A DNA stretch of 50,870 bases, counting the filler, from Basidiobolus ranarum (taxonomy: Eukaryota), in the NCBI GenBank assembly GCA_040143965.1. It is 2 parts of 2 records of this genome, joined end to end, with 100 filler letters (N's around TTAATTAATTAA, not from the genome) between each part and the next. Parts side by side here need not be neighbours in the genome. Positions count along the whole stretch, not along the records: positions 25,614 to 50,870 come from JASJQH010000143.1; 1 more part is not named here. One strand, 5' to 3'. The position numbers and the translations under genes are program-made. Of the stretch, positions 1 through 50,870 are shown one piece after another (position 1 is the stretch's first letter; each line of letters starts with the position of its first letter). Under the pieces are notes generated by a model. That model did not search any database. It had not been told where the DNA came from and worked only from the letters and a program-made list of their open reading frames with translations.

Positions 1-1
1 C

Positions 2-151
2 TCACTCCTCCACCTCGAAGTTACTGAGGCCATACTCCAGGATGAAGATACCAGAGATCAGAAAATGTTACCCCGTCAATATAATCCAGTCAAAATTGAC
101 CAAGCATTTTCAACAGGTGAAGAGAAAGGTCTCTTGGATGATCACGAATGA
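2..151 (+). CDS. Possible 3' end of a gene entering from the left edge (…QAFSTGEEKGLLDDHE*)
   Basis: Stop-free frame from the window edge to TGA at 149-151, followed by AT-rich 3'UTR-like sequence; no recognisable domain. Confidence 0.3.
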   Translation, partial: SLLHLEVTEAILQDEDTRDQKMLPRQYNPVKIDQAFSTGEEKGLLDDHE

Positions 152-393
152 TAGAAATTGAAATTTTGTTCGTCTATGTTACCATGTTTACCTTGTATAA
201 AACACTCGATTCCTCATCTATCTTTTCATTGTGTTGAAGCACTCGGAATTGCAGTATCTATTTACTCTGAAAAGTATATTCCGCTCTAGTTTTCTTTTTT
301 TACACCATTCTATCAACATTTATTGTTCATTAAATAAAGAAACGGAAATTCGTGAATTATAAAAAAAGGTACATCTTATACACTAACATAAAA

Positions 394-3300
394 CTAGTTC
401 TTTCTCCCTTTTTTGTGTTTGCCTCTACTCTTCTTGACTTCTGAAGTGAGTAACGGTATATCTGCATGCTGTTCGATTACCGGTTTACTTTCCTGAGAAA
501 TGACTGTCTCCATAAATACAGGTGAATCAGCTGGATATTTTTCGTCCTCTTCTTTCTCTAGCATCTCTTCACCCTCTAGTATCTCTTCGTCAGGCACATT
601 TCTATCCTTACTTTCTTCGTTCAAGTAACCAAGAAACTCCAAATCATCCACCGCTGTTTGAGCTATAGACTGTTCAGGTTCATCATGGGTAGATATATCT
701 TCTATCTCAACAAAATTGAGGTCATCAAAGGATAAGCCTTCTAAAATCAATCTCTTATTAACACAACGGTGTGAGGAAGGGGAGAAAGTACTCCATTACA
801 AACCATTTTTACTACGAACTGGAGTGGGAATTTGAATCTCATTAGATTTGTTCGATATTAGTGGAAGTGAGATTAGACTAGAGTCGATTGCATTGGATAA
901 GTCCCCTATTATGAAATTTCAACAGCTTAAGACACAGTGCGATTCTTGAAAGGAGAGTAAGTTGCAGCCTACCTTCAAGTTCATATTCAGAAGAAAAGTC
1001 ATCATCCTCGGCTTTTTTAGGGATGTATCTAAATCAGCGCATGAAATTAATTTTGGGAATGGTGGTTTGCTTTTTGGTGGAATTTCTGGTTAAAACTTAC
1101 ACCCCATAAGGAATTGGCATATCTTTCCTGACTTGAACATTTCTCGCTTGAGCGTATGGTTGGAAAGTTCGTATTTTAAAGCTTTCAGAATCGAAGGTTT
1201 GCAATGTGAACTGCGACGAGTTCCATAAAGCTTCTTCATAAATATGATAAGTGGAAATCTCAGTTTGTGATAACCATTGTTTCTTATCCCTTTTCTTGCT
1301 GATTTTCTCATTCTAAATCAATATAAACCATGGTAAATTTCAATCGTAAACTTGTAGTCATGGTAGTACATACCATAATTACGCTAGTAACCGAAGGCCA
1401 GTCAATTCCTCGAAAGAGATTCCATTCAGCAATATCCTCACCGGATACACTTAACTCAAACGTGTTGACGATTATACCTACGAGGACAAAGAGTTATTAA
1501 ACTACTCAGTATCTCTCCAAACAAATTAATATTCACCTTGCTTTTTTTTCCTCAGTGAAATAGCCGTAGTATCTAACCGGTGAAGAGTTAATATCCCATT
1601 TTTGCTAAAGGTTAAGATATCTTGTTGGCCACTTGGCATGCTTTCGCTTCCTCTGCGAGCAACTGGTGATGACGATTCGTGAGAATCAATGAACAGCGTA
1701 ATTGGTGACATTTGAATTTGCTGATGAAAAGAGGAGTCCGTGGGTGAATAAGAAAGTACACCTGGTGAACCATCCGGTAAACACTCATATTCTGACATTT
1801 CCATATCCATAAGTCCATAATGCTTTTGTTTAATCCTGGCTATAGAAGAAAGCGAGACATGTGGAGTCTCCTCTAGTGAACGATTAGGTTGTCCTCGTTC
1901 ATTCTCTATTCGGCTTCTAACATGCGAGGAAACGTTAGGTGGCCCACCATAAGGATTTATTGCATAGATATGCGTAGTCCCGCGCCCAGTACTCACGGCT
2001 AACCATTTAGAATCTGGGCTGAAGACAATATCTTCAACATGAGCTGAAGTATATCCACGAGCCAATTTGTATAAATGTTTCACATGACCAATTCCGTTTT
2101 CTCCGTTTACTCCAAACACTTGGAAGCTGGTACCTTGAATGGACGCAGTTACAAGTAGCGATCCACTCATGTTAAACGCCAAGGCAGCAATCGCATGGTG
2201 GTGGGCTTGGAAATGAGCAATCGGTGGGTTTTGCTTTTTTTCATAGTTGGATGCTTTTTTGCCTAAGATTGACAAAAGATCTCGAACTATAACCTAATTA
2301 ATTTCTTATTAGCAACGATTTCATGATGTGATAAAAGAAGGAATATAGATTGTTTTTACCATTCCTTCGGGCAAGGACCTGTCAAAATGTCTATTCTCCG
2401 ATGCAGAAGATCCGGAGGATAGACTGCTTGATGCTTGGGATTTTGGCGAGCTAGAGTGCTTTCCTTGTGAAGGTGGGGAAATAGCCAAGTAGTTAGAGAG
2501 TGTTTTGTAACCATATTCTCCTATAGAACAAGTAAATAAAATGATTATTATTATCTGGTTCAAATTGTACCAACTAATTCAACCATACCAATTGACTTGA
2601 CACCATTCATCATCTCTTTGGCTACACGCTCGACATTAAAGTTGGGAGCATGAGCATTAGGAGGTGGGTTTCTAGAGTTAACAGGTGGAGGAGTTGAGGT
2701 ACCGTAGGCCAGTAGTCGATATCCTAAAGCTACTACGGGGGAACCAGTGATGGGATGGCAGTATATATCCGTAAATCGAGCCAATCTCTCTAAAGAGAAA
2801 GGTGAGAGTATATCTATAGCCGTATATTTCAATAGCTAACAGAAAGAGTGATTAGATTGAATATCTACCAATTCGTATGGAGAACTTCGTAATACCACAA
2901 TAACCGCTCGCTCATTTGCCTTAATACCGGAGATTTCTTCATTGTCGTACTCTATGGTTTTAACGAGATTGTGATTCTTTAACGAGAAGAAATTCAGAAT
3001 AGAATGCTCTTCCCCATTGATGACATCTTTTTTGTCAGTGCTTTAAGGCATAAAAGTCAGTAATCTAAATTAGCTACAAAAAAGTGAGGATCTTACACAT
3101 AAGCGAGTAGTGCTCTACAATCTTGAAAATCATCGACCGCAAAGTCATCAGATACTATTGGATTAGGAAGAACCTATTGAGGTGTTAAGATTCCAACATC
3201 TGTCATTGATAGCAAAGCGATAGATGCAAACCTCAATAGATCTAATTTCAGATTGGTCTCTGAATGAAACAGCCTCACAAATATTGTCAGTGTCTGTCAA

Positions 3301-3856
3301 GTCCCATATTTGAAATCCGTCAGTATATCCTAATAATAAGCATAGTCTGCTAGTTGCCAGGATATAGGTGATAGTATAGTTAATTTGTAAGGATATGTTT
3401 CCGATCAATTAGTTTAGTAATTGGTGAAAGTTACCGATGAGAACTGGAGTCTGTACTATTATGACTAAACTGTCCGGTAATCCAACTAAAACTGGCGTAG
3501 GTTACAGTTTTCTTACGCTCAGGAGTCATCATTCCACCTTCTCCAGGAGAGCCTCTGGTGGTGTTGTAAGGAGAATCAAGTTTAATGGAGGTTCTTTTAA
3601 CACGTGAGAGTGACTCCGGAAGACTATGTGCTACATAAGTTGAGATTCCATGAAGCACTGAGCTAATGCTATGTAAAGAGGTGGGGTCTCTAATAAATTT
3701 ATTGGATAAGTGAATATTAGTAATGTGAAGAGGTGACACTATGACTCCTCATAATCTCTACCTAAAATATTTAGGCTCTGCTTTCACTCTCATGGTCGAA
3801 GTGACTGCTTCACCAGAATATTTTTGTAACTTATTGGATTCGTTTGTTCTTGTCAT
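394..3856 (-). CDS. BCAS3/ATG18-related WD40 beta-propeller protein (multi-exon; start uncertain, a downstream ATG encoding MRVKAEPKYF is an alternative)
   Basis: Spliced frames give LLLGYTDGFQIWD, AHHHAIAALAFNMSGSLLVTAS, HLYKLARGYTSAHVEDIVFSPDSKWLAVSTGRGTTHIYAINPYGG and the BCAS3-type WLSQTEISTY…LWNSSQF; GT-AG introns join ORFs 3431-3739, 3163-3408, 2560-2832, 2321-2563, 1526-2275 and 394-750. Confidence 0.85.
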
Positions 3857-4435
3857 GCAAGTAGTGTTTTGGCGCTCATTAACTGAGGAATTCTTGGAGT
3901 TGCTTATGATTTGGTCACTGGGTTTGCGCTTAGAGGCTATATCATTCTCCTTACTTTTGGTAATTTTGGAAGAAACTTGTGGAGACAATTTGAATACTTG
4001 GTGATTGTTGAAGTTTGGTTATTTCAACAATACGTCAAGACTTGGAAATACAGTGATATGCTCCGCTCAGGGATACGGTGGATGTGGTTAATAAAGTGAA
4101 GTGGATAAAAGTAACGGCTGAGATTAAGAAGGAAGATAAAGAACCGCAATTCAGGAAAGAACGTATGTAGTAGGCTGATGTTTCTGATGTATATGATGTG
4201 ACTGAAGATAAGCCTGCAGCTCCCAAAATTAACCACTTCTTTTCCACGAATCGATTTTAGATCTAAGTAATATCTGGCCCTCTCTCGTCCATGTATTTCA
4301 CTGTAATTGAATAATGTATCAACTGTCTCCTAATGACTCTTAGCAATCCGCTCCACGTGGATTGGGAATATTGATATCGAATTCGCATCATGGGGAGATG
4401 CTAGGAATGTGTTGGCCATTATTAATATGATTGTG

Positions 4436-4487
4436 CGATGATGCGACGATACGATGATGCGACGATACGATGATGCGATAATGCGAT
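4436..4487. repeat. Short tandem repeat, ~16-bp unit CGATGATGCGACGATA, ~3 copies
   Basis: Read directly: cgatgatgcgacgata cgatgatgcgacgata cgatgatgcgataatgcga. Confidence 0.8.
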
Positions 4488-5940
4488 TGTTTACTTCTTC
4501 GTTATATCCACTTAGCTCATGGATGTTAAGCATATGCTGTAGCTTTAGTGAGCGATTCACACGCCTACTTTGGAATATTAGAATCAACAAGAATGATAAC
4601 CGTAAATACTAGGAGATCTCTGTAAATACTGGGAGACTCGGTAGTATTATTCTAAGACACCCCTCAAAATATCTCACATCACTAAATTTTCTGAGAGTGG
4701 CTTAGATACATTCACTTCGCGTGTAACTTATTAGGGAGTGGACTGCTTTGAATTGCTCCTACTCGTAGTGGTATGACTGTCATTGCTTGCGGACTGTATT
4801 ATTATGACACCACTATATGACGTATTACATCCAGACACTCATGGCTTTCTACCACCTATACCAACATGATAGAGAAACCCCGGTCACAGTAGAGATGCAA
4901 CCAGACATTACCAAAAGAGTCATAGTGTGTCAGGAATATCAGTATCCATAAACCATTCCAAAAACTCTGCCTCTATTACCATAAGCTGTTTAGATTTCTC
5001 TTACATCCCATGCGATATTTGTTCATAAGGTACATATGAGGGGGATATTCTACTTATGAAAACGTAAAAACGTGCTTTTTATCTCACATTGCATATTTTT
5101 ACTACTTTGGTCATTATTCATACCCATTACCTTTCTAGGTTGTTACCCTACAAACCATAGAATATCCATCCAACCAGAAAAGTGCATGGTAAACTGCAAG
5201 GTAATCACTGGTAATGTAGAAGCTAACAAGGTAATCAAATGGAAATGTGAAAAAGAAGCTTCTGATTGCACAAGAGCAAATACCAAATACTGAATAATGG
5301 CCGCCGATCCTCTCCAAATTCCTTGGCACATGTAGTCAGGTGTACCGTCTGAGCTAGACTCAATCACCTCACCACTCTTTCCATACAGATCACCGACCAA
5401 TAGCCAAGCAACATGTGATAGATAGTTCTCATATAGAAATCAAGGTCATTTACTCCATATATTTAGGGAATTTCAAAAGAAATAACGAATTTTCGAATAT
5501 TCGAATATTTATATGAAATCCAGCTGTTTCTATCTTGGGTGGATTATGCGTAGAAAGGGATGGTGAATATCCGTCCAACACTAGTATTAGGGGATATCTA
5601 GAAAGTAGTCAAAAAGAAGGGTGAAGTTATGAGGCAGATGGGGAAATGGACGAATAAGTTCTAGGTAATAGCGAGTTGATTGAATATATTCATGTGTCCT
5701 CACCAATTTCCACCAGGAAAGAAGAAAGGTATGAATAAATAAGAAATGAAGCAAAAAGAGGTCATATAAAATATATACGGTAGCTGTACTAGAGAGAAAG
5801 AAAAATGCCAGACTGGTGCTAATAAACGAGAATACAAACACAGTAAAAGCTATCAAGCATCGCTCAGGTATAAGAAACAAGTAATAGCTAAAAATATTAT
5901 CAAACAACTGTTCAGAATAATCAAACTCCGAAGCTATATA

Positions 5941-7308
5941 TTAATCATCCTCTAGTGTCATGTATCGCTCGCCAGATTGTTGGGCATGCACAATCCCATG
6001 GGGTGACGATTGTACTAGAATATATCATCAGTTACAGAGAAGGTATCACGATACATAGAATCCACTACTTACTGTATGCCTTCAGCCCCTTTCCAAAATT
6101 ATGGAAGCATATCCATGTTTGTATGATTGTCAGAAGAATCATTATCAGCGAAAGAGCAGCTACAAATGCGTCGGATGTTAGGTACAGCAAAGGTGAAGAG
6201 AAATAACCTCAACTTTACCAAAAAACGACAAAAAGATGATGACATTTTGATATTTGTCTTCCCGTCTTTGTATCCACATTTTGATGATTTTGAAAGCGAA
6301 GTAGCCAGCACCACAACATAAACCACCCAAGAAGATTTTGATCATCGTTTTGTTCTCTTTTCTCATCCCATAAATCGCAACTACTAGAGTAATGATCATC
6401 AACGGGAGCGCAGCGATCGTTAACGGTATTTCTAGATCTGATATGCGTAAAACCAGCACTAGGAACTGCACGCAGAAGCCCAAAAAGAAGAAAACATCCA
6501 TCTTTATCAACATGAGAAAGATTTGGTATGCACGGAATCTCTCTACAATTCGACGGATTAGCAATTGGTCGTAATATGGTGAGAGCAAGTCTAAAACGTA
6601 CCTTTCATCCGTAAATCAGCACCAATTCGCTTGTATATTTTCCAGCCAAACTCCTGATAAAGCTTCCAACCAACCACCATAAATACAATCTGAAAGAACA
6701 AAATGACTCCAGCAATAATCATAGGAAAGAGTACCAAATCCTTGGGAATATCGCTTGCTGAGAATGGCTTTAGAAAGGAAGATAGCTGAAACCACTGGAT
6801 AATAGAATATCCAAAGCAGCAGAAATGAAACACCAAAAACCCAATAATTTGAATGGTATTTTGAAATCGTAACTACAAGGTGAAACATTAAACTTAGAAA
6901 CCATCTTTGGGTAACAAATAAAACGGAAATAATTACCGCATCCCATATGAGAACCACTTGAAATATTTGGGAGCTAATGAAAATGATGAAATAGACAAAC
7001 AGACTGTTAACTTTTACTTTCAAAGCCTCTTTGCTCTCAGGTCCCCAATCTTTCGAATCGGCTTTGATGCTATTCTCCCATTCAGGTTTTTTACTAAAAT
7101 AGGTGTATGTAATGAAGGATTCAAAGAATATCACCAACACGGCTTCGATAAAGACCAGGATTAATGCTAGTTTTGCTGTACTAAACTTCCGCTGCTGCTA
7201 TTTAACCATAATATATATTTAGTAACTAAGTTAGGCAGAATTGTGGGGGCTTGTACCAAGAGAGGTGCAGACATAATAGACGCAAATAATGAAATAGAAT
7301 ACCTTCAT
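5941..7308 (-). CDS. Multi-pass membrane protein, fungal UPF0658-like family
   Basis: Spliced product MK|QQRKFSTAKLALILVF…; motifs LYQEFGWKIYKRIGAD, YQIFLMLIKMDVFFFLGF and CFHNFGKGLK; several hydrophobic helices; stop TAA at 5941-5943. Confidence 0.75.
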
Positions 7309-8154
7309 TTTGAGTATATATAATTAAGCTCTATATTCTTTCTTGTATATTCAAACTGTCTTCTCGTCACAGGTTATATGTTATATAAATAGTAGATATG
7401 CTATTCTTGTTGAGTTTCCTTTAGTCAGTGTCGAAGAGGTAGAGGGAGGTGTAGAGAATTATTAAGACGACACGACTCTAACACAGTAATTTGGAGGCCT
7501 TACTAGTAAGGGGTACAAATATCAAAAGGAAAGGGGAGTCAATAAAAAAGCTGTCAAAGAGGTAAGCCAGACCCGAAAAGTGAATGAGATTAAGACAATG
7601 TAGGATCTTATCTGTAAAAAAAGAAAATTATCGAGATATTATACACGCACAATTAATCAATCACCCAGAAAGCAAGAGCGCCTAGATGCACCCAAGTAAA
7701 GTATAAAGTATAGGTGCATTTTAATATCCGACATCACAGACTCTGACTAAATACTGACAAAATACCAAGCATCTAACTTGATTCGTCGCTGGAGGGTATT
7801 TTCAATTATCGCTCCAATCATCTTTTCCTTATCAGGATGGTGTAGAGTTGGCAGTATATATAGCACCCATGGAATGACAGCAGTAATCAAGCCCACCATC
7901 ACTTGCGCCCATTGCACCAAAATGAGTTACTGAAGGGAATCAGTGGAAGCAATCAAGCCAAACCTTGGACGAAAGTGATAGGTGAAAATTAACGGATTCC
8001 TACTCAGATTCCTACTCAGCTTGGTAACCATCACAAGCTTGTAATTAATGTCACACTTAATTCACCACACTAGATTCGAGCTTTGAATTACTTTACACAA
8101 GCACATTGAACCCCTGGAATAATGACTTGATGCGATCAATGCATCAATGTACGG

Positions 8155-8210
8155 ACAAACAATATAATACAAACAATATAATACAAGCAATATAATACAA
8201 ACAATATGAT
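8155..8210. repeat. Tandem repeat, 14-bp unit ACAAACAATATAAT x4, upstream of SEC23
   Basis: Four near-identical units read directly. Confidence 0.85.
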
Positions 8211-8576
8211 TAAAGCGCTCCTAAAATTAGAGGAGTTTAGCTAATCAAACTTCAGGTTACTTTTGGAGTTTGCTAATCAAACTTCCAAGCTGATCGAAGT
8301 CAGGTTTTGAGGGTGATGGAGTGTGATTGAGGGTGATTGATTGAAATTGAAGGTCAATGCTTGGTGGTGATGATTATATAAAACCATCCAATTATCAAGT
8401 GCCCACACACAGGCACTTAACTTTTATTATAGTAGTAACTTAAACACGATTTTCGAGAAATAGTCAATGCTTCACGAATGTTGTTCGATTTCATCCCAAT
8501 GTTTTTGACATGGGGTTACCATTTATACTTAGGCATCCGTCACCCAGATAATGTTTCTTTTATTTTCGAAAGTTAG

Positions 8577-11550
<2,974 letters not shown>

Positions 11551-12506
11551 ATTTACTGTCTATTTTGCCCCGTCCATCAATCAAATTTGGTTTAACTTGG
11601 AGGAAACCAGGGGCTCTTTTTTTTTGGAAAATCTTCTTTAAAAAATGATTGAAATTTAATTTGCATTCTTAGAACAATAAAAATATATTATCACTTCTAA
11701 TCAATTCTTGGATATTTATCGAGATGGCCTTTAAAGTAGTATATTTATTACTTATTTTGTGAGTTTATCGCATGGACAGTGGGAATAGTTCGTAGAGAAC
11801 TGGATACATTTTCTATACAATCAAACTTGAAAGACTTTATCATATCAAGGTTTGCTGTATGAATATCCTCACCGTCATTGAACTTTTTCTCACGAATTTT
11901 CCCGAATATGTTGTGCACGCTCCTCATCCGAAATTTAGCCAGAGTGTGTTGTACATATGTGCTTAAGAATGTGAAATATCTACCAGGTGCATGGACGATC
12001 GAAGATGAATAGAAATATCGAATCTCACCATAGATCGGTACCCTAACCCCTCATCGAAGAATCAATCGAACTTCCCCCAAGTTTAGTCGTGAAATCTATG
12101 CAGTAATAAGCAATCGAAATCTGAATATCATATTGTACGCTATTAAAATCTCACTTCGAATATTAATGAAAAATGCAATATTTTCATATTGAAATAACTT
12201 CGCACGGTGCATCAATCAAGATATGTGAGTCAAGATAGTCATTGATAAGAAATATATATTTACAAGTTATCCAAGAACACACCACATCAATGAAAGTAAT
12301 AAAGAAACTACAAGTGGAAAATTCCATACAAAGAATGCTCGACGAGGGTATTGAAGATAATACAAAGAATACGGCATATGTTAAATGACCAGAGAAACGC
12401 GTCAAGTAGCAGTTCTCCTCGAAGGCGTATAGAATAAGACAACAATTTCAATTACAGAAAGTAACAACTGTAACCCAATGAAAGTAAATTATCTCTTGGG
12501 TGGGTG

Positions 12507-13606
12507 TTAGTTCATGGCCGACATGAATCTGTTCAGTTGACTTTGTAAAGTTGAAATACTGCTGTATAGTTTCTTCTTAGATGCTGAATCCAAATTCTTA
12601 ACAGTAGATGGCGATTGTGCTGGATCAAGCTCTAAAACCTCTCCAGATGATAAGGGCACTTGAATTAATGGTGGATTAAAGTTGAATTCAGTCTTTGGAA
12701 CACGGTTCTCTTCTGTGACATCCTTTGTGATACTTTGGTTGTTTTTTGTGAAGGTACTGACGCGAACCGATTTTCTCTGTGGTAAACGTTGTGAACGAGT
12801 TGATCGTTGAGAAAGGGATACTTTACGCTTCACATTCTCCTCCATATTTTCCTGATACCAAATTCATTAATAAAATAAACCTTTAAGATTGATTGTAATA
12901 AGTACTCACTTTAATACGAGAACGTAGTGTACGAGCTGGTGGATTCTTGGATTCTCCTTCAGTCTATTTCATATTATAAGAAATTAGTTTTATCTCCAAA
13001 CCAGGTTGCTGAGTACTCCTATACTTACTGTCTTATTTCCCTTTTCCAAATGATTTTTTTTAAGTTTCTTTGGCTCTTCTTTAACTTGGTTTCCACGAAG
13101 TCGTTTTTTACTATTTCGAAAGAAGAGTCAAGATTCGTTCGTGTATTATATTATAGACAGACAGATAGATAGATAGGTAGTATACCCTTTCTTGGAAATA
13201 TCAGGAACAACAGGTAAAGAATATTTTTCCACTTCGAGAGCTGCTTGTCGGTCAAAGAATTCTTTAGTATTACAATGATAAGTTTCGGTGAATTCTTTCA
13301 TTGTAAGCGCTCTAATAGCTTTTGGTATTTTGTTAAGTTCCAAGTCCCCCCAAAAATTGAGATAAGCAGAAAGATGGTCTTGAGTAGTGAGAAGTTTACG
13401 TTTTCTATCTTGAACTAAGTTATGTAAAAAAAGAAAAGTTGAAGGTGAGTTTTTTCTTTGTTAAAAAAAACCCATAGTATTAAGTAAGGAAAAAAGAACA
13501 TACCCTCAAGTTCAAGATTATCTAACAAAGCTTGTTTCTCATCTGAAGAAAGACTAGCTGAAGTCCGAATATAAGGTTTAACGTTTTTGGAATTCTTTGA
13601 ATACAT
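12507..13606 (-). CDS. Borealin/Nbl1 N-terminal domain protein (chromosomal passenger complex subunit candidate), 5 exons
   Basis: Spliced N-terminus EKQALLDNLELE|VQDRKRKL…ELNKIPKAIRALTMKEF fits the Nbl1/Borealin_N pattern, followed by a basic low-complexity linker and a C-terminal helical region. Confidence 0.7.
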
Positions 13607-14112
13607 ATGAAAGTATGGTGATATTTAAAGAGTAGAACGTGGAAATAAAGAGTTCTCTCTTTTTACAAGTCAAAAAAGAATTGATGAATTATTTCAAAGT
13701 AGAAAAAGTGTTACTTTCAGTGGTTTACAAATTTACAACGGTAATAATGATTTGTTTATACTTGATTTTTATACTTTCACTTTCATTGGTTCAACGAATT
13801 CTTTCTATTGGTGGATTATTGGGCTTGAAATTGGTGTCAACAAATTCTAAATTTCATGGTCACCGAATTCATTCCCATTAAAATCTCTTGCTAAACAGCC
13901 AAGACTTCGTTCTTACTCAAGTTTAGATAACCTTGAAAATCACTCAGAATCTATGAAATAGATATCAAATAACATATGATACACTACGTCTTTGATGGGA
14001 AATTCTAGATTCAATAAAACAAAAGGAGGTATTCTTTTACGATGACGAAATCGATTTAATTATAGGAACACCAGAAAGCCTGCTTTTCAAGGAGTATGCA
14101 TAGCATCGAGAT

Positions 14113-16701
14113 TTATTCCATTCCAAGTGACCAAAAAGGTGGAAGACCCGAGCCTTTAATATTGGCCTGATCAAGCTTCGATTGGGACGGTTCAGTGGCT
14201 TGAGTAATCTTACTCAAAATCTCTTGATTTAGACCTGGGCCTCGAGTGGAGGCTTTCTCGGCTGCCATTGAAACACTTACTAAGGCTAGTATACGCATTT
14301 CTTCTTGACTTACCTCGGAGTGAGAGTTTGAGCTTTCATTTAGTAGAATCAATTTACCCGTTGAAAGATCAATATGTCGCGCTAAATATTTGACTATTGC
14401 ATTGTCTAGTCTTACTCCTTGAGCAGTCTGGTGTTTCCAAAGTTCGACATTGATGTTGGAATTCTGAATCATCCTTGTCAACAACGACCAATAGATCATG
14501 TTTTTTGTGGTTTGGTGATGAGCTTTTACATCAACGGAATCCTCACCTTTAGAGGTTCCTTTAGTGATCGTCAGTTTCTCATAAGGTTGTAACAGGTTTA
14601 GTTCGAACTGCTTCCCAATTCTCATTCTACTCCAATTAGATGTATGAAGGAATAATCGAACATCCCCTACAAATCCCGACAGAGCAGCAACTTGAAAATC
14701 CCTAAACGTTCCCCGATGATCCGAATATCTGGTTGTATTCTTGGTTTCTGGTGAAGTTATCAAATGAACAAGATAACGATTAGCCATTGCTACCATTTGA
14801 CTGTATTCCTTGTGAGTGACTGCATTTGTTCTTCTCAATAATCGAATGGCATCAAGAAAGTATGAGAAATCAGTCTCTTGAGGTATCGATTCTAGGCGTT
14901 GCCACAGTGGTGTAGGTGGACTTGGAATTGTATCCCAAGCCTGATTTGGTGATTGATTATCTTCTTTGGTTGGATAGTTTTCTACTTGATAATTCCAAAG
15001 ATGTGTTCGACCAAGAATATTACGACGCAATAGATTACCTGCCCAAGAGCCGTATTTCTCCTCACCGGTGAAATAGGAGGCAAGAGTAAGGATTGTAATA
15101 TCATTGAATAATGTTTCCAAATCGGGTGGTCTAGATGGGTTATTCACCTCTAAAGTCTTGACTGATGTAGGTTTTTGCAAATGAAGTTCCGATAACATAC
15201 TATCGATAATATTTTCTGCCTTTTTTTGCAGTTGTTTAACAGTATTTAAGATTTTCTCCTCACCAGACCAGTATTTCAATCGTTGTTGTCGAAGTTTAGT
15301 TTCATTATACATTAGTAATGTGTCGGAATTGAAGCGATTTCGTGCGATCTTTTCATCAATCGAATCAATGAATTGTTGGACCGCAAGTAAACGATTATAG
15401 GCACGCATACGTGTGGCCTCTTTGGTGTTGGTTTCTTGGTTCATTTGTCCCGAGAATAATCTATACACCCATCCAGAGGTTATGAATTGCCCCTTCTCTC
15501 TAGAATCGGGTCGTTCTCGAATCTCCCAAGGTACAATGTCATGAGAAGTATCACGCAATTTGTAAGCTCCAAGTCTCCATAAAAGTTCCAACTAAGATCA
15601 TAACAATATATGAGTAAACCTTGTAGACATCTTTCCCAATTCTATAGAAATATCCATATATCTATGTATATATAAATCTATTACCTTGGGTCTTCTCCCG
15701 TAACGCATTTGAGCGTTAAACATTTCCGTAGCATCAGCTCTAAATATGAGTTGAGGTTCTTGATTTGCATCTGGACGATCTTCAGAGTTCATGATCACTT
15801 CGGTGTTATTGAGTGCTCTCACCATAGGAACCACGAAATATTTATATGTTTCTCCATATAGATCTAAGTTTCTACGAACTTCATTGAAGGCTTTCCTTGT
15901 GAAGAAACAATTCCCATCAAAAGGAAATATCCATTTTGGATTCAAACGTTTCCCGTGTTGTAAAGCAAAGTTACGTCCACCATTCTACATGAAAGTAAGT
16001 TAACTTAGTAAGTAAAAAGTTAAAAGAGTGAAAAAAAGGGTGCCTTTCTTTATACATACATTATTCATAACGTAAAGATTCTTGTTATGATATGTAAAGT
16101 CAATAATTCTTAACTTTCCCATATTTCCCAAAGAACTAAATTCTTCCGACCTAAAAAAATCTGATACTGGAAATTCCTCGTAACGAAACTCTTTCTCTAA
16201 ATATTCCTCTTCTATAAACGGTATTCTCGTATATTTTTGGTGATAACGTTTCAATAAATCGATGAGGGCTTGTTCTTGGTCTGGATCCACAATTCTATTG
16301 AGTATCCACCACTTTTCTGTATCTGGAAAGGTGGGCTCATGTTGAAGTATAAACTGAACATTATGCAACGTTTGACCAGGTTTGTGACGTGGGGGAAGGT
16401 CGTTTCCTAGAATTCGATATAAGAGGATCTTTTCACTGGGTAGAGTTGGTATCGAAGTGAATATGTGAAGTGGAAGGTCGGATAGATGATATGAAATATA
16501 AAGATAACTGCAGAGAGCAGCTAGCATACAAAGACCCGTCACATAAAGCAGTCTCTTTAAGCATGCATGGGTACGAAACACACTTCGACGTGGGGATTTG
16601 TGTACACTGTAAAAAGGTAAATGGTGGTCATCCTGGGGTGACGTCATGATGGTAATGTTAGTACCTCGAGTGCGACGTGACTTAGGTGACTCTATCAACA
16701 T
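14113..16701 (-). CDS. Type II membrane protein with a glycosyltransferase-like (GT-A) region and a C-terminal alginate-lyase-like domain, 3 exons
   Basis: ATG 16701; single TM (LLYVTGLCMLAALCSYLYI); LLYRILGNDLPPRH, YVMNN|NGGRNFAL, WIFPFDGNCF, YGRRPK|LELLWRLG; C-terminal YFLDAIRLL and DHRGTFRDFQVAAL; introns 15985-16059 and 15592-15684. Confidence 0.75.
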
Positions 16702-17527
16702 ATCTCTTGGAATCTGTTGCACCAAGAGCAGTATTGAAAGATGATTATGAAAAGGTCAAGCTAAATCAAGCGATATACAGATCGATTCAAATAAGATTGA
16801 AAGTGTATATGCCTCAAACGAGTAGTTTGGGAAAATGAAAGTGCACTTGTATTCGGAGTCATGAGTGATGGTATTTAAAGGAGGGGAAAAAGGAGCTCAC
16901 CCCTATCTTTTGAAATATCATATTCAACTTATATTAGGTCACATCTACATATGCATCCACTTGTACACATATATCCCCCAGTAAGCCAGCCTTCAAGAGT
17001 ATTCTGATACTTATTCGATATGGATTTAACAACCCCACCTTCACCCTCTCAAGAACACTCCTTATCCAATAAATCCGAGGCAAATACTCCGAACGTAAAG
17101 AGACAGAAATCCATGCAATGTAAGCAACCCCAAATCAACAATACTGTGGGGAGCTCAAAGATGATATTGAAGGGTGTCTTCGAGGAAGCGAATCTATTTT
17201 GTTAACTGAATCTGACACTTTTGACTGAATAATATGTTTGTAAAGGAATTACGGTCTTTCATGTGATACTCCGAAATTTATTGCAACCAACTCCTTGCAT
17301 GGTGTGCATCGTAACGGTGTTGAACTCTACACAGTTGTGATTTCTGAAGTATAGCATGTTTTGTACGAATACAGAATGAAGGAAAGAATACACTATGATA
17401 TGATGAACTATTCCAGAATCAAGCTAGAAAATGGTATTAATACAATAAGTATAATATATTTCCAATGAAAATGTAAATGTATAAGGGGGATTGTGGATTA
17501 GGGAGCTATGGTTTACTGATACGCCCA

Positions 17528-18362
17528 TTAATTGCTGATAATAGCTTCCTGAGGAATCATCGAAGCGAATTCATCGGTTTCAATCAATTCTTTGACAATA
17601 TCCAAACCACCAGCAAGTTCACCATTAATGTAAAGCTGGGGATAAGTAGGCCAGTTGGAGAACTCTTTAAGGGCTTGACGTACTTCATCATCGCTGAGAA
17701 TATCAAAGTAACCAAATCGGACATGATTATCTTGAAGAATTTGGATCAATTGACGAGAGAAACCGCAACGTGGTTGTGCTGGTTCTCCCTTCATGAATAA
17801 CATTACTGGTGCTTGGTGAGTAAGTTGGGTAAGACGAGCTTTAATGTCTTGTTCGGCGTTGTTTTCAGTGGCATTACCATTAATGTCAGTATAGTCAGAA
17901 ATCCCCGATAATTTGGCATATTTTTCAACGGTCTGGTTCAACTCAGGGGCATTGGCACCCTCGACTCTAGCCAAGATCTTTCCATCCTGTTATAATCAAA
18001 CAGTTAAATAACTTTGACCAGGTATCCAAGTAAACATTAGACCCAAAACTTACTTTGACAAAAACAAAGGATGGCACAGCTGCGATTTCGTAATCTTCTG
18101 ATATATCTGAGAAGGCTTCAGCCTCAACCTAAGATGGAGTAAAGATGAGAATGGTGCAAAATAAAAATGCTAACAATGTAGGGTATACCTTAATAAACAA
18201 AAAACTGGAGTATTTGCTGGCCAATTCAGCAAAAACTTCGTTCATTTGAGAGCAAGGGGCGGCCCAAGAAGCCCAAAAATTGAGTACAATGGTTTTGTCT
18301 CTATTTTCGGTATATATTTGTTGATATTGCTCGTCAGATTGGAGTTCAATGTGGTTCAACAT
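17528..18362 (-). CDS. GRX4: Monothiol glutaredoxin, Trx-Grx fusion (Grx3/Grx4/PICOT type), 3 exons
   Basis: Trx-like domain NFWASWAAPC; Grx domain LFMKGEP…PRCGFS, WPTYPQLYINGELAGGLDI. Confidence 0.96.
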
Positions 18363-18666
18363 GGTGAAGACTTTTCAAAAGAATAAAGTTGGATAGAATT
18401 AGTGTTTATATTTTATGAGCCAACAATTGATGAGAATGGCGTGAAATCAAATTCGTTATTTGTAAGGAAAATTGAACCTTCGAGAAAAAAAAGGATTATT
18501 TCAAATCAGGTTTGTATTTAGCAACATGAATCATCACTGATAATCGAATACTATCCAATTCTGGGTATTATTGTGAAGCAAGTTAACCACACTTCTTCCG
18601 ATTCGGATGATTCGGAATGTTCAGTGTCAGAACCTACGAGTGGTTCACCAGGTAACGTAGCCTTCA

Positions 18667-18790
18667 AATTGTACCAACCAAGCTTTCGAATAGGAATTGC
18701 ACCAACCAAGCTTTCGAATAAGAATTGCACCAACCAAGCTTTCGAATAGGAATTGTACCAACCAAGCTTTCGAATAGGAATTGTACCAAC
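18667..18790. repeat. Minisatellite, 28-bp unit AATTGYACCAACCAAGCTTTCGAATARG x4.4
   Basis: Units start at 18667, 18695, 18723, 18751 and (partial) 18779; no spacers. Confidence 0.95.
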
Positions 18791-19153
18791 ATAGCCCCCA
18801 TCATGTACTACAAATCACTGCACTCCACCAGGTGTCAGAGGTGTAGGCAGATCTAGAAATCAACACTTGGGTCTTATCTTGAAGGAAAGCAGATGGAAGG
18901 GCTAGGTCAAGATATTTCCAAGTCTAGCCTGTCACTGGAACTGTCCGAAGTGACTTATCAGATCCACATATAAAGTAGGGCATGTATATATATATATGTT
19001 GAGGAAAACTCATTTATTTATAAAATATGGTGTCAAAAAGTAGGTCTAAAAGGATCAACAAAAATGAAGGGAAATAATTTCTATATTAATTTTAATAGGT
19101 ATCTGTAGTAGCTAAACATCGCCTAGGTTATAATTCCTGCCCATTTTTTCTCT

Positions 19154-20319
19154 CTAAATGCGTACTCGACTAGATTGCTTTAGGCTACTGTTAATCCTGG
19201 TGGCACTTTGTGTGGAATGTCCAGTAGGTTTAACATTCTTTTCTGCTTGGGTTTGTGCACGCTTTTGCTTTGCCTCGCTGGGTGAAATGTAGGTTCCTAA
19301 CAAGCGATCCCAGTGTGTAAAGAATGGTTGAGAGTAATTGCTCTTGAGGCCATAGAGTTGATGATGGATATCGTGACTAAAAATTGAACCGTATAAGTAT
19401 TTCGTTTCAAAAGGTACTATATATGGTTACTACTTACTAAGCTACATTGTTTCCGAAAATTCGTTGCAAAGGATCGAATGGCAAACTATATCCGCAATGA
19501 TCGTCAACTAAGTGGTTTAAACTGGTTAGATAGCTCATCTAGAACCATGGCCAAAATACCAGTACTTACTTGTTTTAATGGTAGAGAAAGTGAAGAATAC
19601 TATGGCTCCACGGGTAGACAAGCCGGACATAGTAAAAGCAATTCCGGCACCAACTGAGTCAAGCACAAAGCCCTCCAAAGGATGATTGTACAGGGCACCA
19701 AAAGCATAAGGACAGTAAACTCTATGATGGACCGAATGGAAGGTGCGGTATAGGAAAGCGTTGTTATGGAACCAACGGTGAAGGAAATACTCAATGGTAT
19801 CCAAGACAAACCTAAAAACAATCAAATATTAGAATTTTCAAAGATAAAGAAAATTTCTCTTCCTAAAACTTACAAAGCAACCATAAAGCGTGCAAATGGT
19901 ATAGCTACCCAGGTCATAAACTGAGAAACTAAGGCCAAAAAGTAAGCTGTGGAGGGATCCAGTTGACAAAGACTTATAACATTGAAGAATTGGAAACACT
20001 CTTCTTGATATTGGCTGGCCAACACACTGATCGGGGTGAATGAGTAATCTGTTTGATCTTCACTTTCAGCTGCAACAATGAGCAAGCCTACCATGGTCTG
20101 GAGGATTTGTTGAAGCAAAACATTTCCCATTACCTCCTTGACAGTAACTTTGTTTTTGGCCTTTTCCTCTTCAGGAGTGTGGATTTTATATTTCTCAAAG
20201 AAAGGAAGACGGAGTTCACTCATCATGTAGAAAAACCCAGAGAAGAGCCAATAGGCAGCGACTGGCGACACAAGCGACAGTGTCTTATCCGATACAAAGG
20301 AAAGAAGTTGCGTCGTCAT
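19154..20319 (-). CDS. SUR2: Sphinganine C4-hydroxylase (fatty acid hydroxylase/sterol desaturase superfamily), 4 exons
   Basis: His boxes YFLHRWFH, HSVHHRVY and YHDIHHQ; PYAFGALYNHPLEG, DDHCGYSLPFDPLQ, NYSQPFFTHWD; ATG at 20319 (ORF track start at 20370 is GTG). Confidence 0.93.
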
Positions 20320-21121
20320 GTTTAGGCGGAGTCCTTCAACCTGATCAAAAGGTACAAGAGCAAGAGACACCGGGGAATACAGAAGTAACGATGATGGCTC
20401 AGTATATAAATAAATAATGGTTCTAACGAAAACGGGGTTATCCCCATTAATGGGATATCAAGAGATCGGTGTGGACTAGCCTTGAGCTCATCTATGTCGT
20501 TTACCTGCAAGAGACTAGAATAATTTAATGATAAAAATTGTACAAATTAGCTAATGATAAGAAAGGTTGCTTTACCACACACAAGCAGTCAGCAATTGAA
20601 CAAACTTGTCTAGGTTTGCCAAATCACATTCTAGTTCCATCTATTCCACTTTGGGATTGACAGGGCTTTTGGTTTAACCACTAATTTGCCAGCCATAATA
20701 ACTCAATTCGCTCACTATTCCAGATTATTGTCGGGAAAACTATTAAGTCACTTGCTAAACGATCGACATTAGTCAATTGTTTTGATGCATTCTACTGGCA
20801 CAAACATTCTTCTAGCACACAAGATGGAAGGAAGGATGTTTTATTACATCTATTGAAGGGTGATTATGCATAGAGTTGTGTAAAGATTGAGTAGGGAAAT
20901 GTGTATGGAATAAAGAAACTTGGTGCACGACATAATCAATAATATAAGGTTTGATTCGAGTCAGGTAACGTAAAATTGGTAACTCGTAAATAATTGCAAA
21001 AAACACTATTAATACACTATGTTGAAGGAGAGGGGACACCATGAATCTTGGGGTTACCATGTAACCAGTAAGATACACAACTGTCAGAGATGAATGCTTG
21101 GAACGCTATGAACTATGATAC

Positions 21122-22227
21122 CTATGGGTTCGCTGTAGCAAGGGCCTCGTCATTCCTTGATTTAATGAACCACTTGAAATACTCATATGTAGACCATGAG
21201 ATAGCAGTTGCTGGCATGTGAGAGAGTACGCGAGGCTTCCACCCTCTAAGGAGACCGCGTACACCATCATGTTTCAAAATAATTTTGAAAGCAGATAACA
21301 TCCCCGAAGCGCTACGAACATCAGCGTTGGTAGACGTGCCACGAGTTTGGAGGAGTGTTTTAGCAACATCAAGAGGTGTTGTTGCAGCCGCGGCAAATGC
21401 ACCAGCAACACCACCAGAAATAATATGGGTTTTAGGATCGTAAGTTCCATTTGGGTTCAAAACACCACATAGATATTCATATGTAGCAAACTGAATTGAT
21501 TGGAATGGAATGGTCATGGTGAGTGTTGTGGGATATGAAACATAGAAGGCGGAAAATCCTTCGGTCTTAAAAACATTCTTAGCACATTCCAAGACACTTT
21601 TGTAGTTAGATCCGTGAACTTGCATTCTTTGTTTGATCACTAATAATATTTAGAATATTAGATATGTTCAACAGGATGAATATAGTAATGCTTAATACCA
21701 TCGAATGGGTTCATTAAAGCGTCACTGGCGATAGTTGCGCAGGCACCAGCAGCACCTATAAAGTTATCGTTAGTAAACATGTAATTAAATATACATTTCT
21801 CAACTGCTCAAGTTTACCTGTAGCAATTGGATGATGGCCAAGTCCACTACCACCAAATAAAGTTTTACAGTGTTCATATGTAGCAAAATATAGAGCATGA
21901 GCAGGTCCAGCTCCAAGAATGACCGAATTTACACCTCTCCAGAGAGAGCGTGCACCTTCAGTAGTAGTCATACGGGTGATTGCTTGAACAACTCCCGAAT
22001 AAACAGCTTGAGGATTGGGATTTAAAATTTGCATTCTAGTCTGTATTTGGGTAAGCAAATGGATTTGAAGAGTGAACTAAATAAGCATATCAACCAACCT
22101 TAACACTATCAAAAGGATGCATAACCGTATGTTCAGTTATTCCAGCCAATGCACCTGCAATAAGGTGAGTAACCACAGAGGCGCTCTCAGGTAAAGCTTC
22201 ATAATCGTATTCTTCGTTGTCAGACAT
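21122..22227 (-). CDS. MRS3: Mitochondrial iron carrier (mitoferrin, Mrs3/Mrs4 type), 4 coding exons
   Basis: [44 protein letters not shown]…[29 protein letters not shown]; three carrier repeats. Confidence 0.95.
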
Positions 22228-23761
22228 TTTCTAGTAAATCCAAATTCTAAATAGTCAGTTTTACGTCTGTAGAAAAGTAGATAAATAAGGTAAACTAACA
22301 TTTGAAGTAAGCGCAAGTGCTGAATGGGGCAGAGAGAAAAGTACGGAGTATACCTGAATTTGCAAGGAGTTACAAATTGTTCGTCCACTTGTTTACGAGT
22401 ATTTAATGGTTTAACAGGATAACAATTTTTTTTCCTTGTTACAGAGGGTCATGAATATATCCATCTGATCATGTAATGTAACCCACAAAAGAGCAACTTC
22501 GAGTAATTTAGGTTGATTTACTATTCATTATAATGATCAATATATGCCCTATTAGTATCTTTGGCATCTTGAAATCGATTAATTATTATTCAGCACAATA
22601 AGACTGGGAAATGATCCTGAAAGAAATTCTTCAGAACTCGAATATTAAAAGTTGCCCCTTATGAAAGCGATTATTAATCCCAAATCGAACCACGACTTCA
22701 CTTTCCTCCGAGTACTCTTGCTCCATTTAAAGAAGGAGTGCTACAGGATTAAGAGTCTTCGATTAATTGGGATACAGATTGGGTATAAATGGTAGTTGAC
22801 TTGGAGAATGAAGTCGAGCTGCGGGGGGTCAAGTTGAGCTGATTAATAAAGATCTGATAACAAGTTGAGCATATATATATGGATTTGATTTGAAAATCGA
22901 GTTGCATTGTGATAGTATCAACTGAGCTTAGTCAGCTTATCACTAAGCACACTACACCAATAAATGTCAATATTAGCTCGCTGACCTTCACCTACAATCC
23001 AAATATAATTGAAGTAGTGCTTAGTTCAATACTATCGGAGTTATCAGATGTTTTATCAGATCTCGGTATATCTCAATTCACACAATGCTAAACACATGAC
23101 CTTGTGAGCACAACCTCGTGGTCACCTTTACTCATCTTTGTTCTCACTGTTACCACCACCACAACCACCACCATCGCAACCTCAACTTGATCTTAGATGA
23201 CTGTTTTTACGCGCTATACTGATCTTAGATGAATACGCAATCTGTCGTAACGCTCCATTGGATGCGGTGAGAAGGCGGTACTACGAATGGGATCACAGGT
23301 GACGCCACCAGTTAAAATCGTTGATTGGAGAACTCACAACCTCTTATCGCAATGATCAATTTCTAAGCCCAAAATTCTTGATTTAGTTGAAGCAAAGGAT
23401 TTCAAAACAAATCACAGTAGAAAGTATACCTAACCAAAAAATCATCATGCGAACGGGTGAAGATTGAGCGAGAGTGCAGATGAAAATCAAGAATATTTAG
23501 CAACCATTGGTTTAATGTGTCTTATGGGCCCTGTTTAGGCTTAGTTGATGAGGGAAATAATACTGAGACCAAGATTTATTAGGATCGTTACAACTAAAAA
23601 TCCCCCTTCTATCATGCACCAGTGTTCCTTTTCTCTTCACTCCACTTACTTTGTACTGAACGTTAACATGCAAGGGAAATAGTCATATTCTCCTTATAAC
23701 TAGCTCTCTCTCACCTTCCATAACTGCTATATTGTTAAATGTTCTATGTAAAGTATATTTA

Positions 23762-23825
23762 AACGAGTAATAGACCTGATCTCAACATCTATTTTAACGA
23801 GTAATAGACCTAATCTCAACATCTA
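23762..23825. repeat. Direct duplication of ~30 bp (AACGAGTAATAGACCTRATCTCAACATCTA x2)
   Basis: Copies at 23762-23791 and 23796-23825. Confidence 0.85.
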
Positions 23826-24232
23826 CCCCTATCTCTACACCTGATTTTGATTTTAAGTAAATTCTACATCACCTGAGCCTTCATATTATATAGCCCCAAA
23901 CAAAGGTATCAAGAATCTGCAAAACATACCTCTATGTGAAGTACCACAAGTCTTATTGGTACAGTTAAGCAAGAATAACAAGCAGCTAATAAACCAATAT
24001 ATCTGTAGAGTGTGCCTTTACTTGGACCTCAAACACACTTAGTGAGTCAAAGGAGTGGCCATTTTTGGAAAGTAGCTTGGCTAGTTTTCTTTAAGGTCCA
24101 TGTACAAAGATAAATTGAGGTATATAAAAGAGTTATATATATGTGCTGATATGAACCAAGAAAGTAATGTACTTGTTATTGCTAAAACATGTGGAATCTC
24201 AGGAAGAACACCATAATGATTTGTGTGCAATC

Positions 24233-24676
24233 TGTTAAAGTATTTGGGAGCCTAATTTCTCAAATTTCTGTCCAGCTAAAGGTTTGGTTAATACATCAGC
24301 AATCATGTCTTCTGTAGAACAACAACTTAAGTCAACAAGCTTATTTTCTATAGTCTCTCTAGTAAAATGATGTCTAATATCTATATGTTTGTTTCTAGCA
24401 TGAAACATGGGATTTCTAGCTAATTTGCAAAACCTCTAATTATCTTGAAATATTTCAGTTGGTGAATTTTAAGAATAGCCCAAATTTGCTAGGAGTTTTC
24501 TTAACCATATTGCTTCTGTTGTTGTTTCACAAGCAGCCATATATTCTGCTTCTGTTGTTGAAAGTGCCAAGGTACATTGTTTCTTTGAATTCCAAGAAAT
24601 TGCTCCATTACACCAAAGAAATAAATATCCTGTTGTAGACCTCTTGTCTTCAATATCTCTTCCCCAATTTGGATCT
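24233..24676 (-). mobile_element. Ty1/copia pol fragment (RNase H) ending in the last 21 bp of an LTR
   Basis: NWGRDIEDKRSTTGY, AISWNSKKQ…LALSTTEAEYMA, FHARNKHIDIRHHF, MIADVLTKPL with in-frame stops; joined to AGGCTCCCAAATACTTTAACA (24233-24253, minus strand). Confidence 0.9.
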
Positions 24677-25341
24677 TGTTTAAATTGGCATTGCCTAAGC
24701 ACCTATATAGTTATATATAGCTTGGTACTTAGTTATCTTATACTTCACTAAGATATCATTTATTATTCTCAATTGGAATTTACTTGGAATATGCTCACCA
24801 ATGTAGATGTTCTCAGATATATAGATTTTTCAAGCTTGTACTAGAAGCCTCAAAAGTTGCTTATATGTTCCTGGGACCTTCCTTAACACATTCTACATGT
24901 TAGTTTGTTTTCATCTTGACAAAGTTATAAATGTCAACTTTCTGCTCAATAAATCAATAAGTGAAAACCACCAATTCCTCTAATTCTCCAAGCCACTTCC
25001 TACAGGCTCCCAAATACTTTAGCAGGTTATGCACCCCAAGCTTGCACTCTCTGCAATATCTACTTCTCAAATCTATGGAACTTTTCCCTCTGCTGAAAAA
25101 TTGGATGGAACCAATTATCAAGTTTGGAAAATCAAAATGAAAATGTGGCTGCAAGAAAAATGACTTTGGGACACTGTTGTAGGAGAAGAAAACAATGTAA
25201 AAATATCTGAAACCAAAGTCTTACTCCAGGTTAAAAAAGAACAAAGTGTCTTTAACAAGATCTGTCATAATGTTAAAGACAAATAACTAATTCAATGTTC
25301 AAGAGCTAAAACTGCCAAGAAGGTATGGAAAGCCTTGGAAG
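24677..25341 (+). mobile_element. Ty1/copia 5' LTR (~24677-25024), primer-binding site and decayed gag start
   Basis: LTR TGTTTAAA…TTTAGCA with internal AATAAA; followed at once by GGTTATGCACCC; then EKLDGTNYQVWKIKMKMWLQEK*LWDTV and AKTAKKVWKALE (copia gag motifs). The left LTR boundary is approximate. Confidence 0.85.
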
Positions 25342-25513
25342 TGTTAAAGTATTTGGGAGCCTGTTGGAAGTGGTTTGGAGAATTAGAGGAATTGGTGGTT
25401 TCCACTTATTGATTTATTGAGTAGAAAGTTGACATTTATAGTTTTGTCAAGATGTAAGCAAGTCAACATATAGAATGTGTTAAGAAAGGTCCCAGGAACA
25501 TGTGTGCAAAGTT
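25342..25513 (-). mobile_element. LTR 3' part of the same copia family in inverted orientation, interrupting gag; truncated by the gap
   Basis: TGTTAAAGTATTTGGGAGCC…AAGGTCCCAGGAACA is the reverse complement of ~24855-25024 with scattered substitutions. Confidence 0.88.
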
Positions 25514-25613
25514 NNNNNNNNNNNNNNNNNNNNNNNNNNNNNNNNNNNNNNNNNNNNTTAATTAATTAANNNNNNNNNNNNNNNNNNNNNNNNNNNNNNN
25601 NNNNNNNNNNNNN
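25514..25613. other. Artificial assembly gap/linker: 44 N + TTAATTAATTAA + 44 N
   Basis: Exactly 100 bp, with a palindromic all-frame stop cassette in the middle. Confidence 0.95.
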
Positions 25614-25728
25614 TACATCTTTACAAACCTATAAATGTCAACTTACTACTCAATAAATCAATAAGTGAAACCCACCAATTCCTCTAACTCTCCAAACCAC
25701 TTCCAACAGGCTCCCAAATACTTTAACA
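25614..25728 (+). mobile_element. LTR 3' end of the same copia family (3' or solo LTR)
   Basis: Matches 24910-25024 and ends CAAATACTTTAACA; no PBS follows. Confidence 0.88.
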
Positions 25729-27494
25729 ATTAGCATTCCGCACATATTAAGGGAAGATATTAGTCAAGTATATCATCATACATTATCCATATTATAAGCT
25801 TGCTTCAATGAATAATTTCAAACATTTGTCTTCAATGGTAGTTTGCTCTGTTGCATGATTAAAGCTTATCTTGATAGTGCAACTTTATTATATGTATATG
25901 TGGTTTATATAAGGAAATAGAGTTTCTAATGGTTTGTAGGATATATGCAATGAATAGACTTCAAATTTTGTACTTTAAAAAGTGATACTGTAGATTAATA
26001 AGGGTATTGAGGTCAAAACCTCTATGGGACTAAAATAGCCTACTTTGGGGCTAATGTGAGACACTTTGATATTTCAAGTTGGACTTCGCTGATTCTTGAA
26101 TAAATCACATATCTAAAATCAGAGAATTTTCAAAAATAAACAAGTGTATACTCAGCTGTATTTGAAGTAGATTTATGGGACTTCAATATTTGCGGAACTT
26201 TGATTTGATCATTTTGAATCAGCATAATTGAATGACTATGGGATCATTATCACGTTTAGGGTTAGCCTAGGTTATGGGATAGATCTCAGCCACTGCTTGT
26301 GGTTGTCTATTATATGGATGCTTACCTAAAAAAAGATTACAAAAAAAAACCAATCTATCAAGGCACATGGAGGGTCTAAAAAAGTAGTATTTGCTAGAAA
26401 GCGGAACTATCGAGATTAAGTGTGGCGTGAATATTGATTGGTATGTGGAATGGTAAATGATGGGTATTGCATTAGAATTTTTCAATCGAGGCAGATAAGA
26501 AGCAGATAAAAGCGATGATAACAATGTTAGCAAATGAACTTTTGTATAATGGTCAGAAGGAAATTGATTTGATCCCAACAACGGATATTTATCTCCCAAA
26601 TATGTAAGATTTGCGAATCAAGTTAGCATGATATTGGACGTCTATATATTGTATATAGTAGTCTCAATGTATTTTCTCTTTAAGTAGCCTAAACCATTTA
26701 AGGGAATCATCTAAAATAGAAGGCTTAGGTGGCCGGTGTATATTTACGGCAAGTGCCCTTTTCTAAGAACCTTTCTCGTGTATATTTGAGGGCTAGCCTT
26801 GGGAGAGACTTTTTCTTCTAAATTCAAACAGTCGAAAGCAACGTACTGATAGGTACAATCTATACAATCTAAACAATCTAAATCAGAGTAATAGCAAGTA
26901 CAACTTTAACAGTCCCTTTTTTCGGAGGGTGTGAGACATAAGTGAAACATCCGATCAAGTATGTTGGACTTGCAGCAAAGATAGTGTCGATCACCAAGCT
27001 TTCATTAAGATAGATTACTAGGAAACTACAGCAACGGCATTCATGGTCGTAATATGCAAGCATAGGAACCAGTTGTCCATGCAAGGGCTTAAACCAAGGA
27101 TCTCTAGCACTCTCCAACTTGAAATGCTCTAACTATAGCTGAGATGAATTTTAGAGTTTCGCATGCAAGATGTAGCGCTCACCTTAAGCGTTCAACTAAG
27201 GACTTGCTTTCAACCCTATCATTACTGAATTCCCCTTAAATACCGCATGTTGTTGAGTTGTCTTGATCGTTTGCATCAGGAGAAATATGTGCAGCGATGG
27301 AGCAACTAGACAAAGTCGAGGGGCTTTAACTAGGCTAATAGGTGTGAGCTGCTTACAAAGTGGCTGACTTCCCCTGTACGGTGTTTTCTCAAGCAAGGAA
27401 CAGAGCATTCAACTCGTCGTCTTGTGCTTATCCACTCCTTAGCAAAAAAGGAAAGTATGAACGAATCAAAAGCGATTACACTGTAAAAGCATCA

Positions 27495-27531
27495 ATATAG
27501 GGTGTCGATATAGGGTGTCGATATAGGGTGT
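27495..27531. repeat. Tandem repeat, 13-bp unit ATATAGGGTGTCG x~3, upstream of the F-box gene
   Basis: Read directly. Confidence 0.8.
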
Positions 27532-27728
27532 TATATATCACAAATAGATACAAATTGATGCTAATTCCATCAGTGCTCGATACTATTCGCTCAGCCATAG
27601 TTTCCTCAACCGAATCTTCTGTGGATCATCAGGCAGATCCGTTATGGATGAATTTGGATGAGTAAATTGGGATGGATATTTGAGTCGATTGAATATAAAA
27701 GCCATCAGTGTGGAGTTTAGTTCGTCAA

Positions 27729-29550
27729 ATGAAGCCTTTGAATGAATTTTCTTCTTCGGTCTTCGCTCCAATCTCAAGTCGTATTAATGGAGAACTTCTG
27801 CACTTGATTTTCACATTCCTGCTAGACTCACCAAAAGACATCTATTCTTGCTCCCTGGTTAATATCGAATGGAGTTCTTTCGCCACTCCTCTGCTATGGA
27901 AAAAGCCGGTATTTCATTCTCAGAGTAGCCTGATTTCCTTTATGAATGTAGTGGCTGTAAATCACAATGGTAAGTACATATGTCTTCACCCCTTCCCACT
28001 GTTTCCTTCTTCATCTTTTCTCACTCTTTATTTGTATAGTAGCACGATATGTCCGTGAGTTGGATCTGGAGCGATACAAAGGAAATCTCTTGTCATTACA
28101 TCTAATCGAGCGACTAATCAAGTTTTTACCGGGTCTGCATACCCTATCCATGCTCTCCTTCGATAATTACACGCATCGCAGGCCAGATACCTCCTTCCTC
28201 AACTCGCTTTTTTTCACTCTCCCAAACCTTAAACGGTTAACATTCACCGCCACCACATGCGACCCAAACCTATTCAACGATATAGCATACGTTATAGAGA
28301 AATGTCCACACCTTGAGGAGATGAAATTGCTGATGAATTACAATCCCACCACTCATGTTTGTCAAAAGCCTAGCTTCGACAAAGAATCACTTGAAATATT
28401 TGAACAGATTGAATCGCTCAAACGATTGAGATCTCTGGAGATTGCTGGACCTTTTGTAGATTTGTTTCTTTGGAAGATAATACTCCCTCGGACACCGAAT
28501 CTAACGAAACTCTCAATCGCAGGGGGAGCGTTCACGTCACACTACATCCGAAGAATTCACCACTATTGTCCTCACATACGCTCATTGAATCTTGTTCGCT
28601 TTGATGATCCATTGAAGATATTTGATCAAGTATGTATCGACCTGGCCAATCACTTTCCTGGTCGTTTAACGGAGCTTTGTATCTCTCTATCCAGTATGCG
28701 TGAGATATCCCCTGTACTGTGGAAATGCCTCAACCAATCGGTGACTTCGATCAGTCTTTACAATACCAGAATCATCAACGCTCAGATCAAAACTCTGGCT
28801 GAACATATAGGAGAGAACTTGCATACTTTACGACTTCAGAATGTCACCCATAATCAAAGACCTGGAATTAGAGCCTGGACCACTCTTCTATCGAAATGCG
28901 GAACTGGACTTTCAGTATTGGACGTATCTATGAATCATCTAATGAACGATCGGATTGGTCATTTAATATCCCATTTCTGTCGCTCTTTACGTAGTCTTTC
29001 TTTAGCCAAAACAAAAATCACTGAAGACTCGCTAGAGTCCATGATTTACTCCAATAGAAATCAATTGAAGCATCTGAACGTAAACGGAATTCATTTGAAT
29101 GCACAAATTATCTGTGCTATTGGAACTCATGGCAAGAAACTACGCAACCTTCACCTCCAGATGATCGCTGCTCAGACTGATAACACGAGCTTACGCCGCT
29201 TATTTAGAGCGATTGGTAAACAGTTGGAATTCTTAGATATAAGAGGGAGAGCAGTGAATGGCAAACTGTGTAAAGCGATCACCGAATGGTGTCCAAATTT
29301 ACGAGCCATTAGCTTTTGTAATCAAACACAACTTCAGGATGAGGATGTTCTAAGTCTATTGTTGCTAAGATCCAATGTACAGGTGCTCAACCTTCATTGC
29401 CCGAATTGCTTCTTCGTTAAAGGGGGTCTCACTACTGATCTGATCAACCGAATACGTGAACATGGAATATTTGGAGATACCTGGTGGTACCAAGAATTCG
29501 ATCGTGACTGTATATCTCCATATCACAAGCTTGCGGGAATGTTGGATTAG
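27729..29550 (+). CDS. F-box / RNI-like leucine-rich-repeat protein, 2 exons
   Basis: F-box INGELLHLIFTFL…IYSCSLVNIEWSSFATPLLW; intron 27970-28039; repeated LRR units (LPNLKRLTF, CPHLEEMKL, CPHIRSLNL, CRSLRSLSL, CPNLRAISF). Confidence 0.9.
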
Positions 29551-29908
29551 AATATGGATGTTTATTTATTAGATTAGTGTAATTCATATCGTACAATTTT
29601 GTCATAGATAAGTGGATTTTACTGCATTTCTTCTGCATTTCTTCATTTCCCTTCAGTGCCTTCTATTGCTCCACATCAAGTCGCTATGTATCATAAACCT
29701 GTTTTATAATAGAGATAGACTGCCCAAATTATAATAGAGAATGAGTAATTTTCAAGCATCACTGATTTTTATTCACATACATTAGTGGTATTTGTTAATG
29801 ATTGAGAGTAACCATGTTCAACATGCATCACTCATGATTGAGTAGTATGAAATTGTAGTAAGGAACCTCTATAGAAAGTGTTGGATGGATAAATATGATG
29901 CACGACCT

Positions 29909-30687
29909 TTAAATTCGACCGGATTCCACTTCGTGTAACTCGATGGCATCGTTCTCTTCGTCTGGTATTAAGACAGCCCTGGTACTCCATTCATCCATCT
30001 CTTTCGTTGGTTCCCCAAGGATGCTATGATTTTTGGCCACTAGTTTGGATTTCTCCGGATCTAATATCAGTAAACTAACTTCACCACCTGGGAGTACGCA
30101 AACGTTACATTTAGGTGATTCTTTTCTTATATCAGCGAAGAATAATTCTCCTTCTGATGGCATATCAAAATTAACTCTTACTAAATGGGAGAGTAAACAA
30201 AATGCGATGAACCATATAACCATAACGAAAGAAACGATAGTTCTAAAATTTAGAAAGATTAGAAAAGAAGTTGGATTTCGTATGATTGGTATAACATCTT
30301 GTGTTATGACAAAATAAAGAAATAAAACAAGAACCACCAGACAACTAATAAGTATGGCAGCTTTTAGCATTATAAGGGAGTCATTACTGGTTTCTAGAAT
30401 GGATATAATCATGATTTAGTAATTTTCTTTCATCAAAATCCTTGACTTTCTTTACCAAAATGGACCCTAACCACACTGATATCGCCATCCGCTTGCATCA
30501 AACAAAAGGTAGGACTCTTTTTAGCAGTATTTGGACTATCGATAGTAGGGGAAATTCTAGTTTCGTTGGTACATGAGTTTCCCTCCATATCCGAACAAAG
30601 TAAACCTTGCATTTCCGGCGTGAAGTGCTCATCTTTGTTAAGAATAGAACTGAGACTTTGCTGGTCAGAAGGGAGGAATTCCGGCAT
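29909..30687 (-). CDS. Hypothetical two-TM membrane protein (probably 2 exons)
   Basis: ORFs 30433-30744 and 29909-30412 join in frame through a G|GTAAAG…TTCTAG intron (~30394-30456); two hydrophobic helices; no family recognised. Confidence 0.55.
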
Positions 30688-31228
30688 ATTATCTATCTCG
30701 GTTTCCGTTATACTGAAAGGAGAGCAATTTGAACGGGTAGTCACTCAAATATCAATATCTACAAAGCTCTCAGGTAATAAAAAAACCACTTGGCTTTGTC
30801 AGAAGAAATAAAGGAGATCTAACTAGAAAAAGGAAAGAGAGTCACAATCGCCGGAATATCAATGAATACAGTTAGTGAAAATCAGGAGGAACTTGATTTG
30901 CTTCAAGCTAGTTTCTAACATCCAATAATACCAGCCAATGGCAGTCACAATGATGTGCATACATACATTATATTCCCCTAATCCTGTAACTGTACGGCAC
31001 AATCAACTGTAGGACTATTTGTTTCTGTAAGAGGGTAATAAGCGGTAACAATCGAAGAACCGACCAACGTACACGTTATTCTCAAACGATAGGAGAGATC
31101 GTCATATCTGTTTCAATTACCATAAATAAAGCAAGGTAAGAATCTAAGGTAGTATCAAGTCAGTAACTTTATTAAGGGAATGTAGAAAGAGTAGTGGATA
31201 TTTAACAGAAATTGCGCAGTCTAATATA

Positions 31229-32296
31229 CTATACGGCAAAATGCGGACGAGTAATTTGCAATTGACAAAGCAGTGCTATTGTTTCCCCAAAATAAGTATT
31301 GTCATCTAGCTCTTCCATCTCCTCCTGAACTTTGTGAAGCTTAGGATGATTAATAAGCCATAAAGAAAGAGCAGCAGGGGCCAAAAAGGCAAGATCCGTG
31401 TAATCAACTAGTTCTTTACCGTTCAGTTTGTAGCCAGCCTTGATTTCCGATTGGTGGGAAAAGAAGTTTGCTTGGGCTTGAAGTATGGGATATACTCGGT
31501 TATCTTTAGATTCGAGGTAATAAATCACCAGACGCCAAGGAACTCTACAACTATTCCAACTGTAGTCTTTATCGTGCTTGCTCTCCAATACTTCCCCCTT
31601 CACCGGTACGTAGAAATGGCCATCGTATTCAAGAAAGTCTGCAATCAAGCCGGTTTGAGGGTGGAGAGATAATTGATGCTCAATAGTTCGAATAGTGGCT
31701 TCCAAAACTCTAATCCATCCGTCTCTCCTTTCTGAAACATCTTCCCTTGAGAATAAGAGTAAATGTGTCAGAAGAAAATCCGAGGGACGAGTGATCTTGT
31801 CGAATTTGGTGCCTTTCTCTACCCAATCTCCTAAGCGAAACATACATGTATTCCAGTTAACACAATGCTCATAAATAGCCCTGCAAAGAGATATGGCTCT
31901 TTCCTTGTAGGATGGATTGCCCCAGGTTTTTGCTGCGATGAACAAGGCGGCCGCGATGTCTAGATCACCATCAGTGGCACAGTTCTCACCACCATCAGGA
32001 GAGTTAGAGATTTTCCCAGAGTGGGGGTCTATCACCTGCTGCCAGGCCATGAGACCTTTCTTATTTCTAAAACTGTCAAAATAATGAACCAAGCAATCGA
32101 AGTCCTGTTGATTTCCTTTCAACACGGCTATCAGCATACCGTAACCGTGCGCTTCGCTACAGGTTATAGGCTTAAGTTTTCCAATTTTCTCGATTTCATC
32201 TTTATCGTTGTAGTAGATATAATAACTATCTCCATTGGCCGAACGAAGGTATCTATTTCTCCAGGCGACATATTTCTGTTCAATGAATTGATTCAT
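31229..32296 (-). CDS. Glycoside hydrolase family 8 (GH8b-like chitosanase/licheninase/endoglucanase), intronless
   Basis: TCSEAHGYGMLIAV (catalytic acid Glu), ATDGDLDIAAAL, LGDW, TRPSDF, TGLIADF, LES…YSWNSCRVPWR. Confidence 0.92.
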   Translation of the reverse strand: MNQFIEQKYVAWRNRYLRSANGDSYYIYYNDKDEIEKIGKLKPITCSEAHGYGMLIAVLKGNQQDFDCLVHYFDSFRNKKGLMAWQQVIDPHSGKISNSPDGGENCATDGDLDIAAALFIAAKTWGNPSYKERAISLCRAIYEHCVNWNTCMFRLGDWVEKGTKFDKITRPSDFLLTHLLLFSREDVSERRDGWIRVLEATIRTIEHQLSLHPQTGLIADFLEYDGHFYVPVKGEVLESKHDKDYSWNSCRVPWRLVIYYLESKDNRVYPILQAQANFFSHQSEIKAGYKLNGKELVDYTDLAFLAPAALSLWLINHPKLHKVQEEMEELDDNTYFGETIALLCQLQITRPHFAV

Positions 32297-32827
32297 GTTA
32301 GATTGCGTGGATTGGAGTACTTGTCCAACTTATATACTCATTTGCTATCCGTAAATTCTTCCAATCCGAACCAATCTAGCTTTGATACTCGTAACCAAGA
32401 TCTCTGAATGGACTAAGAATTGCGTGAAGTATCTATTGAACGGCGCCTCTTTAGCCACTAAATAGGCTCTCTAGTCAGACATTACTTTATTTGGCGTATT
32501 AGGAGCATTCTTTTCGAATCATTACATAATATATTCTATAGATCAATCATTTAGCCAACGGTAAAAATACTGATCGCCAAGAGCTTTCATCCACTCTGCC
32601 TGTATGCCAAATAATACATAATTAGTATCTTTATATGCATCCCCAAAGATCTTAGTATGCATCCTAGGCTTATATTTGGATTGGATTTCTAGGATTATGA
32701 ATGTGTTGAATAAACCAGATGGAATCAATTCAATCTGTCTTTCTGAATAGATAATCAACTAAAATATTAGGTTGGAATGAAATAAGAGTATAGCCGAGAA
32801 ATGAGGAGGAGAATTTTTCGACCAACC

Positions 32828-33421
32828 ATGCTTCCAATCCTTTCTAACCGTTTGAAGGCTTTGGCACTTAACTCTCAACGACAGAATTACACTACAGCCG
32901 TCCTAAATGGTCCGGTTTATCTCAGTATGGAGAAAAAGGTGAATTTCATATACAAGTATCCTTTTATATTGTGAAGATACTTAAGTTTTTCTTTTACTCA
33001 GTTGTTAGAAAGTTTAAAACCTGAAAAACTTGATATCATCAACGAATCTCACTTACATGCCCACCACGAACCCATGCAAGGTGTAACCAACAAAGAGACT
33101 CACTTTAGGTAGGGTTTTTTTCGTAATTTATGAGGAGTTATGGTTGAATATGTACTTATATCCTTTTCCTTTAGAGTCAAAGTAGTCTCGGAACAGTTTG
33201 AGGGCAAGGTAATTTTCTCAGAGTACTTTCACGTTGACTTTTAATTCCTTATTATAATAGTCGTGCCACTATTTCTCAAGTCTAAACAAATTGTCTTTGC
33301 TCACTAGAGTCTTATGCAACGTCATCGTATGATTTATAGCCTACTAAATGAGGAGTTCGCTCAAGGTCTGCACGCACTCGCTCTTAGAACCAAAACACCT
33401 CAAGAAGTACAAGCCAAATAA
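32828..33421 (+). CDS. BolA family protein, probably mitochondrial (Bol1-like), 4 exons; absent from the ORF track
   Basis: [23 protein letters not shown] (presequence-like)…[32 protein letters not shown]…[49 protein letters not shown]. Confidence 0.93.
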
Positions 33422-33741
33422 CTTGTGTATAGTGCATTGATATCCTTTCAACCATCAAAATAAAAGGAATTTTTGGGAGTTGATTTGAATTTGCACGCTA
33501 TTCATTGTGTAGATACTAGATATTTATCTTACAAAAGAATTCATAATATGAACTACCCAGATGTATATTTCGTACAAATAGAAATACTAGTGATAATCTA
33601 TTAAAATCCATGGTGAATGCCTAAAAACTATGAAATGATGCGAATTTGGAAACTAACGTCATTAATGCTGGTGCTTTAGAGGGGAATGTTAGAAGTCAAA
33701 GGTTAATGTTGTTCTATATTATAAAGAGGAAAATGCATGTC

Positions 33742-35158
33742 TTATGAGCAATATTGTATTTGAAGACCAATCGAACGAAGTGGGGATTGAGAGCGAACAT
33801 CTGCAGTTACTCCAAAGGTGAAGTGAACTTTACGATATTGACCATCAAACATCAAAGCGAATCCCTAGAACGACAATATATGAGAACCTTGATATTTGTG
33901 TCAGTTAAATATTAGCATACTTACATCCTTTAATCCAAATTTCGTTTTCATCACTCCTTCTCCTTTAACACGCCATTCAGCACCAACAGCAAGGTCGCTT
34001 TCATAGCTATAAACGTTGAAATCATATCTGCTGCAAAAAGTCAGGTCTTCAGAAACTGCCTGAGTGTAACCGGCTGAGAGATGTCCCATCATTGGATTAC
34101 AGATAATGGTAGCTATGAATGGATGATCATCGAAGGTTCGGAATCTGATGCCGGTAGATACTAAAAGATATGTTAGATGATGCACCTTCAATCAAAATCC
34201 TAAACAACTATACATACATCCTCCACTCTTCTCTTTAGCAATATAATAGAGTTCGCCGCCTAGAGAGAGACGACTAGTTCTCTTGATCTTTTCTTCACCA
34301 GGCACTTGGGGTGCCTCGATCAATTTCCCAATATTCCAAAGGGTTCGCAAACCAAAAATAGACTTGTACGTGGTATAAGAGAGCTCGTTGCATCGACGAC
34401 CGTTATCATATTGATACTGTGCAGTAAGCTTTATCAAGACAGTATATATTAGACAACAAGTGAAGAATAGAGTAAATCAGACGTATAAAAATTACATGAG
34501 ATGCGCCAGGTTGGTTGGGAGAGCTTACTCCGGTTAAAACAAACTGATCGTTCTCGGAAATTCGTTTTGAATAAATTCCCTCCAATCTACCACTTGGCAA
34601 GTATAACTGACCATATAATAAATAGTCCTTAAGGGCTAAAATAGACAACCATTAGTATTTAAAAAACAAAAAAATGTCTACGATTTTCACTTTAAGTTGC
34701 ATACCAGGAGTAATCGTTTCACTTTGTACTTGTTCAGCAGGTATCTTGCGGGTAGTACCTCTACTAAACACGAATATTCTTTCAGCCAATTCACTAAATT
34801 CAGCGGCATCGGTTGCATTTATACGTAAAGGTCTAGAGGTAAATAAATACCCAACAGAACCTTGTAAAGCAGGTATGGCTTGGAGAGAATAAGAGCTCTT
34901 AAATAACGAAGTAGGGATCTTGGAAAACTGAAAACTGAAGCCGTAAGGAATTGAGAAGTTTAAGAGACCTTAGAAATCCAGTTAGTATCCTGATAGTATT
35001 TTAAAATACAAGGCTTCTACTGATAATAATGCCTAGATTTAGATTAGAAAACAAAAGGTACTTCTTGTGGTAGATGAGAGATTCGTATAATGGTTATCGT
35101 CATTCCAACCAGTAGCTCTAAAGTAGGTATGCAAACAGTACTCCATAAAATCGTGCAT
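33742..35158 (-). CDS. MDM10: Mitochondrial outer-membrane beta-barrel Mdm10 (ERMES/SAM subunit), 6 exons
   Basis: MHDFMEYC…YFRATGWNDDNHY, GSVGYLFTS, YLLYGQLYLPSGRLEG, LSLGGELYY, NPMMGHLS, SRYDFNVYSYESD, IGLQIQY. Confidence 0.93.
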
Positions 35159-35691
35159 TTTTGAAGTATTTCTATTGAGTTTTGGTTTTGTTTAAAAAAA
35201 TAGTTACTACGTTGCTATATGAAGTATCGTTAAGTGTACACGCTTCATGGCAAGTGCGAAAAGAAATTTTCTCAAACACTGACATAAATTCGGAATACTG
35301 AATTCAGGAATATTAGAAAAAATAGATTTAGTTAGCTATTTGTAGTACAAATGTTTATGAAAATGAAGTTAAATATAGGCGGAGAATTGATATATATATA
35401 TACATGTAATGATCTAAATATAATTTTACCGATTCACCAATTAATCAATGCTACTTTAGATGGAGTTGAGTGTGTACTGTTTTTCGTAATCATAAAAAAT
35501 CCTTGAGATTCCGCATATCCACCGAAATTTATGAGAGCTTGGCAATAGTATCTTACATTGAATTCAATCACTCAACCAACTCATCTTCCTTTGCTGAACA
35601 TTCGTTAACAGTATTTCAAGCCACCAGAAACAGTCATCGTTTTCATCCGTGAACCTCAGCACTCTTGAAAGAGATATCCCCATCCCTAAAC

Positions 35692-37513
<1,822 letters not shown>

Positions 37514-38083
37514 GAAATAACCGCATCCACTCGGACCCAGTTCAGTTCTTTTTTTTGCTCATTAGATAGCACACTAACACCATGATTCAACTCTATTATA
37601 TCCTTTCATTTCGATTCCGTACCCAATTCAACATGTCCCTACATAAAAGATCATGAGTGAGATTTCCAAAGTTATTTGTCTAATTTCATGTTGTTTTTTG
37701 CAAATCGAGTAAAACTAATATATAGTGAAAATGCTTCTACATACATGTTGATTGAATGTTGTCATGAGTGGATAGAGAGAGTGAGAGTGGGGGGAGCAGG
37801 TATCGAAACAATATTTAACTCGTTTCTGGAATACTTTAGGAAACTGGATAACGGTTACCAAAGAAACCACTTAGGATAGTGAAAAATGCACGAGATTAAC
37901 AAGTATTATTTTGGAAATTTATTTGGTCTTAATCAGGATTTCAATATTCCCCTCCCCCCACATGATGGAATTGTAGTTAATAGAAAGTTTACATCAGAAA
38001 CAGAAGAATATTAATTGAAAGGGAGTTTATTTGTGTTTAGTCATAGAGACTATAATGAGTTTTACAAATAACCCAATATTTGT

Positions 38084-38500
38084 TTATGCAATGGGGATAT
38101 TCTTCGGAGAAGTATCTTCTTTCTTTTCAATTTTCACTTCTAGAATACCGTCTTTATAAGCGGCGTCGATTTTGGTAGTATCAACATCGTTTGGTAAAGG
38201 TATACTACGTTTAAAGTTACCAAACCTACGTTCACAAGAATAAAACCTAGCTTTACTTTGGTCTTTCTTCAAAGGAGCTTCACCTGAAAGGACCAAATTA
38301 CCCCCTTCTACGTTAAGTGAAATATTCTCTTTAGGAACACCAGGAAGTTCAGCTTGTACAATTATTTCTTTTCCATTATCGTTCATATCAATATTCGGTG
38401 ACCAGTCAATACCAAACTGTCGACCCCCTAAAAAGGCGGAGAAAAATTCCTCTACTTCTTGACCAAGTTCGCATTCCTCTCTAGAACGGTAGAAAAACAT
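38084..38500 (-). CDS. Small heat-shock protein (Hsp20/alpha-crystallin domain), intronless
   Basis: WSPNIDM, AELPGV, LVLSGE, ERRFGNFKRSIPLP, AAYKDGILEVKI, C-terminal IPI motif; ATG at 38500. Confidence 0.93.
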   Translation of the reverse strand: MFFYRSREECELGQEVEEFFSAFLGGRQFGIDWSPNIDMNDNGKEIIVQAELPGVPKENISLNVEGGNLVLSGEAPLKKDQSKARFYSCERRFGNFKRSIPLPNDVDTTKIDAAYKDGILEVKIEKKEDTSPKNIPIA

Positions 38501-38909
38501 GCTCTCTATCTCTAATAGAAAATTAATCAATAATTTCTCCACTTCATCCCACCTCTACTGGATATTATATAAATTTTTTTGACTCGTAATTTTATCACAT
38601 ACCGTGGTTGAAGAGGAGTGGATATGTTGGATATTCTTTTGACTGCGGAATATAAATAATAACTTTTAAAGGTTCGGTAATGATTTCCACGTGTCAAATT
38701 AATCCATGAAAATTCTTTGGAGATATACCTTCTCACTCATAACCCCAAAACTGGGTCACTAACATACAAATAAATGGATCCAAAGTAATATGGTTGGATA
38801 TCGCATAGTCATTTATTATTATTACTAGGTTAAGAGAGTCAATGAATCATGCTGTATATAGATATAGATGAGGACAAAAAATTTCTTGCGTGGGTGTGAG
38901 AGAAGAAAC

Positions 38910-39389
38910 TTACAGGAAGTAAGCAACGGCTCCCAAGATTACTCCAGCGCTACCAACAGTGAAGGAAGAAATAGCTGAACTTCCTGAGAAGATATTGCTA
39001 GTGGGGTTAGTTTTGGCGCTAGAACTAGTACCGGAACCAGAACCGTTGGGATTAGTGCCAGGATTTGAGGGGGCAACAGGATTGGGTGTAGTGGGAAGAG
39101 TAATATTTTGGCATAGCTTGGTTTGTTCGGCTGTTTGCATAGGATAATAGTTGTAGATTCTAGTATCCTGTTGGCAACTGAGGAAACATCTGACAGCGTC
39201 GTTAGCCTGACGGCAAAGGCATTGGCTGTCACTAGCTAAGCAATTGCTACTAATAACATTCTCACGGCACTTGGTATAAGTGGGAGCATCGCTACAAGTG
39301 TTGTTGGCTGGGAGAGGTTGGAGGAATAAATCAGCAGCAACTGATGAAAGAGCTAGAATAGTAAAACTGATGGTGGAAGAGAATTTCAT
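38910..39389 (-). CDS. Secreted, probably GPI-anchored 8-Cys (CFEM-like) surface protein
   Basis: Signal peptide, 8-Cys domain, Pro/Ser/Thr-rich stalk, hydrophobic C-terminal tail. Confidence 0.85.
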   Translation of the reverse strand: MKFSSTISFTILALSSVAADLFLQPLPANNTCSDAPTYTKCRENVISSNCLASDSQCLCRQANDAVRCFLSCQQDTRIYNYYPMQTAEQTKLCQNITLPTTPNPVAPSNPGTNPNGSGSGTSSSAKTNPTSNIFSGSSAISSFTVGSAGVILGAVAYFL

Positions 39390-39866
39390 GTTTAGAAGAG
39401 GGAGGGAAGGTCCAGCCGTGTAAAATAAGAATGTATGTTGGATGGTTAGTCTAGTACATCATTATATACTGTACCAGTAAAATATCCAAAGATAATAATT
39501 TCTAAATATGAAATCCATCGTAGCACAGATTAATGCAGTGTTCCCTTAATAAATTTTCATTCGAAGGTAAATGAGGCAGCATGGGTAGAAACTAGACCTT
39601 TTGTTTCATTAACGGCTAAAAGGGATGTTGATGTTGGGATGTATAACTATTAATAACCCAAGTAACAATGGTAATTCGATATGAATTATATATAGGTGAA
39701 ACAATCGATCTTTTCCCACATATTAAATAGCCATAATTCCAATGTTTTGAGGATATTTGTTTTGCAGATGGACATTTTGACGATATTAAGTTTCTTGTAG
39801 CAGCGCCGTCAATTTAATATTCGTTTATTATTTCAGGTATAGAATGTATATCTTACTAACTATATC

Positions 39867-40382
39867 TTAAACTAAGTAGCTGACCAGTCCAATTACTCCT
39901 AATAATCCCATACATATTTGAGCCTTACTGGCAACAGATTTACTATTTGTGGAACCTGTTCCACCAGAAGGGGAAGTTGTGGGCGAAGAGTTGGCTGGGT
40001 TGTTGGATGGGGGAGTCGAGGCAAGCTGCGAGGCAGTGGGCTTAGATGAGTCAATGGATGGCGAAGCTGATGAGGGAGATGCGGAAGCAGAGGCGGCTGC
40101 ATTACACCATTTAGTCACTTCACCTTGTTGAGTGGCGCCCAATCCAGCGATACTTGGATCCCTAGTGCAATAGTTAACACATGCAGCTAAGATCTGTGCT
40201 TGCTTACAGTTGCAAACATTATCAGTGGGTGCACAGGTTGTTACCAGACCGTTGTCGATACATTGGTTATAAGTAGCACCTGATTCACATTGATTACCAG
40301 GACCAGCTTTGATCAAGTAATTTGTGGCAGCTTGACTGCTGGCAATGAGATAAATGGCAGTGAAAATAGCAATGGTCTTCAT
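39867..40382 (-). CDS. Secreted, probably GPI-anchored 8-Cys (CFEM-like) surface protein, paralog of 38910-39389
   Basis: Same architecture and identical Cys spacing to its neighbour. Confidence 0.85.
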   Translation of the reverse strand: MKTIAIFTAIYLIASSQAATNYLIKAGPGNQCESGATYNQCIDNGLVTTCAPTDNVCNCKQAQILAACVNYCTRDPSIAGLGATQQGEVTKWCNAAASASASPSSASPSIDSSKPTASQLASTPPSNNPANSSPTTSPSGGTGSTNSKSVASKAQICMGLLGVIGLVSYLV

Positions 40383-40945
40383 AGTAAGTCTACTTTGATA
40401 TGTCTAATTGATTTGATGAAAAAATAATGAGGAATATTGGTTTCCCGTACTGATTTGGGTCGCTTAAATACCTTTGAGGGAATTTATCACATCCCCAAAT
40501 GAGTATAATGAAGTGGGATTAACTTGACAATAACTTAATTTGCATGGCTAAGTCCAGTTATAATGCTTCTTTGGATATTCCCTACATATCTTGATGCGTA
40601 GACCTGTACCTTAATTGTTCACTTTAAGGGAGTCTGAATCGAGAAAGTCACGTTCAGCCCCCCCAAAATGCCATATTTTGGAGTTGCCTGAATCCAATAA
40701 TTCACAAAATCATTATTAACCAAGTGCTTATTTTAGTGAATATATTCTAGATTCTATACTTCATACTACATCATATCACATAGTTTGATTAAATTTCAAA
40801 CCCAGGGTGGTTTCATATTAGAACAAACTACTATTGACAAAACAAGGGCTCGAAAAAAGACAATCATGTCGCATGGAATAAATGAGGTTTGGAAAGAAAT
40901 ACGCTTATTCCAACATACACAAGGGATGATACCAACCAAGTGAGT

Positions 40946-42170
40946 TTACTCGTCATAGTCAACCTCTTCGTTCGTAGGTTCTTTCGGCTCTAGATCTTCA
41001 CCATATTGCATTGCATTATCAATTTGGGATAAGGTGTAGGTGATCGAATCCTCATCACTTGGGTTCAAGGGGATGAAGTTGACCATATTGTAATCATCGA
41101 TCTGTGAATAACATGGAACTGTTTAGATCACAAACCAATTAGGCGTTGAATGAGAGATGTGGAATACTTTACCAGCTGAACGATGGCTTCATTAAGACTA
41201 TGGAAACGAGAACTAGTGTGAGCATTTACATCATCAATCAACAAAGAAGGATCCGTCTCCAAATATCTATCGAGCTCTCTTGGGTTGATGGCGGGGTTGA
41301 CAAGGTCCATTTTAGACATGACATTGATATGTGGAATTTCTAGATTGATCATGGCCGACATTGCACTCAAAACTCCAGAAAAATATTTGGATTTGTCTTC
41401 GATGAATTGACTCTCTAAAAGATAAACTCCACATATGCTGAAATTCCATCGTTGTAAGGTCTCGCACATACGCTTCATAATGGGGAAGTGAGTATATAAC
41501 TCAATTTGTCCTTATTGGTGTGGTAATAAAAGCAAGTGTTAAACTTTTGGACGAGAAAAAATCCTCAATAATAAATCGAGCTTTATATATACCAGGACAG
41601 TCTATGATAAGATAATCGTCCTCGTAGTCACCAAGTTCTTCTTCCAACCAGTCTATATTGTTTAGAAGGAATGTGGATCTACGTTAAGGATAATACTTCA
41701 AATAAAATGGTATAGTAGTTTGTATGTTTAAATGAAAGGATATTCAAGACAGTAGATCAGGCCACCATTTGGTCCGTAGTCTAGTTCCTCCATGACATCT
41801 TCTAGGGTGATAAGCTCACGAATATCTATGAAATACATATGTTTAGATAAAGAGTTCTATAGGGAATTGGTAATTGAATCGAGGTACCAATGCTGGGGTC
41901 ATAGGTGAAACGCTCAGCAGCAGGATCCAAGTTGACCAAGTGGACAGATCGGCCAATATTTTGACAGTGTGTCATGATTGTTGAACAGAAAGTAGACTAC
42001 ATAAGCTTAATTAAAACTAAGGCAAAACAAGCACGAAAAATAACCACAATTTACCTTCCCGCTTCCAGCAGGGCCCATAACCAACTGACAGTGCTTACCC
42101 CTATACGAATATCATGAACAACTTTTAGAAAAGGATTCTCTATATATGTATATTTGCGAACTTATTACAT
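40946..42170 (-). CDS. GPN3: GPN-loop GTPase 3 (RNA polymerase assembly/import), 7 exons including one U12 AT-AC intron
   Basis: [86 protein letters not shown]. Confidence 0.96.
41673..41743 (-). other. U12-type (minor spliceosome) AT-AC intron, 71 nt
   Basis: 5' site ATATCCTTT, branch point TCCTTAAC (41683-41690), 3' end CAC; removal restores the GPN3 frame. Confidence 0.92.
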
Positions 42171-42524
42171 TGTATGTTACTCGGATGAACGACAGAATAT
42201 GAAAGGAAGAATAAAAAGTTCACTTATGTCGTGCAGACTTGAACAATAAGCCATTGGTTTTTTTACTGAATCATATCGAGTTTCGAAAAAAAATCGAAGC
42301 AGTCTCAGTAACTTTATCAAATAATATTAGTAATACGTTTGTAAATGAATGCCAAGTAAACCATCACATTGAATCAATCTTAAGGGAACGCCATAATTTT
42401 TAGACGGTAATTCTGGCAAACTCTTCGCAAAAGTGACAGGGAAAATGTTTAAGATAAATATTTATTTATTCACAATAATTGTACAGATTAAATTGTTAAA
42501 TCCATTTTAAATAGCAGTTTATCA

Positions 42525-42914
42525 TCAATAATCTTCTAGTAATAGGGAGTTTCTATTGACTTGTTTAGTTTCTACTTCGAGTTCGCTAACCATCTCCAAC
42601 AACTCATCAATTCCTTCGTCATTCTCGTCAATGAGTTGAGATAGGGATCGAACCAGTGCATCCTGAGTACGCTCCAGATGATCAATGGACTCGATGATAG
42701 GTGTTTGCGACGACTCTTCATATTCAACAAACCCCATCAACACATTCTTTGGCAATCGAAGAACCCTCAACAGGATATATGTTTGCTGAGCAGCCTTCCC
42801 TCTAAAGCGAGAAAAGTAATCGAACATGGGCACCAGATATGGCTTTATAGTGACAAGCTTGAAGTATTGATGTATAACGTTCATAAGCGATTGGATTGTG
42901 GTAATGGTGGGCAT
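42525..42914 (-). CDS. Hypothetical 129-aa protein with an acidic coiled-coil-like C-terminus
   Basis: ATG-initiated ORF; upstream TATA-like ATATATAA near 43035-43042; no family recognised. Confidence 0.45.
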   Translation of the reverse strand: MPTITTIQSLMNVIHQYFKLVTIKPYLVPMFDYFSRFRGKAAQQTYILLRVLRLPKNVLMGFVEYEESSQTPIIESIDHLERTQDALVRSLSQLIDENDEGIDELLEMVSELEVETKQVNRNSLLLEDY

Positions 42915-43057
42915 ATCAAATGATTACGATTGGGTTGTCAGAAATAGCAAGTTCAATTCATCTATTCTGAGTGTGAATCCGAAAAGATCAGGGAGTCAGT
43001 GATTAGTACACAATACAGAAGATCTCTCAGAGTATTATATATCCTCCAAATCCATCT

Positions 43058-43111
43058 CCGAATCCCTCATATGCACACTAGATACCGAATTCCTCATATG
43101 CACACTAGATA
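43058..43111. repeat. Tandem duplication of 27 bp (CCGAATYCCTCATATGCACACTAGATA x2)
   Basis: Copies at 43058-43084 and 43085-43111. Confidence 0.85.
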
Positions 43112-43591
43112 TCACTATTTGTTTACTTACACATGCCATACCGTATGATGAATACAGTGTCATCGATACCGTGGAATGGCTCCAGTTGTTTGGATTCACT
43201 AAATGTAGGAGTGCGCATTCCACGTTATTCGGAAATTCAATCATTCAAGCGGATCATTTTCCAAGTACTAGTTTCAACAGGAATCTTTTGTCAATATATG
43301 AAAGAAATACTGAATAAACGGCGTACAGTCTTGGGCCTAAATGAACATATTCATGCTGTGTTTGCAATCCTAGATCATCAACCAACCAGTGGTGCATAAA
43401 TAATAACCAAGAACACTTGTCGTGGTTCAGAGCCTCACACAAATCATATTGAATTGTGGTTTTATTTCTGAAGTTTTGAGACCAATGATGGTTGAGATAT
43501 TCATATGAAGAGTGTCTAAAACATGCCAAGTGAAGAGAGAAATGAAGGGAATTACAGTTTTGTCGGAGTTGGCTATCTGTAAATTGAAGAT

Positions 43592-44663
43592 TTATGAGGA
43601 GGCACCGTAGTACATGTGTTGAACGTCAACTAATTTCTTGCCACGGGCTTTGGCAATTTGCTCAGGGTCTCTTTGCTTTTGAAGCGCTTCAAATGTAGCT
43701 TTGATGACATTGATGGGGTTACGGGAACCGCGAACCTTACTGCTGATATCTTGGATTCCTACACATTTGCAGATCTCGTGAACGTACAAATTGGATCTGT
43801 TGCCAAAACCTACATATAAATATGATTAGATGAGCCACATATCCGTCGAGATGTATACGCATTTACTTTACCAGGAGGTCTAGAGAATAATAACAAGTTG
43901 GTGGCCTTGAATTTATGCTCAATATCGTGGAACAAGGTTCTGTCATCATAACGATCAAAGTAAATGATGTTCTTGATGGCACGAAGGGTTGCTTTCTGGA
44001 CAGCTCTACCGGCATCAGAGTCCTTTCCTTCGCCATAACCAGCAGCACCGTTGCCATTTCCGACAACTACAAGAGCAGACATGGAGGGAATTTTACCCTT
44101 TCTAGTCATATTAACGGTTCTTCTCATGGACAATACTTTCTTTTGTAGACCACGGAACTGTTCATATGTGATACCAAGCTCCTCGGAGTAAACGAGCTCC
44201 TCGTCAACGGTTTTAGCTACCTCTGGAGGGGTGCTTGGAATAGGACGAAATCCGAATTCATCCTCAGATTTATCCAAGAAGATATCCTCTTCTTCTGGAG
44301 TCAAATGATCAAGGACTGGATCGGTTTTCGAAAAATCAGGAAGTAATTGGGTGGGATCATTGATACGAAGTCTACGAGGCTTGCCGTTGGGGTGAAACTT
44401 GGGAACAACCTCAACGTTTTGAGTTTGGGAACTGGAGAAATTTCTATTGAAACCAACAGATATAGTTCCTCTAGCTAGAATTATGGTTGTTTCAGAAGTG
44501 TACAGTTAGTTAAGAATATAGAAATAGGTAAAACCAGAACCATACAATATATGACTATTAACGCATATATTTATGTTTATCAGTAAAACTCACCAAAGGT
44601 CCCAAAAGCTTGGGTGCTACGAGCGATTTTAAGTACTTGAAGGCCTCGGGTAAGCGAATTCAT
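43592..44663 (-). CDS. MRPS5: Mitochondrial ribosomal protein uS5m, 3 exons
   Basis: Presequence-like N-terminus; VNMTRKGKIPSMSALVVVGNGNGAAGYGEGK, RPPG|FG, GIQDISSKVRGSRNPINVIKA. Confidence 0.93.
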
Positions 44664-45711
44664 ACTGTGAAATGGAACCTCGGCAGACGAACAGACGAAA
44701 GTTCTTGTAACCAAAAATTTTACCAAATAATTGACAATAACCTGCGGGGGAGGTGATTTAATTTTCGAATACTAAATTTGGATAAACTCACCCCTCTGTA
44801 AAGTTAGTTTTTTTTTATTTGATCGGGATTTATTCAGAAAATTTCCAATTAAACAACTTTTCCAGGTGTTGTTAGTTATCTTGCTCAATGGATTACTTAT
44901 GCTACCACTGCACTGCGACTAAATAACGAGTGGGCTCCTTTCTTTCTAACTAAATCGATACCAGGTATTTCTATCATAGACCAAATACACCAGATGGTAT
45001 ATGTCCATACCGATTCGTAAGCTGGTCAACTGCTAATACTGTTTCAAAGAAAACAGTCACAAATGCCACTTGACTAAATATCATACATATGTGACATACC
45101 TCACTTCAATTAATTTCAGCGCTTCTAGAAGGAAGGAACGGCCAAACAACATACTCAAAAGTATATGGACGTGTATGTATGTATAGATATTGTTCTGTTT
45201 GATTGTGAGCATTTATTCTAAAAAATGAACATACGTTATATGCTTTTAAGAGAGGCTTCCAATAGGTTTAGCGTAGATTGCTGATCCTCAAATTACAAAG
45301 GCTTATTCTTTATCTATGATTTGACTCTTACGTGTATATATTTGAATTGAGTTGTAATCATTGTCGAATCTATGCACCTCTTTTATTTCTATGCTAGCTA
45401 TATATACTTCTTTTCTTCCTTTAGTACTCACTTCTCTGGGCAATAGATCTAATGTACAAGAAAGAATTTATCAAGACTATTGAATTAATCAGGAATATAT
45501 TTCTACATAAATAGCTTTCATTGATAATCACCATTTGATAAGTTTCGATAGCTTGATCTAAAGACCAAATTTTTCCGAATTTTTTTTCAATTTTCTTGAT
45601 TTGATCGTAGTAAGCAAAATAGTAATGATTTGAACTAATTCAAACACGATACCAGGTCGCGTTGCGCCTACGTGAATATATTATATTTAGACATATTGAA
45701 GTTGGCAAAGT

Positions 45712-47576
45712 ATGTATGAAGAATATGATTATGATGCACATCGTCAATATGAAGATGATATGTATCAAAGTGACCACACCGATGCTTCTGGGTAATGTTC
45801 CTTTTTTTTAATGAGGGGTTTCATAGTTTCTTGAAACACTAATCCAGTATTATTTTACTTTAGTGAGAAAGTAGATAGTGATATTGAAGATACTTTATTG
45901 AGTCACGTATATTATACACCTAAAAGTCAGAAAACTACTCCGGCTAAATCGGTTGTCTCTGAAGAGTTCGATGCTACTCCTTCAAAAGCCAGTAAATTTT
46001 CTCAAGTGATTTCGAGTGACGAGAATGATTCGGACAATGAACACCATAATGTATCTCATTCGGACGAAGAAAGTGATACTAAGTATACCTTGTCAAAGAA
46101 GAATAAAAATACGGAGGTAATGACAAACGATGATTCGTCAACCGACTCTGATTCTAGCCTAGACTGGGAAGAGGAAGCTTCTAAAGACAATATAAAGGAG
46201 AAAATCGCTATGGATGAGCATGACTCAGTCGAACCTGATACGGAGAAAAATGAGAAAACACCGAACAAAATGAGCAACTCAAATATCCAATTGACTGAGC
46301 CTTTGTTGATTACCCAAGTGATAACTCCCAACAAAAAATGGTCTCCAGAGCCACAATCGGAGTCAGCTAAAGTTAGTGATGATGAATACGAATATCTTGA
46401 AGATGCCGACATTAAAGTAAGCAATGCAGCAGTTTATTCAATTATATGGATTACTTGTTAACATATCCCTCTTCTTGATAGGGTAAAAATCGGTATTTTA
46501 TGGAGCCTGACTCAGGAAAGAAAGGTCAAGTGTGTTATATCTGTAAAGAACCTGGTCATTTAGCTCGTGATTGTACTGTTTTGAAGGTTTGCTTTTGTAC
46601 AAATTACTTTTGTTTTGGATGGCGTACTTACTTGACACTTAAAATAGTGCTTCATTTGCGGTGAAGAAGGACATACATCTAGAGACTGTCTCTTCACATC
46701 AGAAATCTGTCATAACTGTAATAAGCGTGGCCATAGGGCTAGGGTGAGTTTATTGTTTTTTAGCTTTGTGTTTCCACTGTAATCATTAACCAAACCCACT
46801 TTCTCAGGATTGCCCTGAACCACGCTCTTTCGGAGTCAAAGAGTGCAGACGTTGTGAATCAAGAAATCACCACTCGGAGGTTGCTAATTTACTATTCCAT
46901 TTGCGGTTGCGGTTGAATAGAAACTAATTATTTCTTCAGGAATGCCCACTGATTTGGAGACAATACGTTATTGCGAAACCTAACCCAGCAAAGGTTGGTC
47001 ACATTATTAACATCTATATCGTATTATATTCTTACATAGCTGCTTTACAGATAAAACCGGACCGGATGTTTTGTTATAATTGCGGTGACTATGGTCACTT
47101 AGGCAATGTAAGTTATTCATTTTGATACTTTACTCCACCTCTTGCTTACTAAATTGGATTTAGAAATGCTCCAAATCCAACATGGATCAGAGCTCTGGTT
47201 CGGGCGCGTTCAACAACTCTCATCAAAATTCTCGCAATTCCAGGGGTCGTCCTGAGGAAGATCGGAGACCAGCCAAAAGGTATAGAGCAGACTTCCATGA
47301 TGATCATCGTCATAAATATGATGATCGTGATCGCCATCGTAGTTATGGTCGTGAGTCGAGTTATAGAAGAGATAGACATTATGATAATGTAAGTTGCGGT
47401 GTTGCGTTACCAGAGAGAAGGTATACTAATGGACTGATACAATTTAGGGCCATCGACGTGAGAGCTCCTACACACCTAGAGATAAGTATCGGAGCCGTGA
47501 CTCGGACTATCGTCAAAGCCCTAGTTATAAGAAATCATCGCCTTCGTATCGACATGATAAGAAGAGGAGAAGATGA
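45712..47576 (+). CDS. AIR2: Air1/Air2/ZCCHC7-type zinc-knuckle RNA-binding protein (TRAMP subunit), multi-exon
   Basis: DSDIEDTLLSHVYY; five CCHC knuckles (CYICKEPGHLARDC, CFICGEEGHTSRDC, CHNCNKRGHRARDC, CRRCESRNHHSEEC, CYNCGDYGHLGNKC) with the IWRQY motif; RD/RS-rich tail. Confidence 0.88.
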
Positions 47577-48021
47577 GTTGGTCTACGGTGTATACCATTT
47601 TACATCGCCAACCCTATGTGAGTTAGTATGCATATAGAATCCCGCACTACTTCCACCTTCACCTTCACCTCCACCTCCTTTACATTCACTCGCTCAACTC
47701 TGTAATAGATGTTTGTTGTTTCCCCCGAATCACGGGCGTATAATTTAATCAAGGTTTATTCCATTTGTTTTCCCTCAACAAGCGTCGTACAATACAGATA
47801 GTGTGTAAATAATGATTTTCTCGTGGATAGTATTTTTTATTAGATATTTGCAGAGTATTTTCATTTGGGAAGCTCTGGTTAACTCAATCAATTTTCAAAT
47901 TTTATACAATCATACTCATGAAAAGTGACAAATATGATTCACCGAGTATTAGATAACTTCGTGATATATTATGGTAAAGGATCATTTATATCCTAGAACA
48001 GAGACAATCAAACAGGTGTTC

Positions 48022-50870
48022 TTAATAAGAAAATTCAATCTTCCAATCTTCACTGATACGAGAGCCAGGGTCTTTGATAGTACAAACATTGTTGTTGGTC
48101 ACTGTTCGCTCACAATCAACCTGCAATTCCTTCTTCTGTCCAGAGGAAATCAAAGTGACAGACTTGGGAGTGTTTGCCAAACCAAGAACGACAAGTCGTT
48201 CAACGCGAACGGATTTAATAGATTCAAAGAAATCTGTAGTGCCCTTGGATTTGTTCTCACCTAGGTTATGTGATTCAAGAAGTCCATTGGCGAATGTAAA
48301 TTTACGATGAATATAGGCACCGGATTGATAGTCGTAGGATTCTCCATCATCAAGATATAATTCACCTTCTGCACTACCTTGATTATCCAGAGCAATAACT
48401 AGTGTGAATGGATCCCACTTCATTAAGGTTGATGATCTTCTAATACGTTCTCTCTTTGGCACAATAGCACCACCTCGAATATAAGCAGGAATGCTGTCGA
48501 GTTTGGATGATACAGTTTGAAGCCCAGATCCAGGAGCTGTAGTGTAGTCGAAAAGATTGTACCAAGGGCTATTAGCTGGGAAGTACACTGAGGTGGACTC
48601 GGTATCGGGGGTTACTATTGGCTTGACAAGCAAAGCTTCGCCTACCATATACTGGTCTTCCATATCGAAGACAGCCTCATCATTAGGATAACTAACGAAC
48701 ATTGGTCTGATAACTGGGGTACCTGAGACACTTGCCTCATGGAAAAGAGTGTACCATAGGGGAAGAAGAGAGTATCTAGTGCGGATAGCATGCTTAATTT
48801 GCGAAGTATAAGGTTCACCAAATAACCAAGGCTCACGACGTTTGGTATCAATATGAGCATGGGCACGGAAGAAAGGTTGGAAAGCACCAGCTTGATACCA
48901 ACGCACCAAAAGCTCGGGTTCCGGGTTACCAAAGAAACCGCCCACATCTGCTCCAGAGAATGGAATACCAGAGATACCAATGGTAAGCAGCATGGGGACA
49001 GATGCCTCTAGATGATCCCAACGGGCAAAGTTATCGCCAGTCCAAATAGCACTAGTGCGTTGGGTACCAGCATAAAAGGCTCTGGATAAGACGAAAGGTC
49101 TCTTAGGGACTTCGCTTCTTTGTATCTGACCATTAGCGGTGGATTCGTGGAACAGTACACCGAAGTAGTTGTGTAAATCACGATGTTCCCAGTTACCATG
49201 ATGAATGGCATCTTTGGGCATGGTAATTTCAGGGCCACTAAATACAGAGGGCTCGTTCATATCGTTCCATGTAAATAATGAATCAGTGGTGCATTTATAT
49301 TTGTCGAAACCAAATTGTTTAATCCACCAATCCCGAGCAGCTGGGTTAGTATAATCAACCCAAGAAGAGCTACCTGGCCAACACCACCCATCAAAGTCAT
49401 TGCCATCCTTGTTCTTGATGAAAAAGTTCTTCTCTTTCGCTTCACTGAAGATGTAATAATTATCGTCCCGTTTGATGTGGGGATCAACAATAGTAACTAG
49501 CTTTCTGCCTTTAACAGATAGTGAATTCTGCATAGTAACAGGATCTGGGAATTTGGCTTCATCCCATGTAAAGTACCTCTTTCCATCGGTATGCTCAATA
49601 TCCAACCAAAGAACGTCGACAGGTATGTCGTGCTGGTCAAAACCAGCCTCGACTGAAGCTACGTCCTTATCGTCCAAGTAATTCCATCGGCATTGATGAT
49701 ATGCAATGGCAAAAGACTGAGGGAGAGTAGCATATCCAGTCAATGAAGAATATTGACGGAAAATGTCAGAAGATGTTGGTCCTAGAAATACGAAAACATC
49801 CATCACTCCAGACTCACTAATCCAATGAGTTTGAGTGGTTGTTTGTTTCTTTGTTTTGTAAACAAAAGACCATAATTAGTACATATCATCATAGGAAGAA
49901 TAGTCAGCGTGCTTTGGTATTCAAAGTTAACACTTGCCTCGTTTGTGTCTTTTTCAATATCAATCCACGTCTCAGCAGCATTCATCCAGAATACACCAAC
50001 AGTTCTGTGCTTTCCATGAGCCATCATGAAAGGAATAGAACCATATAATGCCATAGGATTGTCAAGTTCATACTCAAAAACATCCAAATTATACAAGCGA
50101 TATGGGTCGGTATAGGCGTTATCCCCACCTCTAGAAATACCAACAAGATTGTCAGTTTCAAGAAATATAATGAACTGGAGAGATGTAGTCAATTTACCTA
50201 GTAGTTTTCAAAGACAGTGATGATGCGTGCTCAGGAATACCATAAACGTGTTGGAAACCAGGGAATGAGATATCCATAGCAATTGAAGAGGGACCTAAGT
50301 GAATTACCAGTTTAAGCTAGGATCAGATCAATAGAAAACCAGTTTTGACCTTACCATTGGGTCTGCTGTCAGTACTTCCTTTCCAGTGCTCGTCCCAATT
50401 GGCCTCTTCGTTTCCAGCTGGAGTTTCCTGCTCATTGTTCTCTTCTGTTTGTTCAGTAAGTTTAGGAGCTGGCTTTTCTCCTATGGGTTCGAAATTCAGG
50501 AAGCCACGTTCATTTAAAGTTACTAAAGGAGTTTCCTTTGAGTAGAAAGTTACTTGGAAAGGAGAGGGCTGGATTACAATGGTATTATCTTCCTCAGCCT
50601 GGCGTAAAGTTACGACACCGCTCGTTTGGTCAACCGAAAAAGTAGCTTGGTGATCAGCAACTGGTGGGTTGACAATCACGAATTTTTTTAGTTCATCATA
50701 ACGAGGTTTGAGCGGGTTCTTCTCGTTAAGTTTAAAACGAGCTGCACTTTTTTCAAAAAGATTGAGCTCGAAAACAAAAGGAACTCCGTTTTTGTTGTTC
50801 AGAAGTTCTCCAGTTAAAACACCATCTTTGAAATTAATAGTGTCTTTGGTTAGAGTATAAGGTGAACCGG
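48022..50870 (-). CDS. ROT2: ER glucosidase II alpha subunit (GH31), 5'-partial
   Basis: [54 protein letters not shown], catalytic [10 protein letters not shown] and [20 protein letters not shown]. Confidence 0.96.
49849..49937 (-). other. GC-AG intron in glucosidase II alpha
   Basis: Donor GAG|GCAAGT, branch ACTAAT, acceptor CAAAG; removal gives in-frame [19 protein letters not shown]. Confidence 0.8.

Follow-up and report, generated by a model that had tools for sequence, protein, structure and literature searches.

A very probable U12-type AT-AC intron in the GPN3 gene of Basidiobolus ranarum

Minor (U12-type) introns have already been described in the genus Basidiobolus. In the survey of Larue and Roy (2023, PMC10639083), Basidiobolus meristosporus has 249 minor introns (0.554%), the highest density given there for a fungus, and the ancestor of the Zoopagomycota is reconstructed as having had a low density of minor introns. 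For Ascomycota and Basidiomycota, the same survey finds no minor introns that are convincing. B. meristosporus has 237 minor introns in the count of Olthof et al. (2024, PMC11347168), who report finding U11, U12, and U6atac; they describe its U4atac as putative and divergent, and seen only at a lowered threshold. U12-type introns have also been documented in Rhizopus and Phycomyces (Bartschat and Samuelsson 2010, PMC2846911). According to Turunen et al. [quoted passage not shown] In the same account, the optimal distance from the branch point to the 3′ end is 11-13 nt, either of the two adenosines in the branch motif can be the branch point, and mixed termini (AT-AG or GT-AC) are disfavored.

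We analyzed a stretch of DNA from Basidiobolus ranarum (50.9 kb, hereafter the window) that includes the gene GPN3. In all likelihood, the intron between exons 4 and 5 of this gene is a functional member of the canonical U12-dependent AT-AC subtype. The closest described introns are the minor introns of B. meristosporus, which are from the same genus and of the same class. The GPN3 gene of that species (K493DRAFT_333186) is orthologous and lies in a seemingly syntenic region, and its protein, from strain CBS 931.73 (P0001), has the same CLE|FLL junction. The two cases differ in species, and the proteins have diverged somewhat: protein identity is 92.6% for GPN3 and 85% for the frame of a GH31 glucosidase that the window also contains, and the B. 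meristosporus counterparts of these two are probably on one contig. We infer the type of the B. meristosporus GPN3 intron from one source, the correctly joined protein model. More distant parallels are found in Rhizophagus irregularis and other early-diverging fungi, which are reported to have U12-type introns, outside the Dikarya, with a consensus like that of animals and plants (PMC10639083, PMC2846911).

A working minor spliceosome in B. ranarum, as proposed by an earlier note on this DNA, would agree with the published work on B. meristosporus. We view the GPN3 intron as an ordinary member of a class that is already known from Basidiobolus. It adds nothing new to the biology, as publications already cover both the minor splicing of Basidiobolus and its loss in Dikarya. 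The main texts of the literature, which are what our search covered, do not mention a minor intron in GPN3 (gene-level lists are in the supplements). An Rfam scan of the 50.9-kb window gave no matches at the gathering score and none at E ≤ 0.5, which is uninformative about the rest of the genome, and there are no tRNA genes in the window. The coordinates of the GPN3 features are given in Table 1.

Table 1. Features of the GPN3 locus, in window coordinates
Feature	Coordinates	Strand	Details or basis
Whole GPN3 coding model, seven exons	40946..42170	minus	813 nt in frame, 270 aa
Exon 1	42170-42169	minus	coding model
Exon 2	42100-42055	minus	coding model
Exon 3	41996-41888	minus	coding model
Exon 4, with GPN motif, ends ...GGLIYCL-GA	41744..41825	minus	PF03029 frame and alignment
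AT-AC intron of GPN3, very probably U12-type	41673..41743	minus	71 nt, phase 2, 27% GC; only gap-free candidate of 75
5′ splice site ATATCCTTT (intron +1 to +9)	41735..41743	minus	sequence; consensus from general knowledge
Branch-point motif TCCTTAAC	41683..41690	minus	exact match to consensus from general knowledge
Candidate branch adenosines	41685 and 41684	minus	12 and 11 nt to intron end
3′ terminal dinucleotide AC	41673..41674	minus	sequence
Exon 5, starts A-TTC-CTT	41593..41672	minus	PF03029 frame and alignment
Exon 6	41510-41173	minus	coding model
Exon 7	41101-40946	minus	coding model
Deposited B. ranarum GPN3, P0241 = K7432_004243, 153 aa	40946..41487	minus	exact substring, model residues 118-270

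The identity of the gene is supported by several kinds of similarity. The spliced model aligns to the B. meristosporus protein over 270 of 270 residues without gaps, and UniRef labels that protein as a GPN-loop GTPase. Four of the exon frames match the Pfam family PF03029 (ATP_bind_1) in colinear order, at profile positions 10-47, 44-74, 74-103, and 100-210; the frame of the last exon has no match to this profile at E ≤ 0.01. Proteins of this kind have a P-loop (GxxGxGKS) and a Gly-Pro-Asn motif, and in the spliced model these are GPAGSGKS (residues 10-17) and GPN (residues 70-72). Among the best matches that are named, the names are GPN-loop GTPase 3, ATP-binding protein, or Fet5. From PF03029 and the names of the best matches, we identify the gene as probably GPN3 (GPN3 / Fet5) rather than GPN1 or GPN2. 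The five other introns are all of the GT-AG type, with intact splice sites, and are 58-82 nt long.

The start codon of GPN3 is apparently split by an intron, with AT at 42170-42169, a 68-nt intron (GTAATAAG...TATAG) at 42168-42101, and the last base of the codon (G) at 42100. Upstream of Gly2, the frame of the exon lacks an in-frame ATG (from stop to stop, it begins YSYRGKHCQ...), and the homologues, including P0001, begin with MG[KR][HY]xQ. The alternative start would be Met9. Another observation concerns the intron after exon 5. P0291 (122 aa), which is 83% identical to exon 6, reads through the intron there, as DCPG|KLQPV...GSS|GQIELY (compare 41511-41592 on the minus strand). This suggests another Basidiobolus-like genome with an intron at the matching phase-1 position.

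The intron between exons 4 and 5 begins with ATATCCTTTC and ends with ...TCCTTAACGTAGATCCAC (minus strand, 41743..41673). It splits a glutamate codon as GA|A, between the end of the upstream exon (...TGT CTT GA) and the start of the downstream exon (A TTC CTT), and the protein reads ...C-L-E|F-L-L... across the junction, in phase 2. Reading through the intron gives YPFI and then a stop, four codons past exon 4. The earlier note had placed an AT-AC intron of GPN3 here, and we recovered exactly the same coordinates and sequence.

U12-type introns have a 5′ consensus of A/G-TATCCTT, counted from +1, and a branch-point consensus similar to TCCTTAAC. This intron has ATATCCTTT at its 5′ end and an exact copy of TCCTTAAC, which bears out what the earlier note had said of both sites (the consensus strings being general knowledge). 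The note had also put the branch point about 10 nt from the AC end, and the measured distances, 12 and 11 nt, are close to that. A nearer AG, at 41679, is only 5-6 nt from the candidate branch adenosines. Minor introns are reported to be biased away from phase 0 (PMC10639083), so the phase of the GPN3 intron fits. The exception is the pyrimidine content: over the 20 nt that lead up to the final dinucleotide, the pyrimidine fraction is 0.60, and it ranges from 0.55 to 0.65 among the other five introns of the gene (GT-AG), so the lack of a polypyrimidine tract does not discriminate between intron types within GPN3. All of the other U12 features that can be tested at the level of sequence are present. 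The earlier note's reading of the intron as U12-type is thus supported by the 5′ site, the branch motif, the spacing, the termini, and (as discussed below) a unique gap-free junction.

The termini by themselves do not settle which spliceosome removes the intron. Introns other than those of the U12 type can also have AT-AC termini (PMC3584512), so this could be one of a rare subclass of AT-AC introns that are removed by the major (U2-dependent) spliceosome. Such introns have the same termini but are described as lacking the extended U12-type 5′ and branch motifs (PMC3584512), whereas the GPN3 intron has both (its branch motif being TCCTTAAC), together with a short distance from the branch point to the 3′ end. 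Furthermore, a minor spliceosome is documented in this lineage (PMC10639083, PMC11347168). We consider it very unlikely that the major spliceosome removes this intron.

Another way to join exons 4 and 5 would be for the major spliceosome to remove a larger GT-AG or GC-AG intron (such as 41750/41653 or 41762/41653), which would leave GPN3 shorter by 9-13 residues. The earlier note had asserted that the frame could not be restored here by any GT-AG pair. We enumerated every AT-AC, AT-AG, GT-AC, GT-AG, or GC-AG pair that links both exon frames without a stop codon, and the assertion was incorrect: the 75 pairs that keep the frame comprise 32 AT-AC, 16 AT-AG, 11 GT-AC, 11 GT-AG, and 5 GC-AG pairs. 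Nevertheless, the conclusion that was drawn from it still stands, given how the products of these pairs align. Only one of the 75 pairs, 41743/41673, gives a gap-free alignment of 55 residues to six homologues, with a mean score of 273. It is followed by 41743/41679 (AT-AG, score 261) and 41741/41683 (AT-AC, score 259), and these add 2-4 residues that are absent from all of the homologues (two extra residues in the case of 41743/41679). No GT-AG or GC-AG solution loses fewer than 9 conserved residues: among the GT-AG pairs, the best is 41750/41653 (9 lost, score 204), and among the GC-AG pairs, the best is 41762/41653 (13 lost, score 188).

The residues that would be lost are well conserved. 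We aligned the model with the best 120 of 1,299 homologues, and 105 of the 121 rows have no insertions or deletions from 12 residues before the junction to 18 residues after it. Near the junction, the conserved residues are C (in 112 of the 121 rows), E (106), L (117), N (114), D (111), and W (117). The best GT-AG and GC-AG pairs lose CLEFLLNNID or more, which is conserved in 106-117 of the 121 sequences, and their donors (GTCTTG and GCCTGA) are poor. On the PF03029 profile, too, the two exons meet at the junction: the match to the exon-4 frame extends to position 74, where its last residue is a read-through Tyr, and the match to the exon-5 frame starts at position 74. In favor of the larger introns, the GPN3 model from Diversispora eburnea (P0015) reads YGPNG|DWL, which is the exact product of the window's cryptic pair 41762/41653. 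However, this pattern is more simply explained as a gene finder's workaround. Overall, removal of a larger GT-AG or GC-AG intron seems extremely unlikely, and the AT-AC pair is the one that we retain.

It is similarly hard to credit that the gene is a pseudogene or an assembly error and that the 71 nt are an insertion that is never removed, as might be imagined from the deposited annotation, which has just the C-terminal 153 aa: when precisely this stretch is cut out, the protein is full-length again and aligns to its orthologue without gaps (92.6% identity), all five of the other introns keep their GT-AG sites, and a random insertion is unlikely to have both U12 motifs, the right spacing, and a widely shared intron position.

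We also asked if the U12 motifs could have arisen by chance. RTATCCTT is present 7 times in the window, as compared to 5.5 expected copies, and 32 of 100 shuffled sequences reach 7 copies. TCCTTAAC is present twice, as compared to 2.0 expected copies. We then considered a combined pattern, with the 5′ motif, the exact branch motif, and either AC or AG at 9-15 nt past the branch adenosine. If the length is limited to 150 nt, then the combined pattern is found in 61 of 1,000 windows that were simulated with a first-order Markov model (about 6%), and if lengths of up to 1,000 nt are allowed, it is found in 117 of 300 simulated windows. Because neither motif is enriched and the simulations also produce the combination, the motifs alone are just suggestive. 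The decisive point is that the combination of motifs coincides with an exon junction that is defined by homology.

None of the other sites in the window is a credible second minor intron. Two of the RTATCCTT motifs lie in introns of a BolA-like gene at 32829-33421 on the plus strand, which has three short introns, and a third lies just past its stop codon; we consider all three to be chance occurrences, none of which would work as a splice donor. The motif at 32956(+) is inside an ordinary GTGAAT...CAG intron, and using it as a donor would break the frame. The motif at 33158(+) is at the 3′ end of another intron. The motif at 33440(+) is the one past the stop codon, and its sole downstream partner is a branch motif with one mismatch and an AG, 240 nt away. 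No branch motif lies within 300 nt of the motifs at 3396(-), 10188(+), and 37598(+). Finally, ATATCCTCT at 44282(+), which is accompanied by a branch motif with one mismatch, falls within the span of a 231-aa ORF on the other (minus) strand, and that ORF has a match to ribosomal protein S5.

The AT-AC intron helps to explain why the database entry for this gene is truncated. The deposited protein (P0241) begins at Met118 (...PIMKRM..., in exon 6), which is the first Met downstream of the AT-AC intron. (We computed its start coordinate by arithmetic, as the Gln of QIELY is at 41508 and the Met is 7 codons further.) It covers the C-terminal 57% of the gene, and although its name in UniRef is GPN-loop GTPase 3, it has neither the P-loop nor the GPN motif: gene finders limited to GT-AG cannot bridge the AT-AC intron, and the deposited model begins 3′ of it. 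The earlier note had expected standard gene predictors to mis-model this gene. This is the case in B. ranarum, where K7432_004243 was cut to 153 aa, but not in B. meristosporus, where P0001 is joined correctly as CLE|FLL. One practical use of our finding is that it explains the truncated entry for B. ranarum and corrects it.

Similar problems are seen in the models of other early-diverging fungi. The Glomeromycota models P0246, P0015, and P0267 are cut or deleted near the position of the Basidiobolus junction, as judged from the proteins alone. P0246, from Rhizophagus irregularis, joins PSI|EYEDDY near the junction; P0015 is the Diversispora eburnea protein discussed above; and P0267, from Geosiphon, begins at the Met that corresponds to the start of the deposited B. 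ranarum model. The proteins from Jimgerdemannia (P0003) and Podila horticola (P0012) have a deletion across the junction. As circumstantial evidence, these models would fit an intron without GT-AG termini at this position in those fungi as well. If so, minor introns may systematically lead to truncated models in the genomes of Glomeromycota and of other early-diverging fungi.

To see if the same intron position is used more broadly, we considered a sample of 240 GPN3-like proteins, of which 162 contain the motif at the start of exon 5. For 108 of these 162 proteins, the residue at the junction is Glu (104) or Asp (4), and the sequence before it is homologous. Another 10 have Glu at the junction but fail our strict pattern for the upstream sequence, and three of these (P0074, P0105, and P0352) are homologous by eye. 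The junction residue is Lys in two cases and Gln in one. In the others, it is Arg (35/162) or Ser (6/162), and the sequence upstream is unrelated or absent. Arg or Ser is the residue expected at the junction if a phase-2 intron that ends in AG is read through (AG plus the first base of the exon). The proteins of this kind with a named source are from Moesziomyces antarcticus, Puccinia graminis, Pneumocystis jirovecii, Phlyctochytrium planicorne, and Dentiscutata erythropus; the protein from P. graminis is a second variant, with an in-frame insertion.

The corresponding signature of an AC-ending intron would be Thr, which is what results from reading through the window's own AC (the frame is RRST-FLLNN). 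Thr was at the junction in none of the 162 proteins. Similarly, Glu-Tyr-Pro, the signature of reading through a U12-type 5′ site, was not found at the junction in any of the 240 proteins; two proteins match it at an unrelated C-terminal site. From these signatures, we infer that an intron with the identical position and phase occurs widely among fungi and that, outside of Basidiobolus, it ends with AG. In Dikarya, any intron at this position must be U2-type, because Dikarya do not have a minor spliceosome. The GPN3 introns of Dikarya and of other fungi would thus be alike to the Basidiobolus intron in position and phase and would differ in ending with AG instead of AC.

How this difference arose can be read in two directions. 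The bolder reading is that the Basidiobolus state is derived, so that an intron once of the U2 type became a U12-type AT-AC intron. It draws on the contrast between the high density of minor introns in Basidiobolus (0.554%) and the low density in the ancestor of Zoopagomycota. If true, this would be a conversion from U2 to U12, opposite to the usual direction, and it would suggest by what mechanism Basidiobolus came to its apparent gain of minor introns. We consider this reading unlikely. The more conservative reading is that the ancestor had the U12-type intron and that other lineages changed it to U2-type. Either way, GPN3 provides one well-conserved position at which, by comparing genomic loci, the switch between a U12-type AT-AC intron and an AG-terminated intron could be followed across the fungi.

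Given established knowledge of the minor spliceosome, we can propose how the intron would be removed. The U11/U12 di-snRNP would read both sites jointly, with U11 recognizing ATATCCTTT and U12 recognizing TCCTTAAC. One of the two adenosines in the branch motif would bulge and become the branch point. The U4atac/U6atac.U5 particle would then enter, and U6atac would take the place of U11 at the 5′ site. The AC that is 11-12 nt downstream of the branch adenosine would serve as the 3′ site, and joining GA|A would restore the frame of GPN3. If the intron were not spliced, translation would stop after four codons, and the product would end shortly past the GPN motif and would lack the C-terminal ~190 residues.

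The rest of the window contains other features of note. Two N runs (44 nt each), at 25514-25613, join two contigs. On the minus strand, a 366-aa frame without introns, at 31229-32329, matches glycosyl hydrolase family 8 (E = 1e-23), and a 492-aa frame without introns, at 14113-15591, matches alginate lyase (E = 1.4e-8). Horizontal transfers of bacterial-type genes have been reported for Basidiobolus. Both of these families are typical of bacteria, and the two frames may be horizontally acquired genes.
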